Source: a bacterium (lineage in GTDB: Bacteria; Muiribacteriota; UBA6191). From it: DNA of 64,000 nucleotides. The DNA lies in assembly GCA_036339875.1 (NCBI GenBank), contig JAYZAC010000095.1, forward strand, positions 10,046 through 74,045. The letters run 5' to 3'. The number at the start of each line of letters is the position of its first letter. Position 1 is the first letter of the stretch. The position numbers and the translations under genes are program-made. Below the pieces are notes generated by a model, which was given only the letters and a program-made list of their open reading frames with translations, searched no databases and was not told where the DNA came from. Below, piece by piece: positions 1 through 64,000 of the stretch.

Positions 1-325
1 GCAAATAATGAGCAACTATTTGAGTCCCTATATTCAAATCACTAGGTTGCAAGCTTTTGTGTAAAAGAAGAGTTTCTAAATCTACTACCGGAGCCTTTTC
101 TATCTTGATAGATCGTTTTTGCAACTCGTCAGACAAATCATCGTCAGATGCTAGCGTTTCATCTCTAGTGTTTATCTTCAGGGCTTTCTTCGAAGATGTA
201 GTTCCTACCTCGGTTTCAAGCTTAAGTGCTTTAAGCGCAGCCAAGCGCTCACTTTCTTCCATAGAAGGAAAACTGTCCCCTCCATTTTCAACGATATTCT
301 GCTTTGACTCAGGATTTAGTGACAT
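1..325 (-). CDS. partial ORF (N-terminal part; continues beyond window start), acidic hypothetical protein
   Basis: Minus-strand reading frame opens at ATG (rev-comp of 323-325) and runs without stop to position 1 (MSLNPESKQNIVENGGDSFPSMEESERLAALKALKLETE...). GGAG lies about 14 nt upstream. It looks more protein-like than the Ser-rich plus-strand ORF 57..350, which it replaces. Confidence 0.3.
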   Translation of the reverse strand, partial: MSLNPESKQNIVENGGDSFPSMEESERLAALKALKLETEVGTTSSKKALKINTRDETLASDDDLSDELQKRSIKIEKAPVVDLETLLLHKSLQPSDLNIGTQIVAHYL

Positions 326-438
326 TCTAAATGAAAACTCCGCAATCTGAAAACTCTATAAACGACAAATTGACTATTAAATTTACTAAAATTGTTTGCC
401 TTCGTGAGTGTAATTGATTTCAGGTCATGGCACAAGCA

Positions 439-3297
439 TCATGAATTAGTTTTAAGATACATTTCGAGAACTCCAGGTAAAGAATCCAAAATTAGGTAAG
501 TCTGTAATGGATCATCAGCTCCTTTTACTATCATTGGCTCCATCTTCTCATAATTAACTAATTCTTTTACTCCCTCAAAAGTCGATTCGTTTATCAAAAT
601 CCCGTCATGAGGTGCATTAGACTCTATCCTCGAAGCAATATTAACAGGATCGCCAAAAACATCGCCTTCTTTCATAAACACCTTACCTGTATTTAATCCA
701 ATCCTTGTATGAAGCTGTTCATTTTCAACACGTTTTGCGTTGTATCCTTTCAATGTCTTTTGGATTTCTAGACTCGCAAGTACGCCGTCAATGGGCTGTT
801 CAAATGTATACATAAAACAGTCACCTATTTTTTTTACTAAAGTACCATTGAATTTTTCACCCACGGGCTGAATAATTTTTGAAAAATTATCTAAAAGAAG
901 CATTATCTCGGCTATATCTGTTTCTCGACTACGTTCCGTATACCCAGCGATATCAATAAAAAAGATTGTTAACTCCTGCATACTCTGTTCCATTTGATAT
1001 CTGACTTTGTTATCCATACGATTTGAACGCATCTGTTCGAAAATCGACTCTAATCGCGCAGTCTCCTCGTCGTTATCCAGTTCAATACTCTCATCGATTG
1101 ATGAAACTCGCTCACCCGTTAATTGGAATATCAATTCATCTGTTAAATCTTGATCTTTCACCGAACATTCTTCGTGAGTGAAAAATAATAAGAACTGTTG
1201 ATGAATCCGAAATGACTCAATTTGTAATACCTTAAATATACTTCTCCAATTATTCCATAGGCCTGCCATCGCCATATAGCGAATCGATTTCGTAACCTCT
1301 TTCTCTTTTAGTGAGTCTAAGGATTGTTGCAGAATAACACTACCCTGCTTCTCACCTAATTGATAAAGAACATAACCAACATCACAAATATATTCATGAT
1401 TTACGTCTTTTATACAACCGTATAAAATATCCGTCAGCATTTCTTTATTTTGAACCTCTAAATCAAGCTTAAAACCTTCATAAGCACTAAGAATCAATTC
1501 TACGGACTTAGTTGTTAAAACATAATCTGCATCTTTCAGACCTATATGAAATGCGTCTAAAGCAGCTACTGAACCTGAAGCCAATAACAGTTTGCGAACC
1601 CTATGAATCAAATTTTCTGGTAAATCACCATAACGAAGCTTTTGAATCTGAAATAAAATTCGCACCCACTCGGAATCCCTTATCTGCGGTATCTTCTCTA
1701 AAAGCAAGACGTAAATTTCAATAAACTCAGAAGGATAGGAGCTTTTGGTACTTAGTTTATCTTTAGCAAAATCTATATCTTCAGCTTGAATATCGGGTAG
1801 CTCCGCAAAAAGAACCAGTTGCTGTTTGGGCATCAATTTAGGTAATTGATCAAAGACGAACTGTAAGCCTTGAAAACTCCCTGTTTTTACAATACAGCAT
1901 AGAATCTCGCGAGCTAATTTTCCATCGTCATCCAGATTTACAACCAACTCATAAAGTGGAATCAATATTTTAGAGCATTTGTCTGTAAAAACTAGTGGCG
2001 TAATTGATACCAAAAAACTAAGACTATCTGATAGGTTATCCGCACTATCTTCAAACTTAATTTTTCCACATTCAATTGCGAGTGAAGATCGTATCCGGGC
2101 ATCTTCAGACATTATCAACTTAATCACAGGAGTTAAAAGTCTCCTCTGACGAAGATTAAGATTCGGCTGCAGTTTCTTCAAAATAGAAAGTAAAATATTA
2201 CGACGTTGCTCCTGTGGAGGATTTGTCTTTAAATATTGAATTACGACGTTTAACAAATTTGAGTTACCAACACTCTCAAAAAACTCCACAAAATCTTTTC
2301 TAGGAATATCCCCTATGTTCTTCGCACGATTTCTAAGCTTATCCTCTAAGGTTTTTCGGATATTTATAATAAGCCTCTCTATCGTTGAAGAAAGCCCCTT
2401 GCGAGCCTCTGAAGATTGACATAGATTAATCACTAGATCATTAATCAAAGAACGTCTTTGAGTCTTAAGTTCCGGATCATTATTTGTAGATAGAAGAAGC
2501 GCATTGACAACTTTAACCAACAACCCCTCATGCCCTTTTTTTATACCCTCGACGACGTTCAATGCAAATCTGTGCTCCAGGTTGTCTGACGAGCGACTTA
2601 AAGTGGTTAATTTTTCGCATATTTTGGCATAGGATGGCTGCGACTTAACACCCGGGCAATAAATTTCAAACATTGCCTGATACAGTGCAACTGATAATTC
2701 ACCAAGAGGCTCCGAAACATGCCGAGCATGATTATACAAATCTACAAACTTGCCCTCATCTTTGAAACCCTCAAAACACCTAAGTACTTGGCAAGCAAAT
2801 ATTTCATCATCCTCAATCTTAGAGAAATCTAGCCATAGATTAAGTAAGTGCTCAAAGTCCTGCGCTAGCGCAAGAGCTTCAATTGCTTGTGAGCGAACAT
2901 CGAGTCGAGACTCTTCATATCCAGATTTTCCTCGAATAAATTGAAGTAGATTAGGGTCTAATCTAGCCACTGTCCCTGCGGCCAGTAAAACCTTCATACG
3001 CAACAAGTCCGACTTTTCTATTCTATAACAATTCTCCAGCATACTGGAATATTCGGGATCTGGGTTAATCTTTATATATTCCAAAATTTTAGACTTCACA
3101 TCATCTGAAGCATTTTTATAAATAGATTGTAATTCAACATGAATATCGCCGTCTTGGGTAGCACCAAGAACTTTGAGAGCGGAGATCACTACACTTTTAT
3201 CAGTGTGAAATAAATCTTTTTTAATCGTATCAGACAAATTAATCGCACGCTTTTCAACCAGCTTATGTATGGTAAGGATTGCGCGCGTTTTATTCAT
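439..3297 (-). CDS. adenylate/guanylate cyclase (class III catalytic domain) with long N-terminal HEAT/ARM-like repeat region
   Basis: C-terminal roughly 180 aa (about nt 440-1000) carry class III cyclase motifs: FFIDIAGYTERS (metal-binding Asp), GDCFMYTF, RIGLNTGKVFMKEGDVFGDPVNIASRIES. The N-terminal roughly 750 aa are Leu-rich alpha-helical repeats. Confidence 0.7.
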   Translation of the reverse strand: MNKTRAILTIHKLVEKRAINLSDTIKKDLFHTDKSVVISALKVLGATQDGDIHVELQSIYKNASDDVKSKILEYIKINPDPEYSSMLENCYRIEKSDLLRMKVLLAAGTVARLDPNLLQFIRGKSGYEESRLDVRSQAIEALALAQDFEHLLNLWLDFSKIEDDEIFACQVLRCFEGFKDEGKFVDLYNHARHVSEPLGELSVALYQAMFEIYCPGVKSQPSYAKICEKLTTLSRSSDNLEHRFALNVVEGIKKGHEGLLVKVVNALLLSTNNDPELKTQRRSLINDLVINLCQSSEARKGLSSTIERLIINIRKTLEDKLRNRAKNIGDIPRKDFVEFFESVGNSNLLNVVIQYLKTNPPQEQRRNILLSILKKLQPNLNLRQRRLLTPVIKLIMSEDARIRSSLAIECGKIKFEDSADNLSDSLSFLVSITPLVFTDKCSKILIPLYELVVNLDDDGKLAREILCCIVKTGSFQGLQFVFDQLPKLMPKQQLVLFAELPDIQAEDIDFAKDKLSTKSSYPSEFIEIYVLLLEKIPQIRDSEWVRILFQIQKLRYGDLPENLIHRVRKLLLASGSVAALDAFHIGLKDADYVLTTKSVELILSAYEGFKLDLEVQNKEMLTDILYGCIKDVNHEYICDVGYVLYQLGEKQGSVILQQSLDSLKEKEVTKSIRYMAMAGLWNNWRSIFKVLQIESFRIHQQFLLFFTHEECSVKDQDLTDELIFQLTGERVSSIDESIELDNDEETARLESIFEQMRSNRMDNKVRYQMEQSMQELTIFFIDIAGYTERSRETDIAEIMLLLDNFSKIIQPVGEKFNGTLVKKIGDCFMYTFEQPIDGVLASLEIQKTLKGYNAKRVENEQLHTRIGLNTGKVFMKEGDVFGDPVNIASRIESNAPHDGILINESTFEGVKELVNYEKMEPMIVKGADDPLQTYLILDSLPGVLEMYLKTNS

Positions 3298-3365
3298 TTA
3301 TATACTCTAAGACTTCTCTTTGGAAATACTTCCGTAGCTGAACGGCATACAGTATAATCCAATCC

Positions 3366-4082
3366 ATGGATGAATTGTTTTTATTATATGCCGCATGCCT
3401 ATTTCTGGGCTCGGGACTATTTATGTACTACTATCCAATCTATACCATTGCAATGCTCGTCGCAACATTAGGATTGAGCTGGCGATGGTGGTCTTCATAT
3501 CAATCAAGACTAGCATTTCAAGAAGAGAAAAAGCGACGGTTAGAATTAATTGGGAAGCATCCAGAGATTGCTTCCGTTTATATCCCAGACTTTGAAAAAG
3601 ATATTGATCAGAAAATAAAAAAACTAAAGACAGACTTAGAAGAAAAAGGTCAGAGTCAAGTCTTAATGATGCTGGAATCGATTGAGACAATGTTGCAAGA
3701 ACGAGTTATCCCAAAAAAAACTAGTCTGAAAGAAACGCTAGACAAATATGTAACAACCAATCATCTAGTGCTCATAGAGGAGCTAAAACACCAAAGAGAA
3801 AAACTCAATAATAACAATGATGATGAAATGGAAACTATCATTAAGCAAACCATAAGAAATCTCGAAGAGAAGCAACAAATAATGGAAGATTCTAAGAAAG
3901 AACTTATCTTTTTCTATAGCCAGCTAAAAAATATTTTACAGCAGTTGGAAAACATGAGCTTAAAGTCATCTTTGCTAGAAGAAGATAACCAACTTTTCCT
4001 TGAACTGAAGCAAAACGTTAATGAAGCCTTCGAAGGTTTTTCTGACGCTAATTCTCTGTTAGACGATATGTCAAAGCTCTAA
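3366..4082 (+). CDS. hypothetical membrane-anchored coiled-coil protein
   Basis: Two N-terminal hydrophobic helices, then a charged helical region rich in E, K and Q. Divergent from the cyclase gene. The stop overlaps the convergent gene at 4079. Confidence 0.45.
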   Translation: MDELFLLYAACLFLGSGLFMYYYPIYTIAMLVATLGLSWRWWSSYQSRLAFQEEKKRRLELIGKHPEIASVYIPDFEKDIDQKIKKLKTDLEEKGQSQVLMMLESIETMLQERVIPKKTSLKETLDKYVTTNHLVLIEELKHQREKLNNNNDDEMETIIKQTIRNLEEKQQIMEDSKKELIFFYSQLKNILQQLENMSLKSSLLEEDNQLFLELKQNVNEAFEGFSDANSLLDDMSKL

Positions 4083-7000
4083 AACGCTTTACTTATTTTA
4101 TAGACAACCATAAGAAACATAGCGATTACTAAACCAATAACACCAAAAAGCCAATGCTGAAAAAGTTTTACCAAAAACCACAGTGGCATAAGAAATATAA
4201 TTCCAAGCCATCGCAAAAAAGTACTCGATTCTATACATTCAGCAAGAGAAGGAGCATAACGGTAATAACTCTGTACAATTTTTTGTCCCGATTTTGAAGT
4301 CATCAAAATACTGTCGCGGAACCAAACAAAATCCTGCACAAAAGGATGCTCTAAAGAACCAAAACTAGCGGTTGCTATAAAACAACCACCGCCCCCACCG
4401 CCACCCTGGGTAGTGAATGTCGGTTGCACAGTCGTCGATACCGACGCTTGTTTTTGCAATCTCACGATAAGCTGCTCATCATCATCACCTTTATTAACGA
4501 TTAATAGACTCTGACTTGATTTGGGCGGAATAATAATTGATTTATCGATTTGTTCAATTGCCTTCTGAACGGCCATACGAATAGATTCACGGTACATGAC
4601 TGTATATTTATTTGGATCAAGTGCTGCCAACTTCAGAATAGATGAATTGCCCTGACTACCAATGGTAAAGCGCTCAGATACTCTACCTTCGTTTAATAAA
4701 TGAAATGAAAGAACAATAGATACATCGAATGGATTAGTAATTGTGAGAATTTTATCTAATCTACCAGATACCGTTATAACTTCATTAACCTCTGTCTCAG
4801 TTAATAAGCTAGTTTGAGTTGCAATAGTCTGAGTTTCAGGGTCAAGATTGACAATTTGATCAGGAGGTTGATTCACAGCAGGTGGCTCATTAATTTGCTC
4901 TTGAGATTCTACACAATCGGTTGTAACCGAAATAGCATCGCAGGGACTGAGATGAATCTGATCCACCCATAAATTCAGTGTGAATGGTCTACCACCACCC
5001 ACATCATCTATGCTCTCTTTAAGTATTCCTGTACGATTTTCAAAAACTACAGCCAATGTTGTAGTACGAGTGTAGTCTATCGTCTTGAAAGAAAAAGTAT
5101 ATTCTCTAAAAGCTAGTGGATCATTTGCAGCCAACGCCTTCTTTTCCCATATAGTTTGATATTCTCCAAAACCTTTTACCCCGGAGGTATCAAAAATAGC
5201 TTTCGTAGAATGCGTAGCATAAGGATCGAAATGAGGGCTAAAAAGTTCTTGATGAAAATTATAAGTGCTTCTTACCTTATCGTGAGCATTTCCTACTTTA
5301 GATTTCGAAAAAGCAGCTTGGGAATCATTAAATTTCACGTTAGTCGTCTGCAAACCCTGAAACATGATTACATCAGTAGCAATCCTCTCATTCGCAGAGC
5401 TTCTAGATACCTTAAATGTAGTAGTTCCGAGACGAGGTACAGAATCATCGGGCGACAGTTTACGACTTTTGATAGTGATTGGAGTTTGATCAATTACACC
5501 ATCTAATAAATCACCGGTATCATCGAATCTAAAATTCAAGTCTGATATCGCCGCTCTTTTATTTTCAAGCTTTACATATCCCAATGAATAAGTCGTTAAA
5601 TTCAAACTTATCTGTGAAAGAATATTTTGCTCTTCCACCTGTTCATTATTTTCATTTAAATCCTCTTCTTCATTGGCATTCTCGTCTTGATCTTCCACGT
5701 CGTCGCCATCGTCATTATCTTCTTCAGCTCCACCTCCAGCTCCATCGTCGACATTTCCGCCCTCAGCGTCTTCACCACCAGCTAAGACGTCTTTAACTAC
5801 GCGCACAAAGTTCATTCCTTCACGCGTCCCAGTAGTTAGATTAGGATCTAATCCGGCATAAATTACATCTAAATTACTAAAGTTAAAATTGCGAATCTGA
5901 AAGCTACTACGAGGACTGTTAGATGCACTAGCTTCATCCATAAATAAAGCTGCACCCATATCAAAATAGTAATCTTCAAACGTTCTATTATCAACTGCGA
6001 TTTCGTTCTTTAAAATCTGATTAATTGCACACACTTTATCTACGGGAACCGCATCAGGAGAAGTATCGCATGACAAATCGGAATCGATTAGTTTCGGGTC
6101 AAGGATATCGTTTACATGAAAACTACGCACATCGCTTACTAATAATTGCTGTATGAAATCATCGCCTTTTCCCGGCTGAGCAAACTCTAGCTGTTCCCAT
6201 GCATAGAGCAAGGTTAGAAATCCCAATCCTGCAGCAACGTCTTCCAAGCTTATATGTTTTTCTAGCGTACTTAAAAAGGCATTCTGTTGCGCATCCTCTC
6301 GCTCCGTACCAATTTCAAAACGGAGACCAGCGGGACCCAAGTCTCGGTAAAATAAACTCGGCAAATCAGGTAGAAAAAAGTTAGATTTAGTCAAAAAGCT
6401 ATTGTGATGGAAGAGTAACCTAATTACAGGAAAGACCGTATTTTGAACGCTGAGATCGAAGACGTTTGATACGGCTGAATCGCAAACTCCTTGGTTGAAA
6501 TCCGTAACTGCCCCACAAGTATTGAATACAGGTCTATTGGTACCAGAAATGAAGATACCTTGACCTACACCTACCCTCTGAAAAGAGAGTTCGGCAGATC
6601 CCCCTACGCGAGTAGACCTGTATGCAGTAAAATAACCTAGTGCATCTTTCAACCAACCGTATTCATTATAAATAATTCCTGAACTCAATTCATCGCTTTC
6701 TGAATAAGAATTATGAGCTTGAAAATTCATTAATTCGTGTAGATATCTAGCAAAGTTTTGATAAAAGAAAACTTCGTTTCCATAGAGCTTTTTAGTCTTT
6801 ATTTCAGAGGTATCATCACTTAATGGAGGAGCTTGAAGCATCCTAGGGTCCCAAAATCCTAGATCTAAATAAATGATATTTCCGTAGTTACTAAGAGTAT
6901 TAATACTCGAAAGGCCATTTGTACGAAGCTGATCTACGAAATTAAAATAACCTGAACGAGCATTGATGATTGAATCCGCGCCATCATTGATATCATATAA

Positions 7001-7255
7001 TAAAACGTTCAATACAATTCGATCTTCTTGATTTGAAAATGGCACCTCTGGAAACACAAGATCGGATTGATTCGCACGGGTTACGGACCCGACTGACTCC
7101 ATGGCAACACGCACCATTTCAACCATTGTCCCAGCAATTTGAGTTAACTTAGTCGATCTAAAAGGTGTAGCTTGATCATCATTTTGAAAAACAACCGATG
7201 CAGAGGTTATTGATAACATGCAAAGTAAGATTAATAAATGCTTAATTATTAACAT
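4079..7255 (-). CDS. secreted M30 (hyicolysin)-like gluzincin paralog 1, catalytic motif degenerate (RYLHELMN), with shared C-terminal poly-Gly/CFIATA/TM module
   Basis: Likely start is the ATG at 7253-7255 (MLIIKHLLILLCMLSITSASV signal peptide, GGAAGGG RBS); the track start is a TTG at 7270. Homologous along its length to the next two genes. Has a D/E-rich low-complexity insert and a C-terminal module GGGGGGGCFIATASFG...YYRYAPSLAECI plus hydrophobic anchor. Confidence 0.7.
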   Translation of the reverse strand: MLIIKHLLILLCMLSITSASVVFQNDDQATPFRSTKLTQIAGTMVEMVRVAMESVGSVTRANQSDLVFPEVPFSNQEDRIVLNVLLYDINDGADSIINARSGYFNFVDQLRTNGLSSINTLSNYGNIIYLDLGFWDPRMLQAPPLSDDTSEIKTKKLYGNEVFFYQNFARYLHELMNFQAHNSYSESDELSSGIIYNEYGWLKDALGYFTAYRSTRVGGSAELSFQRVGVGQGIFISGTNRPVFNTCGAVTDFNQGVCDSAVSNVFDLSVQNTVFPVIRLLFHHNSFLTKSNFFLPDLPSLFYRDLGPAGLRFEIGTEREDAQQNAFLSTLEKHISLEDVAAGLGFLTLLYAWEQLEFAQPGKGDDFIQQLLVSDVRSFHVNDILDPKLIDSDLSCDTSPDAVPVDKVCAINQILKNEIAVDNRTFEDYYFDMGAALFMDEASASNSPRSSFQIRNFNFSNLDVIYAGLDPNLTTGTREGMNFVRVVKDVLAGGEDAEGGNVDDGAGGGAEEDNDDGDDVEDQDENANEEEDLNENNEQVEEQNILSQISLNLTTYSLGYVKLENKRAAISDLNFRFDDTGDLLDGVIDQTPITIKSRKLSPDDSVPRLGTTTFKVSRSSANERIATDVIMFQGLQTTNVKFNDSQAAFSKSKVGNAHDKVRSTYNFHQELFSPHFDPYATHSTKAIFDTSGVKGFGEYQTIWEKKALAANDPLAFREYTFSFKTIDYTRTTTLAVVFENRTGILKESIDDVGGGRPFTLNLWVDQIHLSPCDAISVTTDCVESQEQINEPPAVNQPPDQIVNLDPETQTIATQTSLLTETEVNEVITVSGRLDKILTITNPFDVSIVLSFHLLNEGRVSERFTIGSQGNSSILKLAALDPNKYTVMYRESIRMAVQKAIEQIDKSIIIPPKSSQSLLIVNKGDDDEQLIVRLQKQASVSTTVQPTFTTQGGGGGGGCFIATASFGSLEHPFVQDFVWFRDSILMTSKSGQKIVQSYYRYAPSLAECIESSTFLRWLGIIFLMPLWFLVKLFQHWLFGVIGLVIAMFLMVVYKISKAF

Positions 7256-9483
7256 TCGCGACCCTTCCAAAATCCAAGGTAGGCTAATGTAAAAATCAAC
7301 ATGAAAATCAATGGATTAATCATGATTGTAGCAAATGCTACTAGCGGAATAAGAATTATTTGGCCAAGTACTTGTAGACTCACCGACGAAGAAATAGTTT
7401 TAGACATAATTGGAGAATTTGCGTAGTACCAAGCAACAAATTTCTGACCTAAGGAGCTAGTTAATAAGTATCTATCTCTGAATATACATAATATTCTCAC
7501 AAATGGATGATTGTAATCACCGTAGGCCGCAGTCGCAATAAAACAACCACCCGCACCACCACCTGCTAGTTTTTCATATTCCTCTTGAGATAAGATAGTG
7601 GAATTGCTACCAATAGTTGTCTGAGGGTCTTCAATTGGAAATATGTTTGAATCCACAACATCATATGTCAATGCAATATTTACCGGAATAGTATTTTCAT
7701 TCATAAATATTATCTGAGAACTAGTATATGCACTTAGTAACAAAAATCGCTCTCCAGTTACAGGAACTAAAGAATTCACTGATAATTTAATCTCTTTATG
7801 CAAATCCATACCCACTGCGGTAGTTACAACATTACGAGGCAAAGAAAGCCTTAAAGTTGAAGAGGAATTATTCGAAAATGGTAAAGAAAATACGCCACTC
7901 CCAGAAAAACTTAGATTAATAGTTCCACTAACCCCCGATGAAATAATTGTACTAACTTGCTCAGGACTTAAAACAATCGAATTAGTATTCACACCAAATT
8001 CTCCAGTTGAATTTGGCTCTAATATTTGAGGCTCTGGATTGCTTAGATTACTGCGAACCATTTGAGTAAGAAAATCTTTGGTTTGATTATCTAGGTTTAT
8101 CATCAAGACTTGTTTCTCAACTCCCGGTAAAAGTAGCTCTTTCAAATTCGTACTACTCATCTGCTTTTCTACATAAGTGTTCCCGTTTACGTCCTGTCTA
8201 ATAAGATAGATTTTACTATTTCCTAATCCGGCAGGAATTATTATCTGGATCTCGTGTTGGTCATTAATAGTGGCATTTTCTAAACGCTTTATATCAACTC
8301 CAAAAGAAGGAATGCGAGATATAAGTGAACTTGGTAGTGTATTCGCAAAATCATAGTTAATAAAACTAAATTTAGACAGATCGATAGCCGGAAATAAATA
8401 CTGATTTTCTGTAGTTCTAATAATCAGAGAAAGAATGAAATTTGTATACAAATCCTCAAAAGAACCCAGATTATATTGATTCAGAACTATCTGCAAACCA
8501 TCCAGACCATCTTTAGGCTGATTCATTAAGTCTCGAAAGAATCGATCTCCATCTGTAACTCTTGTTTGAAAGTTACCCCCCGCTTTGTGAAAAAGATTGG
8601 TAAAAAAGAGATAGTGAAATCCTCGAAAAGCTGGTCCATCAATATTGTCTCTCGGATCTCTAGGATTTGAAAAAACATTTACTCTATTAATATTTTGCTC
8701 ATTTAAAACATATTCTGGACGCATCGCTGATATGTTTTGGAAGTAATCGTCTAGTTCTAAAATACCTTGATTAGGACCATCAATAATTCTTGATAAAGAA
8801 TTAGGGAATACCTCCTGATTCAAAAATCGATATACCATCATTTGAGCGATACCTTCTCGAATCCATTCCTCCTCAGTCGGATCTCGCTGAAATTGAGCTA
8901 ATCTTGATAGGGCCCTCACTAATTCTATGTAAGTACTGCGCTTAGAAACGCCTGTATACAACGCCGAACCTAGAGTTCCAGGATTAACATCCAAGTAAAT
9001 CAAATTCATTCCATTTAAACTGGAGGTTAAACTCTGATCATTAGGATCAAAGGAAGCTCCTATGTAAGATCCTGATTCTTGAAAGTCATCCTGAAGATCT
9101 AAAAATAAAATATTCAAGCCGGGAGACGCGCTATTATTGACTTCACCTAAATTAAAAAAACTACCCTCGAGCTTGGGCATCAAAACTCGAGTCATCCAGT
9201 CTGCAAACTCATCAACTACAAACTGGCGATCAGAAGGAGACGAAAGATTTAGGCCGTTCAGCTGCTGAGAATTCCATACAGAATCCTCCACCCAAAAAGT
9301 AATGTCTAAACCAGGCCTTACGGAAGTAGAGGCTCTAACTGTTGCTGTAACTGTATTTACCGTTGCAAGAGGCTGCGTTACCACATCAAAATCGCGCACA
9401 GAACCAACCGGTAGTGCTACAACCGGCTGTAAAACTGTGATCATCAAAATGATCAATAATAGAAAACGAAGACAAATTTCCAC
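7249..9483 (-). CDS. secreted M30-like gluzincin paralog 2, HExxH replaced by RALSR (predicted non-catalytic), with shared C-terminal module
   Basis: GTG start with signal peptide MEICLRFLLLIILMITVLQPVVA. Aligns with paralog 3 across the protease core (LNILFLDLQDDFQESGSYIGASFDPND). No HExxH anywhere in the protein. C-terminal AGGGAGGCFIATAAYG...YYANSPIMSKTI plus hydrophobic anchor and WKGREC tail. Confidence 0.7.
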   Translation of the reverse strand: MEICLRFLLLIILMITVLQPVVALPVGSVRDFDVVTQPLATVNTVTATVRASTSVRPGLDITFWVEDSVWNSQQLNGLNLSSPSDRQFVVDEFADWMTRVLMPKLEGSFFNLGEVNNSASPGLNILFLDLQDDFQESGSYIGASFDPNDQSLTSSLNGMNLIYLDVNPGTLGSALYTGVSKRSTYIELVRALSRLAQFQRDPTEEEWIREGIAQMMVYRFLNQEVFPNSLSRIIDGPNQGILELDDYFQNISAMRPEYVLNEQNINRVNVFSNPRDPRDNIDGPAFRGFHYLFFTNLFHKAGGNFQTRVTDGDRFFRDLMNQPKDGLDGLQIVLNQYNLGSFEDLYTNFILSLIIRTTENQYLFPAIDLSKFSFINYDFANTLPSSLISRIPSFGVDIKRLENATINDQHEIQIIIPAGLGNSKIYLIRQDVNGNTYVEKQMSSTNLKELLLPGVEKQVLMINLDNQTKDFLTQMVRSNLSNPEPQILEPNSTGEFGVNTNSIVLSPEQVSTIISSGVSGTINLSFSGSGVFSLPFSNNSSSTLRLSLPRNVVTTAVGMDLHKEIKLSVNSLVPVTGERFLLLSAYTSSQIIFMNENTIPVNIALTYDVVDSNIFPIEDPQTTIGSNSTILSQEEYEKLAGGGAGGCFIATAAYGDYNHPFVRILCIFRDRYLLTSSLGQKFVAWYYANSPIMSKTISSSVSLQVLGQIILIPLVAFATIMINPLIFMLIFTLAYLGFWKGREC

Positions 9484-9653
9484 TTCTCTTTCCCATCGAA
9501 CAAATAGCGTACAAATCTAACCTTTTTTGTGCTCGCAAAGTTTTTGAATTGAATAAATTGGGCTTATATGGAGATTAGTAAACCCTAATCAAGAAAAGTT
9601 TGATTAATAAGCCAGTTAGGATTCTCTGGTAGATGTCTAACTATATTTTCTTG

Positions 9654-18357: not shown

Positions 18358-18834
18358 TTATAAAAAGTCTCTAAAATCTAGAGTCCAATGATAGCGATCT
18401 TCGCCAGGTCCGTAAGCATTCTCAATAAATCTTTGCTGAATCAACCTAGCTTCTGTTGAGTAAATTCTTTTTGCAAATTCGTTAGAATCCTCTAAGGTAA
18501 GCTGTAGAAGATCAATTTTCATATTTATCAAATATTGCCTAACCTTTACAAAGAATGAACGTCCAAGACCAACACCCCTCTTGTGATGATTAACAACGAA
18601 ACTATGCAAATACGCGATCTTTGGATCATTCCATTGTTTCCATAAAATAGCATGTGCAAATATCATATCTTGATTTATCGCTGCTAGGATGAGTTGCTGT
18701 TCTGCCATAGGTTTTAGAGTCCAATAGTCTTCTCCACCCTCTGCAAAAGCGATTTTTTCTGATTCCTGAATTTGTTCCAAGAAATTACAATCGCTAGCTC
18801 TAATAGCTATCAAATCGAAATCAAAGTCCTGCAT
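18358..18834 (-). CDS. GNAT family N-acetyltransferase
   Basis: HKRGVGLGRSFF matches the acetyl-CoA binding motif (R/Q-x-x-G-x-G/A). Size of 158 aa fits. Confidence 0.55.
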   Translation of the reverse strand: MQDFDFDLIAIRASDCNFLEQIQESEKIAFAEGGEDYWTLKPMAEQQLILAAINQDMIFAHAILWKQWNDPKIAYLHSFVVNHHKRGVGLGRSFFVKVRQYLINMKIDLLQLTLEDSNEFAKRIYSTEARLIQQRFIENAYGPGEDRYHWTLDFRDFL

Positions 18835-19966
18835 TATCCATCAAATTAAGATAATTTTGATATGAGGTACAAACTGAATCAGAAAATCGCTTTCTGAAGC
18901 AATTGTTATCAAAAGTTAATGCATGACTACGTAATGTGGATCTATCAAATGCCATATCTTGACACTTTTTTATGGCGGCTTTCATAGATTCCACAGTTTG
19001 CTCATAGAAATATATACCCGTTTTTTTATCTATTACGGTTTCCAAAGCCCCACCACGTGCATATGCAATTACTGGTGTTCCACATGCTTGAGCTTCCAGT
19101 GGTGTGATACCAAAATCTTCTTCACCAGGAAACAAAAACCCGGTAGCTTTCTGATAAAGTTCTACGGCTTCTTCATGTCCCACTCTACCTAGGAACTCTA
19201 CATTACCTGAACCAGCCAGTTCTCGCAGATTAGATTCTTCAGGACCTACTCCTGCTAACTTTAAGGGAACACCTAGTTCTACACATGCCTTAACTGCTAA
19301 ATCGACTCGTTTGTAAGGAACAAGCGCAGCTAAAATAAAAAAATATCCCTCACGCTGATCACCAATTGTAAACCTATCAGTATCCACAGGAGGATAGATC
19401 ACCTCAGAATCTCGATCGTAGATTTTCTTAATTCTACGAGCGACGTTTCTTGCATTACAAGTGTAATGATCAACACGATTAACAGCTGCGATATCCCAAA
19501 TTCTTAGATAGTGCATAAATATGGGCCAAACCAAATCGATCAACCAACGCGGTTTTAAGCTAGCTTGATAAACTTTACTAAAATCCCATGCATAGCGAAC
19601 TGGTGTATGCAAATAACTAAAGTGAAATGTATGCGAACGAGTAATTGCTCCCCGAGCCACACAATGAGAAGTACTGATGACCAGATCGTACTCACTTAAA
19701 TCAAAAGACTCAATTGCCATCGGAAACAACGGCAGAAAAAGCTGATGCTTAGTTTTTGCAAGAGGAAGTTTATTTAGAAACGAGGGAAAGATATTACAAG
19801 AACGAATAGTATCAGACAATCTGTCTTCAATTGAAACTAAGGTATACAAGTCTCGAGGTCCCAATACTTGTATCATTTGTTCCAGAACATTCTCTCCTCC
19901 ACGCATGCCAGTAAGCCAATCGTGTACAAAAGCAATTTTAAGCTGTTTTAATTCTTCTAGCTTCAA
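18821..19966 (-). CDS. glycosyltransferase family 4 (GT-B, retaining)
   Basis: C-terminal EDFGITPLEAQACGTPVIA (E-x7-E motif) and GSGNVEFLG. About 380 aa, typical for GT4. Confidence 0.75.
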   Translation of the reverse strand: MKLEELKQLKIAFVHDWLTGMRGGENVLEQMIQVLGPRDLYTLVSIEDRLSDTIRSCNIFPSFLNKLPLAKTKHQLFLPLFPMAIESFDLSEYDLVISTSHCVARGAITRSHTFHFSYLHTPVRYAWDFSKVYQASLKPRWLIDLVWPIFMHYLRIWDIAAVNRVDHYTCNARNVARRIKKIYDRDSEVIYPPVDTDRFTIGDQREGYFFILAALVPYKRVDLAVKACVELGVPLKLAGVGPEESNLRELAGSGNVEFLGRVGHEEAVELYQKATGFLFPGEEDFGITPLEAQACGTPVIAYARGGALETVIDKKTGIYFYEQTVESMKAAIKKCQDMAFDRSTLRSHALTFDNNCFRKRFSDSVCTSYQNYLNLMDNAGL

Positions 19967-20430
19967 TGCATCTCCCTTTTTGCCAGAAATTTCCTCAGCC
20001 CTTTAAACAACTCATTAGCTCTTTGTTTCACTTGATCTTGGTCGAGCTCAAAATCCTTGAATCGGCTAAAATGTAACCATGGCGACATCTTAAAGTCTGG
20101 ATCATCCGAATATCTCGGAAAAATATGCCAATGAATATGCGGAACTGCATTACCTAAACAAGAATAATTTATCTTTTTACAACCTGTCCACTCCTCTAGA
20201 AAAGAACCCATTGTAAATACTTCTTCCATAAGGTTGTTGCGTAATTCAGCCGGTAAATGATGCACTTCTCGAACACAACTTTTCGCAAGAACCATACAAT
20301 AATATTTATAGAATTGGTGTTCTCCTAATACGACAAGACTATTTTCAAATTCAAAAACACTTGCACTGTTAGACCCACTGTAATGATTTTCGAGTTTTTG
20401 ACAGATGACACAATTCATAGCATTAAACAT
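19963..20430 (-). CDS. HIT (histidine triad) family hydrolase
   Basis: C-terminal [10 protein letters not shown] histidine triad motif. N-terminal CVICQK. Confidence 0.65.
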
Positions 20431-21520
20431 TAAATCGGAAATGAACTACATCTCCATCCTTAAGAACATACTCTTTTCCCTCTACGCGCAATAAACCCTT
20501 TTCTTTAGCTAATTGCTCGCTCCCACAATCTACATAATCTGAATAGGCAATAACCTCTGCTTTAATAAATCCTTTTTCAAAATCTGTATGAATCACTCCA
20601 GCAGCCTGCGGTGCCTTTGCACCCTTGGGAATAGTCCAAGCTCGAACTTCCTTCTCTCCAGCAGTAAAGTATGTCTGAAGACCTAGTAAATCGTAACCGG
20701 TACGAATTAGAGTATTCAATCCAGATTCTTCAAGTCCAACGCTTTCCAGAAACTCAGCCCTTTCCTCTTGGGTCTCAAGTTCAGCAATTTCAGCTTCAAT
20801 TTTTGAACAAATTTTCACTAGCAAGCTACCGTCTTGTTTTGCCTTAGCCCGTAATGCCACCACATGGGCTCCATCCTCACCCGATAAGTCATCTTCTGAA
20901 ACATTGGCCACATACAGTACTTTTTTAGCACTAATTAGAAAAAGAGGTTTCATCCACTCATACTCTTCTTCACTGAAATCTTGATGAGCTAACCACTTAC
21001 CATCCTCCAGAAGGCTTTTTAGTCGAAACATAAATTCGTTTTCTTCTTTTTCCTTGCCCTTAGCCCCTCGATTATACTTTTTAGTCCTATTCTCAACGGT
21101 TTCGAGATCACGCATAATAAGTTCAGTCTCTATTACACTGACGTCTTCTAAAGGATCTACAAGCCCGTGTACATGAGTAATATCCTCATCTTCGAAACAT
21201 CTTACAACATGTACAATCGTATCAACTTCTTTGATATGACCTAAAAACTTATTTCCGAGTCCTTCTCCATCTGCAGCACCTTTAACAAGTCCTGCAATAT
21301 CTACAAATTCAACTACTGCGGGGATTGTTTTCTGCGGATTTACTAACGTCACCAGTTTATCAAGGCGCTGGTCAGGAACTTTGACGATTCCCTGATTTGG
21401 CTCAATAGTACAAAAGGGATAATTGGATGCCTCGGCCTTAGCAGCCGTTAATGCATTGAAAAGCGTAGATTTGCCGACATTTGGAAGCCCTACTATGCCA
21501 CATTTTAAACCCATGGTCAC
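20423..21520 (-). CDS. ychF: ribosome-binding ATPase YchF
   Basis: [19 protein letters not shown]-loop. TGS-like C-terminus ([10 protein letters not shown]). 365 aa. Confidence 0.9.
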
Positions 21521-21525
21521 CTCAC

Positions 21526-23145
21526 TTAACGAGTCAAAAGATTTACATTCAAGTATTTATTGGAGTTATACATTGGAAAGGGTCGAAAGTTCTGTAAAAC
21601 GGGGTAAGCTGCATAAACCTTTGTTTTGTACCAAAGAAGAACCCTGGATGCATCATTTCTGGCAAGTTGCGCTGCTTGTCGTAATAGCTCGTCTCGTTCA
21701 AAATTATCAGTTTGACGACGAGATCTTTCAACTAGGCTATCAAAATTTTTATTTTCATAACCTGGATAGTTACCTTTCAAACCAGTCGATGAAGAATGAA
21801 AAAGTGGAAAAAGAAAGTTGTCGCCATCTGGAAAATCTGCAATCCAATTACGATAGAATAAATCATAGTCCATCTTTACCAATGCGCTACTAAAACTATT
21901 CCAATCTCTCGGAACCAGTTTTACTTCGATACCTAAATTTTTTAAGTTTTGCTGAATCACCTGACATACAGCCATACTTCGAGCTTCATTTCGCAATAAC
22001 AACCTTAAAGGCTTGCCATCATATTTACTTTTAGAAAAAAGCTCTTTGGCCTTAGTCAGATCATAGCTAAAATAGTCTCGATCTAAATAACCCTTCAAAC
22101 CTTTTGGAACTGGTCCCGTTGCTATATCTGCTAATCCATGCTGTAGGTTCTTTATGATATCCTCTCTATTTACAGCAAAAGCTATTGCTTGTCTCAATTT
22201 GCGGTCAGTAAATCGACCAGATTTCATGTTCATTCCAACAAAATAAAGGTTAAATTGGTTAACTGGAAATAATCTGGCTCGAGTTGACTTCAGGGACTTC
22301 ACTTCCGTAGGTGGAACTTCAATCATGTGCAAACCCTGAGCCTTAAATTCAGAAACAAGGCTTAAAGGATCCTTGATAATTTTGTAATACACCGCATTCA
22401 AATTTCCAGACTTACGATAATGAGGGTTACTCAAAAGCAAAATATCCTGCTCACGTCTCCAAGTTTTCAGGTAATAAGGACCTGCTCCCATGGTAGATTC
22501 ACCTAAATCTGCTCCCGATTCAATATAAGATTTGGAGACAATTGACATTTGAGGCATAGCAAATAAAGAAAGAAAAGGTGCATAAGCCCTTTTAAGCGTG
22601 ATTCTAATCCGACTCTTATCAAGAACTTGTATTCCCTCAAGCTGCTTTGTCTTACCAGATTGAAAATCTTCAAATCCGGATACTTGATTTAATAACCAAG
22701 CTCTTGGAGACTTTGAATGAGGTGAAGCTAAGCGATTCAAACTGAAAGCTACGTCTTCAGCCTCCATAACAACACCATTAACAAAGCGTTGGTTATCCTT
22801 CAATAAAAAATCATAACGTCTTCCATTTTCTGAAATTCGATAATGTTTAGCTGCGTCCAAAACTAGTTCACCACTTTCATCGAATCTCAACAAATTAGAA
22901 TACGTTAAACCGAGAATAACTCCTGAGTAGGTATCTGTAGAATATATTGGATCAAGAGTTTTCGGAGAAGCTTCCAAACTCAATCGAAGAGTTTTATCCG
23001 GTAAAATTAATCCAGAGGTACACGAATCACCAAACAAGCCAACCATAAGTAGAAGAGCTATAATTACTGAAATATAGAACGAAATCTTGCCTTGTCTGGC
23101 AAAAAATAACGACACTTGATTTGTTTCTGACATTTTAGAACCCAA
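21526..23145 (-). CDS. ABC transporter substrate-binding protein, family 5 (peptide/nickel type)
   Basis: Signal/anchor followed by [87 protein letters not shown], the typical SBP_bac_5 N-terminal lobe. About 540 aa. Confidence 0.65.
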
Positions 23146-23217
23146 GGTAAATGAAATAAGCCGGCTATTTTATGCAGATCCCTAATCTTGGGCAAGGACT
23201 AAATGAAAATTAAAAAT

Positions 23218-24501
23218 TTAGTCTTCAAGCTCAAGTTTTTCATACAAGGCATCAGCTTTTTCTACCCAAAACTCATCCTCAACATTTTGAACTATTTGAT
23301 TTAAAATCTGACCCGCCAAATGTTCTTCCCCTAGACGCCAATGACATTCTGCTTTGTAAAGCAATGCGTGACCATCATTTGTCACAAGATCCAATGACTT
23401 TTGGTAGCTCATTATTGCCTCGCGAAATCTACCTTGGTATCTACAAACATCTCCAATACCATTTAAGGCATACAAGTCTTCTGGGTCTAACTGAATCGCT
23501 GTATCAAAATGCATTAACGCTTTCTTAAAGAGTTCTTGTTCCAGGTAAAGTTTGCCTATAGTGTAATGGGCAAATGCATAGGATGGGTCTAATTCAATAG
23601 CTTTCTTTAGGTTACCCCATGCTTTCAGTATTAAATTTTTACGCTTCTGACAAGCTGCTAAATCTGTTAGTAGTCCGCAATCTTTATCTTCCAAACTGAT
23701 TGCTTTTTCATAATTTAATATAGCCTCATCAACATCACCTAATTCTTGCTGAACCGACGCTAGAGCAGCTTTGATTTTCCATGAATTTTTATCCAATGAC
23801 TCAGCTTTCTTAAAATATAGAAGCGCATTACTAAGGTTACCTTCCTCAACTTCTAGATTACCAAGACTATAATGTCCTATAGACTTATCGGGATATGTTT
23901 GAGCAATCTTCTTAAAGGTGCGCCTAGCACCGCGAAAGTCCTCTTCCCTCATCTGAATCTCGCCTAAATTTCCGAGCAATAAATGATTCTCAGGCGTCGA
24001 CTGAAGGGCCTGTTCAATGACAAATTTAGCGTCTTCCAACTGTCCTCTCTGAAAAAGAATAATCGCCTTCGAGTTATAGTTATAAATGTCTTTGGAATCA
24101 ATAAAGATAGCTTTATCTAAACATTCCAAAGCCATATCAAACTCACCAGACAATTTATAAGCTAAAGCAAGAGAATTCCAGGAGTAAACGTCTTTGGAAT
24201 CTATCTCTACAGCCTTATTAAATTCCTTAATCGCATTACTGTAATCTCCTTTATCAAGATAGGTATTACCTAAAAGATAATGCGAAAATAAATCTCCACC
24301 TTTAACTTTTATGGCCTTTTTAAGAACCTGAACAGCTTTTTCAAATTTATTACGTTCGTTGTACACAAAGGCTAACTTATTGTACGAATATACATCGTCA
24401 GGAAACGCTTCAATGGACTTTATAAACCATTTTTCTGCCGATTCAAGATCACCCTTTTGTAAACTCTCTAAACCTTCGTCATAAAATTGATTTGCAGACA
24501 T
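23218..24501 (-). CDS. TPR repeat protein
   Basis: About ten tandem 34-residue W/LG/Y/A/F/A/P-type repeats (AxxxYxxAIxxDP pattern) throughout. Confidence 0.7.
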   Translation of the reverse strand: MSANQFYDEGLESLQKGDLESAEKWFIKSIEAFPDDVYSYNKLAFVYNERNKFEKAVQVLKKAIKVKGGDLFSHYLLGNTYLDKGDYSNAIKEFNKAVEIDSKDVYSWNSLALAYKLSGEFDMALECLDKAIFIDSKDIYNYNSKAIILFQRGQLEDAKFVIEQALQSTPENHLLLGNLGEIQMREEDFRGARRTFKKIAQTYPDKSIGHYSLGNLEVEEGNLSNALLYFKKAESLDKNSWKIKAALASVQQELGDVDEAILNYEKAISLEDKDCGLLTDLAACQKRKNLILKAWGNLKKAIELDPSYAFAHYTIGKLYLEQELFKKALMHFDTAIQLDPEDLYALNGIGDVCRYQGRFREAIMSYQKSLDLVTNDGHALLYKAECHWRLGEEHLAGQILNQIVQNVEDEFWVEKADALYEKLELED

Positions 24502-24602
24502 AGCTCCCCTTCATCAAAATGACCGCTAAATCTTGCGACTTACCATTATAAACACTAAAGCTGGTTTGTGCATGGCGGCATTGAAGCGTTTAACTAACAA
24601 CA

Positions 24603-25970
24603 TTAAGATGTAAATAATCCTCTGGTACTTCCAATTGCATCGACAAAACGAAGTGACTCTGAATACGATTCCTTCTGAAATAATGTTCTTGCTCTTGATG
24701 GAAGCATAATATCAGTAAAGCCTTGCTTAATTGCCTCTCTTACTCTGTAATCTGCCCGAGGCACTAATCGCACCTCTCCACCGAGACCAACTTCGCCAAA
24801 AACTAACATACCCTTCGATAAAGCTTGATTTTTCAGTGAGGATAAAATTGCTGTCACGACAGCCAAATCAAGACCTGGGTCTGAGGTTTTAATACCTCCC
24901 GCAATATTAACGTAAACATCGTACTGCCCTAGGTTGAGACCCATTCGTTTTTCCATTACTGCAAGTAACAACTGAACTCTATTCAAATCATAACCCATGA
25001 CCGTTCTCTTGGGATGAGTATAATGATTATCACTCAGCAGAGCCTGTACTTCTACAAGAAAAGCCTGACTTCCCTCTAAAATAACACTCAAGCAGGAACC
25101 CGATTCTAAGCGTTCATCTTCAAGAAAAAATTTTGAGGGGTTAGAAACAGATTTCAAGCCCTGATTACTCATTTCAAATATTCCAACCTCATCAGTCGCG
25201 CCGTATCGATTTTTGTGACCTCGCAAAAGTCGGAATACATGGTTACGATCACCCTCAAAATGTAAGACTACGTCGACCATATGCTCCAGCATTCTTGGAC
25301 CTGCCAAGTCTCCACCCTTTGTCACATGTCCTACCAAAAGGCAAGTAAGACCACGAGGTTTACAAAAATCAAGAAGCTTCATTGTACACTCTCGCACCTG
25401 TGATACCGTACCTGGTGTGGAATCTAGGTCACGAGTACGAATTGTTTGTATCGAGTCTAGAATCAAAATATCAGGTTTTACATCTAAAACTTGTTTTTGA
25501 ATAGATTCTAATAAAGTTTCCGAAACAAGATACATTTCACCATTTTCAAAACCTAAACGCTTTGCTCTTAATTTAACCTGTGATTCAGACTCCTCTCCGG
25601 AAGCGTAAAGTACTCTTGACTTAGACTGTGCTAAGCTCTTACACAATTGAAGTAGCAAAGTTGATTTTCCAATGCCAGGCTCACCGCCTATAAGAACCAT
25701 CGCACCAGGTACTAATCCTCCTCCTAAAACTTGATCAAGCTCACTAATACCTGTATTGATACGATCTTGATTTTCAAAATTAATATCTTCTAGTTTTACA
25801 GCACTACCACCACGAGCAAGAGATTCGACTTTTTTCTGCTCACCCTTCTTAAATATTTCGGTGACCTCTTCCTGTAAGGTATTCCATTGACCACATGCCG
25901 AACAACTTCCTTGCCATCTTGCATGCTGATGTCCGCACGCAGTACACACATAAAGAGTCTTCTTTTTCAA
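24603..25970 (-). CDS. radA: DNA repair protein RadA
   Basis: N-terminal C4 zinc finger CTACGHQHARWQGSCSACGQW, Walker A GGEPGIGKSTLLLQ, KNRYG motif, Lon-protease-like C-terminal domain. Confidence 0.9.
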   Translation of the reverse strand: MKKKTLYVCTACGHQHARWQGSCSACGQWNTLQEEVTEIFKKGEQKKVESLARGGSAVKLEDINFENQDRINTGISELDQVLGGGLVPGAMVLIGGEPGIGKSTLLLQLCKSLAQSKSRVLYASGEESESQVKLRAKRLGFENGEMYLVSETLLESIQKQVLDVKPDILILDSIQTIRTRDLDSTPGTVSQVRECTMKLLDFCKPRGLTCLLVGHVTKGGDLAGPRMLEHMVDVVLHFEGDRNHVFRLLRGHKNRYGATDEVGIFEMSNQGLKSVSNPSKFFLEDERLESGSCLSVILEGSQAFLVEVQALLSDNHYTHPKRTVMGYDLNRVQLLLAVMEKRMGLNLGQYDVYVNIAGGIKTSDPGLDLAVVTAILSSLKNQALSKGMLVFGEVGLGGEVRLVPRADYRVREAIKQGFTDIMLPSRARTLFQKESYSESLRFVDAIGSTRGLFTS

Positions 25971-26929
25971 AACTCCCCCTCATAGGCCTGAATAAAATCT
26001 CCATCTCTAAGCTGCGCACCTGCAAGAAACTGTTTCACCGGCATCCGTTTTTTCCCTTCTAATTGAATTTCAAGTAAACTAGCTTGTCCACCTTTTAATT
26101 CCATTATAAGCGACTTATTGGCATCAATTCGTATCCTACCAGGTTGCATATTCGAGTTATTCGGCCTCCACTTCATATCCCACACTATTAACTTTTTATT
26201 CTTCCAACTAAATACTAATCCGTAATGATCTCTTAAAGCCCTCCATTGGTTAAAAATTTGACTCCCACTATCTCCAAAATTAACATATGCATCTCTTCTT
26301 GTGATTTTTGCAGCATATGTAACACCGGAAGATACTTGTTTTACTCGGTTTGCATCGAAGTTAGAATTTTTGTGCAATACTTCCAATAATAATTTTGAAC
26401 AACTCTGTTGCATGTGCTCCGAAAGTTCTCGAATTGACCAGTCTGGGCTAATACTGAAATTCTCTTTCAGTAAGACATCCCCCTCATCTAATCCAGCAGT
26501 CATATCCATAATACACATAGCTGTTTGATGATCACCCTCGATCAAACAACGCTCCATGGGAGCGGCACCTCGCCAGCGCGGTAAAGCTGAAGCATGTCCA
26601 TTAAGAAAGGAAAATTTTGCGGTATCAAGAATTCTTTGGGGCAAAATCTGTCCATAAGCCACTACTACTCCAAAATCAGGATTTATTTCTCTTAGAAGAT
26701 ACAAAGGTGCAAGCTTCTTCATTGAAACTGGCTGATTGACCGATATTCCAAATTTTAACGCAGTTTCTTTAACCGGAGGTGCCTTCAAAATTCTCTTACG
26801 CCCGTAAGGCTTATCAGGCTGAGTAAAAACCGCCTCTATAGATAATTGTTCATCCAAGACTATATCCTCGAGCACTTTAGCTGAAAACTGTGAACTCCCA
26901 AAGTAGACAATTTTAGTCTTTTTACTCAT
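25967..26929 (-). CDS. fmt: methionyl-tRNA formyltransferase
   Basis: N-terminal formyl-transferase fold (KIVYFGSSQFS...), LNGHASALPRWRGAAP, C-terminal Fmt domain. AAGGA RBS 8 nt upstream. Confidence 0.85.
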   Translation of the reverse strand: MSKKTKIVYFGSSQFSAKVLEDIVLDEQLSIEAVFTQPDKPYGRKRILKAPPVKETALKFGISVNQPVSMKKLAPLYLLREINPDFGVVVAYGQILPQRILDTAKFSFLNGHASALPRWRGAAPMERCLIEGDHQTAMCIMDMTAGLDEGDVLLKENFSISPDWSIRELSEHMQQSCSKLLLEVLHKNSNFDANRVKQVSSGVTYAAKITRRDAYVNFGDSGSQIFNQWRALRDHYGLVFSWKNKKLIVWDMKWRPNNSNMQPGRIRIDANKSLIMELKGGQASLLEIQLEGKKRMPVKQFLAGAQLRDGDFIQAYEGEF

Positions 26930-29165
26930 GTTTTTGTCCTTTCATACGGAGCATAATGATACACTGAGGATGGTGAAGACATCTAAGAAAAACAACAAGG
27001 CCGATCTTTTGAGATCTCTAATTCTCGATTTATTAGCTCAAAACAACCCAAAGGGCCTTTCATTCAAAGGAATCTTACAGAACCTTCCTGCCCAATATTC
27101 ACACCGGTCTATTGTCAAATCAGAAATAAGTCAATTATTGAGCGAAAGACTGATCAATCGCAAAGGTAAAGGCTATCGAATCAATCTTAAACACAAAAAT
27201 TCTGAACAAAAAAATCATCGTGAAACTTATGAGGGCATTGTCCAAAAACAAAAGTCGGGAACTTTGCTCATCCCCCTTAATGACAAGTTAATTAAAGTTT
27301 ATCCAGAAAATACTAAAGGCGCATTAGCTGGTGATAAAGTTCGCTTACAAATTACACAACGTCGCAACAATGGAACATTAATTGGCCGTATCACAAAAAT
27401 ATTAGAGAGAGGAACCTCAAGAATTCTATTTAAGAAAAGTAGGGGTAGATTAATCCCACATACCCCACTTCCGCTTCCTATTATTTTAAGTCCAAAATAT
27501 AAAAGAAAGAAATTAGAAGAGAATTGTTGGTATCTCGCTGAACCAACAGACAGAATATCAACTGAATACATAGAAATTGATGTGCTAGAAAAGGCCTCCG
27601 ACCGTTATGATCTAGATGCACAAAGTCTTCTAGCTCAGTACGATATCCCAATAGAATTTACAACCAAAGTTATTGATTCAATCGATAACAATCCAGCTGA
27701 ATTATGCGAACGTGTAGATATTACGGATCAAGTTTGTTTTACAATTGATGGTGCCACTGCAAAAGATTTCGACGATGCCATTAGTATTCAGAGGCATGGT
27801 AATGACTTCAAATTAGGCGTACATATTGCAGATGTAAGCCATTTTGTGCGACCTGATAGTCTTCTTGATGAATGCGCCAGAAACAGAGGTACCTCTTTAT
27901 ACTTTCCCAGACTTGTGGTTCCAATGTTACCTGAGGAGCTTAGCAACAATTTATGTAGTCTAATACCTGATGAGGATAGACACGCTATGACTTGTGAAAT
28001 GCTATTCAGCGCCAAGGGGCATTTAAAAAAGGCTTGGTTTTTCCCATCTAAAATTCGATCAAGACAAAGATTCACTTATGAACAAGTTCAGTCAATCTAT
28101 GAAGGTGAAATCTCTCATCAATATGAATGCCAAATAAAAGATTGTTTTGAATTATACAAAGCTCTTTGGGACCAGCGACTTAAACGAGGCACTATTGATT
28201 TCGACCTACCAGAGCCCCAGATAATATTAGATGAAAATTACAATGTAGATAGTATCACACCGCTAGAAAGAGTCGACGCACATAAAATGATAGAAGAGTT
28301 CATGATCGCAGCAAATGTTTCTATAGCAAAATTTTGCGCTCAGCAGTGCATCGTCGCTCCGTTTCGACATCACGGAACACCACGCGCTGAAGGTGTAGAA
28401 GAATTGCGACTCACACTAAATTCGGTTGGGATTAATACTAAACAATTGGAACTCAATTCACCTAAAACATTTCAAAATATTCTTAATCAATGTAAGGAAG
28501 AGGTAAAACCTTTTATACAACCATTGATACTTAGATCGATGCAACAAGCTTTTTATTCCGTTGAGAAATCTGAACACTTTGGTTTAGCACTTGAATATTA
28601 CTGTCACTTCACTTCTCCCATTCGCCGCTATCCAGATTTGATTGTGCATCGTCAAATGCGTCAATTTGTTATCGAAAATGATCTTAAACTACCCTTTCCT
28701 ATTCATCCGTTTAAACTTGGTTACAGAAAAAAATTACAAAATCCAAAATTATCTGAGGCCTCTAAAATCGCTCAAAAAAGTTCTCAATTAGAAAGACGAG
28801 CTGTTGAATTAGAAAGAGAATACCAACAACGTAAAAAAGTTACGTTCATGCAACAGTTTATAAATCAGGAATTTACAGTTCGAGTTAGCGGGATTGTCAA
28901 ATCAGGCATATTCGCTTGTATACCCGAATATGGAGTAGAAGGATTTATTGCATTAACAGAATTACCAGGCTACTGGGAATTTAATGAACAAAAGTCTGAA
29001 TTTAGTCAAAATCCTAGAAGTAAAAATCGATTAAGACCAGGCGATACACTAGATATCTGCATTGCGAAAGCTGACAAAGATGAGTCCCGTATCGATTTTA
29101 GACTGAGCGATAATCAGTGGGCTATTTTCAATAATCTCCGAAGGACCCCCGGTAAAACCAGATGA
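26928..29165 (+). CDS. rnr: ribonuclease R (RNB family 3'-5' exoribonuclease)
   Basis: RNB catalytic region (CFTIDGATAKDFDDAISI...GVHIADVSHFV...LYFPRLVVPMLPE), C-terminal S1 domain. The exact start is ambiguous; the track ATG at 26928 overlaps the fmt start codon on the opposite strand, and MVKTSKK at 26970 is an alternative. Confidence 0.85.
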   Translation: MFLSFHTEHNDTLRMVKTSKKNNKADLLRSLILDLLAQNNPKGLSFKGILQNLPAQYSHRSIVKSEISQLLSERLINRKGKGYRINLKHKNSEQKNHRETYEGIVQKQKSGTLLIPLNDKLIKVYPENTKGALAGDKVRLQITQRRNNGTLIGRITKILERGTSRILFKKSRGRLIPHTPLPLPIILSPKYKRKKLEENCWYLAEPTDRISTEYIEIDVLEKASDRYDLDAQSLLAQYDIPIEFTTKVIDSIDNNPAELCERVDITDQVCFTIDGATAKDFDDAISIQRHGNDFKLGVHIADVSHFVRPDSLLDECARNRGTSLYFPRLVVPMLPEELSNNLCSLIPDEDRHAMTCEMLFSAKGHLKKAWFFPSKIRSRQRFTYEQVQSIYEGEISHQYECQIKDCFELYKALWDQRLKRGTIDFDLPEPQIILDENYNVDSITPLERVDAHKMIEEFMIAANVSIAKFCAQQCIVAPFRHHGTPRAEGVEELRLTLNSVGINTKQLELNSPKTFQNILNQCKEEVKPFIQPLILRSMQQAFYSVEKSEHFGLALEYYCHFTSPIRRYPDLIVHRQMRQFVIENDLKLPFPIHPFKLGYRKKLQNPKLSEASKIAQKSSQLERRAVELEREYQQRKKVTFMQQFINQEFTVRVSGIVKSGIFACIPEYGVEGFIALTELPGYWEFNEQKSEFSQNPRSKNRLRPGDTLDICIAKADKDESRIDFRLSDNQWAIFNNLRRTPGKTR

Positions 29166-29182
29166 AATCAACCTTTAGTAAA

Positions 29183-30379
29183 TTACTGCTTGCTAACTCT
29201 CAGACGACTAATTCGGCGTGCGTCTGCCTCGAGTATTAAAATTCTCAAACCTTGCAAACTTATCAAGGTCCCTCTATTAGGAATCCCACCACAATATTCT
29301 AGTAAAAATCCATTGACGGTTTTCGATCTAGTCTCAGGTATGCTTAGTTGAAAATATTCAATGAACTCGTCTAAATCCATAACCGCATCTACAAGATAGG
29401 TATCGCTACTCAGTTTCCTGAGACTAGATTGATCAAATTCATCCTCAATTTCCCCTACCAATTCCTCTAAAATATCCTCCATAGTGAGAATCCCTAAACT
29501 TTTGTCCTCACTACTTACTATGGCGAACTGACGCTTATTCTGCTGAAAAATCTCTAATGCTTCGTAACATGAGCAAGTTGGAACCATCGTAATCACTTCA
29601 TCCATATGTTCTCTTACAGATTCACCCAGATGCCTTAGGAGTGGTAATTGATTAGCTCTAAATATACCCACTACATTATTCTCATGTGAAACTACGGGAT
29701 AACGCGAAAATCCGTGTAATCGTGCATTATCAAGAGCTTCGATTGTGCTACAGGATTCCGATATACTAATCATTCTCGTTAGAGGTGTCATAATGCTATC
29801 GATGCGAGTTTCAAATAAATTATCGACTTGTCTTAAGATTTCGCGCTCTTCTTGATCTAGGTCCTGCTCATCTTGTTTTTGAGCCAGATCTAATGATGTT
29901 CTCATCATATATTCTTTTAAGCGAAGATTAAGCTGACCCCACAAATCGCGCCCTAGAACTCCAATGGCTAAACCCTCTTCTAGTTTACTAAGGCTCAGAA
30001 AGGGACCCGAAAATCGCTCATACAGACCAATCAGTACATGTATGATTCCAGTATTTTTATTAATGATCCATCTATCCAAACTAATACAAAAAACAAAGTA
30101 GCTTAACAGAATCGAACAACAGATGATGGTCAAGTCCAAAGACTCAAACCAAGGCTGACATACCGCTACAAACAAAGGGGAAATAGCCAATACAAAGTAG
30201 ATGCAATTAAACCATAACTCGCGGCTACTATAATAAGCTTTTGACTCGTCAAACTTACGCTCATCTAAAATCGTTGAGTCAAAGCTTGGTATACAACCTG
30301 CAAGCGATAACACACGAACTATCCCTAACCGTCTTAAGAATAAAAAGAATAGGCCCCATATAATACAAAATACTGTCAT
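29183..30379 (-). CDS. CorC/HlyC family protein (DUF21-CBS pair-CorC_HlyC)
   Basis: N-terminal TM helices, CBS pair (IMTPLTRMISI...), C-terminal transporter-associated domain (GTLISLQGLRILILEADARRISRLRV). Confidence 0.75.
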   Translation of the reverse strand: MTVFCIIWGLFFLFLRRLGIVRVLSLAGCIPSFDSTILDERKFDESKAYYSSRELWFNCIYFVLAISPLFVAVCQPWFESLDLTIICCSILLSYFVFCISLDRWIINKNTGIIHVLIGLYERFSGPFLSLSKLEEGLAIGVLGRDLWGQLNLRLKEYMMRTSLDLAQKQDEQDLDQEEREILRQVDNLFETRIDSIMTPLTRMISISESCSTIEALDNARLHGFSRYPVVSHENNVVGIFRANQLPLLRHLGESVREHMDEVITMVPTCSCYEALEIFQQNKRQFAIVSSEDKSLGILTMEDILEELVGEIEDEFDQSSLRKLSSDTYLVDAVMDLDEFIEYFQLSIPETRSKTVNGFLLEYCGGIPNRGTLISLQGLRILILEADARRISRLRVSKQ

Positions 30380-31455
30380 GAAGCAACCTTCTTTACAGCC
30401 ACCTTACGGAGACGATAATTCTCTAACTCAAGTACGTGAAATTCTAAATCTTGAAGTTTCAAGCTATCTCCAGCACTAGGCAAATAACCAAAATGCTGAA
30501 ATACATATCCACCAAGAGTTTCAACTTCCTCATCTTCACTGGATAAAGAACAACCGATAATCTCCTCTACATCATCTAAATCGATTTTAGCATCAAAAAC
30601 CCATTGCTTACCCTCAGAAGTATGCAATAAACTTTCATCATCATTTCGACGGTCTTGCACATCTCCAACAATTGTTTCCATAAGATCCTCTAGAGTAACA
30701 ATTCCTGTGATCACTCCAAATTCATCAACTACAATTGCCATCTGAATCATACGTTTTTGAAATTCTTGCAATAAAACCAATTGCGACATTAATTCAGGAA
30801 CGTAATATGCCTCTTTAATATGTTCCACCACGGAGAAGGAACTCAACTCGATATTCGAAAGCTCGGTAACATTGCAGTTTTCATAGGCATCTGAGATTTT
30901 ACCGATAAGGTGCTTCGTGTAAATTATGCCAACGATATTGTCTTTTTCACCCTCAAAAACAGGAATTCTCGAATAAGGAGTAAAATCAGAATGTGCAAGC
31001 AGACCTGCGATATTTTGCTTTGACGATATTTTGAAAACGTCGTTGATTGGAACCATAGCTTCCTTCACAGAACCATCTGCAAAATCAAACAAACCTTCTC
31101 TCAGTCGTTCTCGAGAGTCTTGATCTAAATTATCAGAAGGTGAGTCAACTTTCGAAGTCGAGAAACAAATCATCCTAGGTAAATAATGCGAAAAAACAAG
31201 AAGCAAAAGTAGAAAAATTCGTTTATCTAGACTATCAACGCCAGATAAATACAACTTGAATTCATAGAGCAGTAAACTAAGCATCATCAAAACAAGCAAC
31301 TCATACAACATTGAGCTCCGTAGAAAACTGGGCAAATCTCTATTAAACTCTAAACTTCTTCTTAAAAATCGATAGCAAGCAAAGGCTAACGATACAATTA
31401 TTATAATCCAAAGCTCATAATTCACTTTTTTGAGACTCCCACTCCAGAAAATCAT
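30376..31455 (-). CDS. CorC/HlyC family protein (paralog)
   Basis: CBS pair (AMVPINDVFKIS...) and CorC_HlyC C-terminus (GDSLKLQDLEFHVLELENYRLRKVAVK). 4-nt overlap with the downstream paralog. Confidence 0.75.
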   Translation of the reverse strand: MIFWSGSLKKVNYELWIIIIVSLAFACYRFLRRSLEFNRDLPSFLRSSMLYELLVLMMLSLLLYEFKLYLSGVDSLDKRIFLLLLLVFSHYLPRMICFSTSKVDSPSDNLDQDSRERLREGLFDFADGSVKEAMVPINDVFKISSKQNIAGLLAHSDFTPYSRIPVFEGEKDNIVGIIYTKHLIGKISDAYENCNVTELSNIELSSFSVVEHIKEAYYVPELMSQLVLLQEFQKRMIQMAIVVDEFGVITGIVTLEDLMETIVGDVQDRRNDDESLLHTSEGKQWVFDAKIDLDDVEEIIGCSLSSEDEEVETLGGYVFQHFGYLPSAGDSLKLQDLEFHVLELENYRLRKVAVKKVAS

Positions 31456-32866
31456 TTAAAATTTCATACTGAACTTTCATCATCTGCTTATAATCATTTT
31501 CATTTTTATGAGTCCACCCGTGTAAATGTAACAGTCCATGAATTATCAAGAAAAAAGTAAGTTTCAACTGAGATTTTAATCCAAATTGATCCTCCATAGC
31601 ATTTACACATAAATAAATATCACCCATAGAACCCAAGGGATCATTCTCAGGAGCCTCAAGTTCAAAAGTCAATATATCGGTTGCCCCAGATTTACCTCGA
31701 TAACTTTGGTTCAAATCTGCCATTTGTAAGTCATTCAAAAACGTAACACTCAATTGTCGATAAAATCTAACATCGCCTCTTTCAATTATTTTGCCCCAAC
31801 AATAAGTCAAAAAAGTCTCAAAAGAGTCACTTGATATCTCCTCAGGTAATGAATTTACTTCAAACAATGGAGTTTCTTCCGTCGAAGCTTGAATGTCAAT
31901 TGTATCTGACTTAGGCAAAAAACCATCGAGGTCAAGACTACTTTTTTGTACCTTAAATTCCTGCAAAATCAATCTCCCGCAACGATCTCTATCCACTTTT
32001 CGACCACTCAAAAAATAACCCTTCTTGGTCGCAATTAAATCTAAAAATTGCTCCCAATCTTGCAAAGCCTCACTCAGACTAACACCTAAAAAATTACTTT
32101 CTAAACCTTGATCAAATGAGTTTTTTAAGAGAAAAAATGCTAATTCCTCGTTATCGTATTCTTTATTCGAGATCATGCGGCAAAGAGCAAACTTAAGTCT
32201 TTGCTCCGTATCGCTAGCCTGCGCTAAAGTTGCTACTCCAGGTGTATCTAATAAATAACAGTTTTCTGATAATTTTATCCATTGACGACCTTTAGTAATA
32301 CCTGGAGCATTAGCTACACGAACGACTCGTTTTTTTCGTAAAGTATTTATCAGCGTCGACTTTCCTACATTGGGTAGCCCAACTACACAGATTCTTAGAA
32401 CTTTAAGAATCGAACTGGTAGGCATATATTTTTTGGTCAGTTGATCAAAGATCTTCAGTATTTGACCCGGCTTCTTAGTTGTTTCAATTGCTACTGCAGC
32501 TAATCCACGATTCTTAAATTCTGCTATTACAGCATCTCTGTAGAAATCGCTAACTAAATCAGCCTTGCTTAAGAAAATGACTCGGGCCTTTGATTCAAAT
32601 TTAGTATCTAAAAAACGAACTCTAGAACTTATCGGTAGACGAATATCGCGTATTTCAATTACAAGACTGCAATCCTTTATATCTTGATAAATAGTTGGTG
32701 TAGAGGACTTCGTCGATTTAGAACTGGACTTACTTTTGACGGTAGTCTTTATCGATGCGCCTTTCTTGCTAGTTCTAGAAGTGGAATTAGGCTTAGGGTC
32801 ACAATTATTTGTGGAACACCACTTTTTAGCTTTAGTGTTAGGTTTATTGCGTTTTGCTCGGGGCAT
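31415..32866 (-). CDS. fusion protein: circularly permuted ribosome-biogenesis GTPase RbgA/YlqF (N-terminal) plus endoribonuclease YbeY (C-terminal)
   Basis: A single uninterrupted 483-aa frame. The N-terminal Lys/Ser/Thr-rich tail is followed by the RbgA motif order DIRLPISS, SKADL (G4), GLPNVGKST (G1), PGITKG (G2), DTPGV (G3). The C-terminal roughly 140 aa are YbeY-like (SVTFLNDLQMADLNQSYRGKSGATDILTF, HGLLHLHGWTH zinc triad). It follows rplS as ylqF does in Bacillus, and precedes corC as ybeY does in ybeZ-ybeY-ybeX. Confidence 0.7.
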   Translation of the reverse strand: MPRAKRNKPNTKAKKWCSTNNCDPKPNSTSRTSKKGASIKTTVKSKSSSKSTKSSTPTIYQDIKDCSLVIEIRDIRLPISSRVRFLDTKFESKARVIFLSKADLVSDFYRDAVIAEFKNRGLAAVAIETTKKPGQILKIFDQLTKKYMPTSSILKVLRICVVGLPNVGKSTLINTLRKKRVVRVANAPGITKGRQWIKLSENCYLLDTPGVATLAQASDTEQRLKFALCRMISNKEYDNEELAFFLLKNSFDQGLESNFLGVSLSEALQDWEQFLDLIATKKGYFLSGRKVDRDRCGRLILQEFKVQKSSLDLDGFLPKSDTIDIQASTEETPLFEVNSLPEEISSDSFETFLTYCWGKIIERGDVRFYRQLSVTFLNDLQMADLNQSYRGKSGATDILTFELEAPENDPLGSMGDIYLCVNAMEDQFGLKSQLKLTFFLIIHGLLHLHGWTHKNENDYKQMMKVQYEILNDFLEWESQKSEL

Positions 32867-32901
32867 CTTAACGTAATCTTACCAATTTAATGTGAATGAC
32901 A

Positions 32902-32934
32902 AAAGACCGGTCATTGAGATATAAACCGGTCTTT
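32902..32934 (-). terminator. hairpin (possible terminator/attenuator) between rplS and the rbgA-ybeY gene
   Basis: Perfect 10-bp inverted repeat AAAGACCGGT / ACCGGTCTTT with a 13-nt loop. On the minus strand the stem is followed by TTTTGT. Confidence 0.45.
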
Positions 32935-32967
32935 AGTTTCTGACAATGATTTAATATTCAAAAGGTA

Positions 32968-33333
32968 CTATTTCTCGCCATCTTTGCGAGTGCGTATCTT
33001 TATTTTGGTAGCACGCTTCCCTACTCTATCTCTTAAATAGAACAGTTTAGCTCGTCGAACCTTACCTGACTGAATCACTTCGACTTTTTCAATAGAGGGT
33101 GAATGATATGGGAAGACGCGCTCAACACCAATTCCCCCACTAATTTTCCGCACTCGGAACGTTTTATTGGTACTGCCATGCTTGCGGCCGATACATATTC
33201 CCTGAAACTGCTGAATTCGCTCTTTATTACCTTCGGTAACTTTCACATGTACACGAACCGTGTCTCCCACTCTAAAATCGGGATAGTTCTTTTCGACTTC
33301 AGCTTCTTTATTTAACTGCTGGATCAAATCCAT
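32968..33333 (-). CDS. rplS: 50S ribosomal protein L19
   Basis: Whole-length match to bL19 ([39 protein letters not shown]...). 121 aa. Confidence 0.95.
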
Positions 33334-34102
33334 GATCGCTCTTCCTCTCCTCGATGAGCTTGCCCATCTTGTACTTATTCAACAACTTCTTCTGACTCTC
33401 GTCCAATGGATATTGGTACCATAAATCCGGACGCTTCTCAGCAGTCTTCTTTGCTGACTCCAGAAATCTCCATTCGGAAATCAATTTATGATTACCCGAT
33501 AATAACACTTCCGGTACCTCATACCCTCTATATTCTGCTGGCCTAGTGTAAACCGGTGCTCCTAAAAGCCCCGCATAGTGACTGTCCGAACTGATACTTT
33601 CGTAATCCGATACTGCCCCAGGCAACAATCTCGCAAGTGAATCGATAATTACGAGTGCAGGTAACTCGCCCCCGCTGAGTACGTAATCGCCAATACTAAT
33701 TGTCCCGTCGATATACTCACGTACTCGTTCATCAATTCCCTTGAAGTGACCACACAACAATATAATGTGACTCTCTTTTGCCAATTCAAGTGCGAGCCGC
33801 TGATTATACACACAACCATCTGCTCCTGTCATCAATACTTTTTGTTCGGAGGTTTTTTTTTCTGGATCACAACCCAGCAAGTCGCGTAGGCATTCGTAGA
33901 ATGGTTCAACACCTAGAACCATACCTGCTCCACCACCATAAGGATTATCATCCACACTACAATGCCTATCCCTTCCATACTTTCGAAGAGACACCAACTT
34001 GATCTGAAGAGCACCCGCTTTCTGAGCGTTTTTTACTATGCTACTCTGAAGTACATCATAAAAATTACCGGGAAATAAAGTGACGACATCAATTTTCAAC
34101 AA
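33308..34102 (-). CDS. trmD: tRNA (guanine37-N1)-methyltransferase
   Basis: [18 protein letters not shown]-terminus, [16 protein letters not shown]-binding trefoil-knot motif. Synteny with rimM and rplS. Confidence 0.9.
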
Positions 34103-34121
34103 TTAGCACTCCCTAAGAAAA

Positions 34122-34655
34122 CTAAATTACAGATAATGGCGTGAATTGATCAGACAGGATAATACGACCTGACTCTAAATCAACCTCATCCACTAATGCC
34201 CTGACAAAAGGTACCAGAGTCTCTTTGCGACCCTTTATAACCTGCATTACTGGATTTGACGGATACTCCTCTAAACGCTTAACAACACCTAGCACACTAC
34301 CAGTTGAAGTGATAACCTGAAGACCAAGCAATTCATCAGCATAAAAATCACCATCTTCCAACTCTAGTCTATCTAATTCTGGAGGAAGAAACAGGTAGAC
34401 ATTACGAATGTGCTGCACCGATTCAACTCCGTCATAACCCTCAAATTTGATTAAAACATCTTCACCATGCCAGCGACTGTCTTGGATAACTAATTGCTTA
34501 CCAACCTGCTCATTATCCAACCCAAGAATTATTGTGTCTCCCGGTGCAAACCTTTCATCAATAAATTCCGTCAATGGTGTAACTTTGATGTACCCATGCA
34601 ATCCATGAGGCTTCCTCGCAAAACCAACCTTGATTGATTGTTTATTCTTGGCCAT
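34122..34655 (-). CDS. rimM: 16S rRNA processing protein RimM
   Basis: GFARKPHGLHGYIKV N-terminal motif, PRC-barrel C-terminus. Synteny. Confidence 0.85.
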   Translation of the reverse strand: MAKNKQSIKVGFARKPHGLHGYIKVTPLTEFIDERFAPGDTIILGLDNEQVGKQLVIQDSRWHGEDVLIKFEGYDGVESVQHIRNVYLFLPPELDRLELEDGDFYADELLGLQVITSTGSVLGVVKRLEEYPSNPVMQVIKGRKETLVPFVRALVDEVDLESGRIILSDQFTPLSVI

Positions 34656-34664
34656 CAGTACAAG

Positions 34665-35093
34665 CTATAGCTTAACTTCAGTCTTACGTAATTGCTGGAC
34701 AACGCCATCATCCAATACAACTTCGACACCAGTCATCACAGCATGCCAGTTATCGCCAATTTGAACTTCAACGGGGGAATCAACTGTTCCATGAACAAAT
34801 TCCTCGCCAAGTTTCAATTGACCAAGCTCAGCCAACTTCTGCTCCATCTGCCGCCGAGTACCTTTGAAGCGCTCTTCCTCCATAGCCATCTTTTTCATTA
34901 TTTCATAGTCGGGCTTTACATCCTTTTCACGACATTGTGCGATGTAACCATCACGATGTTCTTGAAAACGAACATAATCCCCTTCCATGGAATCTATCTG
35001 ACCACGAGTTTCGGTAGACAAAATATTAATAAGTTTTTCAGTTACGATAGATTTAACAACTACTTTGCGAATTACTCGAATAGCTTCACTCAT
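34665..35093 (-). CDS. YlqD-like small protein (DUF of the ffh-rpsP-rimM operon in Firmicutes)
   Basis: A 142-aa charged protein sitting exactly where Bacillus ylqD lies, between the KH-domain gene and rimM. No catalytic motifs. The assignment rests mainly on position. Confidence 0.45.
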   Translation of the reverse strand: MSEAIRVIRKVVVKSIVTEKLINILSTETRGQIDSMEGDYVRFQEHRDGYIAQCREKDVKPDYEIMKKMAMEEERFKGTRRQMEQKLAELGQLKLGEEFVHGTVDSPVEVQIGDNWHAVMTGVEVVLDDGVVQQLRKTEVKL

Positions 35094-35338
35094 GAAAGAA
35101 CCTCAATTACAACTTTCTTGTCATTCTTATTTAATGATGAGCGCACCAAATCACGAAGTGCATTGATAACTTTACCCTGCTTGCCAATGACTCTACCAAG
35201 ATCATCTTTGGCCACAGCGATTTCCAAAATTGTGGTTGTTTCACCATCTATCTGCTTGATATCCAAATTGTCCGGAGCGTCTACCAAATTGGAGAGCACG
35301 AAACGAACTAACTCAACCATATTAATCCTCTTGTTCAA
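35090..35338 (-). CDS. KH-domain RNA-binding protein (YlqC/UPF0109 family)
   Basis: LDIKQIDGETTTILEIAVAKDDLGRVIGKQGKVINALRDLV, the KH_4 GxxG motif. 82 aa. Located between rpsP and rimM. Confidence 0.8.
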   Translation of the reverse strand: MNKRINMVELVRFVLSNLVDAPDNLDIKQIDGETTTILEIAVAKDDLGRVIGKQGKVINALRDLVRSSLNKNDKKVVIEVLS

Positions 35339-35573
35339 GAACCTTATTCTTCTTGACGAAATTGCTTACGGTATCACTCATTACAGCACCTTTATCTAAA
35401 TAGTGCTTCAAGCGATCTACTTTAACTTCAAATTTAGGCGTTTTTGCACAAGGATGATAATAACCAATTTCCTCGATATTACGTCCATCACGTTTATTTT
35501 TTCGTTCTGCTGCAACAATACGATAGTGCGGACTACGCTTTGCACCGCCACGCTTTAGTCGAACTACGACCAT
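35322..35573 (-). CDS. rpsP: 30S ribosomal protein S16
   Basis: MVVVRLKRGGAKRSPHYRIVAAERKNKRDGRNIEEIGYYHP, the canonical bS16 sequence. Confidence 0.95.
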   Translation of the reverse strand: MVVVRLKRGGAKRSPHYRIVAAERKNKRDGRNIEEIGYYHPCAKTPKFEVKVDRLKHYLDKGAVMSDTVSNFVKKNKVLEQED

Positions 35574-35581
35574 AATTCCTC

Positions 35582-36925
35582 CTAGATTTTAAATGGCAAC
35601 CCACCCCCGCCCAAAAGTTTGGTCGGGTTTAACATTCCCATCTTCTTAAATTGTTTCATCATTTGTTTCATTTGCTCAAACTGTCTGATCAGCTGATTAA
35701 TTTGCTGAACATCTGTTCCCGAGCCTCTGGCAATTCGTCGACGACGAGATGCATTAAGCACCTCTGGATTATAACGCTCCTCGATAGTCATTGATCGGAT
35801 TATCGCTAGTGTTCGTTTCATTTCATCACCAACTCCTCCGAACTGACCCTTAAACTGAGCCATACCAGGGATCATCTTCAATAACTCCTCTAGCGGACCC
35901 ATTTTGTTCATCATCTCTAATTGTTCCAAAAAATCAACGAGATTAAACTGCCCGCTGCCCATACGTCTTTGCATACGCTTTGCTTTAGACTCATCCATTA
36001 CGCCACTGGCTTTCTCGATAAGACCCATTACATCGCCCATGCCCAGAATTCTTTGTGCCATACGCTCCGGATCAAACAACTCTAAGCCATCTAACTTTTC
36101 ACCGATCCCAATAAACTTGATAGGTTTAGCGATCGTCTCTCTTATGGAAAGTGCGGCTCCACCCCTAGCGTCTCCATCAATTTTACTCAAAATCACGCCA
36201 GTTAAACCAAGACGTTGATCAAACGCTTGAGAAACTCGAACTGCTTCTTGGCCAGTCATAGCGTCGATTACCAATAAAATTTCTTGTGGTTTAACTTCAT
36301 CCTTAAGACGTTCCAACTCACCCATGAGGTTATCATCTATCTGAAGACGGCCAGCAGTATCAACTATGACCAACTGGTGCCCATCAGCCTTAGCTCTTTC
36401 GATACCAGCCATTGCTATTTGCACGGGGTCGCTATCTGTACCTTGCTCGTAGAAACCAGCTTGCACCTGTTTAGCCACAGTCTCTAACTGTTGAACTGCG
36501 GCAGGTCGGTAGATATCACATGCTACTAACAGAGGTTTATGTTTGGCATATCGTTTAGCTAGTTTACCTGTAGTAGTTGTTTTTCCAGAGCCCTGCAAGC
36601 CAACCATTAGAATTTTATTAAGACGCCCGTTTTCTATGGCTAAATCTTCAGGGGTTTTCCCCATAACCTCTACCAGCTTCTCGTGAACTAACTTAATAAA
36701 TTGTTTTCCAGGGTCAAGATTTGAATCAACCTCACTACCCAAAACTTGGTCTCTTATTGAGCTTACGAAGGACTTAACAATTTTCATGTTAACGTCAGCT
36801 TCCAATAAAGCCATCTTAACTTCGCGAAGAGCTTCCTTGATATTATCTTCGGTAAGCTTGCCCTGACCTTGCAAATTTCGCAAAGTTCCTTGCAACCGAT
36901 CAGATAAATTACCGAATACTTCCAT
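35582..36925 (-). CDS. ffh: signal recognition particle protein Ffh
   Basis: N domain, GTPase (GLQGSGKTTTTGKLA, DTAGR), Met-rich M domain (MMKQFKKMGMLNP). 447 aa. Confidence 0.95.
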   Translation of the reverse strand: MEVFGNLSDRLQGTLRNLQGQGKLTEDNIKEALREVKMALLEADVNMKIVKSFVSSIRDQVLGSEVDSNLDPGKQFIKLVHEKLVEVMGKTPEDLAIENGRLNKILMVGLQGSGKTTTTGKLAKRYAKHKPLLVACDIYRPAAVQQLETVAKQVQAGFYEQGTDSDPVQIAMAGIERAKADGHQLVIVDTAGRLQIDDNLMGELERLKDEVKPQEILLVIDAMTGQEAVRVSQAFDQRLGLTGVILSKIDGDARGGAALSIRETIAKPIKFIGIGEKLDGLELFDPERMAQRILGMGDVMGLIEKASGVMDESKAKRMQRRMGSGQFNLVDFLEQLEMMNKMGPLEELLKMIPGMAQFKGQFGGVGDEMKRTLAIIRSMTIEERYNPEVLNASRRRRIARGSGTDVQQINQLIRQFEQMKQMMKQFKKMGMLNPTKLLGGGGLPFKI

Positions 36926-37030
36926 TTTTATATCTCAAATTAACCAAATTTAATGTACAGCAAACAAACGCCGACAGCGATAGCCGGGCGAATATAGAGC
37001 GAGGAAGATTACCAGATGAAAAATATAGAG

Positions 37031-38467
37031 TCAATGTTTATTAGTGTTTGAACTCAATAGTTTCTCAAACTCTACGGTTTCCAACATAGACTTGAAGCAA
37101 GCATTAGAGCGTGCCATCTGGATATATTTTTCATCTCCATCAACAGCACACTTAAGATTTCTTATCGCAAGCTTAAATTTTCCCATCAGCGAGTATATGG
37201 ATGCACGATAATAATAAAGTACAGGTAAATTCTTAAACTTCTTCAAACCTAGATTAACAGTTTTCAATGCTTCTTCGAACTCACCACGACCCATGTAGAA
37301 GAGAAATAAACTATGGTAAAGATTGATATTTTTAGGCCTAACTTTTTGTAATGAATCTAAAGCCTCATGAATGAGATCGCATCGATGTGCTGATTCGAGA
37401 TACAACAAAAAAAGATCGACTGAATCTCCCTTTAGATCGAGAGATCTTTTAAGATTTTCATATGCTAAAGTATTTTTGTTTAGCTCCAAAAGAACTCGAC
37501 CTAGCTGATAATAGCACTGAGACATTTCATCTATATCAGAAGCTAATTTTAAGGCACCACGAAAACTGGAACGAGCAAGTCTTAATCGAGAATTCTGCAA
37601 ATGACATCTACCTAAATTAAACAAAGCCTCGAATGTTTCTTCAATTTTCAAAGATTGAGATAAATAAGACTGAGCAGCATCTAGCCTACCTGATTCTAAA
37701 TACATTAAACCCATATTATTTAATACAGTTGGGTCTTCGGGAATTAGTTGTAATACTTTGCGATAGGTTCCGTGAGCTCTCTCTAGCTGTCCCATTTTAT
37801 ATTGACAACTTGCTAGAGACATTAATACATCGATTAAATCCTCTTCTTCCTCTAAATTAGGAATCATCTTTTGGTAACAATCGATAGCCTCTAAAAACTT
37901 ATTCATATCTTCAAGAACTTGCGCTTTACCTAAATTTGCTTCAAAGAATTCAGGACTAGTTTTCAAGCATTGATCAAAATAAAATAATGCCTTTTCGAAT
38001 TCACCTAACTGATGCAAGATCTCACCTAAATAATTATGAATTCTAGGAGAACCTTTTCCTAACTTAAACAAAACTAGAAAGGATTCGCGAGCCTCTTCTA
38101 ACTCTCCCATAGCATAATGTAGTAGTCCCAAACGCTCAATCCCAAGTGGATCATGTGGATTCATCGAGAATACTTTTTTTATAAAAAATTCGGCTTCATC
38201 CCATCTTTCTTGAATCAGAAGTAAGTAACCTAAATCCGAATATGCAGCACAGTTTGTTGGATCTAATTTGATGGAAGTTTGAAATGCCACAATAGCCTCT
38301 TCCATCCACTCCATCCTGAAGCAGGTATAAGCTTTTAGATAAAAATAAATGGAATCATTTTGAAAACTTGCTTCATGGTCTTGTATCCAATCCCAAGCTT
38401 CCTCGAATAACTCACAATCAATCAACTCTTGAAGTTTTTCAAGATCAGCACTCACGTTTTGCCTCAT
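37031..38467 (-). CDS. TPR repeat protein
   Basis: Multiple 34-aa TPR units (AxxxYxLGxxxxxxGxxxEAxxxFxKALxLxP). Confidence 0.7.
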   Translation of the reverse strand: MRQNVSADLEKLQELIDCELFEEAWDWIQDHEASFQNDSIYFYLKAYTCFRMEWMEEAIVAFQTSIKLDPTNCAAYSDLGYLLLIQERWDEAEFFIKKVFSMNPHDPLGIERLGLLHYAMGELEEARESFLVLFKLGKGSPRIHNYLGEILHQLGEFEKALFYFDQCLKTSPEFFEANLGKAQVLEDMNKFLEAIDCYQKMIPNLEEEEDLIDVLMSLASCQYKMGQLERAHGTYRKVLQLIPEDPTVLNNMGLMYLESGRLDAAQSYLSQSLKIEETFEALFNLGRCHLQNSRLRLARSSFRGALKLASDIDEMSQCYYQLGRVLLELNKNTLAYENLKRSLDLKGDSVDLFLLYLESAHRCDLIHEALDSLQKVRPKNINLYHSLFLFYMGRGEFEEALKTVNLGLKKFKNLPVLYYYRASIYSLMGKFKLAIRNLKCAVDGDEKYIQMARSNACFKSMLETVEFEKLLSSNTNKH

Positions 38468-39248
38468 CCCACAAAACTTTTTTCTGTTTGTAACTTGCTG
38501 TCTTCAAATCTAACTTCTTAGACTCTACTTTCGCCTCTAAGCATTCCCACCGTTTTCGAAACTTATTCAATGACAATTGAGTCAGCTCTTCGGGTGAGTA
38601 CCCATGCTCGACGGCTGCTGAGTAAAGTGCCATGAAAATATCCGCAAATTCTTCACGCTGTCTTTCGGAGCTTTCCTCCAGAACACTGTGGCGAAATTCT
38701 CGCAATTCTTCGTCCACCTTACTAAGAGAATCCTCAGGGCTTTCGAATCTAAATCCAGCTGACTTAACCTCTTGGTAGATTTTTTCAACTTTTTGAAGGG
38801 ATGGTAGCGCCCTATATTTTTCGAAAAGACTTGAAGATGACTTCGATGATTTTTCTTTGGCTTTGATATCACGCCAACTTGTCTGGGGACAATAATCTTT
38901 CTGATCAAAATCGGGCTCGAACACGTGTGGATGTCTACGAATAATTTTATCCGAAATCTTGCGAGCCACAGTCTCCAGATTGATTCGACCTAAACTACTT
39001 TCTTCAAGCAATTGAGCGTGCAAATATATCTGCAGCAGAACATCGCCAAGCTCTTCCTCCATACCCTCTGGATTTGAGTGATCTACTTCTTCTAAAAATT
39101 CATATACTTCCTCTAAAAAGTATTTCTTAAGACTGTCATGATTTTGTTTCAAATCCCATGGGCAACCAGTCTCCGGATCTCTCAATCTTGCCACAATCTT
39201 TCGAAATCTCTGTAGTTCACTACTCTGGGGCGCTACGGAATCATTCAT
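38445..39248 (-). CDS. mazG: nucleoside triphosphate pyrophosphohydrolase MazG
   Basis: Tandem MazG EExxE/D motifs (EEVYEFLEEV...ELGDVLLQI and EELREF...EFADIFMALY). 267 aa. Confidence 0.8.
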   Translation of the reverse strand: MNDSVAPQSSELQRFRKIVARLRDPETGCPWDLKQNHDSLKKYFLEEVYEFLEEVDHSNPEGMEEELGDVLLQIYLHAQLLEESSLGRINLETVARKISDKIIRRHPHVFEPDFDQKDYCPQTSWRDIKAKEKSSKSSSSLFEKYRALPSLQKVEKIYQEVKSAGFRFESPEDSLSKVDEELREFRHSVLEESSERQREEFADIFMALYSAAVEHGYSPEELTQLSLNKFRKRWECLEAKVESKKLDLKTASYKQKKVLWDEAKREC

Positions 39249-40650
39249 CTAGAACCTTAGCCGCAGAGGCTTTGCTTTTGCGAGAAGCCACTACAGAATG
39301 CTTAGAAGTTTTTACCGACTTCTTAGTTTCTACACTAAACTTCAAGTCATCCTTTTTTCGATCATAGCCGATTCTTATTCCGTCGCCCTTCTTGAATGTG
39401 GAGCTTAAAATCATTTCAGCCAGAGGATTTTCCAAGGATTTTTGGATAGCTCTCCTCAGAGGTCTTGCTCCATATTTTTCATTAGTGCCCTGCTCTACTA
39501 GACACTGCTTAGCGCGTTTGGTTAAGCTCATGTTAAGACCAAGCTTTTTTAATCTATCCTGAACTTCCTTGAGCATAATATCGATGATTTCTAAATTATC
39601 ATTCATATCCAACGCTCGGAACAAAACTACCTCATCAATTCGGTTTAGAAATTCTGGTGGAAAGATCTTTTCTAGTGCTTTTCGCGTTTCACGATTCTTT
39701 ACCTTATCATCAATTTCTTCCTTACTTCCCCCAAAACCGATTGCTGAACCCATTTGATCTATCTTATCAACTCCAATATTCGAAGTGAGAATTATAAGTG
39801 ATTGATTAAAAGTCACTACCTGACCCTTACTATCAGTCAAGCGCCCCTCATCTAAAATTTGTAAAAGTAAATTGTGAACTTTACGATGAGCCTTCTCGAT
39901 TTCATCAAAAACAACAATTGATTCAGGCTGTTTTTTAATAGCTTCGGTTAAGAAGCCACCATCATTATGACCAATATACCCAGGTGGAGCACCAATCAAT
40001 TTTGCGTATTCGTGAGACATCGCGTACTCACTACAGTCAACTCTAATTAAATCTTGTGTACCGAATAAATATTTACTCAAAGCTTTACCAAGCTCGGTTT
40101 TACCGACACCAGTTTGACCAACGAAAATGAAAGAACCAATTGGCCGGTTAGGACTTTTTAGTCCTACTTTCGCTTTTCTCACAGCTTGCGAAACCACTTT
40201 TATAGGCTCATTTTGCCCAACTACAAAACGCCTTAATTCATTTTCCATATCAAGATATCGCTCATCAGCTAAATTTTCTTTGGTGCTATCTGTGGCATCC
40301 AATAGCGGTAATCCCTCATCACCATCCATCAAAATAGTAATCTCTTTAATATCTAATGATGGATTAACCTTGATACATAGATTGTATAGCTCCTGCTCGA
40401 TAATATCTCCCAATAGAGGATAATCGCCCGAATTGAAAATACTCGGTGCAATTTCGTTAATATAATTCACCACAGAAGCATTAATAATTAATCTTTTGTA
40501 AGATTTCTTATCAGTAATCTTCGCGTTCTTGAAAAGGTCCCGCTGCTGAGCAGGCGAAAAAGACCTAATCGCCACGAAACGATCTAGACTTTCACAAAAC
40601 TTCATTTTGATATTACCCGAAATGTTGTTGGAGGAACTCATTGTACTCAC
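39241..40650 (-). CDS. AAA+ ATPase with a single ClpA/ClpB D2-type module and a unique 150-aa N-terminal region
   Basis: VVGQNEPIKVVSQAVRKAKVGLKSPNRPIGSFIFVGQTGVGKTELGKALS...RVDCSEYAMSHEYAKLIGAPPGYIGHNDGGFLTEAIKKQPESIVVFDEIEKAH...LLQILDEGRLTDSKGQVVTFNQSLIILTSN matches the Clp D2 sensor and Walker regions and the C-terminal D2-small domain. There is no D1 or N-domain. Confidence 0.7.
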   Translation of the reverse strand: MSTMSSSNNISGNIKMKFCESLDRFVAIRSFSPAQQRDLFKNAKITDKKSYKRLIINASVVNYINEIAPSIFNSGDYPLLGDIIEQELYNLCIKVNPSLDIKEITILMDGDEGLPLLDATDSTKENLADERYLDMENELRRFVVGQNEPIKVVSQAVRKAKVGLKSPNRPIGSFIFVGQTGVGKTELGKALSKYLFGTQDLIRVDCSEYAMSHEYAKLIGAPPGYIGHNDGGFLTEAIKKQPESIVVFDEIEKAHRKVHNLLLQILDEGRLTDSKGQVVTFNQSLIILTSNIGVDKIDQMGSAIGFGGSKEEIDDKVKNRETRKALEKIFPPEFLNRIDEVVLFRALDMNDNLEIIDIMLKEVQDRLKKLGLNMSLTKRAKQCLVEQGTNEKYGARPLRRAIQKSLENPLAEMILSSTFKKGDGIRIGYDRKKDDLKFSVETKKSVKTSKHSVVASRKSKASAAKVLDE

Positions 40651-40847
40651 CTTGTCCGCATTTGTTTAATTTGGTCTTGCCTTAAACATTTTATCGACCA
40701 AATCAAGGGATTTGTTCGCTCTATCTCACTATTTATTTTACCACAGACCAAGTTTTCTTCCTCTTTTGGTAACTCGTAATAGGATCGAATAACTTGATCA
40801 CAAACCTCAAGATCCATATACTCAGCAGGTTTCAAAAGGAATTAATA

Positions 40848-41351
40848 ATGGAATCTATCTTAACAGGACTAGAGTCTGCCAAACTCTTGAATGAGGACCT
40901 TAGTATCGCCCTATTTCAACCCGAAATTCCTGGTAATGTAGGCTCCATTGCTCGCTCATGTGTCGCTACTGATACACCGCTCATAATTGTAGGTCCGATA
41001 CCTTTCCAAATAACACATTCAAGATTGAAACGAGCAGGCTTAGATTACTGGCAACATCTAAAATGGTGCTATATGGATACACAAAAACAGTTCTTTGAAC
41101 TTTTTGGAGAACAGAGACTTGTTCTGACAAGCGTTAGAGGAGATCAACCATACCATGAGTTTCAGTATCAAAAAGGGGATATTATAGTTTTTGGGAGAGA
41201 AACGCGAGGTCTCGACGAAACACTCATCAATGATCCTAAGCACAAAAGCATTTTTATTCCAATGTGGGGTAAAACGCGCAGCCTTAATATAGCAAATTCA
41301 GCTACCACAATATTGTATGAAGCTCACAGGAAATTTGGATTCCCTGAATGA
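40848..41351 (+). CDS. trmL: tRNA (cytidine/uridine-2'-O)-methyltransferase TrmL (SpoU family)
   Basis: The track ORF starts at 40794; the conserved family N-terminus begins at MESIL (LFQPEIPGNVGSIARSC...IVGP). C-terminal SLNIANSATTILYEA trefoil-knot motif. Confidence 0.8.
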   Translation: MESILTGLESAKLLNEDLSIALFQPEIPGNVGSIARSCVATDTPLIIVGPIPFQITHSRLKRAGLDYWQHLKWCYMDTQKQFFELFGEQRLVLTSVRGDQPYHEFQYQKGDIIVFGRETRGLDETLINDPKHKSIFIPMWGKTRSLNIANSATTILYEAHRKFGFPE

Positions 41352-41378
41352 TTTAGAATTAGTCCACACTCACAATCA

Positions 41379-42341
41379 TTAAATAGTTTTATATTTACTG
41401 AACAAAGCGGAAACCGACGTTCCCTCATGAATTCGCCGAATTGCTTTAGATAGTAATTTACCTATACTTAAAACCTTAATTCGACTGGGATCATAATCTC
41501 CCCGAATAGATATAGTATTCGTAACTATAACTTGAGCTAACTTAGAACTAGAAAGCTTCTCGATAGCATTCGCAGAAAAAACTGGATGAGTACATGCGGC
41601 ATAAACTTTGGTAGCACCCGCTTCCATGAGGGCATTTACACTATTTACAATTGAACCGCCTGTATCGATTTCGTCATCAACCAGAATTGCAACTTTATCT
41701 TTTACATCTCCAATAATTCCATAGACAGCAGATCTATCCTTATTACCATCACGTTTTTTATCGATTATAGCCAAATCAGCTTCAAGAGCCCATGAGAAGG
41801 CTCGGGCCCTCTTAGCACCTCCAGCATCAGGAGATACCACAACCATATTTTCAAGTTTCAATGACTTTATATAGTCACAAATTACAGGCAGAGCGATCAA
41901 TTGATCTACTGGCAAAGTAAAAAACCCCATCACCTGTTCAGAGTGCAAATCGATAGCAATTATACGATCAACCCCTGCCGCCGTTACTAGATCTGCTAGT
42001 AGTCTCGCTGTTATTGAAATTCTCGGCTGATCCTTCTTGTCTGAGCGTGCATAATAGTAATAAGGCATTACCGCCGTAACTCTTCTCGCAGAAGCACGTT
42101 TTAATGCGTCAATCATTATGAGCATTTCCATAACATCATCGTTGACATTCTCACCTATGGTATGGATCACAAAACAGTCCATGTCACGTACATTTTCTTC
42201 AATTTTGACAAAGCTATTGGTGTTTTTAAACTTGAAGGTACTAGATCGACCTGGCTCAATATCTAGTCTTTCGCATACCTCATGAGCCAACTCACTGCCA
42301 TATCGACCATAAAAAACTTTGAGTCTGTCTAAATACGCCAT
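41379..42341 (-). CDS. prs: ribose-phosphate pyrophosphokinase
   Basis: DLHSEQVMGFF, PRPP-binding VLVDDEIDTGGS, N-terminal KVFYGRYGSELAHEV. 320 aa. Confidence 0.9.
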   Translation of the reverse strand: MAYLDRLKVFYGRYGSELAHEVCERLDIEPGRSSTFKFKNTNSFVKIEENVRDMDCFVIHTIGENVNDDVMEMLIMIDALKRASARRVTAVMPYYYYARSDKKDQPRISITARLLADLVTAAGVDRIIAIDLHSEQVMGFFTLPVDQLIALPVICDYIKSLKLENMVVVSPDAGGAKRARAFSWALEADLAIIDKKRDGNKDRSAVYGIIGDVKDKVAILVDDEIDTGGSIVNSVNALMEAGATKVYAACTHPVFSANAIEKLSSSKLAQVIVTNTISIRGDYDPSRIKVLSIGKLLSKAIRRIHEGTSVSALFSKYKTI

Positions 42342-42363
42342 TTTATAGCCCCTTACAGAAACC

Positions 42364-42741
42364 CTACTTATCCTTATCTTTGGGTGTCACATCAATCTCA
42401 TCATCTTCTGAACTCTTCTTTTGTTCCTGCATCTGATAAGCTGCATTGATCTCTTCCTGTAAATTTTTCATTCGGTCTTGAATATCCTCAATAAAGGAGA
42501 CTTTAGCACTTAATTTCTCCACAATTTTTTCTGCTGATAGGCTTTGAGATACAGATGAAAAATAATCCTGACCAATTTCTGTAAATACTTTAAGCTGCTC
42601 TTCACTTAACTCACTCAGATGATTTTTGAGCTTGTGAAGCTCTAATTGAAAGTGAATACTATCTTTGATTTCACCCGAGCGGGTCTCGACTTCATCCAAA
42701 GTTTTATTAAGACTATTTTTGACCTTATTCCACAAGTCCAT
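42364..42741 (-). CDS. hypothetical coiled-coil protein
   Basis: A 125-aa charged, heptad-rich protein with no motifs. Tightly spaced downstream of prs. Confidence 0.4.
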   Translation of the reverse strand: MDLWNKVKNSLNKTLDEVETRSGEIKDSIHFQLELHKLKNHLSELSEEQLKVFTEIGQDYFSSVSQSLSAEKIVEKLSAKVSFIEDIQDRMKNLQEEINAAYQMQEQKKSSEDDEIDVTPKDKDK

Positions 42742-42946
42742 GAACTCTCCAAAGGATTAAAGCTGCCAAGTAACCAATTTACAATCCTTGCGGGCTCCAA
42801 CTATATAACAGGAGTCCCTAGAAACAGAAACTATTTTTGACATTTTTAACTCCTATCAGTAGGACTCAAAAAGGTTTGGCGAATATCGCACACATCGGTG
42901 TAAACTGGTGAACTTTATCCTCAGTTAACTACTCAAAAGGTTATTA

Positions 42947-43921
42947 ATGAATACTAATATTGAATCTACCAAGCAAGCGTTTTTCAAAGAACTTGAGCAG
43001 AGTAAAAGTATCGATGAGCTACTACGATTTAAAGGAGCCTACTTAGGGAAACAAGGTCAAATTAGTTCATTACTAGCCCAAATTAAGGAAGTTAAACCAG
43101 AAAAACGTGGAGAATTTGGACAGGCCGTTAATCAACTTAAAAAAGAAGCTACAGCCGCTTTTCAAAAAAAGAAAGCAGAGTTGGAGCAAGTTAAATCAAA
43201 TATAGATAAAGTGGACCTGAGTATGCCAGGTACAGGATGTCCATCAGGAAATTTGCATCCTCTAACTCAAACTACAGAGCAAGTAATCAAAATCTTCAAA
43301 AAGTTAGGTTTTAGCGTAGAGTCTGGACCTGAAATTGAATCTGACTTCTACAATTTTGAGGCATTGAATATGCCCAAGCATCATCCGGCACGCGATATGC
43401 AGGATACCTTTTTTATTGACTCTAATCATGTACTGCGTACTCATACTTCGGGTATACAAATTCGTACTATGGAAAAACAGGAACCACCAATTCGTATTAT
43501 TGCACCGGGTAAAGTATTCCGTGTTGATAGAGACACCACTCACTCGCCAGTTTTTCATCAAATTGAAGGTCTAATGGTTGACACTGATGTAAATTTTAAA
43601 CACTTGAAATTTATGCTTAGAACCTTTATCCAAGAACTTTTTGGTTCCGACCGAGAAGTCAGATTTCGTCCTAGCTTCTTCCCTTTCACGGAACCATCTG
43701 CTGAGATGGACGTGATGTCAGAGCAAGGACAATGGATGGAAATTCTGGGTTGTGGAATGGTTGATCCGAATGTTTTCAAAGCCGTTGGAATTGACTCAAA
43801 TAAATATACTGGCTGGGCTTTTGGGATTGGAATTGAACGCATTACAATGCTTAAATATGGCATGACTGATATCCGGCCCTTTTTTGAAAACGATACTCGC
43901 TTTCTTAGGCAATTCATTTAG
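42947..43921 (+). CDS. pheS: phenylalanine--tRNA ligase alpha subunit
   Basis: Class II motifs (FRPSFFPFTEPSAEMDV, GWAFGIGIERITMLKYG). 324 aa. No pheT immediately downstream. Confidence 0.9.
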   Translation: MNTNIESTKQAFFKELEQSKSIDELLRFKGAYLGKQGQISSLLAQIKEVKPEKRGEFGQAVNQLKKEATAAFQKKKAELEQVKSNIDKVDLSMPGTGCPSGNLHPLTQTTEQVIKIFKKLGFSVESGPEIESDFYNFEALNMPKHHPARDMQDTFFIDSNHVLRTHTSGIQIRTMEKQEPPIRIIAPGKVFRVDRDTTHSPVFHQIEGLMVDTDVNFKHLKFMLRTFIQELFGSDREVRFRPSFFPFTEPSAEMDVMSEQGQWMEILGCGMVDPNVFKAVGIDSNKYTGWAFGIGIERITMLKYGMTDIRPFFENDTRFLRQFI

Positions 43922-43929
43922 GAGGAGAT

Positions 43930-44916
43930 ATGTATCTTGGCATAGACTTAGGCGGCACAAAAACGGCCATCGGACTCGTAGAAAATAATGGCCTAATAAA
44001 ACAACGCCATTCTTTCCCTTCGATAGCCAACGATTTTGAGGAATATTACGAGTCACTTGAAAATCAAATCGAGTTATTTTTCAATAAACACAAACTCAAT
44101 ATCGATCAGGTAAAAGCTGTAGGGGTTGGATGTGCTGGACAAATTGAACTGTCGTCTGGAACTATATTCCATTCCCCTAATCTAAATTGGTCAAACGCAC
44201 CATTGGGAAACAAATTACGCAAAACCTTCGTTAATGCGAGTGTAACTGTGGATAATGATGTGCGAGCTGCTACACTGGGAGAATATCTATTTGGTCTTTC
44301 AAGTAGACCTACAGTTTACATAAATATATTTTTAGGCACTGGGATTGGCTCGGGAATAATCATTGGTGACCGAATTTTACGCGGGTATACTAACTCAGCG
44401 GGTGAATTAGGATTGACAAGTATTGATTTCAGCGGTCCTCGACACTCGTCCGGTAATCGTGGTGTTTACGAATATTACGGAAGTGGTACGGCGCTGGAGC
44501 GTTATGGACGCGAGCTTGCTCAATCGCAGTTAGAAGAGAATCCTAGACAACTGGGCGGTAATAGAATCTGCGATAAAACTGAATCGATTGAAGCTATAAC
44601 TGGAAAATATGTCGGAGATTTAGCTGCTGATGGAAATACCGATGCAATCATGCTTGTTAAGAAAGTCGCTCAATATATCGGTGCTGGTATGGCGAATGTA
44701 ATTAATTTCTTGAATCCTCAGGTAATAACCTATGGAGGGGGTTTAGCTGAAGTCGGTCCTATACTAACGGATACTATCTTGGAAACTGTAAAGGAAAGAG
44801 CTATTTCTACTGCTTATGAAAAAACCGATATTCTGAAGGCCAACTTAGGTAATGATGCCGGCATCATAGGTGCAGCATTCTTACATCGCGTTAACGAATC
44901 GGGAGAGATCTCTTAG
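43930..44916 (+). CDS. ROK family sugar kinase (glucokinase-like)
   Basis: MYLGIDLGGTKTAIGLV ATPase N-terminus. The ROK signature region is conserved. No N-terminal HTH, so a kinase rather than a repressor. Confidence 0.8.
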   Translation: MYLGIDLGGTKTAIGLVENNGLIKQRHSFPSIANDFEEYYESLENQIELFFNKHKLNIDQVKAVGVGCAGQIELSSGTIFHSPNLNWSNAPLGNKLRKTFVNASVTVDNDVRAATLGEYLFGLSSRPTVYINIFLGTGIGSGIIIGDRILRGYTNSAGELGLTSIDFSGPRHSSGNRGVYEYYGSGTALERYGRELAQSQLEENPRQLGGNRICDKTESIEAITGKYVGDLAADGNTDAIMLVKKVAQYIGAGMANVINFLNPQVITYGGGLAEVGPILTDTILETVKERAISTAYEKTDILKANLGNDAGIIGAAFLHRVNESGEIS

Positions 44917-45879
44917 ATGAGTGAAGTACCCAAGACTTTGTGGATTTTGGATCTAGGCTCTTGGGCAGTGCGCCTGTTAAAGGTGCAAGCTCTAAATGGT
45001 GAACTCGTCAATTGGGAATCTTTCGACCACGTGCACCAAATAAGTATTAATAATACTTTAAACTTTCAGCAAAACTATTTAAAGCAACTTCCTGGTGCGC
45101 TTGATCGACTGATTGAAAGATCTAATGTCAATGGTCCGATTCATGTCTTACTCCCATCAAGTATTTTTACCTATGATTTCGGTTCTCAATATGAAAGTAA
45201 CTTACTTTTACAGCTTGATGAGAATATCCGTCAAAAAATTAACCTGATGCTTGCGAAGAAAGGCCTAGAGGCCGCTTTTCTTGGATCCGGAATTTGTGCA
45301 GAAATCGAATATCTATGTAATAAAGAATTCGATCGATCTCAGAGAAATTTTCTGTTTTCAATCAACTATTCATCAAGCTACTTTGCAGAAATCATAGATG
45401 GTTCATTGAGTCGTTTCTGGCAAGACACATCCATCAATGGCATGCAATTAGACTCGATGATGCGAGACAAAATAAATTGTCCAGATTCAACTAAATCTAT
45501 CCTCGATTGGAAAAAAAACGAATTTGCGCTACTACCTGTATTTCGGCCAATCCAAGAAAGACTTTCTGAATTTGAGGTTTTGAAAGATTTTTTATCGATT
45601 GTAGATTTACAGCTTAACCAATGGGAAACTGCCGATATTGATTCGACTATCTATCTTAGTGGTGGAGTTACCCAGTTAAGGAACCTTGACGCATACTTAG
45701 AGGGTACTAGAACAAACCAATATGAGTCGTTTTGTACAAGTTTTTTCAAAGAATGGCTTGAGAATACAACGCTGGGCTCCGACAATCAAAATGGATGGGC
45801 ATCATGTTTTGCACATGCTGGGCTCATTCTTCAGCGGGAGAAAGCAAATGTCGAGTCGCGTAAAAGAAGATCAAGCTAA
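44917..45879 (+). CDS. hypothetical protein, possibly actin-fold PilM/FtsA-like
   Basis: N-terminal LWILDLGSWAVRLLKV resembles the PilM/FtsA phosphate-1 strand. C-terminal IYLSGGVTQLRNLDAYL resembles the adenosine motif (vLTGGGA.lpgl). Weak, by-eye similarity only. Confidence 0.4.
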   Translation: MSEVPKTLWILDLGSWAVRLLKVQALNGELVNWESFDHVHQISINNTLNFQQNYLKQLPGALDRLIERSNVNGPIHVLLPSSIFTYDFGSQYESNLLLQLDENIRQKINLMLAKKGLEAAFLGSGICAEIEYLCNKEFDRSQRNFLFSINYSSSYFAEIIDGSLSRFWQDTSINGMQLDSMMRDKINCPDSTKSILDWKKNEFALLPVFRPIQERLSEFEVLKDFLSIVDLQLNQWETADIDSTIYLSGGVTQLRNLDAYLEGTRTNQYESFCTSFFKEWLENTTLGSDNQNGWASCFAHAGLILQREKANVESRKRRSS

Positions 45880-46023
45880 TAAACAAGACTGGAGCCACTA
45901 TGGCCTCCACCACAACTTTAATAGTCAACAAAATAAACGTAAACAATACGAATTCACGGCATTTTTGACTGTAGCTTTGATGGTCTGTTTTTTTACAGGC
46001 TACTACTTCTTGTAGGAGATTAA

Positions 46024-47130
46024 ATGGGCTTAAATACCCTACAACTTGAATTTGAAATTCAGAAAATTCTATACAAAGGCAATACTAAATTAGTTATTTA
46101 TGGTCTACAGATAGCGCGTGAATTTAATATTTCAATACGTAAAGAAATAATAGAAAGCTTATTAAAATCTCCCTCTATAGAGGAAACACAAGCACTATTG
46201 CAATATCTTGTAGTACAGGAACCTTCCTCAATTTTTGATTACTGTCTAGTAATTATAGAGCAATTTCCTGATCTCAGAGCTGATCTGGCAATCAAGGTTC
46301 TATTACTACCAAATATCCAGGCGCCCAATAACTCTCAAATAAAAAGAATTCTGACATTAATTAGTCGTAATGAAAACGATATGCAGACTTCATCCCTAAT
46401 CAAAATACTTCATAATGCATCGGAGCAAATACCATTAAAATGGTTTGCTGCAATCCTCGAACACCGTAATTCAGAAGTAAGGATTGAGAGCACCCGCTTG
46501 ATGGCTATTACAGCTAGAGAAGAATTACGTGAACTTTTGATTAAAGCCTGGAATAAGGAAGATAGGGGTAAACCATGGGCAGGTGTAGGTCTTTGGAAAC
46601 TCGGTGATCCTAGATTCTTAAAATATGTAGAAAAAAACCGAACATCAATTAAGTTACTAGCGTACTGCGGTCAAGATCCTCAAATTATCGAGATACTACG
46701 GTCCGAATTATTAAACTCTAATTGTCTCGAGGCGGCCTGGGCACTGCAAAAACTAGAAAATACTCAATCTGTACCTATAATTTTAGATAACAGTTTAGAA
46801 AAAGCTGGAACCGTTTTAGGTCTAAGTTTGTTTAATTTAGCTGAATCTATGGACTCAGAATATTGTATGAATACTCTTCAGCGAGCTATTGAACTGGAAG
46901 AAGTAAATATTAAAAAAAACAACTCACTGAGCAAACTTACTCAATTAGCACTCAGTACCCCTATTGCAATGGAACTAGAAAATAAATTAGCTCATCAAAA
47001 AATTCCAGAAAATAAAAAACAAGCTCTTGAATTAAACAATCTCAACCAAATTGAACGCTGGCTAGCGCCCTTAATCTGGAAAAAATGGTCTGAAAGTAGA
47101 GATTACTTACCATCTCACATACCATGTTAA
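46024..47130 (+). CDS. hypothetical HEAT-repeat protein
   Basis: Repeated helical units with PBS-lyase/HEAT-like spacing (E..VR..A..AL..LGD). Confidence 0.4.
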   Translation: MGLNTLQLEFEIQKILYKGNTKLVIYGLQIAREFNISIRKEIIESLLKSPSIEETQALLQYLVVQEPSSIFDYCLVIIEQFPDLRADLAIKVLLLPNIQAPNNSQIKRILTLISRNENDMQTSSLIKILHNASEQIPLKWFAAILEHRNSEVRIESTRLMAITAREELRELLIKAWNKEDRGKPWAGVGLWKLGDPRFLKYVEKNRTSIKLLAYCGQDPQIIEILRSELLNSNCLEAAWALQKLENTQSVPIILDNSLEKAGTVLGLSLFNLAESMDSEYCMNTLQRAIELEEVNIKKNNSLSKLTQLALSTPIAMELENKLAHQKIPENKKQALELNNLNQIERWLAPLIWKKWSESRDYLPSHIPC

Positions 47131-47134
47131 TATA

Positions 47135-47974
47135 ATGCCTACTGTAGCAGATTTACATTCACACAGCATATATAGTGACGGTTCACTAACGCTCGATTCC
47201 GTTACAGAAACAATAAGAAATCGTCATTTGAGCGCCTTTTCAGTTACGGACCATGACAGTCTCGAGTTTTACGGTCAAAACATACCACCTGATATCAAGA
47301 AACGACTGATACCAGGAACGGAGCTAAGTACTCATTTCAACAATCAATCTGTTCATCTTCTCGTCTACTGCTCATGGCCAATACCACAAACGTTTCGCAA
47401 ATTAGTGAAGGAATTTGCAAGCTATAGAAAAAATCGTTACCAACGAATCTGTCGGGATCTTGCCAAAACTTATCCTGAATGGAATTGGCATATCTCAGAC
47501 CAGCAATCTAATTTTACAAGTAGGGCGTTATGCCAATTCATATCTGAGAAGACTGGAAATAGGTCCTTGAGATCCATTTATGACAATTATTTATCAAACA
47601 TCAACATGGGCTATCAAGAATTCCCTGAATTAAGCGAATTACTTTTACGCCTAAAAAATATTGATACGGTTAAAAGCTTCATCGCTCATCCAGGTCATCG
47701 CGGTAAAACTTGGGAGTCCTTTTGGGCTCAATGGAAAGACTTAGGTCTTAGCGGCTTAGAATTAATTCATCCTACTCATAAAAAAAGTTTGAGAAATTAT
47801 TATAAAAAAATTCTCAGACGAGAAGGTTTAGTTGCCTCAGGGGGTAGTGACTTTCATTTCCCTAGAGGTGGCTCTGCGGGTCCAGGACGAATGGGACTAG
47901 ATCAGAATCAATGGCAAAATTTCAAACAACAATGTGAAGTTCTTTGTTCGAAGAATTCCTACACCAAAAATTGA
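47135..47974 (+). CDS. PHP-domain phosphoesterase, TrpH/YciV (RNase AM)-like
   Basis: VADLHSHSIYSDGSLTLDSV...FSVTDHDS matches the TrpH/YciV N-terminal metal-binding motifs (DLHxHTxxSDG...ITDHD). 279 aa. Confidence 0.65.
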   Translation: MPTVADLHSHSIYSDGSLTLDSVTETIRNRHLSAFSVTDHDSLEFYGQNIPPDIKKRLIPGTELSTHFNNQSVHLLVYCSWPIPQTFRKLVKEFASYRKNRYQRICRDLAKTYPEWNWHISDQQSNFTSRALCQFISEKTGNRSLRSIYDNYLSNINMGYQEFPELSELLLRLKNIDTVKSFIAHPGHRGKTWESFWAQWKDLGLSGLELIHPTHKKSLRNYYKKILRREGLVASGGSDFHFPRGGSAGPGRMGLDQNQWQNFKQQCEVLCSKNSYTKN

Positions 47975-47989
47975 TCTAGAATTGCTACA

Positions 47990-50470
47990 ATGAGCCAAAC
48001 TATTTCAAAAATGAATAAATTAAATATAACCCTAAAGCTAATAATTCTTTTTTACGCACTTCAAAGTGCTAGCTATGCCAGTTTCAGAAAAGGCGTAGAG
48101 TTCTTTGACATGGCTCGCTACAGAGATTCAATGAAAGCCTTTAAAGCTTCCATCAAAAGCAAAGAAGAAATTGGAAATTCCTATGCATATTTAGGTCGAA
48201 TTTATTTGAGATCTCGTGAGTACCACAAGGCATATAAAGCCTTTATAAGAGCGGTTAAATCAAACTCTAATAGCAAAAGACTGTTAGATGATTTAGGTAA
48301 ATGCTTGGATAAACTTCGGGGAATAATGGAGCTACCAGAGTTTATCAAATTATATAAAGACACCTATAAAAGCGGTGTATACCCCGCACCTGTAATCTAC
48401 TATCTGATAAACAATCTCCATAAGCGCGGAGAATATGAAAAAATATTAAATATTTATGAAAATATAAGTCAAGAGCCAAGTTTTCGATTAGGCCAGCAAA
48501 GCATACCACAAAGTATGAGTTCAATATATTTCCACTTAGCTACCTCACATTTGAATCATTCAGGTAATACCGAACTAGCTCTGCAATTTGCAACAAAAAG
48601 TCTTAGATTGGACCCCCTCAATGAAGTAGTTAAAAAATTCCATAACAATTTATTGGAGTCACAAAACAAGAAAATTTTTCAATTACTTAATAAAGCTAAT
48701 AAACACTTTAATGACCGGAATTTCGATAGTGCTCAAGAACTCTACAATCAGATACTCGAACTAAACCCCGGACACCTATCTGCTTCAACAAATTTAGAAA
48801 AATGTAAATTGGCTCGTAACAGTTATGCAAACTTGAAGGAAGCCCGTAAATTATTGGAGCAGAACCGCCACGAGGCTGCATTAAAAAAAATTAGATATGC
48901 CATTATGGCTTACTCTGAAAATTATGAGGCTGTAAACTTACAAAAGGAAACTGAAGCCAAAATCCTGAAAAAACTCAACATTAAAGCTCGCCAAGAAGAA
49001 GTAAGACAAGAAAGAGAAAAGCGATATTTTTCGTTCCTTAGCCAAGCTAGTAATTTATTAAACATTAACCTTTTTGAAGATGCTATCGAACTACTCAATG
49101 AAGCTAAGTCAATTAGGCCAGAATCGAAACGAGTTAGCTCTCTAATCATTGAAGCAAAAACTAAAAAGAAACAGTTCGAAGAATATAAAGCTGCACTTCA
49201 GAATTTTGAATCCAAAAAATGGAATGTTGCACTCGAAGGTTTTTCAAAAGCGAAAAAAACGCAATTAAATTTGAATGACCTTGAAAGTTTGATCATAGAA
49301 TGTCACTACAGGCTATCAAATTATAATGAAGCTATTAAACTTTCGAAAGATTACCTAAATTTGCATACTGACAATCGAGAAATCTTATATTTCCTTGGTC
49401 GCTCATATGAGTCTTTAATAATCGAAAATAATGATAATCGAGAATCTGCGATGCGGGTTTATAAAAAGTTAATCACCGTTGAAAAGAACTACCTAGATAC
49501 TGAAAGTAGGCTCAATCGATTGCAACGGGATAAATGGGTTCCTGTATTCTTCGTTTTACTAGTTAGCCTCATTTTTATAATGTTATTTGTTTGGCTTTAC
49601 AAAACACGCAAAATTCGGGCCAAATACGCCTATATGTCAAAGATCGATAAACTTCTTAACACTAAAAGCTACGTAGAGCTAGTTGAGATTTTTGAAAACT
49701 TCTTCAGCATAGACTTTACGATGAAAGAAACTCTTAAATATATCCCAACTTTTATGCTAGCAATGGTCGAAACCGGTCGTTTCGATCAATGTCTAAACTT
49801 GGGCCCAAAAGTTTTAAGCGTAATGCCTGAGCATCGACAAGCCAAAGTTCTTATGGGTAGAGCACACTATCAGAAAGGTAAAATAGACCCCTCAACAATC
49901 AAATTCTATCTCGCACTGCTTGATTCGGAATACATCAACAATGAAGTAATTTCTTGGGCTGGAAAAAAAATCATAGAACTGGATATTAATAAAAAAGAAT
50001 GTATTCCAATCATGAAAGCATTTAATGCCCTACACCCCGAAAACCACGAATGTCGAAAATTACTGATAGAACATCTTGATAAAGAGAAGATAATCACTCC
50101 TCAATTACAAAAAGTTCTGGAGATGGAAATAAAGCACAACAAATCAGATACGCGCTGTCGCATTCGCTTAGCGGAATATTTCCTCAAAAAGAAAAAACTA
50201 GATGATTGCGTTAGATTGTGTGAAGAGGTAATTAATTTAGATATAAATGATAAAAAATTACACCCTATTCTATATGCTGCTTATGAAGCAATGAATGACC
50301 TTGATGCTTTGCGCCCGCTTTATGAATCTTTATTACAAATATATCCTAACTCAATTACTCTTCAAGAAGCTCAAAATAAGATTTTACTTGCGACAGGAGA
50401 AACGGTAATGTCACAAACCAAGCTAAATTCTTATCAAAATAACGAAGAAGATAACTCAGGAGTTAGCTAA
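47990..50470 (+). CDS. large TPR-repeat protein with signal peptide and one central TM helix
   Basis: Signal-like N-terminus, TPR-like repeats on both sides of the hydrophobic segment WVPVFFVLLVSLIFIMLFVWLY near residue 520. Confidence 0.6.
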   Translation: MSQTISKMNKLNITLKLIILFYALQSASYASFRKGVEFFDMARYRDSMKAFKASIKSKEEIGNSYAYLGRIYLRSREYHKAYKAFIRAVKSNSNSKRLLDDLGKCLDKLRGIMELPEFIKLYKDTYKSGVYPAPVIYYLINNLHKRGEYEKILNIYENISQEPSFRLGQQSIPQSMSSIYFHLATSHLNHSGNTELALQFATKSLRLDPLNEVVKKFHNNLLESQNKKIFQLLNKANKHFNDRNFDSAQELYNQILELNPGHLSASTNLEKCKLARNSYANLKEARKLLEQNRHEAALKKIRYAIMAYSENYEAVNLQKETEAKILKKLNIKARQEEVRQEREKRYFSFLSQASNLLNINLFEDAIELLNEAKSIRPESKRVSSLIIEAKTKKKQFEEYKAALQNFESKKWNVALEGFSKAKKTQLNLNDLESLIIECHYRLSNYNEAIKLSKDYLNLHTDNREILYFLGRSYESLIIENNDNRESAMRVYKKLITVEKNYLDTESRLNRLQRDKWVPVFFVLLVSLIFIMLFVWLYKTRKIRAKYAYMSKIDKLLNTKSYVELVEIFENFFSIDFTMKETLKYIPTFMLAMVETGRFDQCLNLGPKVLSVMPEHRQAKVLMGRAHYQKGKIDPSTIKFYLALLDSEYINNEVISWAGKKIIELDINKKECIPIMKAFNALHPENHECRKLLIEHLDKEKIITPQLQKVLEMEIKHNKSDTRCRIRLAEYFLKKKKLDDCVRLCEEVINLDINDKKLHPILYAAYEAMNDLDALRPLYESLLQIYPNSITLQEAQNKILLATGETVMSQTKLNSYQNNEEDNSGVS

Positions 50471-50479
50471 ACTCAGACT

Positions 50480-53239
50480 ATGTATATTTACGCTGTTATT
50501 CTTTTCTGTATTTTGCAACTTTCAGCAGTAACAGGTTTCGCGAGTAATTCTGAAAATCCAAATTATCTCATCGGACAACAGTTTTTCCTGAAAGGTAATT
50601 TCGACAAAGCTAGAAAACATTTTGAAAGATCATTAGTTTACGACCCTAATCATGCTCCGTCTCATTATGCTATCGCCAAGATACATTTTTTATCTAAAAG
50701 CCCTGTTTTAGCTTTTGAATTTTTTCGTAATACCTTATCTCTACAGAAAAATTATAAAGATGCAGCGGCACTCTTTAACGAAACACTTGAGTCTATTAGT
50801 AAAAATTATGACCGGCGTAGTAAAAACCCTAGAATACTAAGTGCGCAAATATATTTAGACTTCAAGGCGGGTCGTATTGATGTTGCCAAACGGCAAATTG
50901 ACCGATTAATTAAATTACATCCAGAATTTGCCATGGGCTGGGACCATTTAGCTAACTATTTTTACCGACAGAAAGACCTTAATCAAGCACTCCGCTATTT
51001 AAAGAAAGCACTTAGTCTTGAACCTACTAATCCAACAATATTTAAGCACTATGAATCTACTTACTATCTTAAGAATCATGAAATAGTCCCTAAGAACAAT
51101 GAAATAACCTCCGCTAATAAAAAGTCTTCTAATGAATCGATAGAAAATGCTCTAATAGACAAATTCATTGCAAAAGAAATGTTAAAGAAGGAAAGCTTAA
51201 GAGCTAATAACATTGATCTCACAGAAACCCCTCTGCCTGAGCCTCAACAAATCACTTCAGCAAATGATAATAAATTTTTCAACAAACTACTTTCTAAGCA
51301 AAGTAAGTTAATTCCCCCAAAAGAAAAGAAAAATAATACAACGAATAATCCATCTAAAAAAAGTCTTAAAAAGATATACGAACCAATACCTGTAGCTAAA
51401 ATTGATAGAGATATAGAAAAAATAGATCTAATTGAAAGAGCCCAGAAAGCTTACGATGAAAAAGATTGGGTTGTCGCAGCGACCTCTTATGGAATTTTGC
51501 AAGAAAACAATCCAAGAGAAAAATTATTCAATCAACGTTTCGAAGAATCTAAAAAATTTGATCAATTTGAACGTAAATTCCGTAAAGCTCGCCTATTAAT
51601 GAAAAGAGGGAGCAAGAATCCAAACCAGCTTAACCAAGCGAAAGAAGAGTTCAGAAAATTAGATACACGCACTTATCACAAACTTTACGAAAAAAGTAGT
51701 TTTGATAACTATCTTGCGTCGATCGCATTTACTCAAAAGAATTTTGAAGAGGCTGAGTCATTGTTTAGTGCATGGCTACGACACCAACCTAACGATTTAA
51801 ATAGTCACTACTATTTACTACTTTGTCTAGATATTCTACAAAAGCATGACGCTAGCTTCGAAATCTATGAGTCAGCAATTAGAATCGACCGTGAAAAGTT
51901 TTTAAGCCTTAAAGGCGTAAAAAGGATCAGACTAAAACTTTATCTCTTTCGTTACTGGTGGATATTATTCGTGATTTTAGGTATCTGGGGCGTTATAACT
52001 GCTGGATATGCTAGTGTTAAATTTAAGAAAAGGCGTGAGAGGTCAGATCGAAAAAACAAACTACAAAATATACGAAATTTGGGTGCCGATAAAAATTGGT
52101 TGGAAATGATTAGAGCTATAGATAAATTACTCTTGGACATCACGAGTGAATCTGAAAACTATAATCTTCAATATATGCGGGCTAACGCTCTATATCAGTC
52201 CTCTCAATTGATTGACGCAGAACGACAGATAGAATCACTAATCACTAAAAATCCAAATGATCAGCAACTACTTGTCCTCAAAGGAAAAATTTTATTAGAT
52301 CAAAAGCGAACAGACTTAGAAGCATTAGAACCATATCGCTTACTGATCATCAAAGACCCCTCAAATACGGATTTAATGAAAACATTGCTTCAAACACTTA
52401 AGCGACACAATATTTTCACAGATGAAACTGAATCGGTAGCGTTAAGGATACTTGAAATTGAAAGTTATAATAAGGAAACTTTGAAAGACCTCACTGAAAT
52501 CTATGTGAAATCCGAAACCTACCACTTGAAAAGTTGCGAAATCATGCGTAGATACTTGGAAATATTTACGGGAGAATCACTAGTACTATTACATTATGTA
52601 AAAGCATTAGTCCGTACGGAAAATTACATCGAAGCTATTCGTAACGGAAAAAAGCTTGTGGACATCAATCCCGATATTGAAGAGGCACACAGACAGCTTA
52701 TTGAGGCCTTTGACCGATTAAATATGCGCGATGAAATGAATGCTTATTACAATAATTTGAGTCTTGAATTTGGCTCATCGAAAGTAGTACAGCAAATGTA
52801 CAATATGATACAGACCACATATAGAGCCTCGGGCTTAGATAGAGAACAAGATACAAATGAACAGAAATTAGAAATAACAGAAATTGCATTCAAAGAAGGT
52901 CTACATTTACTAGAAAAAAAAGCTTATAAAGAGGCAACTCTAAAATTTCAAACTGCAGCTGTTGAGCAAAGGTTTAATCTAAGAAGTCAAATTCTTTCAA
53001 TAAAAGCGAGTTTAGCTTTGGATGATTTTGAATCAGCATGTTTTTATTTCGATAAACTAAATTTACAAGATAATCGGTTAGATGCAGAAGCTTTAGAGAC
53101 CTTATATGCTATGGCTACTCGCTATTGCTTAGAAAACAAAAAATCAGAAGCCTTAAAGTTATTTCAGTTAATAGCCAAAAATGATATTAGCTTCGGAGAT
53201 GTGATCCATCAAATAGATCTTTTATCTTCTGAGAATTAG
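50480..53239 (+). CDS. large TPR-repeat protein with signal peptide and one central TM helix (paralogous architecture)
   Basis: N-terminal signal peptide, TPR repeats, central hydrophobic segment YWWILFVILGIWGVITAGYASV near residue 495, more TPR repeats. Confidence 0.6.
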   Translation: MYIYAVILFCILQLSAVTGFASNSENPNYLIGQQFFLKGNFDKARKHFERSLVYDPNHAPSHYAIAKIHFLSKSPVLAFEFFRNTLSLQKNYKDAAALFNETLESISKNYDRRSKNPRILSAQIYLDFKAGRIDVAKRQIDRLIKLHPEFAMGWDHLANYFYRQKDLNQALRYLKKALSLEPTNPTIFKHYESTYYLKNHEIVPKNNEITSANKKSSNESIENALIDKFIAKEMLKKESLRANNIDLTETPLPEPQQITSANDNKFFNKLLSKQSKLIPPKEKKNNTTNNPSKKSLKKIYEPIPVAKIDRDIEKIDLIERAQKAYDEKDWVVAATSYGILQENNPREKLFNQRFEESKKFDQFERKFRKARLLMKRGSKNPNQLNQAKEEFRKLDTRTYHKLYEKSSFDNYLASIAFTQKNFEEAESLFSAWLRHQPNDLNSHYYLLLCLDILQKHDASFEIYESAIRIDREKFLSLKGVKRIRLKLYLFRYWWILFVILGIWGVITAGYASVKFKKRRERSDRKNKLQNIRNLGADKNWLEMIRAIDKLLLDITSESENYNLQYMRANALYQSSQLIDAERQIESLITKNPNDQQLLVLKGKILLDQKRTDLEALEPYRLLIIKDPSNTDLMKTLLQTLKRHNIFTDETESVALRILEIESYNKETLKDLTEIYVKSETYHLKSCEIMRRYLEIFTGESLVLLHYVKALVRTENYIEAIRNGKKLVDINPDIEEAHRQLIEAFDRLNMRDEMNAYYNNLSLEFGSSKVVQQMYNMIQTTYRASGLDREQDTNEQKLEITEIAFKEGLHLLEKKAYKEATLKFQTAAVEQRFNLRSQILSIKASLALDDFESACFYFDKLNLQDNRLDAEALETLYAMATRYCLENKKSEALKLFQLIAKNDISFGDVIHQIDLLSSEN

Positions 53240-53333
53240 TCATTAGAAAAATATTCATTCAAATTCTCCCAATTAAGTTACTTTTTGTAACTTTAGTATC
53301 ACCAATATTTTCAAAGTAGACGAACTAATAAGC

Positions 53334-53774
53334 ATGAAAATAGGGACAATATTATTAGGCTTAATCATTGCGATACCCTTGCATGCAGTCAAAGTTTCTC
53401 GTGCAAAAGTTGAAATTCGCGAAAATCGGAAAGTTGCCCAACTTTCATTATTTCTTCAAATTACTGATAACCATTTAAATTCAAACAGTAAGACCTATGA
53501 AATAGAGTTAATTAAAGAAATGAAAAAAGCTCTTTATAAAGTAATCAAGTCAAAGCGAAAGCTCAAATATCATGATCGATTCACTCATGTATTTGTTACT
53601 GCTCTCGAAAATGAGGGAGTCGAACGAATAGCGGCATTAATCTCTAAGACACCCCGCGAACGATTTCCTGTAGTTAGTCTATTTCCAAAAGAACCAGAGT
53701 TTCAAAGTGGGGATACCTTAGCACATCAAACACCTCTAACGGTTGCAGAACAAATCGCATCACGTGATTCCTAA
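53334..53774 (+). CDS. hypothetical small secreted protein
   Basis: N-terminal signal peptide (MKIGTILLGLIIAIPLHA). No motifs. The end overlaps glyQS convergently by 4 nt. Confidence 0.4.
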   Translation: MKIGTILLGLIIAIPLHAVKVSRAKVEIRENRKVAQLSLFLQITDNHLNSNSKTYEIELIKEMKKALYKVIKSKRKLKYHDRFTHVFVTALENEGVERIAALISKTPRERFPVVSLFPKEPEFQSGDTLAHQTPLTVAEQIASRDS

Positions 53775-55126
53775 TCCTGCTCTAAAACCTCAAAAGATCT
53801 CATACTAGCCTTAATCTTTGACTGAAAAAAATCTTTAAGATCCCTGATGGCGATTCTTTTTTGATTCATACTATCTCTGAATCGCACTGTAACGCAATTA
53901 TCCTCCAGAGAGTCGAAATCAAAAGTAACGCAAAACGGAGTACCTATCTCATCCTGTCGTCGGTAACGCTTTCCTATTTGACCCGCCTGATCATATTCCG
54001 TCCTGAAACCCTCATCCCTCAAACTTTGTTCAAGTTTCAAACTTGGTTCAGAAAGTTTTTTCATTAGAGGTAATACGGAAATTTGAACTGGAGCAATATG
54101 AGGCTTAAAACGCATTACATTTCTATAGTCCTCTTTACCTTTATCATTCTCTATGACTTCCCTTTCAAATGAATTACAAAGAATTGCCAAACTCAGTCGA
54201 TCTGCACCTATGGAAGTTTCGATTACATGAGGTATAAATTTACGCCCACTAGATTCATCAAAATACTTCATCTCTTCGCCAGAGAATATCTGATGCTGGC
54301 TCAAATCAAAATTTGAACGATCGTGAATCCCTTCAACTTCTTGCCAACCAAAAGGAAATTCTACTTCAATATCTTTTGCAGCGTTTGCATAATGAGCTAA
54401 TTCACCCTCCCCATGTGCATGAAATCTTAATTTACGGTCTGGTAAACCTAATCTCCTAAAGAAAGAATAACGCTCATTTAGCCAATATTCAAAGTGATCT
54501 ACTGAGTCATCAGGATCTACAAAATACTGCATTTCCATCTGCTCAAATTCCCGTGACCGAAAGGTAAAATTTCTAGGCGTAATCTCATTTCTGAATGCTT
54601 TACCAATTTGTGCAATCCCGAAGGGAAGTTTCTTCCTACTACAGCGCTGTATTACTTTGTAGTTTGTAAAGATTGCCTGAGCAGTTTCAGGTCGCAGGAA
54701 TGCTTGTGAACTAGAGTCTGTGCTAGCTCCTATGTTTGTTTTTAACATTAGATTAAAAAGTCGAGCCTCGGTAAACGATTCTTTTGCTCCACAGGTAGGG
54801 CAAACCTTTAAATTTTCCAACTGATCCGATCTGAATCTGGATTTACACTCTTTACAGTCCACCATTGGATCTGTGAAATTTTCAACATGACCAGAGGCCT
54901 CCCATACTTTTGGGTGCATGATAATAGAGGCATCTTGCCCAACTACATCACTCCTTCTCTGAACCATTTCTTGCCACCAATACTGTTTAATAGCATTCTT
55001 CAGCTCGACTCCGTATGGCCCATAATCCCAAAAACCATTAATCCCTCCGTAAATCTCTGAGCTCTGAAAAATAAACCCTCTGTGTTTACATAAAGCGACT
55101 AAGTCTTTCATTTGAACTTCACTCAT
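53771..55126 (-). CDS. glyQS: glycine--tRNA ligase (dimeric class II, alpha2 type)
   Basis: N-terminal RGFIFQSSEIYGGINGFWDYGPYGVELKNAIKQYWW is typical of alpha2 GlyRS. Class II motifs and a C-terminal anticodon-binding domain are present. 451 aa. Confidence 0.9.
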   Translation of the reverse strand: MSEVQMKDLVALCKHRGFIFQSSEIYGGINGFWDYGPYGVELKNAIKQYWWQEMVQRRSDVVGQDASIIMHPKVWEASGHVENFTDPMVDCKECKSRFRSDQLENLKVCPTCGAKESFTEARLFNLMLKTNIGASTDSSSQAFLRPETAQAIFTNYKVIQRCSRKKLPFGIAQIGKAFRNEITPRNFTFRSREFEQMEMQYFVDPDDSVDHFEYWLNERYSFFRRLGLPDRKLRFHAHGEGELAHYANAAKDIEVEFPFGWQEVEGIHDRSNFDLSQHQIFSGEEMKYFDESSGRKFIPHVIETSIGADRLSLAILCNSFEREVIENDKGKEDYRNVMRFKPHIAPVQISVLPLMKKLSEPSLKLEQSLRDEGFRTEYDQAGQIGKRYRRQDEIGTPFCVTFDFDSLEDNCVTVRFRDSMNQKRIAIRDLKDFFQSKIKASMRSFEVLEQD

Positions 55127-55250
55127 TTGTGGTCCTTTCTATGATTTTGAGACGGCCGAGTATAGCTTGTTTATCTTGTTATTCCAATCCAAGATCAATA
55201 CATCAATTAAATTTAAGGTACATTACAACTAATAAATCATAATATTTTGT

Positions 55251-55865
55251 ATGAATTTCTCCGACAGAACCAGTATGCGTTTACCTATTGCTGTTACTCC
55301 GTTGAACCTAATTTTAATTGCATTAATGATAATCGCTCCTCAACTAGGTAAATTAGCTCGCGAAATCGTTGATGAAAAAAAGAATGAAAAGTCTTTAGAT
55401 ATCGTAATCTCTCGTCGAGCTGTTCCCAAAAATAAAATCCGCAAAAAGAAGACAGATCGACAACGTAAGAAAACTATGAGTCGTTTGGCAATGCTTGAAA
55501 AAGCAGAACGGAGAAAAATAAATAGTACTGTGGATACTTCAGAAAATAAACATAAAGCACCAGTTCATTCCTCTCCACCAGGTATGGATCAAGGTAAGGC
55601 TCTGTTGAACAAGATGAAATCTGAACGTATTATTTCGAAGCCAAAAGCGAGGCATTTAATTCCGAATATGGATAAAAAATCTTTCATAAACCAACTCAAA
55701 GATTTCGCACGAAATAGAAACTACGATGAAGCTGAAAAAATATTCATGAGCCGACTGGAAAATATGCAATTAGCGCCTCTCGAATCTTTAGAAAAGCAGT
55801 CAAAATTTCGAGATCACTTTTCAAGACTAGTACAGCAACTGGAATCAAAATCCAGCGAAAACTAG
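55251..55865 (+). CDS. hypothetical membrane-anchored Lys-rich protein
   Basis: One N-terminal TM (LNLILIALMIIAPQLG) followed by a basic K/R-rich region. No motifs. Confidence 0.4.
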   Translation: MNFSDRTSMRLPIAVTPLNLILIALMIIAPQLGKLAREIVDEKKNEKSLDIVISRRAVPKNKIRKKKTDRQRKKTMSRLAMLEKAERRKINSTVDTSENKHKAPVHSSPPGMDQGKALLNKMKSERIISKPKARHLIPNMDKKSFINQLKDFARNRNYDEAEKIFMSRLENMQLAPLESLEKQSKFRDHFSRLVQQLESKSSEN

Positions 55866-55867
55866 GC

Positions 55868-56332
55868 TCACTTAGCCTTTTCAGAATCTTCAATAAGCAG
55901 ATCTGAATAAGATTGTATCAAAATTTGTAAATCAGTCTTCAATTTCCGTTTTATAGTCTTGTAATTTCGTATATCATCGGTGAGGGCTTTGAGCTCTAGG
56001 CGAGCATCATCAAGCATTTTTTCAGCTTTCAACTCCGACTCTTTTAACATTAGAACACTTTCACGTTGAGCTTGATGACGAATTTGTCCTGTGGCTTTCT
56101 GCGCTGAGAGTAACGCGTCTTTTAGTGCATGTTCCAAAGAAGCGTTTTCTCCCAACTTATCTCGAACTAACTTTAACTCTTCTGATGCTTTACGATAATC
56201 CCTTTCTAAAGATTCATAATCTTGAGTTACCGTATTTAGAAACTCTTTAACAGCAGACTCATCCAAGCCGCCAAATTTCTTCTTAGGAAAAACCATATTC
56301 TGGATATCTATTGGCTTTAATCGAATACTCAT
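55868..56332 (-). CDS. divIVA: DivIVA domain protein
   Basis: N-terminal IDIQNMVFPKKKFGGLDESAVKEFL matches the DivIVA lipid-binding motif (F..K.RGYD..EVD.FL), followed by coiled coil. Confidence 0.8.
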   Translation of the reverse strand: MSIRLKPIDIQNMVFPKKKFGGLDESAVKEFLNTVTQDYESLERDYRKASEELKLVRDKLGENASLEHALKDALLSAQKATGQIRHQAQRESVLMLKESELKAEKMLDDARLELKALTDDIRNYKTIKRKLKTDLQILIQSYSDLLIEDSEKAK

Positions 56333-56601
56333 TAGCCCCCCAGTGAAGACATTACAACACTTTCAAACATTTGGATCCCAATAAGTACAAAAATTAGTGA
56401 GAAATCGAGCCCCCCTAGAGGCGGAATTAGCTTTTGAAAAGGAAGACACAAAGGATCAGTGATCTCATTTACAAAAACAGTAAAATCGTAAATCGCATCA
56501 CCCGGAGAACTAGGAACCCAACTAAGAATAAAACGAGCGAAAATGATCATATAGAGACAACTAAATAACAATTGAATAATCTGATTAATCTCTGCCGACA
56601 T
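56332..56601 (-). CDS. YggT family membrane protein
   Basis: An 89-aa two-TM protein. Located between yggS and divIVA as in the ylmE-ylmG-divIVA cluster. Confidence 0.7.
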   Translation of the reverse strand: MSAEINQIIQLLFSCLYMIIFARFILSWVPSSPGDAIYDFTVFVNEITDPLCLPFQKLIPPLGGLDFSLIFVLIGIQMFESVVMSSLGG

Positions 56602-57292
56602 TTAAATTCTCCTGTTCACGGGATCCGAAAATAATAGAGCCCAGTCGAACTAAAGTACTCCCATACTCTAACGCCAACTTGTAATCTGCTGACATTCCCA
56701 TGGATAAAATTTCCATTCTAATATTTTGAAATCCTCTATTTTGGTAATTCTCAAACAAATGCTGCATGTATTGAAATTCAGAACGAACTACTGCCTCACC
56801 AGCAAGGCTAATCGATGAACCAATACACATCAACCCTTTTATTTTACAAAATTGTTGCCCCTGTTCGTCGATCTTTTCTAAAAAATTATCTAATTTTTTA
56901 ATATCGAGACCGCCTTTTCCTGATTCTTGGGAAATATTAACCTGTATTAAACAGTCCTGTTTTAATTGCTTCTTTGCACACTCTTCTCTAAGGATATCCC
57001 ATAATTTCATACGATCCACAGAATGAATTAACTCAACTTGACCTACAAGTTTTGAGGCTTTATTGGATTGTAGCTTACCAATAAAATGCCACTTTATATC
57101 CAAGTCTTGTAGTTCTGTCTGTTTAACCTTAAGTTCTTGGAATCTATTTTCACCAAAACTGGAAATACCAGAATGATAAACCTCTCGCAAGCGCGAAGAA
57201 GTCACTGTTTTACTGACTGCTAGCAATGTGGTATTATCCCCAACCATTGCCTGCAGGTGCTGTAGCTCGGCAGAATTCATGGAATAGCGCAT
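56585..57292 (-). CDS. yggS: PLP homeostasis protein YggS/PLPBP (alanine-racemase-fold)
   Basis: LLAVSKTVTSSRLREVYHSGISSFGENRFQE, with the PLP-binding Lys in AVSKT. The track start at 57319 is a TTG; the ATG at 57292 (MRYSMNSAEL...) or 57280 is more plausible. Confidence 0.8.
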   Translation of the reverse strand: MRYSMNSAELQHLQAMVGDNTTLLAVSKTVTSSRLREVYHSGISSFGENRFQELKVKQTELQDLDIKWHFIGKLQSNKASKLVGQVELIHSVDRMKLWDILREECAKKQLKQDCLIQVNISQESGKGGLDIKKLDNFLEKIDEQGQQFCKIKGLMCIGSSISLAGEAVVRSEFQYMQHLFENYQNRGFQNIRMEILSMGMSADYKLALEYGSTLVRLGSIIFGSREQENLNVGRD

Positions 57293-57321
57293 TATAGAAG
57301 GGCTAAGACTGACTGTCAAAC

Positions 57322-57357
57322 TTCGTCACGAACGTCAAAACTTAACGTCTTAACGTC
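57322..57357. promoter_or_regulatory. array of four direct ACGTC-core repeats in the divergent yggS / lipoprotein intergenic region
   Basis: TTCGTCAC, GAACGTCA, TTAACGTCT, TAACGTCG at 57322-57357, the last two tandem with an 8-nt period. It lies upstream of the AGGAGG RBS at 57371-57376. Confidence 0.25.
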
Positions 57358-57383
57358 GATGAATTTATAAAGGAGGCGTCTCT

Positions 57384-57971
57384 GTGGCGAAATATTTGGC
57401 CTTATTTATAAGTTTAAGTTTTTTACTATTATCAGGTTGCTGCGCTCCTAAAGCCTCCTCAAAACCGGAACTAGCCTACCTAGTAGCTTACTCACTTCTA
57501 GACAAACGTTTTAATACCTCCACCCGTCTCGATCTAACAGCCGATATTTTAAATGAGATGGATCAGGATCTAGAACTATGCCAATTGACGTTAAACGACA
57601 CTGATGGAAATATCTATACTTTAGATTATGAAACTATTCCGAGTTTTACGCAGGAAGGGCGTTATGATGCAATTCCACTTAAAATACCTATCAAAGAAGG
57701 TATGCTCGGAGGTCAACCGGGGATTAAATACGAATCTCCTAGTGGTTTACGATTTCTATTCATGTCTTCTTTCGAGAGTGCAGTAATTAAATATCGTACG
57801 AATCAAGGTATGCAAGAATTACAAATCAAAAATCTTTCCGAAATCATTACCCGCTCACGTGAGGAAACTATTTCATGGATGGAGAAAGAGTATGAAGAGC
57901 GAGAGAAAACTTTGTCATTCCTTAAAGAAAAAGCAGATCAGAAAATAGCGGAAAGAAAAAGCAAAAATTAA
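57384..57971 (+). CDS. putative lipoprotein
   Basis: GTG start 7 nt after AGGAGG. Lipobox LLLSGC within signal peptide MAKYLALFISLSFLLLSGCC. Confidence 0.55.
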   Translation: MAKYLALFISLSFLLLSGCCAPKASSKPELAYLVAYSLLDKRFNTSTRLDLTADILNEMDQDLELCQLTLNDTDGNIYTLDYETIPSFTQEGRYDAIPLKIPIKEGMLGGQPGIKYESPSGLRFLFMSSFESAVIKYRTNQGMQELQIKNLSEIITRSREETISWMEKEYEEREKTLSFLKEKADQKIAERKSKN

Positions 57972-57996
57972 TCACCTTGATTCAAAATCTAAAAAC

Positions 57997-64000: not shown

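What the first reader, a model, noticed from the sequence alone, without database searches (positions are those of the whole stretch)
31415..32866. RbgA (YlqF) GTPase fused in-frame to YbeY endoribonuclease at the junction of two conserved syntenies
One 483-aa ORF carries the circularly permuted GTPase motif order of RbgA ([33 protein letters not shown]) followed by a full YbeY domain (RGKSGATDILTF, HGLLHLHGWTH). It sits directly after rplS, where ylqF/rbgA sits in Bacillus-type operons, and directly before two corC/HlyC genes, where ybeY sits in ybeZ-ybeY-ybeX operons. A 50S assembly GTPase covalently coupled to the 16S 3'-end / 70S quality-control nuclease is not an arrangement I know as standard. 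There is also a roughly 60-aa Lys/Ser/Thr-rich N-terminal extension. The 41-nt overlap with the first corC start suggests translational coupling.
Basis: partly seen in the sequence, partly recalled or inferred. Interest (0 to 1): 0.6.

Follow-up and report, generated by a model that had tools for sequence, protein, structure and literature searches.

The report
Ribosome-assembly GTPase fused to YbeY
In one uncultured, apparently marine bacterial lineage, two neighbouring ribosome-biogenesis genes (a YlqF/RbgA-type GTPase and the zinc enzyme YbeY) have merged into a single conserved 483-residue protein; the fusion is real and undescribed in the papers I could search, but it most likely arose simply by loss of the stop codon between two overlapping genes.

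Summary
Window 31415-32866 (minus strand) is one 483-aa ORF with five parts:
- a disordered basic N-terminal tail (residues 1-56);
- a circularly permuted YlqF/RbgA-type GTPase (57-230);
- the RbgA C-terminal helical domain (231-318);
- a disordered linker of about 15 residues;
- a complete YbeY domain with an intact H-x3-H-x5-H zinc motif (334-483).

It is not an assembly artefact. Eight protein clusters (64-100% identity) from independent assemblies carry the same fusion, both folded modules are under purifying selection, and the linker drifts neutrally.

Sister lineages (Cloacimonadota MAGs) have the same operon with ylqF and ybeY as separate genes: overlapping by 4 or 16 nt, in frame with only stop codons between them, or separated by a 7TM-HD gene. 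The fusion therefore arose by stop loss between adjacent genes. A second, independent fusion exists in a high-GC lineage.

The GTPase is atypical because it lacks RbgA's N-terminal PGH/His9 catalytic region. A 2026 preprint recasts YbeY as a uS11 isoaspartylase rather than a nuclease.

I found no evidence that the two halves work as a joint machine, and an RbgA-RNase HII neighbour fusion argues for caution. It is a new variant of a known kind (YbeY-Era fusions are known), of moderate interest.

The parts
31415..32866 (-). Fused ylqF(rbgA-like)::ybeY gene, 483 codons plus stop
   Evidence: A single ORF. Both families are detected by Pfam and NCBIfam. The same architecture occurs in P0001-P0008.
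32699..32866 (-). N-terminal basic Lys/Ser/Thr-rich extension (residues 1-56). It stands where canonical RbgA has CR1 (PGH/His9) and contains a conserved C-x4-C (residues 17-22, window 32801-32818).
   Evidence: pI 11.0. pLDDT is about 45-51. dN/dS is 0.26-0.39. The PDB 1PUJ alignment starts only at B. subtilis residue 18. The C-x4-C is visible in the alignment.
32177..32698 (-). Circularly permuted GTPase domain (residues 57-230): CR2-like DIRLPISS at 32624-32647, G4 SKAD at 32558-32569, G1 GLPNVGKS at 32357-32380, G2 PGITKG at 32288-32305, G3 DTPG at 32237-32248
   Evidence: Motif coordinates. Invariant columns. dN/dS is 0.02-0.05. Foldseek matches to 1PUJ and 3CNN have target TM-scores of 0.72-0.73.
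31913..32176 (-). RbgA C-terminal helical (ANTAR-like) domain (residues 231-318), ending in the conserved LDLD motif
   Evidence: Aligned to B. subtilis RbgA through residue 271. Helices 239-310 have pLDDT above 90. dN/dS is 0.06-0.11.
31868..31912 (-). Inter-domain linker (residues 319-333, KSDTIDIQASTEETP), standing where the former ylqF stop and ybeY start were
   Evidence: pLDDT is below 50 for residues 321-329. Amino-acid identity is 12-38% and dN/dS is about 0.8-2.7. Unfused relatives have their stop and start here.
31418..31867 (-). Complete YbeY domain (residues 334-483): YRGKSGATDILTF at 31664-31702, GD at 31613-31630, zinc motif HGLLHLHGWTH at 31508-31540
   Evidence: Pfam 85 bits and TIGR00043 84 bits, both above cut-off. 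Aligns from the first beta-strand of stand-alone YbeYs. Foldseek matches to 1OZ9, 1XM5 and 7Y7O have target TM-scores of 0.70-0.78 over about 148 columns. dN/dS is about 0.12.
32902..32934 (-). GC-rich hairpin (AAAGACCGGU...ACCGGUCUUU) followed by a U-run, between rplS and the fused gene; a terminator- or attenuator-like element
   Evidence: The fold and conservation of an equivalent hairpin in L004, L005, L006, L091 and L001. The simple scan did not call it because the loop exceeds 8 nt.
32968..33333 (-). rplS (ribosomal protein bL19), the upstream neighbour
   Evidence: Pfam Ribosomal_L19, 154 bits.
30376..31425 (-). First corC-like gene (CBS + CorC_HlyC). The start is placed at the GTG homologous to relatives' starts, which overlaps the fused gene by 11 nt.
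   Evidence: Pfam. Start inferred from L005 and L006.
29183..30379 (-). Second corC-like gene (CBS + CorC_HlyC), overlapping the first by 4 nt

Best explanation
This is a genuine, lineage-specific gene fusion between two ribosome-biogenesis genes that were already adjacent and translationally coupled.

**Origin.** The ancestral operon was ffh-rpsP-khpA-ylqD-rimM-trmD-rplS-ylqF-ybeY-corC-corC. In one clade of uncultured low-GC bacteria related to Cloacimonadota, the ylqF stop codon was lost or frame-adjusted. The result is a single polypeptide: basic disordered tail, cpGTPase, RbgA C-terminal RNA-binding domain, a disordered linker of about 15 residues, then YbeY.

**How it most likely works (inferred).** The two folded modules keep doing their separate ancestral jobs. 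The YlqF module binds late pre-50S particles. The YbeY module acts as the zinc-dependent uS11-directed enzyme needed to close the 30S platform. The flexible linker lets each act independently. The fusion mainly fixes 1:1 co-expression, which the overlapping genes already approximated.

**Shown:** the fusion, its recurrence, its origin from adjacent genes, the intact motifs, purifying selection on both modules and a neutral linker.

**Inferred:** that both modules are active and act independently.
For: **The fusion is real and conserved**
- Eight protein clusters at 64-100% identity from NCBI, ENA and Logan carry both domains.
- Fused ORFs were verified on DNA in L004, L005, L006, L090 and L091.
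- Fragment P0133 (98% identity) and P0135 (53% identity) also read across the junction.

**Origin from adjacent genes**
- The synteny is identical in relatives where the genes are separate. L001 and L093 have an ATGA 4-nt overlap. L009 and L094 have a 16-nt overlap. L007 and L008 are in the same frame, separated only by TAGTAG or by TAA plus 6 nt. L010 has a 7TM-HD gene in between.
- In an NJ tree of the YlqF domain the fused clade is monophyletic (100% bootstrap) and nested within the unfused Cloacimonadota-like proteins (100%).
- A second fusion (P0152, L081, 65% GC) sits in the same operon position. Its nearest relatives (L083, L085) have separate genes overlapping by 4 nt.

**Both modules are maintained**
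- dN/dS is 0.02-0.05 for the GTPase, 0.06-0.11 for the CTD and about 0.12 for YbeY, against about 1 for the linker.
- G1-G4 and the YbeY residues Arg59, Asp85 and H-x3-H-x5-H are conserved.
- The AF2 model gives both domains pLDDT above 90, with disordered residues 1-56 and 321-329 and pTM 0.59.
- Fold matches go to RbgA and to full-length YbeY structures.

**YbeY is made only as part of the fusion**
- No in-frame start codon is conserved at the YbeY boundary.

**Neighbour fusion is a general tendency of ylqF**
- P0143 is a YlqF-RNase HII fusion, that is, YlqF joined to its Bacillus-type downstream neighbour.
Against: - No biochemical or expression data exist for any member.
- The GTPase lacks CR1 (PGH/His9). 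In B. subtilis RbgA this region is required for 50S-stimulated GTP hydrolysis (PMC3597669, PMC6821245). 'Keeps its ancestral job' is therefore uncertain for that half.
- The ylqF-ybeY linkage recurs in at least three deep lineages and fusion occurred twice. That could mean the pairing is functionally meaningful rather than neutral.
- I could not check whether these genomes carry additional stand-alone ybeY, rbgA or era copies.
- Synonymous sites are close to saturation, so the dN/dS values are approximate.
Confidence: 0.72

Rival explanations
1. Functional tether. The fusion, and the recurrent adjacency behind it, reflects a real partnership. The YlqF module would deliver or time YbeY on ribosomal particles, coordinating late 50S maturation with uS11 modification and 30S platform closure. 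Alternatively this CR1-less YlqF subfamily may itself work with YbeY on the small subunit, as Era does.
For: - YbeY is already known to be fused to another assembly GTPase, Era, in some Clostridia and Selenomonadales (PMC10582724).
- YbeY interacts with Era and with the 50S-associated GTPase Der in two-hybrid assays (PMC5101352).
- ylqF-ybeY linkage is found in three deep lineages, with two independent fusions.
- The YlqF here is atypical: no PGH/His9, CR3 'ILWPK' replaced by 'VATLA', and a score below the equivalog cut-off.
Against: - The linker is disordered and evolves neutrally, and pTM 0.59 is consistent with no fixed inter-domain orientation, although the model's inter-domain confidence (PAE) was not available.
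- Most relatives keep the genes separate.
- YlqF also fuses to RNase HII, an unrelated neighbour.
- CR1-less YlqF also occurs in an rplS-ylqF-rnhB context without ybeY (L087).
- About 70 Firmicutes ylqF loci have no ybeY within 6 kb.
- In B. subtilis, RbgA sits in the 50S P site at the H69/H71 position (PMC6821245). I infer that this is sterically incompatible with a docked 30S subunit.
Confidence: 0.2
2. One half is no longer enzymatically active. For example, the CR1-less GTPase may have become a nucleotide-binding or rRNA-binding targeting module without ribosome-stimulated hydrolysis, so the protein is effectively a YbeY with an RNA-binding appendage.
For: - The PGH/His9 region is absent. 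H9A abolishes 50S-stimulated GTPase activity in B. subtilis (PMC3597669).
- NCBI annotates the protein only as 'rRNA maturation RNase YbeY'.
Against: - The GTPase domain is the most strongly constrained part of the protein (dN/dS 0.02-0.05), and G1-G4 are invariant.
- CR1 is also absent from the unfused relatives and from other phyla. Its loss therefore predates the fusion and is independent of it, and those stand-alone proteins are maintained.
Confidence: 0.06
3. Assembly or sequencing artefact: a lost stop codon or an indel merging two genes.
For: - In sister lineages one nucleotide change would be enough to merge the genes (L007/L008).
- The second fusion (P0152) rests on a single population: L081 and L082 differ at 1 base in 11 kb.
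- One 87.5-kb ENA contig yields only fragmentary gene calls, P0133 and P0134.
Against: - Eight diverged clusters (down to 64% identity) from different projects and assemblers keep the frame open through a linker that is itself highly variable.
- The break points of the P0133/P0134 fragments (residues 154, 291, 452) are not at the domain junction, and P0133 itself spans the junction.
Confidence: 0.02

Closest known systems
YbeY-Era fusion proteins (some Clostridia, Selenomonadales, Thermoleophilum album; reviewed in PMC10582724)
   Same: YbeY is covalently joined to a ribosome-assembly GTPase encoded next to it. The arrangement is rare and lineage-restricted, and is interpreted as a Rosetta-stone hint of cooperation.
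   Different: - The partner there is Era: a canonical G-domain plus KH domain, acting as a 30S platform factor. YbeY is N-terminal in those fusions.
- Here the partner is a circularly permuted YlqF/RbgA-type GTPase with an ANTAR-like C-terminal domain (a 50S factor in B. subtilis). YbeY is C-terminal.
Bacillus subtilis RbgA/YlqF (PDB 1PUJ, 6PPK)
   Same: - Circularly permuted G4-G1-G2-G3 order, a CR2-like DxRxPxSS motif and a helical C-terminal domain.
- The gene sits directly after rplS.
- It is the best sequence hit in the PDB, with a Foldseek target TM-score of 0.72.
   Different: - No CR1 (PGH/His9); a 56-residue basic tail stands in its place.
- The CR3 'GILWPK' is 'GVATLA' here.
- G4 is SKAD rather than NKAD.
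- The score is 174 bits, below the 208-bit TIGR03596 cut-off.
- It carries a C-terminal YbeY.
Stand-alone YbeY (E. coli 1XM5, S. aureus 7Y7O, A. aeolicus 1OZ9)
   Same: - Full-length fold (target TM-score 0.70-0.78).
- The H-x3-H-x5-H zinc site and the Arg59, Asp85 and TD-IL-[ST]F motifs are present.
- corC/ybeX lies immediately downstream, as in ybeZ-ybeY-ybeX operons.
   Different: - No start codon of its own, so it is made only as the C-terminal module of a 483-residue protein.
- No phoH/ybeZ lies directly upstream.
YlqF-RNase HII fusion
   Same: The YlqF C-terminus is fused to the product of its immediate downstream operon neighbour.
   Different: The partner is rnhB, which has no known role in ribosome biogenesis. 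It shows that ylqF neighbour fusions can arise without a functional partnership.

Membership tests
YlqF/RbgA ribosome-biogenesis GTPase (TIGR03596) | Circularly permuted G-domain with order G4-G5-G1-G2-G3 | tested here: met
   SKAD (100-103), GLPNVGKS (163-170), PGITKG (188-193), DTPG (207-210). The RsgA_GTPase and MMR_HSR1 Pfam families match.
YlqF/RbgA ribosome-biogenesis GTPase (TIGR03596) | Full-length match to the family model above the curated equivalog cut-off | tested here: not met
   174.4 bits against a cut-off of 208.2. Coverage is still near-complete (model positions 14-269 of 276), and the next-best GTPase family scores only 46 bits.
YlqF/RbgA ribosome-biogenesis GTPase (TIGR03596) | N-terminal CR1 with the PGH motif (catalytic His9 in B. 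subtilis) | tested here: not met
   The alignment to 1PUJ starts at B. subtilis residue 18. No [FYW]PGH[MLI] motif is present, whereas 210 of 279 collected homologues have one. The feature is described in PMC3597669 and PMC6821245.
YlqF/RbgA ribosome-biogenesis GTPase (TIGR03596) | C-terminal helical (ANTAR-like) RNA-binding domain | tested here: met
   Aligned to RbgA through B. subtilis residue 271. Helices 239-310 are confidently modelled. Foldseek matches to 1PUJ and 3CNN cover both domains.
YlqF/RbgA ribosome-biogenesis GTPase (TIGR03596) | Gene located downstream of rplS in the trmD-operon neighbourhood | tested here: met
   The same holds in all relatives examined.
YlqF/RbgA ribosome-biogenesis GTPase (TIGR03596) | Binds late pre-50S particles, with 50S-stimulated GTPase activity | not testable with these tools
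   Requires biochemistry or cryo-EM.
YbeY (PF02130 / TIGR00043) | Match above the curated cut-offs | tested here: met
   Pfam 85.1 bits (cut-off 25). TIGR00043 84 bits (cut-off 45).
YbeY (PF02130 / TIGR00043) | H-x3-H-x5-H zinc-binding motif plus conserved Arg59 and Asp85 (E. coli numbering) | tested here: met
   HGLLHLHGWTH at 443-453, YRG at 389-391, GD at 415-416. All are conserved in every fused homologue.
YbeY (PF02130 / TIGR00043) | Complete YbeY fold, including the N-terminal strand | tested here: met
   Foldseek matches to 1OZ9, 1XM5 and 7Y7O align 147-148 columns with target TM-scores of 0.70-0.78. The N-terminus aligns with those of stand-alone YbeYs.
YbeY (PF02130 / TIGR00043) | Acts on uS11 (Asn-to-isoAsp) and supports 16S 3'-end maturation | not testable with these tools
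   uS11 is not encoded in the window or in any fetched locus. The activity is reported in preprint 10.64898/2026.08.26.747345.
YbeY-Era fusion class | The GTPase partner is Era (Era-type G-domain plus KH domain), with YbeY N-terminal | tested here: not met
   Era models score no more than 39 bits and match only the P-loop region. There is no KH domain, and YbeY is C-terminal.
Rosetta-stone (adjacent-gene) fusion | The two components are encoded as separate adjacent genes in related genomes, with the fused form phylogenetically derived | tested here: met
   Separate genes in L001, L007-L010, L093 and L094. Tree topology.

The most novel reading that the evidence does not exclude
The recurrent ylqF-ybeY linkage and the two independent fusions may mark a genuine, previously unrecognised partnership. 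In this reading a CR1-less YlqF-type GTPase subfamily works together with YbeY: it might gate uS11 isoaspartylation and 30S platform closure on the state of the 50S subunit, or it might replace Era as YbeY's GTPase partner in these phyla. That would be a direct molecular link between large- and small-subunit maturation.
Probability: 0.15. Interest if true: 0.7.

Novelty: new variant of a known kind. Interest (0 to 1): 0.4.

Why it matters
YbeY is one of the most conserved and most debated bacterial ribosome-biogenesis factors, and a 2026 preprint reassigns it from RNase to uS11 isoaspartylase. Natural fusions are classic clues to functional partners. So far the only GTPase fusion discussed for YbeY is with Era, a small-subunit factor.

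A conserved fusion with a YlqF/RbgA-type GTPase, the large-subunit late-assembly factor in Bacillus, would point to cross-talk between the two subunits' maturation pathways if it is functionally meaningful. It would also supply a ready-made construct for testing that idea.

If the fusion is only a neutral merger of overlapping genes, which I consider more likely, it still has value:
- It documents stepwise gene fusion cleanly: separated, then adjacent, then overlapping or in-frame, then fused.
- It flags an annotation error: NCBI names the protein only 'YbeY'.
- It draws attention to a widespread RbgA subfamily that lacks the supposedly universal catalytic His.

Tried and rejected
- **Assembly artefact.** Rejected for the window's clade, because eight diverged clusters and several verified DNA loci keep the frame open.
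- **Internal initiation giving a stand-alone YbeY.** No in-frame start codon is conserved at the boundary in the four fused genes.
- **Strict link between loss of CR1/PGH and ybeY adjacency.** Rejected. L087 is PGH-less with rplS-ylqF-rnhB. L088 is PGH-less with a 7TM-HD gene between ylqF and ybeY.
- **Second ybeY copy in the window.** None found by tblastn.
- **uS11 target residue.** uS11 is not in the window or any fetched locus.
- **Rfam scan of the whole window.** No family reached its gathering score.
- **Third homologue search, with the YbeY domain alone.** It yielded only 5 hits because the word index gave few candidates. It did not deepen the alignment, though P0133 was informative.
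- **Simple terminator scan.** It missed the rplS-downstream hairpin because of its loop-length limit. Direct folding found it.
- **Literature.** Searches for RbgA/YlqF together with YbeY found no description of this fusion. The 2021 YbeY review was not in the searchable library.
- **Taxonomic name.** The source records say only 'bacterium'. Relatedness to Cloacimonadota rests on the nearest named homologues and on shared synteny.
Full report
**1. The observation**

Window 31415..32866 holds one uninterrupted 483-codon ORF on the minus strand.
- Pfam finds YbeY at residues 359-472 (85 bits, cut-off 25) and the MMR_HSR1, FeoB_N and RsgA_GTPase G-domain families at 59-225.
- NCBIfam's best GTPase model is TIGR03596 'ribosome biogenesis GTPase YlqF'. 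It scores 174 bits over residues 58-308, covering model positions 14-269 of 276, which is below the 208-bit equivalog cut-off. All other GTPase families score 46 bits or less.
- TIGR00043 'rRNA maturation RNase YbeY' scores 84 bits, above its 45-bit cut-off.
- The G motifs are in circularly permuted order: SKAD 100-103, GLPNVGKS 163-170, PGITKG 188-193, DTPG 207-210. The YbeY zinc motif HGLLHLHGWTH is at 443-453.
- Upstream is rplS. Downstream are two CBS/CorC_HlyC genes. Further upstream run trmD, rimM, ylqD, a KhpA-type KH gene, rpsP and ffh.

The minor corrections are the strand, the nature of 'DIRLPISS' (RbgA conserved region CR2) and the overlap with corC, which is 11 nt from the homologous GTG start at 31425 rather than 41 nt.

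**2. It is not an artefact**

A search of 5.8 billion proteins returned eight clusters (P0001-P0008, 64-100% identity) from NCBI, ENA and Logan assemblies. All are 455-483 aa long and all carry both Pfam domains.

I verified fused ORFs on the DNA of L004 (a 92-kb Logan contig), L005 and L006 (two MAGs), L090 and L091. Fragment P0133 (98% identity, from another 87.5-kb contig) and P0135 (53% identity) also read across the junction.

The linker is the most variable part of the protein, at 12-38% identity, yet it stays open in every sequence.

**3. Where it came from**

The nearest unfused YlqF proteins (42-52% identity) are annotated as Cloacimonadota. Their loci have the same gene order as the window, from ffh through rplS to the two corC genes, and they show a graded series at the ylqF/ybeY boundary:
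- L010: ylqF, then a 7TM-HD gene, then ybeY.
- L007 and L008: both genes in the same frame, separated only by TAGTAG or by TAA plus 6 nt.
- L009 and L094: a 16-nt overlap.
- L001 and L093: an ATGA 4-nt overlap.
- The window, L004, L005, L006 and L091: fused.

The N-terminus of stand-alone YbeY ('KPFFVNDLPEQF...') aligns with residues 332 onward of the fusion ('TPLFEVNSLPEE...'), so the whole YbeY is retained.

In a neighbour-joining tree of the YlqF domain the fused proteins form one clade (100% bootstrap), nested inside the unfused Cloacimonadota-like proteins (100%). The fusion is thus a derived state, produced by stop loss or a frame adjustment between adjacent, translationally coupled genes.

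**4. A second, independent fusion, and how far the linkage extends**

An exhaustive phmmer scan of 1.84 billion cluster representatives found only one other full-length fusion. This is P0152: 431 aa, 30% identity, with one alignment stretch covering query residues 62-471.
- Its locus (L081, 65% GC) reads ffh-rpsP-rimM-trmD-rplS-lepB-ylqF::ybeY-CNNM-CNNM.
- Its nearest relatives (P0280, P0281; L083-L086, 72% GC) have separate ylqF and ybeY genes with 4-nt overlaps in the same context, and it groups with them in the tree at 77% bootstrap.
- P0152 rests on a single population. L081 and L082 are identical in the gene and differ at 1 base in 11 kb. This second fusion therefore needs independent confirmation.
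- A third lineage (L088) has rplS-ylqF-[7TM-HD]-ybeY.
- By contrast, about 70 Firmicutes ylqF loci have no ybeY within 6 kb, and L087 and L089 have the Bacillus-type ylqF-rnhB arrangement.
- P0143 is a YlqF-RNase HII fusion. YlqF therefore tends to fuse with whatever gene lies downstream of it.

**5. State of the two modules**

Nei-Gojobori estimates on four fused genes are given below. Synonymous sites are near saturation, so the values are approximate.

| Region | dN/dS |
|---|---|
| GTPase | 0.02-0.05 |
| RbgA C-terminal domain | 0.06-0.11 |
| YbeY | about 0.12 (up to 0.21 in the most distant pair) |
| N-terminal tail | 0.26-0.39 |
| Linker | 0.8-2.7 |

- G1-G4 and the YbeY residues Arg59, Asp85 and the three histidines are conserved in all fused proteins.
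- An AlphaFold2 model built from a 73-sequence alignment has mean pLDDT 83.9 and pTM 0.59. Both domains exceed 90, while residues 1-56 and 321-329 fall below 50.
- Foldseek matches the N-terminal part to B. subtilis and T. maritima YlqF (target TM-scores 0.72-0.73). It matches the C-terminal part to full-length YbeY structures 1OZ9, 1XM5 and 7Y7O (0.70-0.78 over about 148 columns).
- No in-frame start codon is conserved at the YbeY boundary, so YbeY is probably made only as part of the fusion.

**6. What is atypical about the GTPase**

B. subtilis RbgA has an N-terminal region, CR1, with a PGH motif whose His9 is the proposed catalytic residue.
- H9A abolishes 50S-stimulated GTP hydrolysis.
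- CR1 is ordered by 23S helix 92 in the RbgA-45S complex.
- CR1 is described as conserved in bacterial RbgA and in mitochondrial Mtg1 (PMC3597669, PMC6821245).

Here the alignment to 1PUJ begins at B. subtilis residue 18. In place of CR1 there is a basic Lys/Ser/Thr tail (pI 11). The PGH motif is present in 210 of 279 collected homologues, but it is absent from the fused clade, from its unfused relatives, from lineage B and from some other groups. CR3 ('GILWPK') reads 'GVATLA' here.

The loss is not tied to the fusion, and it is not strictly tied to ybeY adjacency either. It does mean the protein should be called YlqF/RbgA-like rather than a proven RbgA orthologue.

**7. What YbeY does**

A 2026 preprint (10.64898/2026.08.26.747345) reports a different picture:
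- YbeY is a metzincin-like zinc hydrolase that converts Asn119 of ribosomal protein uS11 to isoaspartate.
- The first histidine of the zinc motif is required for this activity.
- The 16S processing defects follow from failed closure of the 30S platform.

On that view the YbeY module's substrate is a small-subunit protein, which it can bind off the ribosome. A flexible tether to a 50S-binding GTPase would not obviously help or hinder that.

**8. Mechanism and alternatives**

My best-supported reading (confidence about 0.7) is a two-module protein whose halves keep their separate functions. On this reading the fusion only hard-wires the 1:1 co-expression that the overlapping genes already gave.

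The main rival (about 0.2) is a true functional tether or partnership.
- In its favour: the known YbeY-Era fusions (PMC10582724), the two-hybrid interactions of YbeY with Era and Der (PMC5101352), the recurrence of the linkage, and the unusual GTPase.
- Against it: the neutral disordered linker, a pTM (0.59) consistent with no fixed inter-domain orientation, the rarity of the fused state, the RbgA-RNase HII precedent, and the binding of RbgA in the 50S P site at the H69/H71 position. I infer that this binding site is incompatible with a docked 30S subunit.

Loss of activity in one half (about 0.06) is disfavoured by the strong constraint on both modules. Artefact (about 0.02) is excluded for this clade.

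**9. Novelty**

I found no paper describing a YlqF/RbgA-YbeY fusion. NCBI's pipeline names the identical protein MEE2924119.1 simply 'rRNA maturation RNase YbeY'.

The closest described thing is the YbeY-Era fusion, which differs in three ways: the GTPase family, the domain order and the presumed target subunit. I rate this a new variant of a known kind, of moderate interest (0.4). It is real, clean and evolutionarily instructive, but it is confined to a small uncultured clade and is most simply explained as a merger of overlapping neighbours.

Noticed in passing
window 32699-32866 (residues 1-56); also P0009-P0012, P0136-P0140, P0152, P0280-P0286: A whole group of YlqF/RbgA-like GTPases lacks the N-terminal CR1 region with the PGH motif (catalytic His9 of B. 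subtilis RbgA) and carries a basic disordered tail in its place. This contradicts the published view that CR1 is conserved in bacterial RbgA. How these proteins hydrolyse GTP is unexplained.
   Followed up: partly
window 32801-32818 (residues 17-22, CSTNNC): A C-x4-C pair within the otherwise poorly conserved N-terminal tail is conserved in seven of the eight fused proteins aligned (P0006's called N-terminus is shorter and lacks it; the longer ORF at L006 has it) and in the unfused P0010 ('CKTDSC'). It could be half of a metal site; the related cpGTPases YqeH and RsgA have zinc fingers. AlphaFold2 models the region as disordered.
   Followed up: no
window 32902-32934 (minus-strand sense), between rplS and the fused gene: A 10-bp GC-rich hairpin followed by UUUUGU resembles an intrinsic terminator or attenuator. 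An equivalent hairpin is present in L004, L005, L006, L091 and L001. It suggests that ylqF::ybeY-corC-corC is expressed by read-through at a lower level than the ribosomal-protein genes upstream.
   Followed up: partly
window 26928-29165 (+): An RNase R gene (RNB and S1 domains) lies convergent to, and directly after, the corC pair. The same placement is seen in L004, and in L001 with three genes in between. RNase R is the published partner or antagonist of YbeY in 70S quality control, so the proximity may or may not be meaningful.
   Followed up: no
L081 8001-9296; L083 6912-7391; L085 6614-7084; L088 4745-5182: All four YbeY sequences examined from the high-GC lineage have Asp in place of the third zinc-ligand His (HGxLHLLxW[ED]D), and none has Arg at the Arg59 position. 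This is notable because the 2026 model has uS11 Cys121 displacing that third His.
   Followed up: partly
P0143 (479 aa): This protein is a YlqF-RNase HII fusion: ylqF merged with its Bacillus-type downstream neighbour rnhB. It is another undescribed architecture and serves as a control showing that ylqF neighbour fusions need not imply a functional partnership.
   Followed up: partly
P0122 = MEE2924119.1 (identical to the window protein): The public annotation names the 483-aa protein only 'rRNA maturation RNase YbeY', so the GTPase two-thirds of the protein is not reflected in its name.
   Followed up: yes
P0133 (163 aa) and P0134 (153 aa), ENA contig of 87.5 kb: At 97-98% identity to the window protein, the gene is called only as fragments (residues 1-154 and 291-452). 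This is probably due to indel errors in that assembly. The breaks are not at the domain junction, and P0133 spans the junction.
   Followed up: partly
window 29183-31455 (-) compared with L081 9326-11657: The two tandem corC-like genes in the window's lineage have hydrophobic N-terminal regions but give no Pfam CNNM/DUF21 hit. Their counterparts in the high-GC lineage do hit PF01595. The tandem duplication is conserved across both lineages.
   Followed up: no
window 1-64000: No Rfam family reached its gathering score anywhere in the 64-kb window, so there are no tRNA, rRNA, riboswitch or leader matches.
   Followed up: no
L010 6805-8436; L088 2614-4734: In two lineages a 7TM-HD (YqfF/PgpH-like) gene sits between ylqF and ybeY. 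This is the Firmicutes-type upstream neighbour of ybeY. It suggests that the rplS-ylqF and 7TM-HD-ybeY-corC blocks were joined first and the 7TM-HD gene was lost later.
   Followed up: partly
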